Below are positions 1-42,423 of a stretch of 42,423 nucleotides of DNA, piece by piece. The notes under the pieces are model-generated. The model had not been told where the DNA came from. It ran no database searches and saw only the letters and a list, made by a program, of their open reading frames with translations. Where the stretch lies: positions 1-42,423 of the IMG/VR virus record IMGVR_UViG_3300020044_006480; one strand, given 5' to 3'. Source of the stretch: a virus (taxonomy: Duplodnaviria > Caudoviricetes). Made by a program: the position numbers and the translations under genes. Every line of letters starts with the position of its first letter. Position 1 is the stretch's first letter.

Positions 1-121
1 CCAGCAGATCGGCGAGAAATTCGGGATCAGCCGCGAGCGGGTTCGCCAAGTTCTTCGCGCTCGTACAAACATCCTTGCCGGTGAAGGTGGCGGCGCTCTG
101 GTGGCTAGACGCAAGAGGCAG
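1..121 (+). repeat. Terminal overlap copy 1 (circularisation overlap)
   Basis: Bases 1-121 are identical to 42303-42423, and an ORF reads in frame across the join. Confidence 0.97.
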
Positions 122-757
122 GACCGGGCATCCAAGCGTGATCAAGAAACGATGGCCCGTCTCGGCTGCGGATGGGAAGAGTACAAGGCAATTCGACAGA
201 TCGGGCGCGATCTGCTGAGCAAAGGTGTATCGCGAGAGCGGACACCAATGGGTGCATTCATCTCGCAGCGTACAAACGCTGCAAGTCGAGGCATCGGCTG
301 GGACCTCAACTTTTGGCAGTGGTGGCAGATCTGGGAGCGGTCTGGTCGCTGGAACGAGAGAGGTCGCGGCCACGGGTACATGATGTGCCGAGTCGCAGAC
401 ACCGGCAGCTACACCGTTGGCAATGTGTACATCGCGACGGGCATCCATAACGCCAAGGTGCAGCCGAATAACCCGTACCGCCTCGGTCATCCGGACCATG
501 AAGAGGCGATGAAGCGAGTTCGTGAGAAGCAACGACAGACCTGGGCGAAGCGAGGTCGGCTGGGCCTGCATACGGTGAACTCCGGCTTGCCGAGAGGGGT
601 GACACGGCACAGGAGCGGACAATTTCAAGCGCAGATTACCGCTGACGGGCGCACCAAGTATCTCGGGTCATTCAAGACCGTAGACGAGGCGGCCGAAGCG
701 TATCGGCGTGCCGCAGAGGAGAGGGCCGCTGCCGCTCTTCGAGCGGAGGCCGCATGA
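1..757 (+). CDS. 3' part of a 380-aa multi-HTH / HNH-like / AP2 protein that starts at 41917 and crosses the circular junction
   Basis: In frame with ATG 41917; contains MMCRVADTGSYTVGNVYIATGIHN (HNH-like) and LPRGVTRHRSGQFQAQITADGRTKYLGSFKTVDEAAEAY (AP2-like). Confidence 0.85.
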   Translation, partial: QQIGEKFGISRERVRQVLRARTNILAGEGGGALVARRKRQDRASKRDQETMARLGCGWEEYKAIRQIGRDLLSKGVSRERTPMGAFISQRTNAASRGIGWDLNFWQWWQIWERSGRWNERGRGHGYMMCRVADTGSYTVGNVYIATGIHNAKVQPNNPYRLGHPDHEEAMKRVREKQRQTWAKRGRLGLHTVNSGLPRGVTRHRSGQFQAQITADGRTKYLGSFKTVDEAAEAYRRAAEERAAAALRAEAA

Positions 758-918
758 CCTCTCCCCGCTTCTGCGACACCTGCCGCCACTGGCAATCCCG
801 CGAGATCCACACGGGCGAGTGCCGTCGCTATCCCCCGTCCGGCTTCAACACCTTCCCGACAACCCAACGCAACGCCTGGTGCGGAGAGCATCGGACGCTG
901 CAGGAGAGCGAGGCGTAG
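754..918 (+). CDS. Small Cys-rich protein (54 aa, MTSPRFCDTCRHW...CRRYPP...WCGEH), probably metal-binding
   Basis: Translated by hand; ATGA overlap with upstream stop, GGAGG RBS, CxxC...C...WC pattern. Confidence 0.75.
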   Translation: MTSPRFCDTCRHWQSREIHTGECRRYPPSGFNTFPTTQRNAWCGEHRTLQESEA

Positions 919-1293
919 ATGGTCCACTCAATTCGCCTTCGTAGTGTCCGCTGGTTTCAGCGCGTTCTCGCCGATGTTTCCGAGCATGTCGCGGAGTATC
1001 TGCGCCGTCACGAGGCTCATTCGCAGACGGCCGACGACCTCAACGGTAAGCGGCCCGGCGCCATCCTGCGTGCTGGTAGCGAGCGAGACGTAAACGACAC
1101 CGTTCATGGCTCGGTACTCGGTAACGGCATCTACGAATACGATCGGAGCCTGATCGCTTCGCAACGCGATTTCATCATTGCCAATCCGTACGGTGTTGGT
1201 CTCGCGGCTCATAACCATCCCTCCCTGCACGAACTGAATGCTCGCGCGTACGCAAGCACTCGCAGGCTTGGCTTGCCTGGGGATGCCGCATGA
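919..1293 (+). CDS. Possible coupled ORF antisense to 928-1212 (may be non-functional)
   Basis: Starts directly after TAG 916-918 and ends GCCGCATGA overlapping the next start; protein has no recognisable features. Confidence 0.35.
   Translation: MVHSIRLRSVRWFQRVLADVSEHVAEYLRRHEAHSQTADDLNGKRPGAILRAGSERDVNDTVHGSVLGNGIYEYDRSLIASQRDFIIANPYGVGLAAHNHPSLHELNARAYASTRRLGLPGDAA
928..1212 (-). CDS. Counter-oriented hypothetical protein (moron; beta-rich then helix, DUF3467-like appearance)
   Basis: GGGAGGG RBS 6 nt before ATG 1212; globular-looking sequence PIVFVDAV...GVVYVSL...VVGRLRMSLVTAQILRDML. Confidence 0.7.
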   Translation of the reverse strand: MSRETNTVRIGNDEIALRSDQAPIVFVDAVTEYRAMNGVVYVSLATSTQDGAGPLTVEVVGRLRMSLVTAQILRDMLGNIGENALKPADTTKAN

Positions 1294-1460
1294 TCCCCGT
1301 CCCCATTGATCAGCGCCACGACGTAGCCCGCAAGCTTCTGAGCGAGGGCAAGGGCTGGGAAGACGTCTGCGCCAAGCTTTTTGGCAAGACGGACGGCCAC
1401 ACGATATCGGCCACGCGCACGATCATTCGCGAGCTGCAGCAAGAGCAGGGCGGCAGGTAG
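1290..1460 (+). CDS. Hypothetical protein, 56 aa (MIPVPIDQRHDVARKLLSEGKGWEDVCAKL..., HTH-like)
   Basis: Hand translation; ATGA coupling; its stop abuts the next ATG. Confidence 0.65.
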   Translation: MIPVPIDQRHDVARKLLSEGKGWEDVCAKLFGKTDGHTISATRTIIRELQQEQGGR

Positions 1461-1661
1461 ATGGCCCGTCCCGCGAAACTCAAGTCTGAACCGCTGCAGC
1501 TCATCACGGCGAGCGAGTGGAACGCCGCGGTCGTCATGATCGACGCAGGCAAGTCCGACTCCGCAATCGCCGCGAACCTGAGCGCCCAACGCCCGCACGG
1601 CAGCCGCCGTGTCGCTCTGGAGCAGATTGCCACCATCCGTTCCGACGTCACCGGAGGCTGA
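1461..1661 (+). CDS. Hypothetical protein
   Basis: ORF track; tightly packed operon. Confidence 0.65.
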   Translation: MARPAKLKSEPLQLITASEWNAAVVMIDAGKSDSAIAANLSAQRPHGSRRVALEQIATIRSDVTGG

Positions 1662-1664
1662 GAC

Positions 1665-1955
1665 ATGGGCAAGAAGGCTGACAAGACCGAGAAAGAGCCG
1701 CGGATAAAGATCGCCGACGATCCTGCGCGCCTGAGCGCCGCGGCTCGTCGAGCTTTTGACGCGTTGGCTGGGCGGCGTCTGTGCCGGCAGTTCGTCCACG
1801 ACGAGCGTTTCGCTGGCGCCGCCTACTGGATCGAGCCGACCGGGCGTGGCGTCGACCGTGCAGCGGCCGAGGAGCTGATCCGGAAGGGCCGCGTCCGTCC
1901 GGCTACCGACAGCCTCTTCGCCGACATCGCGCAATCGTTCGAAGTCTGCGCCTAG
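1665..1955 (+). CDS. Hypothetical protein
   Basis: GGAGG RBS; ends ...DSLFADIAQSFEV. Confidence 0.75.
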   Translation: MGKKADKTEKEPRIKIADDPARLSAAARRAFDALAGRRLCRQFVHDERFAGAAYWIEPTGRGVDRAAAEELIRKGRVRPATDSLFADIAQSFEVCA

Positions 1956-1974
1956 ATGCCCCTCATCACCCCAT

Positions 1975-2048
1975 CCAGCGTGCCGTCCTCCTCCCAGGCT
2001 CGCTGGCACTGCGGAGACGATCGAGACCTCCCGCTTGGTCGTCTCCGC
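1975..2048 (+). ncRNA. Cuckoo/alpha-r14-like two-hairpin RNA with anti-Shine-Dalgarno loops
   Basis: Hairpin 1 CCAGCG-GCC/GGC-CGCTGG with CCTCCTCCC (1987-1995) in the loop; hairpin 2 is a 15-bp stem 2011-2025/2034-2048 with G.U pairs and loop ACCTCCCG. Confidence 0.7.
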
Positions 2049-2121
2049 TATTCTCCTGATCCGCTTCTCGTTCTGCCGCTGCCCGTACAGGCGCGCTGCG
2101 AGATAGCTGTCTCCGAATTCC

Positions 2122-2186
2122 GATCGGCCGCCCTTGCCGGGGCAGGCCTGATCGCTGGCGCTGTCCTTGCCGGGACGTATCGCGCC
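2122..2186 (+). promoter_or_regulatory. Twin hairpins with identical apical sequence CCTTGCCGGG
   Basis: CCTTGCCGGG at 2132-2141 and 2165-2174, each capping a different stem. Confidence 0.4.
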
Positions 2187-2299
2187 GTTGGTGCCCGTGT
2201 TCAGCGGGTCTTTGCCTTCAAAGAGTTCGGCCTGTCGGTCGTCTCGGACGTGCTTGGTCGTGCTCTCCATGCCCTCAGATTGGCACCGGAGATCGCGCC

Positions 2300-2740
2300 A
2301 TGTCCGACAAGACATTTTCCGCAGGCGGAAAGTTTCGTTCCGCGAGAAGTGAAATGAACATCACCGCCGATAACGACGCAGAAGCCCTCCGAGAGGCTTG
2401 CGAGTGGCTGGAAAAGCTGACTCTCGCAGAGTTTCGCGGACGAGGGGACACCGTTGGCGCTGCCCGCGCCCGTGTCGCGAAGCAGATCGGCGTGAAGACC
2501 TCCTACGCAAACCGCCTTTGGAACCGGGTCTCCGAGATGACCGGGATTGCCGGCGGAACCTACCGCGCTCTGCAGCGCGCCTACGACGCCCAATGCGAAC
2601 GCAACGAAGCAATGGCTGCCTACCACAGGCAGCGGAGAGAGGAGCTTGCCGATGGTGGTCCGACTGACCCGCAGCGCATGGCAGAGATTCACGGAGTGGC
2701 TGGCCTTCCTCAGCAGCAGTCGGCGCCGTCGCCGCACTGA
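2300..2740 (+). CDS. CII-like HTH regulator (alternative start 2354)
   Basis: GGAG RBS; HTH-like ARARVAKQIGVKTSYANRLWNR; position in the early right operon. Confidence 0.6.
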   Translation: MSDKTFSAGGKFRSARSEMNITADNDAEALREACEWLEKLTLAEFRGRGDTVGAARARVAKQIGVKTSYANRLWNRVSEMTGIAGGTYRALQRAYDAQCERNEAMAAYHRQRREELADGGPTDPQRMAEIHGVAGLPQQQSAPSPH

Positions 2741-2777
2741 CCCCGGTCGCTTCACCGAAAACGACGAGGAGTTCTGA
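2652..2777 (+). CDS. Small overlapping peptide MVVRLTRSAWQRFTEWLAFL...
   Basis: GAGGAG RBS; TGATG coupling to the next gene. Confidence 0.45.
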   Translation: MVVRLTRSAWQRFTEWLAFLSSSRRRRRTDPGRFTENDEEF

Positions 2778-3136
2778 TGCCGAAGAAGGCCGCACCCTAC
2801 ACCGAGAACGAAAAGCGCCTGATCTTCGAAGCCGCGGTCGAAGGCCTTGGCATCGGCGACACGCAGGCTCTCCTCAAGCGTCACGGCCACCGTCGCACAT
2901 GGTCGGCCGTAAAGGGCCATGACGAGCGCGCGAGGGGCATGCGGGTACGAGCCCGGCAGCTTGAGCAGGAAGCGCGTGAGGCAGCCCGTCAGGCGGCACA
3001 GGCTCGCCTCGAAGGGCAGGCCGGCATCATTCGCTTCAAGGGCTACAACAACGGCGGACAGCCCTTCTACGTGTCCTTGCCGGCGGTGAGCATTCAGGCC
3101 GGCTGGAACGCGCGCCAAGAGGACATCACGTGGTGA
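2777..3136 (+). CDS. Hypothetical protein (N-terminal HTH-like region)
   Basis: GAGGAG RBS; coupled at both ends. Confidence 0.7.
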   Translation: MPKKAAPYTENEKRLIFEAAVEGLGIGDTQALLKRHGHRRTWSAVKGHDERARGMRVRARQLEQEAREAARQAAQARLEGQAGIIRFKGYNNGGQPFYVSLPAVSIQAGWNARQEDITW

Positions 3137-3510
3137 TCGGTGCCGTCACAGTCGGATGGCCCGACAAGGTTCTCTTGCCCAACTCAAGATCGCACTGGGC
3201 GCCGAAGGCCAAGGCCGCGAAGAAGGCCCGCATGGACGCCGCATGGGCCACCCGTGTCGCCGGGTTCTTGCCGGTAAAGGCCGATGCCCTCCGCATCACC
3301 TGCGTGTTCTTCCCGCCAGACAAGCGTCACCGCGACGTGGACGGCATGCTGTCGAGCCTGAAACCGGCTCTGGACGGCATCTCCGACGCGATCGGCATCG
3401 ACGACAGCAAATGGCAGATCGCCTTGCGTCGTGAGGCTCCCCAGCCTCCGCACGGCTCTGTCCGAATTGAGATCGAAGCGGCCGACGCCGCGCAACCCAA
3501 CGGAGCATGA
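3133..3510 (+). CDS. rusA: RusA-like Holliday junction resolvase
   Basis: PPDKRHRDVDGML..KPALDGISDAIGIDDS catalytic Asp pattern. Confidence 0.85.
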   Translation: MIGAVTVGWPDKVLLPNSRSHWAPKAKAAKKARMDAAWATRVAGFLPVKADALRITCVFFPPDKRHRDVDGMLSSLKPALDGISDAIGIDDSKWQIALRREAPQPPHGSVRIEIEAADAAQPNGA

Positions 3511-3785
3511 CCATGGACACGCAAGACAGCACACCCGCGACCGACGACGGCCAGCTGCGCAGCTTGGTCGAGCGGATCGAGTTCATCGAACGCGAGATCA
3601 AGGAAAAGCAGGAGGACCGGAAGGACGTCTACGCCGAGGCGAAGGGCCTGGGGTTCGATCCGGCCATCATCCGCCTCGTCGTCAAGGACCGCGCGGCCGA
3701 TCCGAACGACCTGAGCGAGCGCGAGGCTCTGCTGGAAACCTACAAGCGTGCGATCGGCATGGCCTCTGCGGAGGTGTCGTTCTGA
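3507..3785 (+). CDS. gapR: GapR-like DUF2312 DNA-binding protein
   Basis: QLRSLVERIE..E.EIKE..EDRKDVYAEAKGLGFD...IR..V..R...EALLETYKRAIGM family signature. Confidence 0.88.
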   Translation: MTMDTQDSTPATDDGQLRSLVERIEFIEREIKEKQEDRKDVYAEAKGLGFDPAIIRLVVKDRAADPNDLSEREALLETYKRAIGMASAEVSF

Positions 3786-4138
3786 TGGCCGAGCCGAAAG
3801 CGACCCGCCTGCCCGAAGACTGGCGTCCGACCCCTGATCTCATGGATTACGCTCGCGAAGTCGGCGTGATCGATCCGCACCGCATGGCCGAGGACTTCAC
3901 CGACTACTGGCTGTCCAAGGCTGGCAAAGACGCTCGCAAGACCGACTGGTCGCGCACATGGAAGACATGGGCGCGCCGTGAAGGCGACAAATGCCGAGAG
4001 AAGGCCGCACGCGAGGCCCGATATGCTCGCCCGTCCATCTCCTACCAACGCAACCTCGACAGCGCCCACGACGAAATGCGCGCAACTCTCTTCGGACAGG
4101 AAGAGGAGACGGTCTATGTCGGCCATCGCCACCACTGA
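3785..4138 (+). CDS. Short replication protein with DnaT-like C-terminal domain
   Basis: RLPEDWRP...F.DYW......KTDWSRTWKTW motif of phage initiator C-domains; TGATG coupling. Confidence 0.75.
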   Translation: MAEPKATRLPEDWRPTPDLMDYAREVGVIDPHRMAEDFTDYWLSKAGKDARKTDWSRTWKTWARREGDKCREKAAREARYARPSISYQRNLDSAHDEMRATLFGQEEETVYVGHRHH

Positions 4139-4550
4139 TGCCCGCTCGCTCAAGCCAGCGACGGACGCCGAGATATTCGACGCTCTGGAGCCCATGTTCC
4201 TCGGCTTCGGCCGTGACGCTCGCGAGCTGGGCCAGAAGCGGGTCGCCCTCTACGTGGATGCAGCCCGCGGCGAGCCCCTATGGGCGGTGAAGGAGACCAG
4301 CCGCGCCATCGCAACGGGCAGGGCAGGCGTCAAGGACATCGCCCGCATGCCTCACCCGCCGGAGTGGGGCGACCTCGTCCGCAAGGCATCCCAGCCGATC
4401 CGTGACGCCCGCCTTCGTGAGGAGCGCCTAGCCAACGAGCGGGCACGCCTGCGCCAGGAAGAGGCGGACGCGAAGGCCGGCAAGTTCGTGGAGCCGGGGA
4501 AGTTCATGCAGCTCGCCGCGAGACTGCGTGGTGCGGGGAAGTCGCTATGA
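4116..4550 (+). CDS. Putative helicase loader/inhibitor (lambda P position)
   Basis: GAGGAG RBS; LYVDA..GEPLWAV...MPHPPEW helical motif; follows the initiator. Confidence 0.55.
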   Translation: MSAIATTDARSLKPATDAEIFDALEPMFLGFGRDARELGQKRVALYVDAARGEPLWAVKETSRAIATGRAGVKDIARMPHPPEWGDLVRKASQPIRDARLREERLANERARLRQEEADAKAGKFVEPGKFMQLAARLRGAGKSL

Positions 4551-5098
4551 CCCTCTCCATCCGCGACATCCCGAAAGAGGAGCTGCTGCGGGCTCCAAGG
4601 ATATTTGTCAAGAACGCCGCTGGCGTCGGTGTCCGCTCCTACGACCCGAAGTGGATCGCGAACAGGCTTCGCGAGATCCAAGTCGAGTTCCCGAAGACCA
4701 AGGTCAAGTCCGAGCGCGAGCGCTTAGACGCCGACCTGATCCGCGCGGAGAAGGAGGCCGAGGAACGGTTCCTGGCCGAGATGGACGCGATCCACGGGGC
4801 CTACGAACAGCGCTTCGTGAATCGATCGAACCGCATCATCCTCGACGTCCTCAAGGCGCACCCGACCGTTAGCCGTCGCTTGCTCGTTGGCCCACATCGG
4901 TTCGTCTACATCATCGACGCCCGCAAGCACGCCGCCTACGAGCTGCGCCGCATCCTCGGCTGGAGCTATCCGCAGATCGCCAAGAAGCTTGGCCGGGCCG
5001 ACCACACCACGGCGATCAACCTCGTCGAGAAGTGGCCTGCCCGTGCGGCCCAACTTGGCATCCCCGTCATCCCCATCGAAAAGAAGGAGGCCGCGTAA
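4547..5098 (+). CDS. DnaA C-terminal (domain IV)-like HTH protein
   Basis: R...IIDARKHAAYELRR..GWSYPQIAKKLGRADHTTAIN. Confidence 0.8.
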   Translation: MTLSIRDIPKEELLRAPRIFVKNAAGVGVRSYDPKWIANRLREIQVEFPKTKVKSERERLDADLIRAEKEAEERFLAEMDAIHGAYEQRFVNRSNRIILDVLKAHPTVSRRLLVGPHRFVYIIDARKHAAYELRRILGWSYPQIAKKLGRADHTTAINLVEKWPARAAQLGIPVIPIEKKEAA

Positions 5099-5373
5099 TG
5101 GCCGAGTACGACGACACCAATCGCGGCGTCCTGTTTAAGAACGATCGCAAGCAGACCGATAAGCACCCCGATTACACGGGAAAGCTGAACGTCGACGGCC
5201 AGGATTTCTTCCTCGATGCGTGGATCAAGAAGGGCGCCAAGGGCACTTTCATGAGCGTGTCCGTGAAGCGCAAGGACAAGCAGGGCGCGGCATCCACCGG
5301 CCAGTCCTACGGCGATGCGAGGGCTGGCAACCGCCAGACGTCCGCCGACCTCGACGACGACCTACCGTTTTAG
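5098..5373 (+). CDS. Single-stranded DNA-binding protein-like (short OB/DUF736-like)
   Basis: LFKNDRK..DKHPDYTG motif and acidic DLDDDLPF tail. Confidence 0.75.
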   Translation: MAEYDDTNRGVLFKNDRKQTDKHPDYTGKLNVDGQDFFLDAWIKKGAKGTFMSVSVKRKDKQGAASTGQSYGDARAGNRQTSADLDDDLPF

Positions 5374-5391
5374 GCCGGGAGGGGATCGATC

Positions 5392-6024
5392 TTGGCCTCC
5401 AAAGCCTCCAAGCGCGCAGCCCGTCGCCGTGCAGCATCCTCCCGAGCCGAAGGCGCAAACGACAACAGGGGAGGGCGTCCGCGTAAAGGCGATGTCGTCC
5501 GCTATCCCAATGGCCGCATCGACTACTCCGCAACCGAGAAGGCGCCGCAGATCATGGCAACTGTCAAAGCGGCACGGGAACGGCACTACGGCAGACCAGA
5601 CCAAGGCCAAGAGATGGGTTACGCCCTCGGCCGCCTCTATCTCTCAGGCAAGCTCGACAAGAACGCCGATCGCGCTGCCCTGATGCTAGAGGCCGGCAAC
5701 CGCATGGGTCTCGACTACGAGCGCTATTACCGCCTCACCGGCATTCCCAGCCCGAACCCTCGCGCCATGGACATGACACGGGTCCGCGGGATTGGCGGCG
5801 ACACGGCAGCGACCGACGCGAAGGCTGCAGCCAACCGCATGATGGCAGTGGAACAAGCCCTCGGTTGCGTCGACACGCAGGGACGTCCCGTCATGGGCCT
5901 GACCAAGCGCCTCATCATCAAGGACGAGGACGCCGCCAACTGGACGCCGAGTATGGTCGGGCATCTGCGCAAAGGCTTGCTGGCACTGGTGGAAATGTAC
6001 GGCCTGACCACGCCGCAGAGTTGA
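5392..6024 (+). CDS. Putative late-gene regulator (Q-like position)
   Basis: Last early gene; followed by a TTGACA element and a terminator ahead of the terminase genes. Confidence 0.55.
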   Translation: MASKASKRAARRRAASSRAEGANDNRGGRPRKGDVVRYPNGRIDYSATEKAPQIMATVKAARERHYGRPDQGQEMGYALGRLYLSGKLDKNADRAALMLEAGNRMGLDYERYYRLTGIPSPNPRAMDMTRVRGIGGDTAATDAKAAANRMMAVEQALGCVDTQGRPVMGLTKRLIIKDEDAANWTPSMVGHLRKGLLALVEMYGLTTPQS

Positions 6025-6052
6025 CATCCGCCGGGGTTTCGTCATGTATGCG
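6021..6052 (+). promoter_or_regulatory. Putative late promoter (pR'-like)
   Basis: Perfect TTGACA at 6021-6026; -10 element uncertain (TG-TATGCG, non-ideal spacing). Confidence 0.45.
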
Positions 6053-6080
6053 TTAGGTGCGGAATTGCGCCGCAAGATCT

Positions 6081-6116
6081 AGGGTCGGGAGCGAAAGCCT
6101 CGGCCCTTTTGCGTTT
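6081..6116 (+). terminator. Intrinsic terminator (tR'-like)
   Basis: AGGGTCGGG..GC-GAAA-GC..CTCGGCCCT followed by TTTGCGTTT. Confidence 0.7.
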
Positions 6117-6352
6117 CTGGGCGGAGGCAAACCATCAACCGCAAGCGGATGCGGTCAGCCTGCGATGTCTGCCCGGACGGTGCCCTTCACCATGTAGCCG
6201 ACCGGAACAGGCCAAGCCCTTGTCTCCCGCAAGATGTGGCGGGCAAATCCAGGCATTCCGTAGAAAATTCATATCGCGAAGTGCCAACCCGCCCGCGAGC
6301 GGAGAGCATTTCTTTGCGCCAAGCCGACTTCAACGGCGGGAGCGACACAGTC

Positions 6353-6595
6353 ATGGCGTCCAGAGGCCGAGCCCCAAACTTCCGTATGACGGAAGAACAT
6401 CGGGCTAAAATCAAAAACAGCAGCATCCTCAATGCCTTGATCGAGCATGTCGAGGGCAGGCGGGATATGGCGCCTTCGCAGGTCACTGCAGGGCTCGGGC
6501 TTCTCAAGAAGGTATTGCCCGACCTCTCGCAAACCGAGCTGACCGGCGAGAACGGCGGGCCGGTCCAGACCAAGGTCACGCTTTCGTTTGACTGA
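6353..6595 (+). CDS. terS: Terminase small subunit
   Basis: GGGAG RBS; LLKKVLPDLSQTELTGENGGPV motif; overlaps the terL start. Confidence 0.75.
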   Translation: MASRGRAPNFRMTEEHRAKIKNSSILNALIEHVEGRRDMAPSQVTAGLGLLKKVLPDLSQTELTGENGGPVQTKVTLSFD

Positions 6596-7901
6596 GATTG
6601 AGATCAAGGCCCGATCGCATTTCCGGCCTCTTCTCGACACTGACAAACGCTGGTGCATAGCCGTCGCTCACCGCCGGGCGGGCAAGACGGTAGCCTGCGT
6701 TCAGAAGCTCGTGGCTGCGGCGCTCCAATGCGACAAGCCGAACGGGCGCTATGCTTACGTCGCCCCGCTGTACAACCAGGCCAAGGATGTCGCCTGGCAC
6801 TACGTGAAGGCCTACGCCCGCCAGCTGGGGGCAGGCATCAACGAGAGCGAGCTGCGTGTGGACCTGCCCCAGACGGGTGCACGCATCCGGCTCTATGGCG
6901 CAGACAACCCCGACCGGCTTCGAGGCCTCTACCTCGACGGCGTGGTCATGGACGAATACGCCGACATGCGTCCGAGCGTGTGGGGCGAGATCATCCGCCC
7001 GATGTTGTCCGACCGGCAGGGCTGGGCAACCTTCATCGGCACACCGAAAGGGCGCAACGAGTTCTGGGGCATGTGGCAGGCAGCGCAGGATGACGAGCGC
7101 TGGCAGCCGCTGATGCTTCGGGCATCCGAGACGGGGCTGGTAGCGGCATCCGAGCTTGAAGACGCCGCGGCGAACATGACGCCCGAGCAATATGCTCAGG
7201 AGTTCGAGTGCTCGTTCGAGGCGGCCATCATCGGCGCCTACTACGGCAAGGAGATAGCGGACGCCGAGCGCACGGGCCGCGTGACCGTGGTCGATGTCGA
7301 CGCCAAGCTGCCGGTGCATACGGCATGGGACCTCGGCATGGGGGACTCGACGGCCATCTGGTTCTTTCAGGTGGCAGGCAACGAGATTCGTATCGTTGAC
7401 CACTACGAGAACCACGGCCAGCCCATCCCGCACTACGTGTCGGTGATCGAGGCCAAGAACTACGCCAAGGGCACGGATTGGGTGCCGCACGACGCCAAGG
7501 TGCGCAGCTTGGAGACGGGCCGCACGCGCGTCGAAACGATGGTGGCGCTGGGGCGCAGGCCGCAGGTGGTGCCAGACCACAAGGTGATGGACGGTATCAA
7601 CGCCACGCGGCTGACGCTGCCCCGGTGCTGGTTCGACAAGGGCCGCACGCTCCTCGGCCTAGAGGCGCTGCGGCAGTACCGCTCAGAGTTCGACGAGAAG
7701 ACCAAGGCTTACCGGGACACCCCCAAGCACGACTGGACGAGCCACACGGCCGACGCCTTCCGCTACCTCGCCATGGCGTGGCGGGAGATGGCGCCCTCTG
7801 TCGCCGACAAGCCAGTCCACCAGCCCCGCAACACGTCCGAAATGACCTTCGCCGACCTCGACCGGATGGTTGGGCGCGAGAAGCAGAGCGTGAGGATCTG
7901 A
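6588..7901 (+). CDS. terL: Terminase large subunit
   Basis: Walker A HRRAGKT, Walker B VVMDE, coupling motif IGTP, RNase H-like WDLG and HTADAFRY. Confidence 0.96.
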   Translation: MTEIEIKARSHFRPLLDTDKRWCIAVAHRRAGKTVACVQKLVAAALQCDKPNGRYAYVAPLYNQAKDVAWHYVKAYARQLGAGINESELRVDLPQTGARIRLYGADNPDRLRGLYLDGVVMDEYADMRPSVWGEIIRPMLSDRQGWATFIGTPKGRNEFWGMWQAAQDDERWQPLMLRASETGLVAASELEDAAANMTPEQYAQEFECSFEAAIIGAYYGKEIADAERTGRVTVVDVDAKLPVHTAWDLGMGDSTAIWFFQVAGNEIRIVDHYENHGQPIPHYVSVIEAKNYAKGTDWVPHDAKVRSLETGRTRVETMVALGRRPQVVPDHKVMDGINATRLTLPRCWFDKGRTLLGLEALRQYRSEFDEKTKAYRDTPKHDWTSHTADAFRYLAMAWREMAPSVADKPVHQPRNTSEMTFADLDRMVGREKQSVRI

Positions 7902-8095
7902 TGGCCGAAAACGACCTAAAGACCGTCATTGCTGAGGGCTTCAAGGGGCTGCAATTCCTGCGACAGGCCATCGCCCAGATGGAGGAGTCCAAAATAGCCA
8001 CCTTCGATAGTGTCGGCTCGGACATTCTCGAAGCTGCATTAATCATGGTCGAGAGCGATATCCTCGCCCAGATCCCGATTGATGGCGACGCCTAA
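7901..8095 (+). CDS. Small hypothetical protein between terL and portal
   Basis: TGATG and TAATG coupling; helical 64-aa protein; visibly more AT-rich codons than neighbours. Confidence 0.65.
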   Translation: MAENDLKTVIAEGFKGLQFLRQAIAQMEESKIATFDSVGSDILEAALIMVESDILAQIPIDGDA

Positions 8096-10200
8096 TGGCT
8101 GAGCCCCGCACCGGCACGGCCACGCCCTGGCACGACGAGTTCGAACGCTACCGCAAGGCGATGGACCCGTGGGGCAAGGCTTGCTCGGCGGTCAACAAGC
8201 TGTACCTGCGCGAGAACACGGCCTCGAAGTTCTCCATCCTCTGGGCCAACGTGCAGACGCTGCAGCCGGCGGTCTACGCCCGCGTGCCGTCTGCCGTGGT
8301 GTCTCGTCGCTTCAAGGATGCGGACCCTGTCGCGCGTACCGCTGTTGAGGCGATCGAGCGCGCCATCAATTACACCCTCGATGCCTACGACTTCGACCAG
8401 ACGATGCGGCAGGGCAGGGACGACTACCTGCTCTACGGCCGTGCCACGGCATGGCTGCGCTACGAGCCGACCATGCGCACGATCGACGTGCCGCTTGAGG
8501 ACGTGCAGACTGGCGCCGACCCGTACCAGACGGATGCGCTGGATGATGACGGCGAGCCGCGCGAGGACGATGCGCAGGCCCCCGCCTCCTATGAGGAGAT
8601 CGACTTCGAGCGCGTGTGCGTCGACTACGTGCATCGCGACGACTTCGGCCACACGCCTGCCCGCACATGGGGCGAGGTCTGGGCCGTCTGGCGCAAGGCG
8701 TATCTGACCCGCGACGAGCTGGTGAAGCGTTTCCCGGAGAAGGATGCATCCGGCACGCCTCTGGGCAAGCGCATTCCGCTGGATCACACGCCCGCTGGCA
8801 TCTCGGCAGAGGCAGACAGCAACACTCGCGAGCGCACGTGCAAGGCCACCATCTACGAGGTGTGGTCCAAGCGCGATCGCAAGGTGTTCTTCGTCGCCCA
8901 CGACTTTCCCGACGTGCTGGAAGAGATCGAGCCGTTCCTGACGCTCGCCAACTTCTGGCCGTGTCCGAAGCCCGCATACGGAACGCTGACGAACGACAGC
9001 CTGGCTCCGGTGCCGGACTACAAGTTCTATCAGGACCAGGCGGAAGAGATCGACCGGCTCACGGCCAAGATCGACACGCTGGAGAAGGGTCTGCGTCTCG
9101 CTGGCTTCTACCCGTCCGGCCCGAGCGGCGACGGCACCGATGCCATCCGTGAGGCAGCCTCCCGCGCCAGCATGGAGAGCGAGTTCGAGGTCAAGCTGAT
9201 CCCGGTGTCGGGGTGGTCTGCGTTCGCCGAGAAGGGAGGCGCCAGCCAGATCCAGTGGCTGCCGCTCAACCACGTCATCGAAGCGCTGCGGGCCTGCGTC
9301 GAGCTGCGTGATCAGCTCATCACCGACATCTACCAGATCACCGGCATTTCGGACATCGTCCGCGGCGACACCAACCCGAACGAGACGGCAACCGCTCAGG
9401 GCCTCAAGAGCCAGTGGGGTTCAATCCGCATTCGCGACCGGCAGATGGAGCTTGCGCGTTTCGCCAAGGATATCGTCGTCATCGCAGGCGAGATCATCGC
9501 GGAGAAGTTCCAGGCCGAGACGCTGCAGCAGATGACGGGAATCCCGCTGGCGCCGGCAGAGATGCCGCCTGTGCCTCCGATGCAGCCCGGCATGCCTCCC
9601 GAGGCCCTACAGCAGCTTCAACAGCAGATGCAGGAGTTCGAGCAGGCCGAGCAGCAGAAGGCCGCCGTGATGCAGCTCCTGCGCGATGATGCCCAGCGTG
9701 GTTTCCGCGTGGAGATCGAGACCGACAGCACGATCGAGGCCGATCAGCAGGCCGAGAAACAGGCCGCAGTCGAGCTTGTCGGCATGATGGGGCAGTTCTT
9801 CCAGCAGTCCTTGCCGGTGATCCAGATGTTCCCGCCGGCTGCCGACCTTATCGGGCAGACGATGCTTCTGGCTCTGCGCCGATTCCGGGCCGGTCGTGAG
9901 CTTGAGGGGGCCGTGGAGACGCTTGCCGACCAGTTGAAGGGCATGAGCGCCCCGCAGCCGGCGCCCACCGGTCTTGACCCCGCCATTGCCCAGCAAGAGG
10001 CCGAGATGGCCGGGCAGAAGGCGCAGATCGAGATGCAGGCCACGCAGGCGAAAGCCGCAGCCACGGTGCAGGCGGCCGAGGCCAGCATGGCGAAGACGCA
10101 GATGGACGCGCAGGCCCACGCGATGCGCAACCAGAGCGACATCGAACGCATGCAGGTCGAGGCGGCCACACGCAACATGATGCCAGAGGTGGTGCAGTGA
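8095..10200 (+). CDS. Portal protein (P22-like, long Q-rich C-terminal barrel)
   Basis: 701 aa following terL; ITGISDIVRG...ETATAQ motif; coiled-coil tail. Confidence 0.88.
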   Translation: MAEPRTGTATPWHDEFERYRKAMDPWGKACSAVNKLYLRENTASKFSILWANVQTLQPAVYARVPSAVVSRRFKDADPVARTAVEAIERAINYTLDAYDFDQTMRQGRDDYLLYGRATAWLRYEPTMRTIDVPLEDVQTGADPYQTDALDDDGEPREDDAQAPASYEEIDFERVCVDYVHRDDFGHTPARTWGEVWAVWRKAYLTRDELVKRFPEKDASGTPLGKRIPLDHTPAGISAEADSNTRERTCKATIYEVWSKRDRKVFFVAHDFPDVLEEIEPFLTLANFWPCPKPAYGTLTNDSLAPVPDYKFYQDQAEEIDRLTAKIDTLEKGLRLAGFYPSGPSGDGTDAIREAASRASMESEFEVKLIPVSGWSAFAEKGGASQIQWLPLNHVIEALRACVELRDQLITDIYQITGISDIVRGDTNPNETATAQGLKSQWGSIRIRDRQMELARFAKDIVVIAGEIIAEKFQAETLQQMTGIPLAPAEMPPVPPMQPGMPPEALQQLQQQMQEFEQAEQQKAAVMQLLRDDAQRGFRVEIETDSTIEADQQAEKQAAVELVGMMGQFFQQSLPVIQMFPPAADLIGQTMLLALRRFRAGRELEGAVETLADQLKGMSAPQPAPTGLDPAIAQQEAEMAGQKAQIEMQATQAKAAATVQAAEASMAKTQMDAQAHAMRNQSDIERMQVEAATRNMMPEVVQ

Positions 10201-10418
10201 GCGCCCGTTCTTCCTTCCCCTGCCCAGCCATCCGCCCCAGCGGCATGAAGCCCATCCAGTCCATGGCTGACGGGCGCACCTACGACGACCGCAACGACTA
10301 CAGCGCGTCCCTTGCGGCGCAGAACATGCGGATCTTCGAGACCGGCGAGAAGCCGACCCCACCTGCGGCCACATCGGCCCGCGACATCATCGAACGAGAG
10401 ATGAAAAAGTATGTCTGA
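10197..10418 (+). CDS. Hypothetical head-region protein
   Basis: GTGA coupling with GAGGTGG RBS. Confidence 0.65.
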   Translation: MSARSSFPCPAIRPSGMKPIQSMADGRTYDDRNDYSASLAAQNMRIFETGEKPTPPAATSARDIIEREMKKYV

Positions 10419-11499
10419 CATCGACCAGGCCCATCAATCGGCCGAGGCGACGGAAGCTCCGTTCAACCTGCGTGACGCCCTTGAGGCGGAAGCTGCGCGC
10501 CAGACGGCGGATAGCGGCGAGACTGCCGAGAGTGACGGCGGCGTCCGCGACGATGGTCGCGACGAGAAGGGGCGGTTTGCGCCAAAGGAGAAGTCGGATG
10601 CTGGATCTCCCGAGGATGATCGAGGATCGACGACGCATTCAGAAGATAGCCGACGAAATCTTTCGAGCGAACCCACGGGAGATAGCGCTCCAAAGGTGGT
10701 TGATGGCGAACAAGGAGTGGTTGGAGCAACTCCACCGCCCGGCTGGTCCGTCGCCAGCAAGTCAGCCTGGAACGACCTCCCCGAAGCCGTAAGGGCCGAT
10801 ATCGCCAAGCGCGAGCGCGAGGTCTCGGACGGCTTCAAGCAATATAGCGGCATGGGCGACATCAAGCCGTATGCCGAGCATTTCGCCAGCCAGGGCGGAT
10901 CGCTCAAGCAGGCCCTCGACAGCTACATGGGCTTCGAGCGCGTCTTGGGGCAGAACTTCGCAGGGGGCATCGAGCTTCTCTGCCGTCAGTACAACGTGGA
11001 TCCTCGCTCGCTCGCCCAGCACATGATGGGGCAGGGCGGACAGCCGGTTCAGCAGGACCCGAACGCCGCTCGCATCGCACAGCTTGAGCAGATGTTCGCC
11101 AATCAGCAGCGCATGGCCGCCGAACAGGAGCAGGCCGGCGCACAGCAGACGATCGAGCAATTCGCCTCCGATCCGAAGCACCTCTTTTTCGAGAACGTCA
11201 AAGTCACCATGGGCCACCTCATTCAAACGGGGCAGGCCGCCGGTCTCGAAGACGCATACGACAAGGCAATCTGGATGCACCCGGAAATTCGGCCGCAGCT
11301 TCTCAAGCAGCAGCAGGCCGAGGCGGCAAGCGTATCGCAGAGCCAACAGCGACAGGCCGCGGCAACTCAGGCCCGCCAGTCGGCAAAATCCCTCACCGGC
11401 TCACCGACGCCCGGCGGTTCGTCCGTCGACCGATCGCAGCCTCGCTCTATCCGTGAGATCGCCCTCGAAGCCGCGCGTGCTCAGGGTGTCTCCGTCTAG
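10411..11499 (+). CDS. Capsid scaffolding protein
   Basis: Acidic disordered N-terminus, RDEKGRF, PPPGWS...W..LP, Q-rich helices; directly upstream of the capsid gene. Confidence 0.8.
   Translation: MSDIDQAHQSAEATEAPFNLRDALEAEAARQTADSGETAESDGGVRDDGRDEKGRFAPKEKSDAGSPEDDRGSTTHSEDSRRNLSSEPTGDSAPKVVDGEQGVVGATPPPGWSVASKSAWNDLPEAVRADIAKREREVSDGFKQYSGMGDIKPYAEHFASQGGSLKQALDSYMGFERVLGQNFAGGIELLCRQYNVDPRSLAQHMMGQGGQPVQQDPNAARIAQLEQMFANQQRMAAEQEQAGAQQTIEQFASDPKHLFFENVKVTMGHLIQTGQAAGLEDAYDKAIWMHPEIRPQLLKQQQAEAASVSQSQQRQAAATQARQSAKSLTGSPTPGGSSVDRSQPRSIREIALEAARAQGVSV
10598..10792 (+). CDS. Overprinted 64-aa gene nested in the +1 frame of the scaffold gene
   Basis: AAGGAG at 10585-10590, 7 nt before ATG; amphipathic MLDLPRMIEDRRRIQKIADEIFRANPREIALQRWLMANKEWLEQLH; scaffold-frame codon usage is atypical here. 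Confidence 0.55.
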   Translation: MLDLPRMIEDRRRIQKIADEIFRANPREIALQRWLMANKEWLEQLHRPAGPSPASQPGTTSPKP

Positions 11500-11510
11500 G
11501 ATACACCGCC

Positions 11511-12506
11511 ATGCCTCAGATCAACATTGGAGAGATGCTCTCCACGACGATGTCGGAGTACGGGAAGACCCTGCACGACAACGTCACCGGCAGCACTGCG
11601 CTGCTGGATCGCCTCCGTCGTAAGGGCCGCATCAAGCCCTGGTCCGGTGGCGTCGATATCCGCGAACCGCTCATGTACGCGTTCAACAACACGTTCATGT
11701 TCTACACCGGATACGAGTACCTGAACGTCACGCCGACCGAGACCATCCAGTCGGCCGTCTTCCCGCTCAAGCAGGCCGCGATCAGCGTCTCCATCTCGGG
11801 ACGTGAGCAGCGGCAGAACCGCGGGCCGGCAGAGATCATCGATCTCATCGAAGCGCGCATGGAGAATGCCCGCCTCTCGGCCACCCACTACTTCAACCAG
11901 TCCATCTACTCGGACGGCTCGTCGTTCAACGGCAAGGCGATCCAGGGCCTCTCGGCGCTCGTGTCGAAGAACCCTGACGTCGGCACTGTCGGCGGTATCG
12001 ACGCGGCCGAGAACGTGTGGTGGCGCAACCAGGCCATCGACGCCACGACCGATCCGCTCGGTCCGGTGACGAAGGAAAACATCAAGCAGTACTTCAACAA
12101 GACGTCGGTGATGACCACGCGCGGCAACGAGCGCGCCGACCTCATCATCCTCGATGAGAACTACTGGCTGATGTATCTGGAGAGCCTGCAGGACATCCAG
12201 CGCATCACCTCCACCGGCAACGAGGCGGCGGGCCACGGCTTCCCGTCCGTCAAGTACTACGGCGGCGGCGGCAACACCGATGTCGTCCTCGACGGCGGAC
12301 GCGGTGGCGCTTCGATCCCCGAGAACACGGCGTATTTCCTCAACACGGATTACATCACCCTGCGTGAAGATCCGGGCCGGAAGTGGAACGTGGTCGGCGG
12401 CGACCGGATGAACACGAATCAGGATGCCATCACCAAGCTCATGCTTTGGATGGGCGCCCTGACCATTTCGAACCGCTCGGCTCAGGCCGTGCTCTTCGAA
12501 TCCTAA
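11511..12506 (+). CDS. Major capsid protein
   Basis: 331 aa after the scaffold; DNV...ALL.RL, IYSDG, GLSALV...GTVGGID features of HK97-fold capsids; strong codon bias. Confidence 0.9.
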   Translation: MPQINIGEMLSTTMSEYGKTLHDNVTGSTALLDRLRRKGRIKPWSGGVDIREPLMYAFNNTFMFYTGYEYLNVTPTETIQSAVFPLKQAAISVSISGREQRQNRGPAEIIDLIEARMENARLSATHYFNQSIYSDGSSFNGKAIQGLSALVSKNPDVGTVGGIDAAENVWWRNQAIDATTDPLGPVTKENIKQYFNKTSVMTTRGNERADLIILDENYWLMYLESLQDIQRITSTGNEAAGHGFPSVKYYGGGGNTDVVLDGGRGGASIPENTAYFLNTDYITLREDPGRKWNVVGGDRMNTNQDAITKLMLWMGALTISNRSAQAVLFES

Positions 12507-12518
12507 GGAGCGACGACA

Positions 12519-12815
12519 ATGGCTGTATTCACTGCTGCCGGCGGCTCGCTGGGCTTCGATCCCTCGCGCGCCTTCGACCTCTCTGACGGCGTCTTCGACT
12601 TCCGCGGCGGCTCGCCCGTCATCGGCGTCGATGGCTATCCGTACATTTTCACCGTGGCGTCGGCCGACGTGGCTGCCGGCACGGCTGGGGCGCCTCCGGG
12701 CGGCGTTCTCGCAGGGCAGGGATATTGGCGTCGGGGAACCTCCCTCGGCACCGGGGCCGTGGCCGACTACGAGACGGCTTATCCGACCCTCGGGCAGCCC
12801 TACGACGAGGCCTAA
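12519..12815 (+). CDS. Possible capsid decoration/accessory protein
   Basis: TAAGGAG RBS; Gly/Ala-rich; between the capsid gene and a terminator. Confidence 0.55.
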   Translation: MAVFTAAGGSLGFDPSRAFDLSDGVFDFRGGSPVIGVDGYPYIFTVASADVAAGTAGAPPGGVLAGQGYWRRGTSLGTGAVADYETAYPTLGQPYDEA

Positions 12816-12843
12816 GCCTCCCCTTCAACAGGGCAATCACCAT

Positions 12844-12878
12844 GCGCCGTCCCAATCCCTGGGGCGGCGTTTTTCTTT
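12844..12878 (+). terminator. Intrinsic terminator after the capsid genes
   Basis: GCGCCGTCCCA/TGGGGCGGCGT stem followed by TTTTCTTT. Confidence 0.8.
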
Positions 12879-12887
12879 GGAGCGAAC

Positions 12888-13412
12888 ATGGACGGGTATT
12901 ACGTCATCAATGAAGAGCACGGCGACGACGAACGAAACGTCACGGCTCGTTTCGAGATGCATCCTCGCCTGCATCCGGCAATGTCTCAGCAGGCCGGCAA
13001 ACCTGTCTACGTGGACACTCCTATCGTTTATATCCGCGTCCGTGACGACGAGACCAACGCGCGCATCGCGCATCTCGTCACCGACGAGCACAAGCGCCGC
13101 TTTCCGCGCCAGTGGGCTGAGTTCGAGACCGCCCATCGTGAGCCGGAAGTCGGCACCCCGCTTCGCATGTGGCCCCCGATCACGCCCGCGAAGCTCAAGG
13201 AATTCCAGGCCTCAGGCCTCCTGACCGTCGAGCAGCTTGCAGAGGCCAGCGACAGCGCAATCGGCCCCGAAGCCGACGTCTGGCGCGAGCGAGCCCGCAA
13301 CTGGCTGAACCCCAATGCCGAGATTGAGGCCCTGCGTGCGCGTGTGGCCGAACTCGAAGCCGAGCCCGCACGTCGCGGACCCGGTCGACCCCGCCGAGAG
13401 GAGGCAGCGTAA
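12888..13412 (+). CDS. Hypothetical virion-assembly-region protein
   Basis: GGAG RBS; GTPL..WP...TVEQLA..SD motif; RRGPGRP tail. Confidence 0.75.
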   Translation: MDGYYVINEEHGDDERNVTARFEMHPRLHPAMSQQAGKPVYVDTPIVYIRVRDDETNARIAHLVTDEHKRRFPRQWAEFETAHREPEVGTPLRMWPPITPAKLKEFQASGLLTVEQLAEASDSAIGPEADVWRERARNWLNPNAEIEALRARVAELEAEPARRGPGRPRREEAA

Positions 13413-13579
13413 TGGCGATCCTGACGATGATGCACGGCAAGATGGTCGTGGAGCCACAGTCCGAGGCCGAGGCCAAGGAGCTGGAGGCGATGGCCTACAA
13501 GTCGACCAAGGTGGACGTCGAGAAGAAGGAAGCGCGCAAGTCGACGCCGAAGGCCAAGGCCGAGAAGGCTGACGACTGA
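13412..13579 (+). CDS. Small Lys/Glu-rich hypothetical protein (55 aa)
   Basis: Hand translation MAILTMMHGKMVVEPQSEAEAKELEAMAYK...; GAGGAGG RBS; coupled at both ends. Confidence 0.7.
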   Translation: MAILTMMHGKMVVEPQSEAEAKELEAMAYKSTKVDVEKKEARKSTPKAKAEKADD

Positions 13580-14313
13580 TGAGCCTTCTGTCGATCGCGC
13601 AGGATGTGACGGCACTCGTCGGCATCCAGCCCCCGCCCTCCATCGCGATCAATACCGACACGATCTATGGGCAGGTGCGCGCGATCATCCAGCAGGCGGC
13701 GGACGAGCTGTATCGTCGACATGACTGGCAGGCCCTTGCTCGCCTGCGGCCATACACGACGGTTGCGGGGGAAGTGCAGCCTGGCCTTCTCCCGGCCGAC
13801 TACGGGCGCATGGCGGCAGGGCAGACGCTTCGGGACACGGCCACGCGTGACGAGATCAGCGGGCCGCTGTCGCCGACCGAATGGGCCGACGTGCATTGGC
13901 TACCGTCGACCGGCATGCGCTACTGGCGCTTCATCGGCCGCGACGTCTACCTCTACCCGGCACCGGCTGTCGGCCAGAAGCTGACGTTCGAGTACCTGAC
14001 GCGCAATCATGTGCAGCATGTGGACGGCTCGTTCAGCGACCGCTTCAAGGCGGACGACGACGTTTCCCTTCTGCCGGAAAGCTTGATCATTCTCTCTGCT
14101 ATCTGGCGGTGGAAGTCGGCCAAGGGCTTCGCCTACGCCGAGGACATGCAGAACTACGAGCGCGAGCTGGAGCGCATCAGCGGCGCCGAGGCTGCGTCCG
14201 GCACCATCGTTGTCGCTGATAGCCGCCGCTGGCCGTTCGATCCGTATGCCGCGTCTGGGACGCCGTCCGGGCCGTTCATCTCCTCCACTTCGATCAAGTC
14301 GAGCGCGATCTGA
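13579..14313 (+). CDS. Head-tail adaptor (podoviral tail tubular A-like)
   Basis: Position; MSLLSIAQ helical start, HDWQAL, LPADY, LYPAP, WRWK..KGF.YAED. Confidence 0.7.
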   Translation: MSLLSIAQDVTALVGIQPPPSIAINTDTIYGQVRAIIQQAADELYRRHDWQALARLRPYTTVAGEVQPGLLPADYGRMAAGQTLRDTATRDEISGPLSPTEWADVHWLPSTGMRYWRFIGRDVYLYPAPAVGQKLTFEYLTRNHVQHVDGSFSDRFKADDDVSLLPESLIILSAIWRWKSAKGFAYAEDMQNYERELERISGAEAASGTIVVADSRRWPFDPYAASGTPSGPFISSTSIKSSAI

Positions 14314-15776
14314 TGGCTGTCGAGAAAATCCCCAACGGCGACTTCGCGGGCGATGCCGGCGCAGCGTCGATCTACGACACCTTCGAGGTCGTCCAGCGCA
14401 ATTTCGACTATCTGGAACAGCGCGTCGACTTCACCGACCGGCAGATCGTGCAGCCGGGTCCGCAGGGCGAGCAAGGCGGCGAGGGTCTGCCCGGTCGTGC
14501 CGGCACCATCGTTATCAGCGAAGTCGTCACACTCGCCCCGACTGCCCCGGCTTTCATCGAGAACCTGGGCGACGAGGTCGACGCCGTTCTGCGCATTGGC
14601 ATCCCCCGTGGCCTGCAGGGCGTTCAAGGTGTGCAGGGCCTGCGCGGCCTGACGGGCGCCAAGGGCAACGATGGCGACACGCCCTCCATCCTCGTCGGCA
14701 ATGTCACCACGATCGGCCCAGGCCTGCCCGCAGTGGTCGAGAACGTCGGGACCGGCATCAATGCGGTTCTGGACTTCCAGATCCCCATGGGCGCGACCGG
14801 CGAGGGTGGTGGCGACGTCATTGGGCCGGAAAGCTCAGTCGTCGATGGTCATGTCGCACTGTTCGATGGCGTCACCGGGCGACGGCTCAAGAGCCTCGGC
14901 AGCGCGCTTGCACCCGTGGCGACAGCGGGCACGTTCGCATCCCTCACGGCCAAGCCGACGACCGTTGCCGGCTACAACATCAGCGACGTTTACACCAAGC
15001 TCGACATCGACGGTTTCCTGAACGGCTATGCGCTCGACTCCGAGCTGCAGTCGCACGTCAACGACACCGGCAACCCGCACAGCGTCACAAAGGGTCAGGT
15101 TGGCCTCGGGAACGTCGACAATACGTCGGACCTGAACAAGCCGATCTCGACGGCCACGCAGACGGCCTTGAACGGCAAGGCGGCACTGGTCCACCCCCAC
15201 GCCATCGCCGACGTCACCAATCTGCAGACGACGCTTGACGCCAAAGCGACCACGGCAGCGCTCACTGCTCACACGAGCGATACGGCCAACCCGCACAACA
15301 CGACCAAGGCGCAAGTCGGGCTCGGCAACGTCGATAACACATCTGACGCCAACAAACCCGTCTCCACGGCCACACAAGCGGCGCTGGACGCGCAGGCGAC
15401 GACGATTGCAGGTAAGGTCAACCGGACGGGCGATACGCTCACTGGCGCCCTTGCTACGACTCCCGTTGCCAAGGGCTCGCTGACCGGCGGCACGACGACC
15501 TTCAACTTCCTGCAGGGTAACATCCAGACGGCCGCCCTGACGTCGGGCGCCAACGTCATCGCGACGAGCAACATCCCGACCGATGGCGGCGACTTAGAGC
15601 TGCACCTGACTTACACCGCCGGCACGCTGTCGTTCTCGCAGACGATCAACTGGCTCATCGGTGGCGGCGCAAAGTCGACCGTCCTCGGCGATACGGGCGT
15701 CGTCCTCACTGCGGGCGTCCGCTACGACGTCGTGATCTGGAGCATGGGCGGCACGCTTTATGGGGTGATCGGCTGA
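14313..15776 (+). CDS. Fibre protein with collagen-like segments and two NPH..TK.QVGLGNVDNTSD..KP repeats
   Basis: GPQGEQG and GLQGVQGVQG triplets; duplicated fibre motif. Confidence 0.8.
   Translation: MAVEKIPNGDFAGDAGAASIYDTFEVVQRNFDYLEQRVDFTDRQIVQPGPQGEQGGEGLPGRAGTIVISEVVTLAPTAPAFIENLGDEVDAVLRIGIPRGLQGVQGVQGLRGLTGAKGNDGDTPSILVGNVTTIGPGLPAVVENVGTGINAVLDFQIPMGATGEGGGDVIGPESSVVDGHVALFDGVTGRRLKSLGSALAPVATAGTFASLTAKPTTVAGYNISDVYTKLDIDGFLNGYALDSELQSHVNDTGNPHSVTKGQVGLGNVDNTSDLNKPISTATQTALNGKAALVHPHAIADVTNLQTTLDAKATTAALTAHTSDTANPHNTTKAQVGLGNVDNTSDANKPVSTATQAALDAQATTIAGKVNRTGDTLTGALATTPVAKGSLTGGTTTFNFLQGNIQTAALTSGANVIATSNIPTDGGDLELHLTYTAGTLSFSQTINWLIGGGAKSTVLGDTGVVLTAGVRYDVVIWSMGGTLYGVIG
15054..15386 (+). 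repeat. Two ~39-codon fibre repeats, 216 nt apart (15054-15170 and 15270-15386)
   Basis: HVNDTGNPHSVTKGQVGLGNVDNTSDLNKPISTATQTAL versus HTSDTANPHNTTKAQVGLGNVDNTSDANKPVSTATQAAL. Confidence 0.9.
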
Positions 15777-17407
15777 TGCGCACGGCGCTCCTTGACCGCG
15801 CCACTCGCACACGCCGCGTCAGCGCCATTCGCATCCCGGCGCCGGTCGAAGGCTGGGACACGTCCGACTCCCTTGCGGACATGAAGCCCAAGCGCGCCAT
15901 CGTCATGGACAACTTCTTCCCGCAGGCGGAGCATATCGAGATCCGCCGCGGGCATGTCTCGCACGCGTCCATGTTCGGGGTGACGCTGCCGGTCGAATCC
16001 CTGATGCCCTACCACGGGGTGTTCGCATCGAAGCTGTTTGCCGCTGCTGGGCCCAACATCTACGACGTGACGCAGCCCCCGGCCAATCGGCGCATCGACG
16101 ACCCGGTCATGACGGACATGGTGTCGGGCCGATTCCAGTACGTGAACTTCGCCAATACGGGCGGCTCGTGGCTCTGGGTCTGCAACGGCGCAGTCGGCCC
16201 AATCTACTATGACGGCGCGGATTGGAGCCCGGCGCTGCTGACGGGCGTCGTGCCTGAGAGCATCATCGGCGTCGAGGTCTACAAGGGCCGCATCTGGGTC
16301 GTCCTCGAAGACAGCACGGCAGTCGGCTATCTGCCGGTGGACAGCATTCAGGGCGCGGTCGAGACCTACGAACTCGGCGGCGTGATGAGCAAGGGCGGCA
16401 CGATCCTCGCCGTCGCGACGTGGTCGGTGGACGGCGGCGACGGTCCCGACGATCAGATCGTGTTCATCACCTCACGCGGACAGGTCATCGTGTTCCGCGG
16501 CTTGGACCCTGAGGACGCTGCGAACTGGACCATCGTTGGCGTCTACGACATCGGCACGCCGATCGGCCGTCGCTGCGTCACCAAGGTCGGCGCGGATCTA
16601 GCCGTCATCTGCATCGACGGCGTGAAGCCGCTCAGCCAGGTTATCGGCCTGAACCTCGCCCGGCAGGAGAGCGCAGCGGTCACGCAGCGCATCAGCCGCG
16701 CCATCTCGGACGCCGCCCGCATCTACAGCGAGCAATTCGGCTGGCAGATGATCGTCTACCCGCGGGGAACGGCGATTTATCTGAACGTGCCGCTGATCGA
16801 GGGGGAAATCAGCCACCAATACGTCATGAACGTCAACACGGGCGCGTGGTGCCGCTTCACCGGCCAGAATGCGTCGTGCTGGGCGGTGTTTCAGGACCGG
16901 CTCTTCTTCGGCGGCAAGAACGGCATGGTGTTCGAGGCCGACGTAGCGGGCGCCGACGTATCCGGGCCGATCGTCGGCGACCTCAAGACCTCGTTCCAGT
17001 ACGGCGGCTCTCGCACGACGCTCAAGCGCTACACCATGGCGCAACCGTTCCTGAACGCTGACGAAGGCATCAACATCGCCATCGGCGTCGACACGGATTT
17101 TCAGGAGGGCCGCGAGGTCCGCCCGATCCCGTCCACCACACGCCCGACCGCTCGCTGGGGAACGGCGGTGTGGGGCACGGACGAATGGGCACCAGCCATT
17201 ACCAACCGGCTCGACTGGATACCCATCACCGGCATCGGCCAGTGTGCCGCAATCCGCCTGCGCGTCGAGATTGGCGAGATCGGCGACCTTTCCCGCTGGG
17301 GAGAGGCGGTGTGGGGCGAGGATACATGGTCGCGTCCTGGCCGTGAGGCCACGCTGTTCGAGATCAACGGGTTCAACATTACCGCAGAGGCGGGCGGCAT
17401 TCTGTGA
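15776..17407 (+). CDS. Tail nozzle / DNA stabilisation protein (P22 gp10-like)
   Basis: 543 aa, beta-rich; PAPVEGW start; position after the adaptor. Confidence 0.72.
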   Translation: MRTALLDRATRTRRVSAIRIPAPVEGWDTSDSLADMKPKRAIVMDNFFPQAEHIEIRRGHVSHASMFGVTLPVESLMPYHGVFASKLFAAAGPNIYDVTQPPANRRIDDPVMTDMVSGRFQYVNFANTGGSWLWVCNGAVGPIYYDGADWSPALLTGVVPESIIGVEVYKGRIWVVLEDSTAVGYLPVDSIQGAVETYELGGVMSKGGTILAVATWSVDGGDGPDDQIVFITSRGQVIVFRGLDPEDAANWTIVGVYDIGTPIGRRCVTKVGADLAVICIDGVKPLSQVIGLNLARQESAAVTQRISRAISDAARIYSEQFGWQMIVYPRGTAIYLNVPLIEGEISHQYVMNVNTGAWCRFTGQNASCWAVFQDRLFFGGKNGMVFEADVAGADVSGPIVGDLKTSFQYGGSRTTLKRYTMAQPFLNADEGINIAIGVDTDFQEGREVRPIPSTTRPTARWGTAVWGTDEWAPAITNRLDWIPITGIGQCAAIRLRVEIGEIGDLSRWGEAVWGEDTWSRPGREATLFEINGFNITAEAGGIL

Positions 17408-17823
17408 AGATCCTCGTCGGCGAGGACGTCATCGTGCGCTCGTGGGTCAGCCAGAAGACCGGCGACCCGCACCATGACGGTGAGACGCTGGGCATCCTGT
17501 CGGAACAGGGCCGGATCATCGGCGGCTTCATCTTCACCAACTGGACTGGGGCCGGGATCGAGCTGACGCTGGCGGGTAGGGGCTGCGTCAGCCGCCTTGC
17601 CTGGCAGGCGGTTGGGGATTTCGTCTTCCGTCACAAGGGATGCGTTCGGCTGCAGGTCGTGACGCGCAAGAGCAATAAGCGGGTTCGCACGATGGCCCCC
17701 CGCTTCGGGTTCAAATTCGAAGGCACGCTACGGCGCTACTACGGCGATGAAGACGGTTTGTGCTTCTCGCTGTTGCGGAACGAGGCGGTCCAACTCGGCT
17801 ACTATCGAGAGACCAACACATGA
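17404..17823 (+). CDS. GNAT-fold protein (P22 gp14-like position)
   Basis: N.RVR.MA.RFGFKFEGTLRRYY acetyltransferase-like motif. Confidence 0.75.
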   Translation: MKILVGEDVIVRSWVSQKTGDPHHDGETLGILSEQGRIIGGFIFTNWTGAGIELTLAGRGCVSRLAWQAVGDFVFRHKGCVRLQVVTRKSNKRVRTMAPRFGFKFEGTLRRYYGDEDGLCFSLLRNEAVQLGYYRETNT

Positions 17824-19439
17824 GCGCACCGAAGCCGCCCGCCCCGCCAGATCCGGTCAAGACTGCCGAAGCGCAGGGCGCGATGAACCGCGAGACCGCT
17901 ATCTCGCAGTATCTTCTCGGCGCGACCAATCAGAAGACGCCGTTCGGCTCCCTGACCTACACCTCGCTCGGCTCTTGGGGCGATGCGCTGCAGGGTACGG
18001 GATCGCCTGGTCTCGGGACCGCCACGCCGAGCATCGGATCCTCGTCGTCCTATGCGCCGGGCTCGTCGGCCGCGCAGACGCCGGGCAAGGCACCACAGCA
18101 GTATCTCAAGAACGGCAACGACGACACGCCGCGTCTGAACCCTGCCTATACGCAGTGGGAGAATGATCAGCGCTATATGCAGCAGAACGGCGCAGGCGGC
18201 GCCGGGGGTGCCAATGGTGCGGCCTCGACGCGCGGCCCAAGCCAGTTTTCGGGCGCCGCCTACGATGTGCCGCGCTTTCAGGTTGAGCAGACGCTTACGC
18301 CCGACCTGCAGGCCGTCGTCGACAACTTTCTTGCAACCGGCCGAAACCTCTCGGGCACCGTCAACGAAACGCTCTCCAAGCAGTTCGACACGTCCGGCCT
18401 TCCGGCTCGCGCGCAGAACCTCACGGGTGCTGACGGTCTCCGCAAGGAGCTGTCGTGGAACGGCCCAGAAGCGCGCTACACCATCGACAATGCTGGCAAG
18501 ATCCAGAAGGACGTCGGCCCCAACGACTTCTCGGCCGATCGCTTGCGCGTCGAGGATGCGCTGTTCTCCCGGCTCAACCCGCAGTTCGAGCGTGATCAGG
18601 CACGGCAGGAAGCCGACCTCATTGCCCGCGGCATCAGGCCAGGGTCGAAGGCTTATGACAACGCCCGCGACGAGCTGAACCGCTCGCTGACCGACGCTCG
18701 CATGCAGACCGTCCTCGCAGGCGGCCAGGAACAGTCCCGTCTCTCCGGGCTAGAGCTGAACCAGGGCGCGTTCCGCAACGCCGCGCAACAGCAGCAGTAT
18801 GGCCAGAACGCCAACGATGCGGCCTTCTACAACTCGGCGCAGCAGCAGAACTGGCAGCAGTCTTACGCGGCTGACCAGTTCGCCAACGCGGCGCAGAACC
18901 AGGGTTTCAACCAAAACCTCGCTGCCGGGCAGTTCAACAACGCCAACCGCGGTTCGGCGATCGAGGAAGCGGCCTACCTGCGCTCGCTGCCGCTCAACGA
19001 GATCAACGCGCTTCTTGGCGGCACGCAGATCGCCAAGCCGCAGTTCCAGAACACGCCGCAGCCGGGCGTGGCGGGCGTCGATTACACCGGCCTCGTGAAC
19101 CAACAGTACCAGGGCCAGTTGGCCGCCTACAACGCGCAGGCACAGAACCGCGCGGGCATGCTCGGCGGTCTTGCCGGGATCGGCGGCAGCATCTTCCAGG
19201 GCGCAGGCGCTGCAGGCGGCTTTGGTGCGCTGTTCTCGGATCGTCGCCTCAAGACAGATATCAAGCGTATCGGCACGATGGATAACGGGCTGCCGCTCTA
19301 CTCGTACCGTTACGTCTGGGGCGGTCCGGTAATGTTCGGCGCTATGGCGGACGAGGTCGAAGTGATCGCCCCCGCTGCCGTTGGCGAGGAGGGCGGGTTC
19401 AAGACCGTCGACTACGGCAAGCTGGCGGAGGCCGCATAA
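17820..19439 (+). CDS. Ejection/pilot-type internal virion protein with C-terminal S74 intramolecular chaperone domain
   Basis: Q/N/A-rich helical body; Gly-rich hydrophobic segment; then SDRRLKTDIKRIG...G.MADEV...P.AV...VDY. Confidence 0.75.
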   Translation: MSAPKPPAPPDPVKTAEAQGAMNRETAISQYLLGATNQKTPFGSLTYTSLGSWGDALQGTGSPGLGTATPSIGSSSSYAPGSSAAQTPGKAPQQYLKNGNDDTPRLNPAYTQWENDQRYMQQNGAGGAGGANGAASTRGPSQFSGAAYDVPRFQVEQTLTPDLQAVVDNFLATGRNLSGTVNETLSKQFDTSGLPARAQNLTGADGLRKELSWNGPEARYTIDNAGKIQKDVGPNDFSADRLRVEDALFSRLNPQFERDQARQEADLIARGIRPGSKAYDNARDELNRSLTDARMQTVLAGGQEQSRLSGLELNQGAFRNAAQQQQYGQNANDAAFYNSAQQQNWQQSYAADQFANAAQNQGFNQNLAAGQFNNANRGSAIEEAAYLRSLPLNEINALLGGTQIAKPQFQNTPQPGVAGVDYTGLVNQQYQGQLAAYNAQAQNRAGMLGGLAGIGGSIFQGAGAAGGFGALFSDRRLKTDIKRIGTMDNGLPLYSYRYVWGGPVMFGAMADEVEVIAPAAVGEEGGFKTVDYGKLAEAA

Positions 19440-21859
19440 TGGCAATTCAGCCTGCACTCTTCGGCAACGTCGACCCCAATCAGCAGGTGGCGTCTCTCGA
19501 CGAGATCAAGCGCCGCCGTGCGATGTCCGAGCGTCTGCTGGCCGAAGGCGCCAGCGTCGAACCTCTGCAGCATCCCCTACAGGTCGTGGCGAAGATCCTG
19601 CAGTCCGGTGCGGGGTACATGGGGCAGATGCGCGCCAACAAAGAGGATGCTGCAGGACGCTCCCGCCGGAACGACGCCATCGGCAAGATGCTGACGAGCA
19701 TGGGTGGCGGCGGCTCGTCGATGCCATCGGCTTTTACCCCCGCATCGGCCGCTCCCATGGCATCCTCGCCTGCAGGTGGCGCTATGGCAGCCTCGACCGG
19801 GCCGTCAGCCTCGGCGCCGAGCAACGTCCGTGAGGGCATTGCAGCGACCGCATCTTCCCTCGGCATCAATCCTGTCGACCTTGCCACCGCCATCTCCTAC
19901 GAGACCGCCGGCACGTTCGATCCGACCAAGCGCGGCCCGACTACGCAGTGGGGGCAGCATCGCGGGCTCATTCAGTTCGGCGAGCCCCAGGCGAAGAAGT
20001 ACGGGGTCAACTGGAACGACCCGATCGGTTCGCAGCTCGGCCCGAACGGCGCGGTGGCGAACTACCTGCGCGACACGGGCGTGAAGCCCGGCATGGGCCT
20101 GCTCGACATTTATTCGGCCATCAATGCCGGTGGTGTCGGCCGCTACAACCGTTCCGACGCAAACAATGGTGGCGCACCCGGCACGGTCGCGGACAAGGTC
20201 AACAAGCAGATGGCCGGGCATCGCCAGAAGGCGGAAGCGCTGTTCCGCAACTCTGCGCAGCCGGTTCAGGTCGCAAGCCTCGATCCTTCGGCGGGTATGT
20301 CCATCGACGCCCCGGACCAGCTTTCGCCCGAAGATCAGCAGCGCCTTGCTGCTCTCCGCACGCCGCAGAACACAGCGAACGTGCGGCCCTACAGCGGGCC
20401 GGGTGCGTCCATCGATATGGAGCCGCCCCCGCAGATGGGGCCGCGCATGCCGCTGGACATGAAGCTGAACGCGCAGCGCGAACAGCTCGGCATCAACGCC
20501 ATTCCTCTGCCGCAGCCGTCAGCGCAAACCGTCATGGCACCGCAAGCACAGCCGCAGGGCGCTCAGCAGGCCATGGCAGCCGCGCTGATGGGCAACGCGC
20601 CCCTACAGGAGCCAATGCAGGCGACCGCCGTCAACACGCCTATGGGCATGCCTAGCGCGCCCCAGATGCAACAGCCGGCACCGCCGCAGCAGGCGATGGC
20701 GCAGGCTCTCACGGGCGGGCAGATGCCACAGGGGCCGTCCGGTGGCGTCGACCGTGCGCTGATCGCCCAGCTTCTCGGCGATCCGTACACCGAAGACCTC
20801 GGCCAGCAGCTTCTCATGCAGACGCTTGAACAGCAGCAGCAGGCCAACGACCCCATGCGGCAGTTGGAGTTGCAGAAGGCGCAGCTTGAGATCGAAGCTC
20901 TTCGCAATCCGCAGGTAAAGCCGATCGAGGTCAATGGCCGATTGCTCAACCCGCAAACAGGCCAGGTGATCGCCGACTTCTCCGATCCCGATACGTCGGT
21001 GGTCGAGGGACGCGTCGTGAACACGCGCACAGGTCAGGTTATCTACGAGGCACCCCCAGAGGCTCCCGAGCAGTTCACGCTCTCTCCCGGTCAACAGCGC
21101 TTCGACGGCAACGGCAATCCGATTGCCAGCGGTCAGGCTCAGCCGACGTTCCGCCCAGCGACCCCGGAAGAGCTTTCGACGTTCGGCGCGACAGGCGGAC
21201 AGATCGGTCCGGACGGCCGCTTCTATCCAGTCCAGCCGCCCACGGGCACGTCAATCGAAAGTGACGGTCAGGGCGGGTTCCGTGTCGTGTCCGGCCCCGG
21301 CGCAGGTGGCATGAAGCCGCTGACGGAAGGTCAGTCCAAGGACGCGGTTTATGCCACCCGTGCGGAGGGCGCCCTTGCCACGCTCGACGAATACGCGAGC
21401 ACTCTAACGAGCCGCACCGACGCCGCTCTTGGCATGGTGCCCATGGGCTTCGGGCGTGACTATCAGGACAAGAATTTTCAACTTGCACAGCAGGCCGGTG
21501 ACGAGTTCCTGCAGGCCATCCTTCGCAAGGATACGGGCGCGGCAATCACAATACCGGAACAGTCGTTGTACGGTGACACCTACCTGCCGCGGCCTGGCGA
21601 TAGCCCCGAGCTTCTGCAGCAAAAGGCGGTGTCCCGCCGCCGAGCGCTCGAAGCGATCAAGGCCGGCATGCCGCCGTCTGCGATCATCCAGCAAGAGCTT
21701 GCGCTACAGCGGACGGAACAGGCCGCGCCGGCAATCCAGGCAGGCCCTCCTGGCTCAGCCGAGAACCCGCTGCAGCTCGACGAGGTCGTTGTTCCTGCCG
21801 GCGTCGATCCTGAGGACTGGAAGTACATGTCCGAAGAAGACAAGGCGCTGTTTCGATGA
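19439..21859 (+). CDS. Ejection protein with lytic transglycosylase/lysozyme-like domain
   Basis: LATAISYETAGTFDP...GLIQF motif; P/Q-rich linkers; LTEGQSK C-terminal domain. Confidence 0.75.
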   Translation: MAIQPALFGNVDPNQQVASLDEIKRRRAMSERLLAEGASVEPLQHPLQVVAKILQSGAGYMGQMRANKEDAAGRSRRNDAIGKMLTSMGGGGSSMPSAFTPASAAPMASSPAGGAMAASTGPSASAPSNVREGIAATASSLGINPVDLATAISYETAGTFDPTKRGPTTQWGQHRGLIQFGEPQAKKYGVNWNDPIGSQLGPNGAVANYLRDTGVKPGMGLLDIYSAINAGGVGRYNRSDANNGGAPGTVADKVNKQMAGHRQKAEALFRNSAQPVQVASLDPSAGMSIDAPDQLSPEDQQRLAALRTPQNTANVRPYSGPGASIDMEPPPQMGPRMPLDMKLNAQREQLGINAIPLPQPSAQTVMAPQAQPQGAQQAMAAALMGNAPLQEPMQATAVNTPMGMPSAPQMQQPAPPQQAMAQALTGGQMPQGPSGGVDRALIAQLLGDPYTEDLGQQLLMQTLEQQQQANDPMRQLELQKAQLEIEALRNPQVKPIEVNGRLLNPQTGQVIADFSDPDTSVVEGRVVNTRTGQVIYEAPPEAPEQFTLSPGQQRFDGNGNPIASGQAQPTFRPATPEELSTFGATGGQIGPDGRFYPVQPPTGTSIESDGQGGFRVVSGPGAGGMKPLTEGQSKDAVYATRAEGALATLDEYASTLTSRTDAALGMVPMGFGRDYQDKNFQLAQQAGDEFLQAILRKDTGAAITIPEQSLYGDTYLPRPGDSPELLQQKAVSRRRALEAIKAGMPPSAIIQQELALQRTEQAAPAIQAGPPGSAENPLQLDEVVVPAGVDPEDWKYMSEEDKALFR

Positions 21860-23352
21860 GCCCTGAGCAGCAGCGCGCCCTCGCCATTGCCCGTGCCAAA
21901 CGAGCCCGCGCAGAAGCACAGGGCGCGCAAACGGCGCCCTCGCCGCCAGCGGTCGGCCAAGATCCGTTGTCTGCGTCCGTCACCGCAGGGGGGCAAGGCA
22001 TCACGCTCGGCTTCGGCGACGAGTTGGCGGCCGGACTGTTCACGCCGGTCGAGATGGGCATGCAAGCCTACCGCGGCGACCCGGTCAGCGTTGGCGGGGC
22101 CTATGACGCGGCGCTCGACAAGACCCGCGGCAATCTGCGCGACGCTCGGGAGAACAGCCCCAAAGCTTCAATGGCCGGTGAGTTGGCCGGCGCCGCCATG
22201 ATCCCCGGCATGGCGACGGGTGGGACGCTCAAGACCATCGCGCAAGGCGCTGGCACGGGAGCGGCCTACGGTTTTGGCTCTGGCGAAGGAGGTGTCGACG
22301 AGCGTTTGAAGGACGCGGGAACGGGCGCCTTGATTGGCGGCACCGCGGGAGCGGTCGTTCGCGGCGTGACGAATGCCGTATCAAACCGGACCGCAAGGGC
22401 AGCCGTGCCATCAAACGATGAATTGCGCCGCCTTGCAGATCAGGCTTACGATGCGGCCGACGCTGCGGGTGTGGTCGTCGCGCCGCAGGGCATCCAGCGT
22501 CTCGGCGCCACCATCCAGAACGACCTCGCCGAGTTTGGCTACCACCCAAACCTGCAGCCTCGCGTCGGTGTAGTGCTAAACGAGATCGGGCGACTGTCGG
22601 AAGGCAACGTCACCTTCAAGGGACTGGATCAGGTTCGTCGCATGGCGCAGGCCGCGGCATCAAGCCAGGATCGGTCAGAAGTCGCGCTCGGCACTCGCAT
22701 CATCGGCCATATCGACGACCTGATGGAAAACCTGCCGATTGACGAGACGGTTACGGGCAATGCGGGGCAGGCGTCGGCCGCTTATCGCCAAGCGCGCGAC
22801 TATTGGAGCCGGATGCGGAAATCGGAGATGGTCGACACCGCTGTCACAAAGGCGGAGCGCCGAGCGGCCTCGACCGGCACGGGTGGCAACAGCGACAACG
22901 CGATCCGCCAAAATGTCCGTGGCCTCCTCGACAACCCCCGTACCGCTCGCGGCTTCAACGCGACCGAGCGCGAAGCCGCGGAACGCGTGGTGCGGGGGAC
23001 GACGCCACAAAACGCTGCGCGGCTCGTCGGTCGGCTATCCCCTCAGGGCAATGGGCTGATGGCCGCTCTCGGCGTCGGTGGCGCCGCGTCTATTCCGCAG
23101 TACGCAATTCCTGCCATGATCGCTGGCGCCGTAGGAAAGCAGATCGCCGATCGCGCGACTCCTCGCAACGTCCAGGCACTTAGCGAGATCCTGCGCTCAG
23201 GCGGGCAGACAGCACCCCAGATCGCTCGCCAGGCAATCGCCGGGCAGGGCGGCAATCAAGCCTTAATCCAAGCCCTTACGCAGCAGCAGCGGGTAGGTGG
23301 ACGGGCGGTAATGCCTTCCGCGGCCCTCGCGGCTGCGCTTCTCGGTCAATAG
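21856..23352 (+). CDS. Ejection / DNA transfer protein
   Basis: GQGITLGFGDEL motif; Ala/Gly-rich hydrophobic segments. Confidence 0.72.
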   Translation: MSPEQQRALAIARAKRARAEAQGAQTAPSPPAVGQDPLSASVTAGGQGITLGFGDELAAGLFTPVEMGMQAYRGDPVSVGGAYDAALDKTRGNLRDARENSPKASMAGELAGAAMIPGMATGGTLKTIAQGAGTGAAYGFGSGEGGVDERLKDAGTGALIGGTAGAVVRGVTNAVSNRTARAAVPSNDELRRLADQAYDAADAAGVVVAPQGIQRLGATIQNDLAEFGYHPNLQPRVGVVLNEIGRLSEGNVTFKGLDQVRRMAQAAASSQDRSEVALGTRIIGHIDDLMENLPIDETVTGNAGQASAAYRQARDYWSRMRKSEMVDTAVTKAERRAASTGTGGNSDNAIRQNVRGLLDNPRTARGFNATEREAAERVVRGTTPQNAARLVGRLSPQGNGLMAALGVGGAASIPQYAIPAMIAGAVGKQIADRATPRNVQALSEILRSGGQTAPQIARQAIAGQGGNQALIQALTQQQRVGGRAVMPSAALAAALLGQ

Positions 23353-23534
23353 ACGACGGCGTAGTAGGCAAGCCCGCAGAAGGCCAACGGCATCACTAGG
23401 GCAATGAAATAATGGTTGGGGACGCGCTCCCCGGCGTTCTCTCTGCGGCTGACGTTCACCGCGCCCCAAATGAACATCGCGGTCAGTAGGTTCGCGCCTA
23501 AGACGGCTGCGAAGATCGGCAAGAAGTCGGTCAT
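23346..23534 (-). CDS. Small two-TM membrane protein (moron)
   Basis: MTDFLPIFAAVLGANLLTAMFIWG...YFIALVMPLAFCGLAYYAVVY. Confidence 0.65.
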   Translation of the reverse strand: MTDFLPIFAAVLGANLLTAMFIWGAVNVSRRENAGERVPNHYFIALVMPLAFCGLAYYAVVY

Positions 23535-23575
23535 CCGCAAGATATGGCACAGCCTCCGCGCGAATGCGAGATGCC

Positions 23576-23971
23576 TCAATAGCTGTTGCACGTCACGCTA
23601 GTGCCGAATGTGCTGCAGTTGGTCGTCGTCGGGCGTGTCTGCTGGATTACGACGGGCGCGGGCCGGTACTGCTGCCCGCGGAACGGAAACGACGGCAACT
23701 GCCCATCGGACGGGCCGCATCGATACGAGAACCGATACCAAGTGACCGGTCCCGGTAGGACGTCGGCGACCAATCCGCCTGAATTGCTGGAACTGTCGAG
23801 CACCTGATACGGCCCGCCGCATGCCTTTGCCGCCTCGTTGTAGCAGGCGTTCGGCGATCGGCTGCATTTGGTCTCCTGCAATGCCTGCCCGCTCGGGCCG
23901 ATGACCGGCTCGCTCGGTGTGCCCTGACAGCCCGCCAGCATCAACACCGCCACCCCAACCAGAACACGCAT
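23576..23971 (-). CDS. Cys-rich lipoprotein, candidate superinfection exclusion protein
   Basis: GGGAGGGG RBS; signal peptide with lipobox LAG/C (MRVLVGVAVLMLAGC); C-terminal TTTNCSTFGTSVTCN. Confidence 0.8.
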   Translation of the reverse strand: MRVLVGVAVLMLAGCQGTPSEPVIGPSGQALQETKCSRSPNACYNEAAKACGGPYQVLDSSSNSGGLVADVLPGPVTWYRFSYRCGPSDGQLPSFPFRGQQYRPAPVVIQQTRPTTTNCSTFGTSVTCNSY

Positions 23972-24039
23972 CTGCCCCTCCCGTCGCCCGCGCCCGGAGT
24001 GTGCCGCCGCATCCCTTTCGCAAACCTTAGGAGCAGCCG

Positions 24040-24702
24040 ATGCCTCGCAATGGCTCCGGTACATTCTCGATTGCCAACGGACCCTTCACGGTCGGTTCTG
24101 TCATCAACCCAGATCGCGTGAACGAGAACTTCACCGATGTGGCGGCGGGCCTCACAGGCTCTCTTCCTCGCGACGGACAGGCGGCGATGACCGGCCCGCT
24201 GAAGGTTGCGAACGGCACGGTGACGGTGCCCTCGATCGCCTTCTCGGCCGACGTCGACACGGGCTTCTATTGGGTGTCCGAAGGCGTCGTGGGCTTCGCT
24301 GCGAACGGCGTGCGGATCTTCACCATGTCCGATGACGGCGTGGTGCTGGACAATCCACCGGACCCGTCAGCGCTGATCAAATCGCACGGTACGGTCACGG
24401 GCGGTACGGAGACGTTCAATTACAACGACGCGCCGGTTCATACGGTCGTGCAGGACGGCAACGTCACCATCGCCGTCGCCAACCTGCCGGACGGGGCGGA
24501 TCTGCAAATCAACCTCTCGCACCTGTCGGGAACGCTGACGTTCACAGGAATTACGAGGTGGGTGGTTGGGGTTGATGCCCCCGAAGCGACGTTCGCTGGC
24601 ACGGGCCTAGACCCCGCCGCCCTCGGCACGAACACAACGTTCACGTTCGTCTTCCAGAAGTTTGGCTCGGCAACGCTCGGGTACGTCGTGAGGTGCCTGT
24701 GA
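24040..24702 (+). CDS. Tail fibre/spike anchor protein
   Basis: AGGAG RBS; MPRNGSG...LTGSLPRDGQAAMTGPLK...PSIAF..D.DTGFY N-terminal anchor motifs. Confidence 0.78.
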   Translation: MPRNGSGTFSIANGPFTVGSVINPDRVNENFTDVAAGLTGSLPRDGQAAMTGPLKVANGTVTVPSIAFSADVDTGFYWVSEGVVGFAANGVRIFTMSDDGVVLDNPPDPSALIKSHGTVTGGTETFNYNDAPVHTVVQDGNVTIAVANLPDGADLQINLSHLSGTLTFTGITRWVVGVDAPEATFAGTGLDPAALGTNTTFTFVFQKFGSATLGYVVRCL

Positions 24703-25661
24703 TGATCAGCCTCAAGAAGAAGATGCTGATGGCTCTGAACCGGCGCCTGAACGTCGATGAGGTGTTTGCGACGACGCTTTATACGGACGGCACGGCTGCG
24801 GGGCAACTAGTCCCGCTGCCTTTCAACCCTGATTTCGTCTGGCATAAGTTGCGGGCCGCGACGTCCTCCCATCGCGTATTTGATTCGCTGCGCGGGCAGA
24901 ACTTCCTGCAGACCCAAGCGACAGATTCACAAGTGAACATCGGCTCGGAGACGGGCACTACGCGGGTCGGCGGCTTCAACAAGGTGAACTTCGGCGCTGG
25001 AGGCTCCGTCGTAGGATGGGCCGCCAAGCGCGCCCCCCGCTTCTTCGACATCAGGCGGGTCACGCTCCCCGCAGGTAACAGCAATTTTCGCATCCCTCAC
25101 GGGCTTGAGGTCACGCCCGGACTCATAATTGGGAAACGTATATCCGACACTGGAAACTGGCTTGTGTTCCATCGCTCGCGCGGGGCGGGGAACGTTCTGC
25201 TCCTAAATACGACCGCTGCCGAAAGCGCTAGCACGGTATGGAGCGGAGGCGGTCCAACCGAGACCGACTTCGGCGTCAATACGAGCGCTACCGGCTCGGG
25301 TGAGTATATCTTCAAGCTCTTCGCCCACGATCCCGACCCTGACGGCATCATTCAGTGCGGGCAGTACACAGGGAACGGCAGTACGACCGGGCCGGTGGTG
25401 ACGCTGGGATGGGAGCCGCAATGGCTGCTGATCAAATGCGCTACGGCCGTCAGCGACTGGGTGCTTCGCGATAACAAGCGCGACACCGCGAACCCCCGTA
25501 ACATCGTGCTCTACCCGAATACGTCCAGCGCCGAAGTCACGAACACAAACGAGAACCTGAACTTCACAACGACGGGGTTCCAGCCGCTCACAGCTATCCA
25601 GACCATGAATGCGACCGGGCAGGTCTACACCTACATGGCCATCCGAAAGGGCGCAGCATGA
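24702..25661 (+). CDS. Probable receptor-binding / distal fibre protein
   Basis: Repeated domain F.PDFVW.K / HGL..TP.LII.K / YTGNG...LGWEPQWLLIK. Confidence 0.7.
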   Translation: MISLKKKMLMALNRRLNVDEVFATTLYTDGTAAGQLVPLPFNPDFVWHKLRAATSSHRVFDSLRGQNFLQTQATDSQVNIGSETGTTRVGGFNKVNFGAGGSVVGWAAKRAPRFFDIRRVTLPAGNSNFRIPHGLEVTPGLIIGKRISDTGNWLVFHRSRGAGNVLLLNTTAAESASTVWSGGGPTETDFGVNTSATGSGEYIFKLFAHDPDPDGIIQCGQYTGNGSTTGPVVTLGWEPQWLLIKCATAVSDWVLRDNKRDTANPRNIVLYPNTSSAEVTNTNENLNFTTTGFQPLTAIQTMNATGQVYTYMAIRKGAA

Positions 25662-26140
25662 CCTTTCGCGACCGCACCACGGGCGAGTACCCCATCACGC
25701 TCGGCACAATCCGCCGCCGATCGTCCGTAGCATTCGGAGCCAGCCCAACAGCAGCCATCCTAGACGCCGCCAACGTCGACCCTGTCGAGGCCACCACGCC
25801 ACCGACGCCCGGCGCGAACCAGACCGTTCGCGAGGGCGAGCCCGAACAGTTCAACGGCAAATGGCGGCAGACGTGGATCGTCGAACCTGCGCCCGAGCGC
25901 GTGTTCACATGGCTTGAGTTCATCGACCTCTTCACCTCTGACGAGCAGATCGAGCTTGTCGGCGCGTCGATGGTCGATGCCAACGTAAAGCTGTTCTACG
26001 ACAAGGCCGTGGGCGCACAGGGCATATACCTATCCGATCAGCGCACCATCGACGGCATCACTCTTCTGGCGAACGCCGGCCTCCTCACCCCTCAACGGCG
26101 CGATCAGGTTCTCGCCGGCATCATGCCAGGGAGCGTCTGA
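25658..26140 (+). CDS. Tail fibre assembly-like protein
   Basis: EGEPEQFNGKWRQTWIVE and F..LFT..EQ...GLLTPQR motifs; follows the fibre genes. Confidence 0.6.
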   Translation: MTFRDRTTGEYPITLGTIRRRSSVAFGASPTAAILDAANVDPVEATTPPTPGANQTVREGEPEQFNGKWRQTWIVEPAPERVFTWLEFIDLFTSDEQIELVGASMVDANVKLFYDKAVGAQGIYLSDQRTIDGITLLANAGLLTPQRRDQVLAGIMPGSV

Positions 26141-26679
26141 TGCAGCAGCTACCTATGCTCACGCAGCTTGAGGGTGATGAGCAGGGCGTCCTTCGGCGTC
26201 CGGGCAAGGTTCCGGTTCGCTGGTCTCCCAAGCCTGTCATCGAGGCGACCCTGCGCGGTCTGGCCGCCGAGTTCACTGGCCCGCAAGGTCCGACCGGTCC
26301 CGCTGGTCCCACAGGGCCGCAGGGTGCGAAGGGCGACAAGGGCGACCGCGGTAACGATGGGGCTGCTGGGCCGGTCGGTGCAACCGGGCCGAAAGGTGAT
26401 CGCGGAGCGCCGCGTCGTGTCGAGCGCTACACCGGCACGGTGACGGGCGGCAACGGCATGGCAACCGTCACCTTCCCAGCATTCGCGTCTCCCCCGATGG
26501 GTAAGGTCATCGACGGCTGGAATGGCGAGCAGCAGATCACAGGCATGGTGGTGTCCACGACGACCACGACGGCTTCTGTCGCGGTCCGCCGCTCTCGCGG
26601 TTCTTTGCTGCTATCAAACGGCCCCTACGAGATCGCCCCCGCCGGCTCCGTCGTCATGATCGAGCTGATCGGTGACTGA
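26140..26679 (+). CDS. Collagen-like fibre protein
   Basis: About 15 consecutive Gly-X-Y triplets (GPQGPTGPAGPTGPQGAKGDKGDRG...). Confidence 0.8.
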   Translation: MQQLPMLTQLEGDEQGVLRRPGKVPVRWSPKPVIEATLRGLAAEFTGPQGPTGPAGPTGPQGAKGDKGDRGNDGAAGPVGATGPKGDRGAPRRVERYTGTVTGGNGMATVTFPAFASPPMGKVIDGWNGEQQITGMVVSTTTTTASVAVRRSRGSLLLSNGPYEIAPAGSVVMIELIGD

Positions 26680-26951
26680 TGGAGCCCGATCACTGCACCG
26701 GGTGGTTTGAGGGCACTTGGGCCGCCTGCTGCGCGCAGCATGACATCGACTACGGCAATCCTGCCATCGACCGGCTGACCGCCGACCTCGACCTCGCCGC
26801 CTGCGTTGCCGCCCTCGGCGGGTGGCCCATGGCGATCCTCATGTTCTGCGGGGTGACGGCCTTCGGCTGGTACTTCCGACGACGAGCCTTCCGACAGAAC
26901 GCAACGACCACGGCGCCCATGAGGCGCCTTTTTCATGCCCGGAGCTTCCCC
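26679..26951 (+). CDS. Phospholipase A2-like domain, in frame with the downstream endolysin (no stop codon)
   Basis: TGATG-coupled start; DHCT...CCAQHDIDY...RLTADLDLAACV resembles the PLA2 CCxxHDxxY...D catalytic pattern; followed by a hydrophobic helix. Confidence 0.6.
26912..26933 (+). terminator. Terminator-like hairpin inside the PLA2-endolysin frame
   Basis: GGCGCC-CATGA-GGCGCC-TTTTT, followed by GGAG RBS at 26941. Confidence 0.55.
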
Positions 26952-27815
26952 ATGGATCTGCCCGCGTTCTTCAATGCCATTCGCACCAAGCCGTTCGGCG
27001 GTCATCTCAGCCAGGACGCAGTTCTGGGCATCAATGCCATCCTCCCGGCATGGGACGCCTATGGTGACGGCGACAAGCGCAAGCTGGCCTATATCCTCGC
27101 GACCGCCTTCCACGAGGCCGACCGCTTCCGCACAATGCGCGAATATGCCAGCGGCGAGGCCTACGAGGGCCGCCGTGATCTTGGCAACACGGTGAAGGGT
27201 GACGGTCGGCGTTATGCGGGCCGCGGCTTTGTGCAGATCACGGGGCGCCGCAACTACTCGGACTGGTCCGCGAGGCTTGGGCTGGATCTCATTGGCAATC
27301 CCGAGCTGGCAGAACAGCGGCCGATCGCAGCTCGCATCCTCGTTCAGGGCATGATGCTGGGCACCTTCACCGGCAAGGGTCTGCCCGACTACATCGGCGA
27401 CCGCGCCGACTACGTGAACGCTCGTCGCACCGTAAACGGCACCGACCGCGCCGAGATGATCGCTGGCTATGCGCGCCAGTTCGAGGCCGCGTTGGAAGCG
27501 GCAGAGCAGGTCACCGCTTCCGAGCCCATCATCATCGTGTCCCAGCCTTCGGAGCCCATCATGCCGACCGCACCGCAGCCCGTCCCGCCCGTCAACGACA
27601 AGCCGCTGTCGCCGGTAGAGCAATCCGGCAAGGCCGTTGGCGCGGGAAGCTGGACGGCTGTCGCGGGCGCGCTCTGGACTGTCCTTGTCGGCCTCGACGT
27701 TCTGCCGCGTGAGGTCAACACGCCCGAGGTTGCGACGGCTGTTCTCACGGTCGTCAGTGCGGTTGCCGCCGCGATCGGTGCGTATCGAGCCAAAGACAAG
27801 CGGCTGTCCGCGTAA
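26952..27815 (+). CDS. GH19 endolysin with Pro-rich linker and two C-terminal TM helices
   Basis: LAYILATAFHE, YAGRGFVQITGRRNY, ARRTVNG; C-terminus WTAVAGALWTVLVGL...VATAVLTVVSAVAAAIGAY. Confidence 0.9.
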   Translation: MDLPAFFNAIRTKPFGGHLSQDAVLGINAILPAWDAYGDGDKRKLAYILATAFHEADRFRTMREYASGEAYEGRRDLGNTVKGDGRRYAGRGFVQITGRRNYSDWSARLGLDLIGNPELAEQRPIAARILVQGMMLGTFTGKGLPDYIGDRADYVNARRTVNGTDRAEMIAGYARQFEAALEAAEQVTASEPIIIVSQPSEPIMPTAPQPVPPVNDKPLSPVEQSGKAVGAGSWTAVAGALWTVLVGLDVLPREVNTPEVATAVLTVVSAVAAAIGAYRAKDKRLSA

Positions 27816-27818
27816 CCA

Positions 27819-28091
27819 ATGCCGGACGCTTCGCTAGTCGACGCGAGTTCCGCTTTCATCAATGCCGACCCGATCCTCGGCAGTGTGGTCGTCGTCCTCA
27901 TGGTCGTCACGGCATGGGTGGCACGGCAGTGGCTCGCGGCCCTCAAATCCGTTGACGCTGAAAAGGACGCCCGCCTGGCCGACGCGAAAGAGTACGCGGC
28001 GAGCGGCGAGGCGATGCGCAACGCCATGCAATCCAACACGAGCGCTATCCAGTCCATCCTTGAGGTCGTGCGGGACAGGGGGCGGCCATGA
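27819..28091 (+). CDS. Single-TM plus coiled-coil protein (holin/lysis-associated candidate)
   Basis: ILGSVVVVLMVVTAWVA TM segment; directly after the endolysin. Confidence 0.65.
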   Translation: MPDASLVDASSAFINADPILGSVVVVLMVVTAWVARQWLAALKSVDAEKDARLADAKEYAASGEAMRNAMQSNTSAIQSILEVVRDRGRP

Positions 28092-28291
28092 GTGTCGCGT
28101 CAGTGGTCAAACGGATGCTTCGAGGGCAGGCCGCAACGCAGCGCACCATGGATCTGGATTCCGAACTGGAAGCCCAGAAGGCGATCATCCGCCAAAACAC
28201 GCAATGCATTCAGTCAGGCTCTCGGGTGATGGGAACGATGGCAGGCATGATGCGCATCATGACGGAGGCCGATCGTGAGTCGGATCAATAG
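28088..28291 (+). CDS. Small coiled-coil hypothetical protein
   Basis: ATGA coupling; helical sequence. Confidence 0.65.
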   Translation: MSVASVVKRMLRGQAATQRTMDLDSELEAQKAIIRQNTQCIQSGSRVMGTMAGMMRIMTEADRESDQ

Positions 28292-28982
28292 CAACCCGCT
28301 GCTGCTCTGGAGCGTCCTGACTTTTATCGTGTATTGGGTAGCGGGGGCAGTCGTCCCCGACCCTTACCTGTCCAGCGCTATGTCGCTGCTGCTGCTGATC
28401 TTCGGCGGCGTGACGTTCCTGCGCTTCGCACCCGACGCCTGGCAGATCCTCATCCACCGCCGCCGCAATGAGGCGGCACAAGACGGGGACGGCTCGCACC
28501 TCGCCGCGTATGGCGTCACGCTCTTGTCCGCCGGCTCCTGCTACGTTGGCTTGTTCGGTCTCCTCTGGGTCTATTTCGGGCAGCCCGGTGACTGGCTCGG
28601 TACGGTCTATTCCGGCTTCGGTCGCGGCATGATGGGTGCAGGCTTCGGCCTATTGTTCTTCTCGCCCGACGTTTCGCAGCGAGGGCTTCGCCTTCCCAGC
28701 GGCCTTTTGCTCCTGGGCATCGTTTCCGTCGCCATGACGGTCGTATTTCTTCTCGGCGTGCATTTCGGCCAGAAGGAAACGATGAGCGGCTGGCGGGGTA
28801 TGGAAGGAAGGCCGATTGCCGAGGACCGACCCGTGTGCGCGCCAGACAGGCCCGTGTGGGGTGCCGGGACTGCGGGCGTCTACCACACGCCGCGCAGCCC
28901 GTATCGACAGCTTGTCGTACCGTCTCGGTGCTTCAAGACCGAACGCGAGGCCCGCATGGCCGGCTTCCGCCCGCCGCGTTAG
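28275..28982 (+). CDS. Multi-TM membrane protein with a C-terminal YH.P.SPY...CF.TE.EA..AGFR domain
   Basis: GGAGG RBS; about 5 hydrophobic helices; C-domain resembles Ada-metal-binding-like/ExoI C-terminal motif. Confidence 0.75.
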   Translation: MSRINSNPLLLWSVLTFIVYWVAGAVVPDPYLSSAMSLLLLIFGGVTFLRFAPDAWQILIHRRRNEAAQDGDGSHLAAYGVTLLSAGSCYVGLFGLLWVYFGQPGDWLGTVYSGFGRGMMGAGFGLLFFSPDVSQRGLRLPSGLLLLGIVSVAMTVVFLLGVHFGQKETMSGWRGMEGRPIAEDRPVCAPDRPVWGAGTAGVYHTPRSPYRQLVVPSRCFKTEREARMAGFRPPR

Positions 28983-29000
28983 TCGCCCTTTACGCTACCA

Positions 29001-29039
29001 TCGCCCGCTGCTCCTCACGGGGTGGCGGGCGACCTTTTT
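29001..29039 (+). terminator. Intrinsic terminator ending the late operon
   Basis: TCGCCCGCTGCTCC-TCAC-GGGGTGGCGGGCGA followed by CCTTTTT. Confidence 0.8.
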
Positions 29040-29044
29040 GCGTT

Positions 29045-29278
29045 TCAGGAGAACGTCCCTTCCCGATACCCAAGCTGGCAGATTTCATACAGGCTGACGG
29101 TGTTGGCCCGCTTGCAGCCCTCCGCATCGGCGAGCCTGCGCAAGAGGGACGGACAGTCCGCATTTCCGACACGGTCGATCAGAGCGCGCCGGTCGTAGCG
29201 TCGAGTTAGGCCGCATTCGCACTGGACCTCGACCTTCTCCGTTGTGAGGTCGGCAAGGCGTTTGGAGCCGTAGGTCAC
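29045..29278 (-). CDS. Small Cys-containing hypothetical protein
   Basis: GTG start overlapping the upstream stop; VQCECG..RRYD...C...C pattern. Confidence 0.6.
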   Translation of the reverse strand: MTYGSKRLADLTTEKVEVQCECGLTRRYDRRALIDRVGNADCPSLLRRLADAEGCKRANTVSLYEICQLGYREGTFS

Positions 29279-29505
29279 TGCCGCCTCTGCGCCTTCACGA
29301 TCGCCGCATCCGTCTCCGCGTTGGCCTGCAGCGCCATTACCTGTGCCTTGGCGAGGTTGAGGAGAGCGGCCGCGATTGTAGCTGGCTCCCATCCGGCCAG
29401 GGCCGCATCACGCTCGACCGCGGCGAGGGCGTCCTCCAGCGCTTCCTCGCAATCCTTGATGTGGTCCGGGTGGTCAGGGGTGCTGCGGGGAGGGCGGATG
29501 GTCAT
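29275..29505 (-). CDS. Hypothetical protein
   Basis: DCEEALE...A..AGW....AAAL motif; helical. Confidence 0.7.
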   Translation of the reverse strand: MTIRPPRSTPDHPDHIKDCEEALEDALAAVERDAALAGWEPATIAAALLNLAKAQVMALQANAETDAAIVKAQRRQ

Positions 29506-29536
29506 GAGCGGCAGTTATCAAGGAATCCTTGAACAC

Positions 29537-29629
29537 TCACAACCACCCCAGCATCCCCGCCACGATCACCGCCGCAAGCACGACGGCGACGATCTTCCAG
29601 TAGGCGGGAGAGTATGGGCTGGGGCGCAT
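29537..29629 (-). CDS. 30-aa single-TM peptide MRPSPYSPAYWKIVAVVLAAVIVAGMLGWL
   Basis: Hand translation; clean TM helix; fills the gap between genes. Confidence 0.5.
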   Translation of the reverse strand: MRPSPYSPAYWKIVAVVLAAVIVAGMLGWL

Positions 29630-29670
29630 GTGCAGGGTTCCGCCAAACTCGCATCAAACAGATCGAATGC

Positions 29671-29937
29671 CTACTGTTGGCCCTGACGGGGTAGCATCTT
29701 CATAGCCCTGACGAACTCGGCCATGTCCACAGCTTCGCGCGTCATATGGGCCTCCGCGCCGATAAGCAGCCGTTCGATGACCGCGCGGTCGCCGTCAGAG
29801 ACACGAGCGATGGCCCGCCCTAAACCTGTTGCCAACGCCTCGATAAGTTCGGCCGAAGCGTCTGCATCGCCTACCGCTCGTTTTGATGCTGGCATGACGA
29901 GGTTCATGATCCCGTCGAAGACGGCTTCACCGTCCAT
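29671..29937 (-). CDS. Hypothetical protein
   Basis: GGAGG RBS before MDGEAVF. Confidence 0.65.
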   Translation of the reverse strand: MDGEAVFDGIMNLVMPASKRAVGDADASAELIEALATGLGRAIARVSDGDRAVIERLLIGAEAHMTREAVDMAEFVRAMKMLPRQGQQ

Positions 29938-30112
29938 CGCCAGCCTCCAGCGCTTGCAGCCGGTCGTCGGGGTGCGCCATGTTGTGGAACAGCCAATCGT
30001 GTTCTGCCCAATGCACGCAACACGCACAGCCGGGCTCATAGTCCGAACAGCGCGGACCCCAGACGCGGTTGATGTAGAGCCACGACAGGAAGCGGTTCAG
30101 AGCCTCACCCAT
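29927..30112 (-). CDS. Small Cys-rich hypothetical protein
   Basis: WGPRCSDYEPGCACC motif; overlapping-gene coupling. Confidence 0.65.
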   Translation of the reverse strand: MGEALNRFLSWLYINRVWGPRCSDYEPGCACCVHWAEHDWLFHNMAHPDDRLQALEAGDGR

Positions 30113-30383
30113 CCTTCTGCTCCTGCGCTAGTGCCGCTCGGCCGAGGTCGGTTATCTCGAATTCCACCCAAGGGTATTGCCCGCCGACGTCACGCATCCA
30201 CCCTCGTCCGGTAAGGGCGGAGAATGCTCGTGCGATTGGCTGTGTCTCGGCCGCTTCGAAGACGCTGAACCTGCCTTTCGGGGCTAGCGCGCGTAGGAGG
30301 TACAGCGGGTCTCGCTTGGCTCGTTGCGAGAGATTGTCCAGTTCCGAGAAGCTGTCGATAAATGCGGGACCGTTAGCTGTCAT
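30105..30383 (-). CDS. Hypothetical protein, winged-helix-like C-terminus
   Basis: L..RGW......FEITDLGRAAL. Confidence 0.6.
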   Translation of the reverse strand: MTANGPAFIDSFSELDNLSQRAKRDPLYLLRALAPKGRFSVFEAAETQPIARAFSALTGRGWMRDVGGQYPWVEFEITDLGRAALAQEQKDG

Positions 30384-30549
30384 CGCTCACCTGTTCTTCA
30401 GCCCGGGCGAATGAACGGACTTCGTAACATTTCACTGAGCCAATCAAATTCTCCCGGTAAGCGCGCTCGCTGGATGGATACCAGGCAGACCAAAGCTTCA
30501 AGGCTATATTGTAGTGTCGCTGTTCGTATCGCACCTCAACCACGGCCAT
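30373..30549 (-). CDS. Hypothetical protein, 58 aa (MAVVEVRYEQRHYNIALKLWSAW...)
   Basis: Hand translation; GGAG RBS; overlaps both neighbours. Confidence 0.55.
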   Translation of the reverse strand: MAVVEVRYEQRHYNIALKLWSAWYPSSERAYRENLIGSVKCYEVRSFARAEEQVSDDS

Positions 30550-30793
30550 TCTCCATTGCGCCGGCGGGGAGGGTGGAGGTGTCAGTCGAGATGACGAGCA
30601 TGAGGCTCTGCGTGGTCGGCTCGCTATCGAACTCGCGATAATAGCCGCCGCGACATGGTGCGAATTCGCCCCGGTGAGCCGTCACGACGAGCTGTCCATT
30701 CTTGATGCCGGACAAGGCCAGCTTCTCGAACTCGGTCTCAGGGGTAAAGACGATCTGGGCTTTGTCGCCGTCGATGAGGATCTGCGTCTTCAT
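30536..30793 (-). CDS. Hypothetical protein
   Basis: QIVFTPETEFEKLAL motif; purine-rich RBS. Confidence 0.7.
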   Translation of the reverse strand: MKTQILIDGDKAQIVFTPETEFEKLALSGIKNGQLVVTAHRGEFAPCRGGYYREFDSEPTTQSLMLVISTDTSTLPAGAMENGRG

Positions 30794-30838
30794 GCCCCCA
30801 TCCTCCGGCTGGCGGGGACGGAACGGAGGGCCGGTTTC

Positions 30839-31011
30839 GGTGCGGGCCTTGCGTCCAAATACTCAATCGTATCAAAGGGGGCTAATTCCCCGCACCTTGG
30901 CCGCAAAGCCTTATTCTGCAGGAGTTGTGTCAAATCTGCCGGGGTCGCCATACAGCCTCCAAAGCCCTTATTTTGTCGATAGGTGCGGGGGAACAGATTG
31001 CAGGTGCGGGG
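30839..31011. other. attP region: core resembling a tRNA 3' end (CTGCCGGGGTCGCCA, 30936-30950) flanked by arm-type repeats
   Basis: TCAAATCTGCCGGGGTCGCCA resembles T-arm/acceptor/CCA; AGGTGCGGGG at 30981 and 31002, inverted copy at 30888-30897, partial copy at 30839; lies at the integrase 3' end. Confidence 0.75.
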
Positions 31012-32041
31012 ATAGACTGTTCACGTTCAGTCCTTCCGAGGCCTTCGCGGCCATCGTCCTGGCGTCCGCTCGCTTCGTATAATGCGAGGCCATCGCGTCC
31101 GATCCCCAGCCGAAATATGCCTTCAACTGGTGCGTCGTCCCGCCGCCTTCGGCCATGATTGTCGCGATTCGCTTCCGAAGCCCGTGCGCACGGACAGGAA
31201 GGCCGGCGGCGGTGCACCAATCCCCGAACGTGTTGCCGAAGCTGGCCGCGCTACCCCATGGCTCTCCGCGGCTGGTGCATAGAAGCGCGAGATCGGCAGT
31301 CTGGGTGGCCGCGATCGAAGCCGCGAGTTGCGGCAGCACGGGAATGTAGAGAGGCGCGCTCGTCTTGGTCCGGCGGAACTCGATCACGCCCTCTCGGATG
31401 TGCTGGCGCCCGACCTTGATCGCATCGGCCCGCGCGAGGCCGGTGAAGAGCATGAGATCCATGGCGAGGCGTTCGCGCGTCCCTACCGGATAGGCTTCGC
31501 AGTAGGCGATGATGTGCTCGTCGGTCCACGGCTGGAAGCCTTCGGTCTTCGCCACGGGGCGCTTTACATCCTTCGCCGGGTTCGTTGGCATCAGTCCGGC
31601 ATCCACCGCCCAATCGAACAACTGCGACATGGTCTTCAAGAACGTGATCGCGGCGAACGGGGTCTTGGCTCGACGGTCTCTGCCGGACGCAATGACGCGC
31701 CGATCGATCTGCGACAGCTTTAGGTCGCCGCCGGTCGCCACGACCTGCTTCAGCACATTCGAGCGCATCCGCTGCGTTGAGGGCGCAAGTGTGAGGAATG
31801 GCGAGCTTTCCTCGTAGCGCTTCACCAGCCAGCGGAGGGTGCCGGTTGCTGGCTTGTCTGCCGCCTGCAGCTTCTCGCCCGTCAGCGCCGCCGCATAGGC
31901 CGCGTTGAAGGCTTCCGAGCCATAGTCGTCCGGTAGCCGGATGCGTGGGCCGTCGTTGCGCCGGAAATACCAGACGAACTTGCCGTGCCTGGTCTTCTCG
32001 CGGTGGACGAACTGGGGGCGGGGGCGAGGCATCGGGTCCAT
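30968..32041 (-). CDS. int: Tyrosine recombinase integrase
   Basis: TGLARAD (R), HGLRK (HxxR) and HYT (Y) catalytic motifs. Confidence 0.95.
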   Translation of the reverse strand: MDPMPRPRPQFVHREKTRHGKFVWYFRRNDGPRIRLPDDYGSEAFNAAYAAALTGEKLQAADKPATGTLRWLVKRYEESSPFLTLAPSTQRMRSNVLKQVVATGGDLKLSQIDRRVIASGRDRRAKTPFAAITFLKTMSQLFDWAVDAGLMPTNPAKDVKRPVAKTEGFQPWTDEHIIAYCEAYPVGTRERLAMDLMLFTGLARADAIKVGRQHIREGVIEFRRTKTSAPLYIPVLPQLAASIAATQTADLALLCTSRGEPWGSAASFGNTFGDWCTAAGLPVRAHGLRKRIATIMAEGGGTTHQLKAYFGWGSDAMASHYTKRADARTMAAKASEGLNVNSLSPHLQSVPPHLSTK

Positions 32042-32217
32042 CAGAGATAGCCCTTCGGCTCCCTGTCAATCGCCGAACTGGTGTCGGGCTTATTAGCCGG
32101 GACGAAGCGAACGACCCCGCGCTCGGCCTTGATCTCCAGATGCACCCCCGCGGCTGCCGCCCCCTTGAGGATGGCAGTCACTTGACGCTGGGTGATCGAA
32201 AGCGGCTGTGCGCCCAT
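32041..32217 (-). CDS. Putative excisionase / recombination directionality factor (58 aa)
   Basis: Hand translation MGAQPLSITQRQVTAILKGAAAAGVHLEIK...; TGATG-coupled to int. Confidence 0.6.
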   Translation of the reverse strand: MGAQPLSITQRQVTAILKGAAAAGVHLEIKAERGVVRFVPANKPDTSSAIDREPKGYL

Positions 32218-32387
32218 CACGCCCCCTTCCGCTCGGCCGCGAGCTGCACGAGCCGGTTCTCGGCTACGACGACGGCGAACTGCTCAGGATCGCGCTCGTA
32301 GAGGTCGAGCAGCCTGTTACGCTCGGCTTGTTCACCGGCCTTGTAGGCAGCGGCCCGGCGGCGTTTTGCGTCTCCTGGCGTGGCCAT
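32217..32387 (-). CDS. Hypothetical protein, 56 aa
   Basis: Hand translation MATPGDAKRRRAAAYKAGEQAERNRLLDLY...; coupled at both ends. Confidence 0.6.
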   Translation of the reverse strand: MATPGDAKRRRAAAYKAGEQAERNRLLDLYERDPEQFAVVVAENRLVQLAAERKGA

Positions 32388-32795
32388 CTACCCGTCTCCC
32401 TTCGCAGAAGCAGGCGGGGCGGGGATCGTCCACTTGTCGGCGTCTTCGCCGGTAATCCGCTCCCGAGCGATCAGCAGCCCGCTTTTGAAGGCTTGGTTGA
32501 TGTGCCGTTGATCAAAGCGGCGTCGATCCCTCCAATCGGGCACGATGTTGGCGCGGACGTAGTCGATGTGCGCCAGGCACTCTTCCACCGCCTCCGCTCT
32601 CGCAGAGGCAAGGGCGGCTTCGAGGGCTTCGATGCGGTCGGCGGCTTCGCGGAGCCATTCGACGGGGACTTCTACGTGCCAGTCGTCGAGATCGGGACGC
32701 TCACCCGTATGCTGCGCGTCAGCGATGGCGTCCGCCATGTCGTCATCGGCGTTTGCGACCGACGCTCGAAGGTTGGCAATCAGCTCCGCGCTCAT
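32388..32795 (-). CDS. Hypothetical modular early protein
   Basis: LREAADRIEALEAAL...RAEAVEEC coiled-coil motif. Confidence 0.75.
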   Translation of the reverse strand: MSAELIANLRASVANADDDMADAIADAQHTGERPDLDDWHVEVPVEWLREAADRIEALEAALASARAEAVEECLAHIDYVRANIVPDWRDRRRFDQRHINQAFKSGLLIARERITGEDADKWTIPAPPASAKGDG

Positions 32796-33619
32796 ACCTC
32801 GCCTCCCTTGCGCAAGAGGGCGCGGTCCGCCTTCGCGTCAGCATGAGCCTTGTTGAGATGGGCCATCCAAGGCCAGCCGACTCCAGGCTCAAAGGTGAAG
32901 TGCACTCGGAAGCCGCTGCCGTAATCGGCGTAGACGTCTGTCGCTGTGAGAAGGCCGTCGAAGATGGCCGCTTTCTCCTCCATCGCCTCCCGCCGCACCC
33001 GCTCGTCATCCGCCTCGGGCCGAGCCGGGGTGGCCTCGCTGGCGGCAGGAACGACGCCCTTGCCGTCGCAGTCGTCGCATAGAAGGGACGGCTGGCCGAC
33101 CGGACATGTCTCGTCCTGCTGAACCGTCGTGCAGTGGCAGGGTGCGAGAGCCGGGGTGGTCTCGCGCGGGGAGAGGGCGGCGGAAAGCCTGTCATTGAGA
33201 TCGCGTTGAGCCGCGTCCTTCGCTTCTCTAAGCGTCGGGAAATACCCAACGTGACGAGACGCCCCGCGCTCGGTGAATGTGCCCACGCCCCATGTGCGGT
33301 TTGTCTGCCCGACGTGATAGTATCCGCCAAACCAGAAGCCCGTATGCTCTCGCGGTTCGCCTATTGAGGGATCGGCCTTCTCGACCTCCCATTTGAGCTG
33401 CAGTCCTTCCGCACCCTCCATCGCCTCGGCCTCGCCCTGATCGGAGCGTGCGGCGCGGGTGTTCCATAGGTTGACTGCGTCTTCCCGCGAAAGGTTCTGC
33501 TCGTAATCTTGAACGACATCGCAGTCGTTGCATTGGCAGAAGAAATGCGAGTCGTATCCTGCCATATCTACGGATATGTCATCGCCCCCACAGAACGGGC
33601 AACTCAAGAGGTCAACCAT
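32792..33619 (-). CDS. lar: Lar-family restriction-alleviation domain fused to further modules
   Basis: GGAGG RBS; CPFCGG...CNDC...EDAVNLWNTRA. Confidence 0.75.
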   Translation of the reverse strand: MVDLLSCPFCGGDDISVDMAGYDSHFFCQCNDCDVVQDYEQNLSREDAVNLWNTRAARSDQGEAEAMEGAEGLQLKWEVEKADPSIGEPREHTGFWFGGYYHVGQTNRTWGVGTFTERGASRHVGYFPTLREAKDAAQRDLNDRLSAALSPRETTPALAPCHCTTVQQDETCPVGQPSLLCDDCDGKGVVPAASEATPARPEADDERVRREAMEEKAAIFDGLLTATDVYADYGSGFRVHFTFEPGVGWPWMAHLNKAHADAKADRALLRKGGEV

Positions 33620-34166
33620 GCTTGCCTCCGTAGATCTGGTGCGCGAGCTTCGACGCGTCTTTCCAAGATCGCCCTGCCACGATTTCACGAGGCAGGCTTT
33701 CGCTGCATTCAAAGCGTTCGCTGATTGATTTTGAGGTCTCGCCTCGCAGGCGAGCCAGGGCAACTTCCACCGCCTTAGGGAAAGTCATCTTTGCGTTGCG
33801 TCGGTTCCTGGCTTGCTCCACCGGAGTAGCCCACCGGCAGTTTGCGGGCTCGTAGTTTCCGTCGTTGTCGATGCGGTCGAGTGTTGTCCCCTCGGGGCGC
33901 TCGCCCATGTCTTCGAGAAAGAGGTCAAACGACTGCCACCGGTCACAAACCGATATGCCCCGTCCGATGTGCTTCTGTTCCTCGTCTCTGTCGAGATAGC
34001 GACATCGAGCAAGCATGGCCTGCCACGAGTGGTAGGTCGGCGTGTAAGCTCTTCCGATAGTGTGGCCGTGGCGGCGATGCGCTAAAGATCGGTTCTCGTA
34101 TTCAGTTCGGCACGGCTCCAGCTTGCGCACGTCGGCGGGTGCGCTCGTGTTCTCGGGAGCGGTCAT
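33612..34166 (-). CDS. HNH-type homing endonuclease
   Basis: TYHSWQAMLARC...GRGISVCDRWQSF..FLEDMGERP.G.TLDRIDNDGNYEPANCRWAT..EQ..N. Confidence 0.88.
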   Translation of the reverse strand: MTAPENTSAPADVRKLEPCRTEYENRSLAHRRHGHTIGRAYTPTYHSWQAMLARCRYLDRDEEQKHIGRGISVCDRWQSFDLFLEDMGERPEGTTLDRIDNDGNYEPANCRWATPVEQARNRRNAKMTFPKAVEVALARLRGETSKSISERFECSESLPREIVAGRSWKDASKLAHQIYGGKHG

Positions 34167-34768
34167 TGGCGTGCCCTCAATGCGTCGGTGATCGCTTTGG
34201 AAATGACGTCGCCTAGGTCGGCTATGTCGCCCTTGTCGGCGACGACGTGATAGTCGCCGTTCTGCGCGTCGCTCACCGAGACGATGCGGAAGCCGTCCTC
34301 GGAAATAGAGCGAACGACACAGCCAAGGTCGTTGTTGTGCCCATTCAGTGTGGGCTCGCCCGTGAAAAGAGGCTGCTTGCCGCGAACGTCGCCGGGATCG
34401 TTCTCGTCGAAGTGCCAGTGCTCGGGCCAGAGCGTATGCGGCGATCGCCAAGCAACCGGCTTTGAAGTCGTGCGAGGTGTAAAGGACAGGTCGATGAAAC
34501 AGCCCGGCCCGGCGATCGTCAGCGAATAGACAGTGCGCCCATGTTCGCGGAATTTCGGGTCGCTGACGCGGCGAATTGCAAACTCAGCCTCTATGGCTTC
34601 GACAACCTCCTGCGGGGAGGAATCTTCGTCGGTCCACGGAATGCAGATCAGGTCGGCATCTCGCGCCATGCTGCCATGCACGGCCATCGCGTAGCCGTGG
34701 GCGCGAGCAATCTCGGCAAGCTCCGGATAAAGACCAGCATAGACAGGGGCGTAGTTGGCGGGCTTCAT
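34163..34768 (-). CDS. Protein with N-terminal nucleotidyltransferase-like domain and PVAW module
   Basis: HGSMARDADLI fits the GS..DxD motif, with a later IDLS; KPVAWR linker. Confidence 0.6.
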   Translation of the reverse strand: MKPANYAPVYAGLYPELAEIARAHGYAMAVHGSMARDADLICIPWTDEDSSPQEVVEAIEAEFAIRRVSDPKFREHGRTVYSLTIAGPGCFIDLSFTPRTTSKPVAWRSPHTLWPEHWHFDENDPGDVRGKQPLFTGEPTLNGHNNDLGCVVRSISEDGFRIVSVSDAQNGDYHVVADKGDIADLGDVISKAITDALRARQ

Positions 34769-35991
34769 CGTCCGGCCTCCCGCCCATTGAGGGCTGGCTG
34801 GATACGAGCGAGGAGGGCTCGGGCGGCGTGAACTGTCGACGCAAGCGCGGAAACTACAGGGCCTTCAATATCGTCACGCCGAGCGGGAGCATCCTTGTCC
34901 AGCGCGTTATGAATGGAAATTCCGGTGAGAACCGATTCTGCAGCCTCCACGAGCGCCGCGACCTGACCCTCTAGCTCGGTGGCGCGGGCTTCGGCGGCAA
35001 GGACGCGCACCTTACGTGCAGCATCAAAGCCCTTCGCGTACCATTCTGTTTCTGCCGCAAGTGCGCGTGCTTCGGCGGCGGTGACGCGGGTCCACAAATC
35101 ATCCCGCTCAAGTGCGGTCGGCTTGTAGAGGTCGTGGTAGAGCTTCTGGTGGTCCGCCTTCCATTCGTCCCGTTCGGTCACGAGCGCCGCGACCTGACTC
35201 TGTAGATCGGTGACGCGGGCTTCGGCGGCGCCTAGTTCCGTCGCCCACCGCATTCCAATTTCCGCGTTGTGATCCGCGCGCCACTTCTCTTTGCCCTTCT
35301 CTCGCTCAAGCTGCGCGACTTGACCTTCGGCGACGGTGGCGCGGGTTACGTAGTCGCCAACGAGTTCGCCGATGCTCTTGCCGCCGAGGGTTCCATATGA
35401 GGGAGAGCCGAGCGCCTTCCAGACCTGAGTAATGGTCTCCGAAAACGCCCGCTGCCTGTCCAGCACGATGTCGACTTCTTTACGGTAATCGTTCCACTCC
35501 GCTTTCAGCCGCGCGATCTCGTCCTTCTCTGCATCGGGAGCGGGGGCGGGGTGGGCGTAGAGCGGGCGTACTTCGATGCCGTCGCGCCAACCCATATCGG
35601 GGTCGTCGATCTCCTCGCGGCGCTTGTTCGCCTCGAACAGCTTACCGTCAACGAACAGGCCCCAAGCAACCGGTTCGACCCCGACGCCCATCTCCGCAGG
35701 AGCGGAAGGGGCTGGAAGGGCGGAGAGGGCTTCGAAGCGGCCGTCCTCGAACTCGTCGCGAGGACGGACCCATATCGGTCCATCGGCACAATCGCGGTAG
35801 ATGACGATCTCTCGCATGTCGACGCTGACCGGGGAAACGGACAGACCGCGACGGCGCGTCTCCCAATCCGCTGACTGCATCCGACCGACGCCAACGACCT
35901 CGTAGGCGTGTCCGGTCTTCTGATGCCGCCAGCGGGTGCCTGGCTCCAGCGCTGCCTTCGCCTTCTCAATCTCAGTCGTGGTGGCGGTCAT
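34765..35991 (-). CDS. Modular Ead/Ea22-like protein: DUF1653-like N-domain, EPVAW module, repeated coiled coil
   Basis: RWRHQKTG..YEV...IVIYR...WVRP..EF.DGRF; EPVAW...RPLYAHPAPA; AEAR...QVAALV repeats. Confidence 0.78.
   Translation of the reverse strand: MTATTTEIEKAKAALEPGTRWRHQKTGHAYEVVGVGRMQSADWETRRRGLSVSPVSVDMREIVIYRDCADGPIWVRPRDEFEDGRFEALSALPAPSAPAEMGVGVEPVAWGLFVDGKLFEANKRREEIDDPDMGWRDGIEVRPLYAHPAPAPDAEKDEIARLKAEWNDYRKEVDIVLDRQRAFSETITQVWKALGSPSYGTLGGKSIGELVGDYVTRATVAEGQVAQLEREKGKEKWRADHNAEIGMRWATELGAAEARVTDLQSQVAALVTERDEWKADHQKLYHDLYKPTALERDDLWTRVTAAEARALAAETEWYAKGFDAARKVRVLAAEARATELEGQVAALVEAAESVLTGISIHNALDKDAPARRDDIEGPVVSALASTVHAARALLARIQPALNGREAGR
34948..35229. repeat. 51-bp direct repeat (34948-34998 and 35179-35229; 47/51 identical)
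   Basis: Aligned by hand; encodes AAEAR(A/V)T(E/D)L(EG/QS)QVAALV. Confidence 0.9.
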
Positions 35992-36359
35992 CAGCGGATC
36001 TCCGCGCCGGTCCGCCGGTCAACGACCGTGCCATCCATGCGCTTCTTGAGGGTCGGGTGAGTGAGGGTGGATGGCTTTCGGATTCCGGCGTGACGCGCCT
36101 TGTTGCGCTTCGCCTTGGCAATCGCGGGAATGTCCGTCGTGTGGGTCTTCACGTCCGCGCAGGGCGAGCACGACAGGCGGATATTGTCGTCCGTGTCAGC
36201 CCCACCGAGGCCAAGAGGTCGGACGTGCTCGTAGATCGGCTTGTCGCCGGGGACGAGCTTGCGCTGGCAGTTCCAGCACTTGCCGCTGTCGCGTTCCCAG
36301 ATTGCCAGCTTGCGACGGGTGGAGAGGTTGCCGCGGTGCGTGGTGCCGACGTCGCTCAT
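35991..36359 (-). CDS. HNH endonuclease
   Basis: CWNC...EHVRPLGLGGAD.DDN...C.PC...KT. Confidence 0.88.
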   Translation of the reverse strand: MSDVGTTHRGNLSTRRKLAIWERDSGKCWNCQRKLVPGDKPIYEHVRPLGLGGADTDDNIRLSCSPCADVKTHTTDIPAIAKAKRNKARHAGIRKPSTLTHPTLKKRMDGTVVDRRTGAEIR

Positions 36360-36544
36360 GGGTGAAGCTCCATGGCGTCCCGCTCGAAGTCGGCGATCAC
36401 CGCGTTCCAGAACAGCTCCTCGCGAGCGGCCTGGGCTTGCTGAACGAGACGCACGTTCGCGCGCAGCTCGTCATGCACACGGGCTTTGACGGCCTGTGCC
36501 GTAACGTTGCGGTAGTCGGGGCGGCGTTTGGCGAGGGCGGACAT
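36356..36544 (-). CDS. Hypothetical protein
   Basis: Coupled at both ends. Confidence 0.65.
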   Translation of the reverse strand: MSALAKRRPDYRNVTAQAVKARVHDELRANVRLVQQAQAAREELFWNAVIADFERDAMELHP

Positions 36545-36942
36545 CAGGCTGCCCTCTCTTGCTCGTCTTGGAAGGCGACACCGTTCGCGGAGCCGTAGGC
36601 GAAGATCAGTTCAATCAGATCCGTCATCTCCGCCTTCGACAGGTCCGACGAGGATCGGCCGAGAGACACGAGCCCGTTCCCATCAAGGTTCGGGACCATG
36701 CGGACTTCGCGCTTGAGGGCGTCGAGGAACAGAAGCTTCCAGTCGTCGGGCGAGAGCTTGAGGCCGTGGTGACGCGCTTGGACGGAAACCTCCGTCAGCA
36801 TGGCCCACATGCGCGAGTTTTGCTCGGTTGACCGCTTGGCTTCTTTGAACTCGACGCGCGTGCCTGACGGGGCGTTTCTGACCCAAGCCGCCGCACGCTC
36901 GCGTTCGTGGCGGCTGTTGAGGATGACGAGGGCGCGGCTCAT
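36544..36942 (-). CDS. ninB: NinB/Orf-family recombination mediator
   Basis: KRSTEQNSRMWAML.EVS.Q...DWK..F...SSSDLSKAEM.DLIE.I.AYG. Confidence 0.88.
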   Translation of the reverse strand: MSRALVILNSRHERERAAAWVRNAPSGTRVEFKEAKRSTEQNSRMWAMLTEVSVQARHHGLKLSPDDWKLLFLDALKREVRMVPNLDGNGLVSLGRSSSDLSKAEMTDLIELIFAYGSANGVAFQDEQERAA

Positions 36943-37577
36943 GCGGCCATCCGCAGGTACTTCTCGGAAAGAGCGCTGACCTTCTCGTCCAACTCGGCGA
37001 GGAAGAGGGCGACGTCCTTCTCTAGGCCAGCGATCGTTTCCTCGTCCCGCTCGACGCGACAAACGAACAGCTGCATCTCTGCCGGCATCCGCGGATCGAA
37101 CGACGCGAAGTCGCACCAGGCGCGTCCGGTGCAAGCCATCTGCCACTGCATCTGCGTGACGTACTTTCCCGCGACTGACTGGCCGAGAAGCGTTTCGATA
37201 TGAGTGGCGGTGTTCGGGCACTTGATCTCGATGAGACCGTCGTCGCCAATCAGGCCATCCGGGCTGGCGCCTGTGTTCGGGATCGAAGGGTGCGGCACGA
37301 AGCCGACCTGCATGACGTCGCAGTCGTGCAGGAACTCGTAGGCGGCGCGCGCCTGCGGCTCTGTTTCGGTGCCCCACCGCATGGCAGCGTTCGTGTAGCC
37401 CTCACCCGAGACGCCGGTCAGGCGCTCTGCGACAAGCTCGGCCATATAATTCGCACGCGATGCGCCCCAGCCTTTCGCGGTCTTGGCGACCACGTCAGCC
37501 ACACGGGAGGCCGTGACCTTCCCGCAGCGGGCGGCATGCCATTCGGCTGTGCCTTGGTCGATCATCAGGGTGTCCAT
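36939..37577 (-). CDS. Lambda exonuclease / YqaJ family
   Basis: QGT.EWHAARCGKVTAS, GTETEP.AR, GASPDG, EIKCP, QMQ. Confidence 0.93.
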   Translation of the reverse strand: MDTLMIDQGTAEWHAARCGKVTASRVADVVAKTAKGWGASRANYMAELVAERLTGVSGEGYTNAAMRWGTETEPQARAAYEFLHDCDVMQVGFVPHPSIPNTGASPDGLIGDDGLIEIKCPNTATHIETLLGQSVAGKYVTQMQWQMACTGRAWCDFASFDPRMPAEMQLFVCRVERDEETIAGLEKDVALFLAELDEKVSALSEKYLRMAA

Positions 37578-37579
37578 GA

Positions 37580-38287
37580 TTAGGCACCCCGCTTGCGGTT
37601 GATGAGCTTCACGACCGCGTCAAACTGGTCGGCGGCGATATCGTCGAGGGTCGCAACCTTGATGAAGGCGAGGAGCTTGCGTTCATCCGCGCCGACGCTC
37701 TCGATGAGGTCGCGTAGGTCCATCACCTGCTGTTCGGTGATGCAGCGGCGACCAGCCATTCCCGTGCCGGCGGCCTGGCCGTCGTCATCCTCCGACGCCG
37801 CGAGGCCGAGCATCTGCGTGAGCGAGTACCGCTGCAGGTATGTCAGCGTGGATCCGATCGCCTGGATGGCGTTCTTGCTGCCCGACGTGTCGGACGGACC
37901 GGCGAGGGTGGTTTCCTCGTGGTGTCCCGCCTCGTGAGAGAGAATGCAGGTGACGTGGATCTTCTCGTCCTGCCGAGTGCGGAACCGGTACGAGAGACCG
38001 TGCTTCGAGATGATCGGGTCGACGATCCGGGCGATGGCCGCGAAGTCAGCATAGCGCTTGTCGTTGTGCCCCTTGGCGCTCTTGGCGATAACGGGGATCT
38101 CGGCCTTGGCTGCGGAGAGTGCCGCGTCGAATGCCTTGCGCGCCTGGGTGGCTTCCCAGCGATCCTGCAGGGACATCAGCTGGCTCATCTGCTCGACGCT
38201 GGCGCCGTTGCTAAGCGCCTGCGAAAGCATGTCCATCGGCGTCATCGACGCGCGCGGGGTCTCGTCAATCCTCTGAACGGCGCTCAC
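37580..38287 (-). CDS. erf: ERF-family single-strand annealing protein
   Basis: YADF..I...GL...QAIGSTLTYLQRYSL...GLA.EDDDG. Confidence 0.93.
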   Translation of the reverse strand: MSAVQRIDETPRASMTPMDMLSQALSNGASVEQMSQLMSLQDRWEATQARKAFDAALSAAKAEIPVIAKSAKGHNDKRYADFAAIARIVDPIISKHGLSYRFRTRQDEKIHVTCILSHEAGHHEETTLAGPSDTSGSKNAIQAIGSTLTYLQRYSLTQMLGLAASEDDDGQAAGTGMAGRRCITEQQVMDLRDLIESVGADERKLLAFIKVATLDDIAADQFDAVVKLINRKRGA

Positions 38288-38670
38288 TGGCCAGCCTCCT
38301 CTTCGGCCTTCGCCAGCGTGTCCTCAATCCGTTCGCAGAGGCTCGCGTCGGACTCCAAGGCGAGGCACACGGCACGCTCGCAGAGACCCTCCAACGTGGT
38401 TCGCATTCCGGCTCGGTCGTCGTTGACCTCGACCCAAGCCGGGCGCGTCGGATCGTTATCGAGGAACACCTGAACCTCGACCTTCTCGACCTCGAACGGG
38501 CGTCCGCCGTCGCGATAGACCGTCAGGCGAACCTCAAGGTCAGCGCAGGTGCCGCCGAGAAGCGGCAGGGGCACGGCGGTTTCGACCGTCGCGTAGATCT
38601 GCGGCTCATCCCAGCTGACGGGAGCTGCAGCCGGGTTCAGGAAGTCGACGTATTTGGGCAGAGCGTTCAT
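38284..38670 (-). CDS. Hypothetical protein
   Basis: ORF track; coupled to erf. Confidence 0.7.
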   Translation of the reverse strand: MNALPKYVDFLNPAAAPVSWDEPQIYATVETAVPLPLLGGTCADLEVRLTVYRDGGRPFEVEKVEVQVFLDNDPTRPAWVEVNDDRAGMRTTLEGLCERAVCLALESDASLCERIEDTLAKAEEEAGQ

Positions 38671-38673
38671 TGA

Positions 38674-38763
38674 TCATGCTCCGAGTGTTGCCCGCACGGC
38701 GATGAAGCCGAGGGCGGCGATGGAGGTGAGGAGGAGAGTTTCGGGGGAGATGAGGCGGGTCAT
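38674..38763 (-). CDS. 29-aa TM peptide MTRLISPETLLLTSIAALGFIAVRATLGA
   Basis: Hand translation; ATGA coupling; hydrophobic helix. Confidence 0.5.
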   Translation of the reverse strand: MTRLISPETLLLTSIAALGFIAVRATLGA

Positions 38764-39017
38764 GCGTCCCGATCCTGTTCGCTGGTATCGAACGACCAAG
38801 AGGCGCTGCTGTTGACCAAGAAGTCTTGGTTACAGGACGGGCATTCAACATCGTGGCTGTCGTTCTCGTCGTAGAGGAACCACGCCTCGTTGTCCTGGAT
38901 GTCGAAATCGTCCCCGCAATGCGGACACTTCGGCTTGCTGTTCGCCCAAAACTCAAGGCCATCGCCTTCATCAAGAGCTGCAAAGGGTTTGACTTCCGTG
39001 CAGGCTAGGCGGCTCAT
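38760..39017 (-). CDS. Zinc-ribbon protein
   Basis: CPHC...CPSC; acidic. Confidence 0.75.
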   Translation of the reverse strand: MSRLACTEVKPFAALDEGDGLEFWANSKPKCPHCGDDFDIQDNEAWFLYDENDSHDVECPSCNQDFLVNSSASWSFDTSEQDRDA

Positions 39018-39265
39018 TTCACCACCCCCGCCGTGCGATAGGCCGAGTACGCCTCCTGGCTCCGCAGCTCAGCGGTGCGGGACGTTTCGACCGCCTGCGC
39101 CAGAGCGGCGACCATCAGCCCGCCAATGACGACGGACACGAGGGCGTAGATGGCGAACATGCGGGCAAGGGTGTTGCTGCCAGCCTCGGCGCGAACCTTA
39201 GGGCGGTGCGCTTCCATCTGGGCGACGACAGCGCGGCGGGTGATGAGGTCGGGGCGGGAGGTCAT
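39014..39265 (-). CDS. Single-TM hypothetical protein
   Basis: MFAIYALVSVVIGGLMVAALA; ATGA coupling. Confidence 0.65.
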   Translation of the reverse strand: MTSRPDLITRRAVVAQMEAHRPKVRAEAGSNTLARMFAIYALVSVVIGGLMVAALAQAVETSRTAELRSQEAYSAYRTAGVVK

Positions 39266-39615
39266 GCCTCGCCTCCGGTCGCCTTGGCGATGGCGGAATC
39301 CCACCGCTCCAGAAGCATCCGAAGCTCTTTGTCTCCATCGTAGATGGAGGTGTACGTGGCGAGCTTCTGCCGGCCTAACTTCACCACGGCTAACAGATCA
39401 GGAGCGGCAGAGATCAGGCGGGCGTTGGCGATCACCGTTTCGTTGATGCCGCGATCCTTGGTGCTCCACGCTTCGCACCACACGCCGCCAACCTCGTTGC
39501 CGTCCAAAGTGTTAATGGACACCATCGTGTCTTTAGGTCCGTGGTAATGAACCCAAGGCCCCGGCGTATGGCCCGGCCCGCGCGTCTCTTCTCGGCTTGT
39601 CTGCGATGCACTCAT
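39262..39615 (-). CDS. Phage early protein of the HTPGPW...ANARLIAAAPDLL type
   Basis: Both motifs present; AGGAG RBS. Confidence 0.75.
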   Translation of the reverse strand: MSASQTSREETRGPGHTPGPWVHYHGPKDTMVSINTLDGNEVGGVWCEAWSTKDRGINETVIANARLISAAPDLLAVVKLGRQKLATYTSIYDGDKELRMLLERWDSAIAKATGGEA

Positions 39616-39679
39616 GGGGAGGGGCTCCTGATAGCGTGCGGTTGCAACTCGGCTCGGAAGCCGAGGCACAACGGCAGGG

Positions 39680-39919
39680 TCAGGCGGCTTCAGTGCGGGC
39701 CAACCAGCGCTGGCTTTCGAGCCATTCGGCTGCGCCTTCCGCGCTTTCGCCGCCTTCAAACAGGGCGACGGCGTCACCGAACTCGGCTTCGGGTCCCTGC
39801 TTGCGAGACAGATGCTGGTTCAACGACAGCCAGAACGCCTGCAGCTTTCCGTAGGCTTCGGTGCCCGGCGCGTAGGTGCGGACAAGGCGGATCGTTTCTT
39901 TGAGTGCTGCTTCGGTCAT
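39680..39919 (-). CDS. First gene of the leftward early operon, hypothetical
   Basis: GGAG RBS; about 40 nt downstream of pL. Confidence 0.7.
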   Translation of the reverse strand: MTEAALKETIRLVRTYAPGTEAYGKLQAFWLSLNQHLSRKQGPEAEFGDAVALFEGGESAEGAAEWLESQRWLARTEAA

Positions 39920-39961
39920 CTGTCTGCTCCAAGGCTGCCGTTGTCGGTGGCGATGAAGCTG

Positions 39962-40037
39962 AGTATAGTCGGGCAAATCCGACTTGCAAGGAAAATCGTC
40001 GGCGCTGTCCGACTTTTTTGTTGCGGACGTTTCCGAC
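39962..40037 (-). promoter_or_regulatory. pL with three operators OL1-3 (GTCGG-N6-CCGAC)
   Basis: Minus-strand TTGCAA (39989-39984), 16 nt spacer, TATACT; operators at 39968-39983, 39998-40013 and 40022-40037 (TGCGG variant). Confidence 0.8.
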
Positions 40038-40049
40038 TCCGTCCATAAC
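40021..40049 (+). promoter_or_regulatory. Putative rightward promoter overlapped by OL3
   Basis: TTGCGG-17 nt-CATAAC, pointing into the structured non-coding region. Confidence 0.4.
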
Positions 40050-40053
40050 GATT

Positions 40054-40312
40054 GCATCGGTGACGGGCGATGCGACGCGTCTGCTGGCGAATCAACCGAG
40101 CGCGTAGGGTTAGGTCATCCTCACGACGCGTGTGCCAGAAACTGAGGACGGGTTAGCCCAAAGCGCCCTGGCGTATGTCCCAACCCGGCTCCGGCCTTCA
40201 GGACTAGCCAAGACCCCTCTGGCCTTACGAGCCTTCGGGTCCGTGGGGTTAGGGGGTCTTTGGCTTCGAGCCCTCCCTCACCATCCTTCAGAGCTTTCAG
40301 ACACAGACCCTA
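40054..40312 (+). ncRNA. Candidate multi-stem structured RNA of unknown family
   Basis: 26-bp hairpin 40206-40265 with 6 G.U pairs and cUUCGg loop; stems 40118-23/40143-48 and 40149-54/40182-87; closing stem 40105-11/40306-12; 5' hairpin 40054-40073; no credible ORF. Confidence 0.55.
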
Positions 40313-40402
40313 GACAGGTAGTCACTACAGACGGCGCGCCCTGCGAGAGCATTGACAGCCGAGCGAAAATCCACAGCCGACTGATTCACGCGATTCACGA
40401 TT

Positions 40403-40417
40403 GTTCTTGTTTCGTTC
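40403..40417 (+). promoter_or_regulatory. Alphaproteobacterial LexA (SOS) box
   Basis: GTTC-TTGTTTC-GTTC matches GTTC-N7-GTTC; about 50 nt upstream of ATG 40466. Confidence 0.8.
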
Positions 40418-40465
40418 TCAGAACCGAGTCACGATGGCCGCTCACTGCAACCGAGAGGCGAGCCG

Positions 40466-40711
40466 ATGGTGACGTATTTCGTGGTCCAGACATTCCAGGC
40501 AGGCAGGAAGGGCGCGCTGATCGCCGACCCGCCGCTCGTGGCGCAGTCAGCCGATGGTGCGATCCGCACGGCCGAACGCTACTCTCACTCGAAAGCGGGT
40601 GTCATCGCGTTCTCGCGTGCTGGCGATCCGGCGACGGGCGAGTACGAGGACGCGACGATCCTCGCGATGCACGGGACGCTCCCGTCCGAAGCCGAGGAGA
40701 TGGCGGCATGA
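40466..40711 (+). CDS. Small probably SOS-regulated protein (antirepressor candidate)
   Basis: GAGG RBS; downstream of the LexA box; YFVVQTF...GVIAFSRAGDPATGEY. Confidence 0.75.
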   Translation: MVTYFVVQTFQAGRKGALIADPPLVAQSADGAIRTAERYSHSKAGVIAFSRAGDPATGEYEDATILAMHGTLPSEAEEMAA

Positions 40712-40947
40712 GCGGACCCCGTCTCAAGGCCGACCAGAAGAACGCCATCCTTGCTGACTATCTAGCGGGGGTCGCAATACGGCAGATCGCTGCGGCTCAC
40801 GGCGTCCACCAGTCGTATCCGGGCCATCTCGCTCGTCGCCGAGGGCATTCTCCCCGCCGTCCGGTGAAGTCGGCGAACACCGTCAACGACGGCTGTATTT
40901 CCCGACGACCCGGTGACACACCGGCCACTCTTTGCGAAACACCGTAA
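40708..40947 (+). CDS. Small HTH protein; its 3' end overlaps the cI 3' end in antisense
   Basis: ATGA coupling; ILADYLAGVAIRQIAAAHGVHQSYPGHLARR HTH. Confidence 0.65.
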   Translation: MSGPRLKADQKNAILADYLAGVAIRQIAAAHGVHQSYPGHLARRRGHSPRRPVKSANTVNDGCISRRPGDTPATLCETP

Positions 40948-41551
40948 ACGTCTTCGCTGGGTCATACTGCTCTAGCGACCACTCGCGATCATTGAAGCCG
41001 ACGAGGTGCTTCACGGTCGCCTCAGCCTCGCCGTCCGGCGGGGTGTGATAGAGGATCACGTCGGTGCCCCGCTCGGGCGGCAGTCGCGGATGGACGAGGG
41101 CGGTGTCGCCGGGCCGGAACGCAGGGACCATCGAGCCCCCGGTAATCAGAAGCCCATACCCGTCTCGTACATGCCGTAGCGGCTCCGGCCGCTTCGCGTA
41201 CTCGATTGGCTCGAACGTCACGATGATGTGGCCTTCGCCACCCATGGCCGCCGCGAAGATCGGGAAATCGTTGTTGCCGACCAGCTCGTCGCGAGGGATC
41301 AACCGGTCTAATGGTTGCTTCTCCATCGAATGCACCGCGGGCGCCCCGCTGCCTGTCATCAGGAATTCGGGAGACACCTGAAGGGCACTCGCCAGTTTCG
41401 CAATGTTGTCGCTGCGGATCGTGGCGACCTTCCCGGCGAGCAAGTCGTAAATGTACGTCCGCCCAAGACCCGCCGCGCGCGTCGCCGCAGCTGGGGTCAG
41501 GTTCAATTCCTCCAGGCGCGCACGCACCCGCTCGGCAAGGTCTTCGCTCAT
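40883..41551 (-). CDS. cI: CI-like repressor (XRE HTH plus S24 peptidase)
   Basis: N-terminal HTH (AATRAAGLGRTYIYDLLAGK...LASALQVSPEFL); GGSMVP Ser and VKHL Lys dyad; divergent from cro. Confidence 0.92.
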   Translation of the reverse strand: MSEDLAERVRARLEELNLTPAAATRAAGLGRTYIYDLLAGKVATIRSDNIAKLASALQVSPEFLMTGSGAPAVHSMEKQPLDRLIPRDELVGNNDFPIFAAAMGGEGHIIVTFEPIEYAKRPEPLRHVRDGYGLLITGGSMVPAFRPGDTALVHPRLPPERGTDVILYHTPPDGEAEATVKHLVGFNDREWSLEQYDPAKTFTVFRKEWPVCHRVVGKYSRR

Positions 41552-41661
41552 GACGGATTCATCCGACAAAGGCCTGTCGGATACCAGTCTGAAAAAAATC
41601 GGATCAAAATAGCCGCCGGTCGGTTATTTCCGTTGAAATGTCGGATTGAACCGACTAGAAC
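41552..41661 (+). promoter_or_regulatory. pR with operators OR1-3
   Basis: TTGAAA (41633), 17 nt spacer, TAGAAC (41656); GTCGG-ATTGAA-CCGAC 41640-55; GTCGG-TTATTT-CCGTT 41619-34; GACGG-ATTCAT-CCGAC 41552-67. Confidence 0.78.
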
Positions 41662-41671
41662 GGAAATCGAC

Positions 41672-41920
41672 ATGGAAAACGAACTCCGCACCCACCTCGC
41701 TGCCTGCTTTGCCGCATACATGGCGGTCTCCAAGCAGAGCCCTTCAACGGTAGCCCAGGCCGCAGCTGGCGACTGGCGGTTCTTCGACCGCATCCAGTCC
41801 AGCAGCTTCACCGCCCGAAAGTACGACGCGGTGATGCAGTGGTTCTCGGCAAATTGGCCGAAGGATGCCGTCTGGCCGAAGGGCGTTGCTCGGCCTCGTA
41901 AGACGAGGGCCGCAGCATGA
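41672..41920 (+). CDS. cro: Cro-like repressor
   Basis: Small protein divergent from cI; STVAQAAAGDWRFFDRI...WFSANWP...WP..V.RP. Confidence 0.75.
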   Translation: MENELRTHLAACFAAYMAVSKQSPSTVAQAAAGDWRFFDRIQSSSFTARKYDAVMQWFSANWPKDAVWPKGVARPRKTRAAA

Positions 41921-42423
41921 AGCGCGGTCGAAAGCTTATCACGAAATTTGACACCGAGATCCGTCAGTGGAGATCTGAGGGCCGGACCATCAAGGAAATT
42001 GCGGGCTACACCGGACTTTCCACGGCCACGGTAGTAAATATTTGCAGGCGAATACCCGCGCCTCTCTGCAAGCCGGCAGGGCCGTTTGATGCCACTTTCG
42101 ACAAGGTGGTCGTCCGCATGGCTAGCGACGGGGTGAATTGCGGAGAGATTGCCGCACGCCTCAAGGTCGATCGTCAGACGGTAAAGAAGTCCGCGAAACG
42201 ACTGGGCGTTTTCCTTGTAGACGGTAGGAGCGCCCGTCTCGGTCAATACGACAAGGCGCGAGCTGAAGAATTCGGTCGTTTGTACACGTCGGGGCAGACG
42301 CTCCAGCAGATCGGCGAGAAATTCGGGATCAGCCGCGAGCGGGTTCGCCAAGTTCTTCGCGCTCGTACAAACATCCTTGCCGGTGAAGGTGGCGGCGCTC
42401 TGGTGGCTAGACGCAAGAGGCAG
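41917..42423 (+). CDS. 5' part (three HTH units) of the junction-spanning HTH-HNH-AP2 protein; continues to 757
   Basis: Hand translation MKRGRKL...TIKEIAGYTGLSTATV...CGEIAARLKVDRQTV...TLQQIGEKFGISRERVRQ (sigma70 region 4-like); absent from the ORF track. Confidence 0.85.
   Translation, partial: MKRGRKLITKFDTEIRQWRSEGRTIKEIAGYTGLSTATVVNICRRIPAPLCKPAGPFDATFDKVVVRMASDGVNCGEIAARLKVDRQTVKKSAKRLGVFLVDGRSARLGQYDKARAEEFGRLYTSGQTLQQIGEKFGISRERVRQVLRARTNILAGEGGGALVARRKRQ
42303..42423 (+). repeat. Terminal overlap copy 2
   Basis: Identical to 1-121. Confidence 0.97.

What the first reader, a model, noticed from the sequence alone, without database searches (positions are those of the whole stretch)
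10585..10792. Overprinted gene inside the scaffold protein linker
Seen: a strong AAGGAG RBS, ATG 10598 and a 64-aa +1-frame ORF whose first ~46 residues look like a real amphipathic helical protein. Over the same stretch the scaffold frame drops its usual GC-ending codons (GAT GAT CGA GGA ... CAT TCA GAA GAT ... AAT CTT) and encodes a disordered linker. Inference: a gene inserted or evolved within the tolerant linker and co-expressed with capsid assembly genes; candidates are an assembly regulator, an anti-satellite factor or an inhibitor of capsid-sensing defence. Standard annotation would miss it.
Basis: partly seen in the sequence, partly recalled or inferred. Interest (0 to 1): 0.72.

Follow-up and report, generated by a model that had tools for sequence, protein, structure and literature searches.

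The report
Swappable gene hidden inside phage scaffold
Inside the floppy linker of a soil phage's head-assembly gene lies a second, shifted-frame gene whose start and stop signals are kept in relatives while its middle is replaced by unrelated sequences, so the linker likely serves as a hidden swap slot for small proteins that may counter host defences.

Summary
Observation confirmed. AAGGAG (10585-90), ATG 10598 and a 64-codon +1 ORF lie in the linker of the scaffold-like gene. Scaffold third-position GC falls to 15 of 46 (36.9 expected), starting exactly at the ATG codon. The peptide has no homologue in any search, but the slot is conserved. A phage with a ~50% identical scaffold has the same RBS, spacing and ATG and the same stop, made by rare codons GTA AGG, around an unrelated peptide. 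Soil contigs ~94% identical to the window match up to the ATG and then carry other letters. Three scaffolds 99% identical in the core have linkers only 11-21% identical. A separate clade carries its own overprinted helical family in the same linker. So this is a variable gene slot nested out of frame in a head gene. Translation and function are untested. Counter-defence is my best guess (about 0.4); an assembly regulator fits the variability poorly. One allele pair shows no purifying selection on the peptide. The scan has noted nested genes in scaffold linkers, and swapped nested genes in a nuclease, in other genomes (unchecked notes).

The parts
10411..11499 (+). Outer gene: 362-aa scaffold-like head protein between portal and major capsid gene
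   Evidence: phrog_25516, head and packaging, E 4.7e-7; homologue P0070 named 'Scaffolding protein' by UniRef
10546..10578 (+). Conserved left box RDDGRDEKGRF of the scaffold; likely left recombination arm
   Evidence: alignments; relatives' contigs match here; recombination role inferred
10585..10590 (+). Shine-Dalgarno AAGGAG (scaffold codons Lys-Glu)
   Evidence: same motif and spacing in L006
10598..10792 (+). Inner +1-frame ORF, 64 aa, predicted three-helix peptide
10601..10731 (+). Variable body of the inner gene = scaffold linker residues about 64-107; replaced in relatives
   Evidence: no cover at 10611-10715 in 4 of 4 runs and joints across it; linker identity 5-29% in 35 of 36 clade pairs
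10732..10789 (+). Conserved right box PPPGWSVASK and following helix; the inner ORF's last 18-19 residues are a passive read-through of it
   Evidence: by eye, changes at 10779 and 10785 in relatives are silent in the scaffold and change the inner frame
10789..10794 (+). Rare codon pair GTA AGG (Val-Arg) that makes the inner TAA stop
   Evidence: GTA is 3.7% of Val and AGG 1.6% of Arg codons; pair present in window and L006, in 0 of 13 other loci with this motif
8095..10200 (+). Portal gene (context)
   Evidence: phrog_12082
11511..12506 (+). Major capsid gene (context)
   Evidence: phrog_9953
36939..38287 (-). RecE-like exonuclease and Erf-like annealing protein; candidate machinery for swapping (role inferred)

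Best explanation
The scaffold linker holds an out-of-frame gene slot whose start and stop signals are conserved and whose body differs among relatives; it is likely translated from the late head mRNA into a small helical protein that likely blunts a host defence acting late in infection. Shown: RBS, ATG, GC3 drop, conserved start and stop, replaced bodies in near-identical backbones, and a second overprinted family in the same linker of another clade. Inferred: ribosomes start at the internal SD; alleles move by recombination between the RDDGRDEKGRF and PPPGWSVASK boxes, probably through the phage's Erf/RecE-like pair, and diverge fast by point changes and in-frame indels; the scaffold only needs a stop-free hydrophilic linker, so any such peptide fits. 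Guessed from analogy: the target is a variable host defence. Odds: real translated gene slot about 0.88; counter-defence role about 0.4 overall.
For: Start and stop conserved around an unrelated body: L006 (scaffold about 50%, capsid and portal 59% identical) has AAGGAG-7nt-ATG, a 65-aa +1 ORF, linker GC3 0.45 vs 0.76 and the same GTA AGG stop; the two peptides are unrelated (p 0.42). Protein footprint K[ED]xxD[GADEV] in exact register in 6 of 7 other clade members, 0 of 88 outside; these nine form a clade on the core tree (support 0.76). Replacement in close kin: a 766-nt contig in run X6 holds both flanks (13 and 4 other letters, 3 gaps) with 167 letters in place of 161, in frame, beginning right after the ATG; joints also in X1 and X2. 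P0004/P0005/P0007: core 99%, linker 11-21%. Second clade L181-L183: own +1 ORF of 62-64 aa, ATG and TAG kept in 3 of 3, GC3 0.33-0.37 vs 0.82, in-frame indels, helix propensity beyond a composition-matched null (p 0.03, 0.002, 0.0005), and JGI's gene caller called two of them. Analogy: unrelated anti-CRISPR genes mixed at one position beside the protease/scaffold gene of Mu-like phages (PMC3993853, passages).
Against: No expression data and no homologue or fold match that points to a function. Between L182 and L183, 6 of 9 substitutions are silent in the scaffold and 8 of 9 change the peptide, so that pair shows no purifying selection on the peptide (though 13 of 14 hydrophobic residues are kept). 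The L006 peptide has no significant hydrophobic moment (p 0.6-0.8). Only one independent full DNA allele of the window's clade was obtained; for P0002-P0007 and P0009 the inner ORF is inferred from protein footprints. Clade members are not independent samples. The second clade has only a weak SD. Young overprinted genes can be fast-evolving and functionless (PMC3494269, abstract).
Confidence: 0.42

Rival explanations
1. Same translated slot, but the peptides act in phage-phage or phage-satellite conflict (exclusion, blocking capsid hijack) rather than against host defence.
For: Near-unique alleles per phage (35 of 36 clade pairs under 30% linker identity) suit a self/non-self specificity factor; the phage is temperate (integrase, repressor); position in the head module.
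Against: No sigma-70-type promoter in 10100-11600, so lysogenic expression, needed for classical exclusion, is not indicated; no satellite is known for this phage.
Confidence: 0.16
2. Translation of the inner ORF matters but its product does not: internal initiation tunes scaffold-to-capsid output or protects the mRNA, and the body drifts.
For: Only start and stop are conserved; the L182/L183 substitutions favour the scaffold frame.
Against: A drifting body should return to GC-ending codons; all five alleles with DNA keep linker GC3 at 0.33-0.45, and the L181-L183 peptides are more helix-prone than a composition-matched null.
Confidence: 0.14
3. A nursery of young de novo or captured ORFs that are translated but mostly without function; the slot persists because it is harmless.
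For: No homologues outside the slot; fast change; precedent in PMC3494269 (abstract).
Against: Start and rare-codon stop are kept across about 50% scaffold divergence while five of the six codons before the stop pair differ, which needs selection.
Confidence: 0.12
4. The peptide regulates head assembly by binding scaffold, capsid or portal.
For: Position in the head module; weak likeness of the window peptide to its own scaffold tail (p 0.048, uncorrected).
Against: Scaffold cores that are 99% identical carry unrelated linkers; the sister clade P0010-P0016 and most relatives lack the footprint; the tail likeness is absent in L181-L183 (p 0.68-0.88).
Confidence: 0.08
5. No inner gene: the linker is a fast-changing, AT-shifted stretch and the SD is a by-product of Lys-Glu codons.
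For: AAG GAG is common coding; 33 of 88 outside scaffolds have K[ED] in register; open +1 frames are common.
Against: None of those 33 has Asp plus a G-starting codon at the ATG position; the GC3 drop starts at the ATG codon; replacement begins right after the ATG; a rare-codon stop is conserved 60 nt outside the variable part.
Confidence: 0.08

Closest known systems
Lambda Rz1 embedded in Rz (PMC8785237, passage)
   Same: A whole gene embedded in another gene of a tailed phage; such genes are called rare in Caudoviricetes there.
   Different: Rz1 is a conserved spanin that works with its outer gene (recalled). Here the inner sequence is not conserved, has no cysteine or signal peptide, and lies in the head module.
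phiX174 lysis gene E in the +1 frame of scaffolding gene D (recalled; microvirus papers seen only as listings)
   Same: +1-frame gene with its own RBS inside a scaffolding gene.
   Different: E is a fixed membrane lysis protein of an ssDNA phage. This peptide is charged (17 of 46 residues K, R, D or E) and variable, and the phage has a separate endolysin.
Anti-CRISPR region of Mu-like Pseudomonas phages (PMC3993853, passages)
   Same: Unrelated small genes mixed and matched at one position between conserved head genes, beside the protease/scaffold gene.
   Different: Those genes are a stand-alone operon between genes with a conserved 3' gene. Here the slot is inside the scaffold reading frame, holds one ORF, and no activity is shown.
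Overlapping alternate-frame insertion, OAFI (bioRxiv 10.1101/2024.11.07.622342, abstract and section 5)
   Same: [quoted passage not shown]
   Different: Engineered, with designed recoding. Here natural, with RBS, start and stop supplied by the outer gene's conserved flanks and many alleles.

Membership tests
Out-of-frame embedded (overprinted) gene | ORF wholly inside another gene in a different frame, with its own RBS and start | tested here: met
Out-of-frame embedded (overprinted) gene | Codon signature of dual coding confined to the overlap | tested here: met
   z -8.2; same in L006 and L181-L183
Out-of-frame embedded (overprinted) gene | Start and stop conserved in relatives | tested here: met
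   L006 DNA; footprint 6 of 7 vs 0 of 88; stop pair 2 of 15 loci
Out-of-frame embedded (overprinted) gene | Purifying selection on the inner protein sequence | tested here: inconclusive
   no second copy of the window allele found; L182/L183 8 of 9 changes non-silent in the inner frame, hydrophobic sites 13 of 14 kept
Out-of-frame embedded (overprinted) gene | Translation shown | not testable with these tools
   needs Ribo-seq, reporter or proteomics
Rz1 / o-spanin | Lipoprotein with lipobox cysteine, nested in Rz beside lysis genes (definition recalled) | tested here: not met
   no Cys in the peptide; host gene is in the head module
phiX174 E-type lysis peptide | N-terminal transmembrane helix (definition recalled) | tested here: not met
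   17 of the first 46 residues charged, no long uncharged run by eye; no membrane predictor was run
Anti-defence hotspot (acr-region type) | Unrelated small genes at one fixed position in the head module | tested here: met
Anti-defence hotspot (acr-region type) | Stand-alone operon between genes with a conserved 3' gene | tested here: not met
   nested single ORF; no sigma-70-type promoter found
Anti-defence hotspot (acr-region type) | Inhibition of a defence system | not testable with these tools
   no family hit at E 0.001 in Pfam, PHROGs, NCBIfam or PADLOC; no dedicated anti-defence library was searched
Capsid scaffolding protein (outer gene) | Encoded between portal and major capsid gene, related to head proteins | tested here: met
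Capsid scaffolding protein (outer gene) | Drives prohead assembly and leaves the mature head | not testable with these tools
   distant Brucella phage homologues are annotated 'structural protein', so an internal virion role is not excluded

The most novel reading that the evidence does not exclude
Phages keep an invisible, recombination-fed library of unrelated counter-defence peptides written out of frame inside an essential head gene. The scaffold's conserved flanks supply RBS, start, stop and crossover arms, so every allele is made at capsid-gene level and cannot be deleted out of frame. The arrangement arose at least twice in this scaffold family.
Probability: 0.3. Interest if true: 0.85.

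Novelty: new variant of a known kind. Interest (0 to 1): 0.66.

Why it matters
Embedded genes in tailed phages are held to be rare and are usually fixed partners of their outer gene. Here the embedded position behaves like an accessory-gene hotspot. Conservation-based tests of overlapping ORFs would reject such a gene because its sequence is not conserved, and annotation misses it: the window peptide is not in the 15-billion-protein collection. It gives a simple screen (D/G/R/S-rich linker, fixed Asp after Lys-Glu, GC3 dip) for hidden small phage proteins, a ready allele panel for anti-defence screens, and a natural setting to watch overprinted genes arise and turn over.

Tried and rejected
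Homologues of the window peptide: none by word search, tblastn-confirmed DNA search of viral contigs (0 of 14 candidates) or ESM Atlas. phmmer over 1.84 billion proteins gave 2 hits, both repeat proteins that I judged spurious. phrog_5252 (E 0.047) and DUF2637 (E 0.27) are too weak. Fold searches: nothing at E 0.001 in BFVD or PDB. Peptide plus scaffold core complex: no answer, no evidence either way. RNA runs: no RNA holder listed. Antisense gene: the minus frame that shares the middle base is open for 90 codons in the window but has stops in L006 and L096. RNA structure at the start: not conserved (z -1.9, +1.1, +1.3). Homology of the window peptide to the L181-L183 family: none (hhalign 0.4%; p 0.38-0.69). 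Scaffold-tail mimicry: one p of 0.048 in four valid tests; the L006 test used a wrong offset and is void. I first read an X6 contig as the L006 allele in a window-like backbone; it differs from the window's flank at 14 of 92 letters, the same count as L006, so it is more likely an L006-like phage. Laying reads on L006 gave only a 62-letter piece with 5 differences, not listed by place. The A3 profile found no member beyond its own loci. Literature: nine searches listed no paper on a variable out-of-frame gene in a tailed-phage scaffold; the library lacks most subscription papers, and no supplements were read.

Full report
Context. The window is a complete 42,423-base virus record with terminal repeats. 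It carries terminase, portal, major capsid and tail genes, and integrase, repressor, endolysin, an Erf-like annealing protein and a RecE-like exonuclease: a temperate tailed phage. Named relatives of the outer protein are mostly Bradyrhizobium prophage proteins at 33-38% identity and Bradyrhizobium phage ppBjS10J-1, so the host is probably an alphaproteobacterium (inference). The outer ORF 10411-11499 lies between portal and capsid and matches a head-and-packaging family. One homologue is named scaffolding protein. Scaffold function itself is inferred.

Observation. Scaffold GC3 over the first 46 overlapped codons is 15 of 46 against 36.9 expected (z -8.2), the rest of the gene is normal, and the lowest 46-codon window in 11 genes starts at the codon that holds the ATG. 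No other of 25 genes falls below 0.475 in 40 codons. Openness is weak evidence: 55% of synonymous recodings stay open and 37 of 96 anchored scaffold genes have some +1 ATG ORF near this point. Of those 37, only the window and L006 have an SD of -8 kcal/mol or better; they, L096 and L076 have z of -4 or lower. The peptide's hydrophobic moment exceeds two nulls (p 0.006, 0.012), and AlphaFold2 without an alignment gives three helices over residues 4-45.

The peptide has no relatives. Word search, phmmer over 1.84 billion proteins, DNA search of viral contigs, ESM Atlas, four profile libraries and two fold searches gave nothing usable. The exact sequence is not in the protein collection.

The slot is conserved. 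L006 (IMGVR_UViG_3300017693_000006; scaffold about 50%, capsid and portal 59% identical) has AAGGAG, seven letters and ATG in the same register, a 65-codon +1 ORF and linker GC3 0.45 against 0.76. Its peptide is unrelated to the window's (p 0.42). Both ORFs stop at the same place, made by GTA AGG for Val-Arg, although five of the six preceding codons differ. GTA is 3.7% of Val and AGG 1.6% of Arg codons in the window. Of 15 distinct loci with this motif only these two use the pair; one other makes a stop with common codons. At protein level, 97 of the 120 listed homologues had both anchors. The pattern K[ED]xxD[GADEV], which an SD-7nt-ATG would leave, is in exact register in 6 of the 7 clade members other than the two discovery sequences (the seventh is one residue off) and in 0 of 88 others, including 0 of 33 that have K[ED] in register. 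Eight of these nine proteins also have linkers 46-57% D/G/R/S/N (P0006 31%), where most others are P/A/E/K-rich. They form a clade on the core tree with support 0.76, so they are not independent samples.

The body is swapped. P0004, P0005 and P0007 are 99% identical in the core and 89-94% in the N-terminus but 11-21% in the linker; 35 of 36 clade pairs are at 5-29%, and only P0003/P0004 share 46%. Contigs of four runs laid on 10380-11000 cover nothing at 10611-10715, while three runs reach 10593-10600 from the left and all four resume at 10732-10762. One 766-letter contig in X6 holds both flanks with 167 letters in place of 161, an in-frame change that begins right after the ATG; X1 shows the same joint and X2 a joint 10600 to 10732. 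The tool warns that joints with short sides may come from other organisms; the X6 joint has a side of 77, the others 30-37. By eye, the four 22-30-letter loose ends that abut the right box have no +1 stop. No listed difference falls at 10789-10794, but 13 rows were not shown. The acidic N-terminus is also replaced in some contigs, so mosaicism is not unique to the linker, but that part is alignable in most records and the linker in none.

A second clade. L096/L181, L182 and L183 (35-39% to the window scaffold, elsewhere on the tree) have a +1 ORF of 62-64 codons in the same linker that starts ten codons earlier and stops about twelve earlier. ATG and TAG are kept in 3 of 3, GC3 is 0.33-0.37 against 0.82, and indels are in frame. 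The peptides are related to each other (39-84%), not to the window's, and are more helix-prone than a composition-matched null. JGI's gene caller called two of them. Their SD is weak. L181 and L183 come from the same pair of samples' series and are only three sequences. Against strong purifying selection: of nine substitutions between L183 and L182 in the ungapped part, six are silent in the scaffold and eight change the peptide, although 13 of 14 hydrophobic residues are kept.

Mechanism. Shown: signals, codon signature, conserved start and stop, replaced bodies, two clades. Inferred: ribosomes on the late head mRNA start at the internal SD. The stop is kept because without it the frame would run on through the scaffold core. 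Alleles move by recombination between the two conserved boxes, plausibly through the Erf/RecE-like pair, and diverge quickly. Guessed: what the peptides do. Constant partners should constrain a binding peptide, so unrelated alleles on a 99% constant scaffold argue against an assembly role. Near-unique alleles are what conflict with a variable opponent produces. The nearest documented pattern is the anti-CRISPR region beside the protease/scaffold gene of Mu-like phages (PMC3993853, passages). No promoter-like site was found, so expression is probably late, which fits defences that act on late infection better than CRISPR or lysogenic exclusion. I put counter-defence at about 0.4, phage or satellite conflict 0.16, sequence-independent translation 0.14, functionless young ORFs 0.12, assembly regulator 0.08, no gene 0.08.

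Comparison and novelty. It works like an embedded gene (lambda Rz1, PMC8785237 passage; phiX174 E, recalled) and like an accessory hotspot, and resembles the engineered OAFI design (bioRxiv 2024.11.07.622342, abstract and section 5). It is not a spanin, not an E-type membrane peptide and not an acr operon. PMC3494269 was seen as abstract and PMC8227390 as passages; the latter warns that ordinary dN/dS misleads in overlaps. Nine literature searches listed no report of this arrangement, within the library's limits. The scan's own unchecked notes report nested genes in scaffold linkers of two other genomes and swapped nested genes in a phage nuclease, so the theme recurs; nothing was noted on this genome or look-alikes. 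Verdict: a real feature, a new variant of a known kind, interest 0.66.

Noticed in passing
L182:3025-3213 (IMGVR_UViG_3300036791_000318): An extra 62-aa ORF sits at the scaffold start. It begins with a duplicate of the scaffold's first nine or so codons, and the scaffold restarts at 3210 overlapping its stop; absent in L181 and L183. Looks like gene capture using the scaffold's start signals. No family hit.
   Followed up: partly
L013:1893-2030: Undecided further overprint in a scaffold linker: 46-aa basic +1 ORF, GC3 0.42 vs 0.67 (z -2.7), stop made by CTA AGG; no NCBIfam or PADLOC hit.
   Followed up: partly
L076 (+1 ORF near the anchor); L078, L080, L054, L055, L059, L066 scaffold N-terminal regions: +1 ORFs with GC3 dips (z -2.8 to -6.7); basic in L078/L080, leucine-rich in L054-L066. 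May be shadows of low-complexity linkers.
   Followed up: no
window 10529-10546: The acidic N-terminal part of the scaffold also varies by indels and is wholly replaced in some soil contigs up to 10546.
   Followed up: no
window 34765-34950 (minus-strand gene 34765-35991): Second-lowest GC3 dip (0.475 over 40 codons) near the gene's 3' end; no convincing alternate ORF, so probably a mosaic tail.
   Followed up: partly
window 10197-10418: Small conserved gene between portal and scaffold (55% to L090, 34% to L181/L183), overlapping both neighbours; function unknown.
   Followed up: no
P0012: Belongs to the sister clade on the core tree but has a longer D/G-rich linker with the start footprint one residue off; may have gained the slot by recombination.
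   Followed up: no
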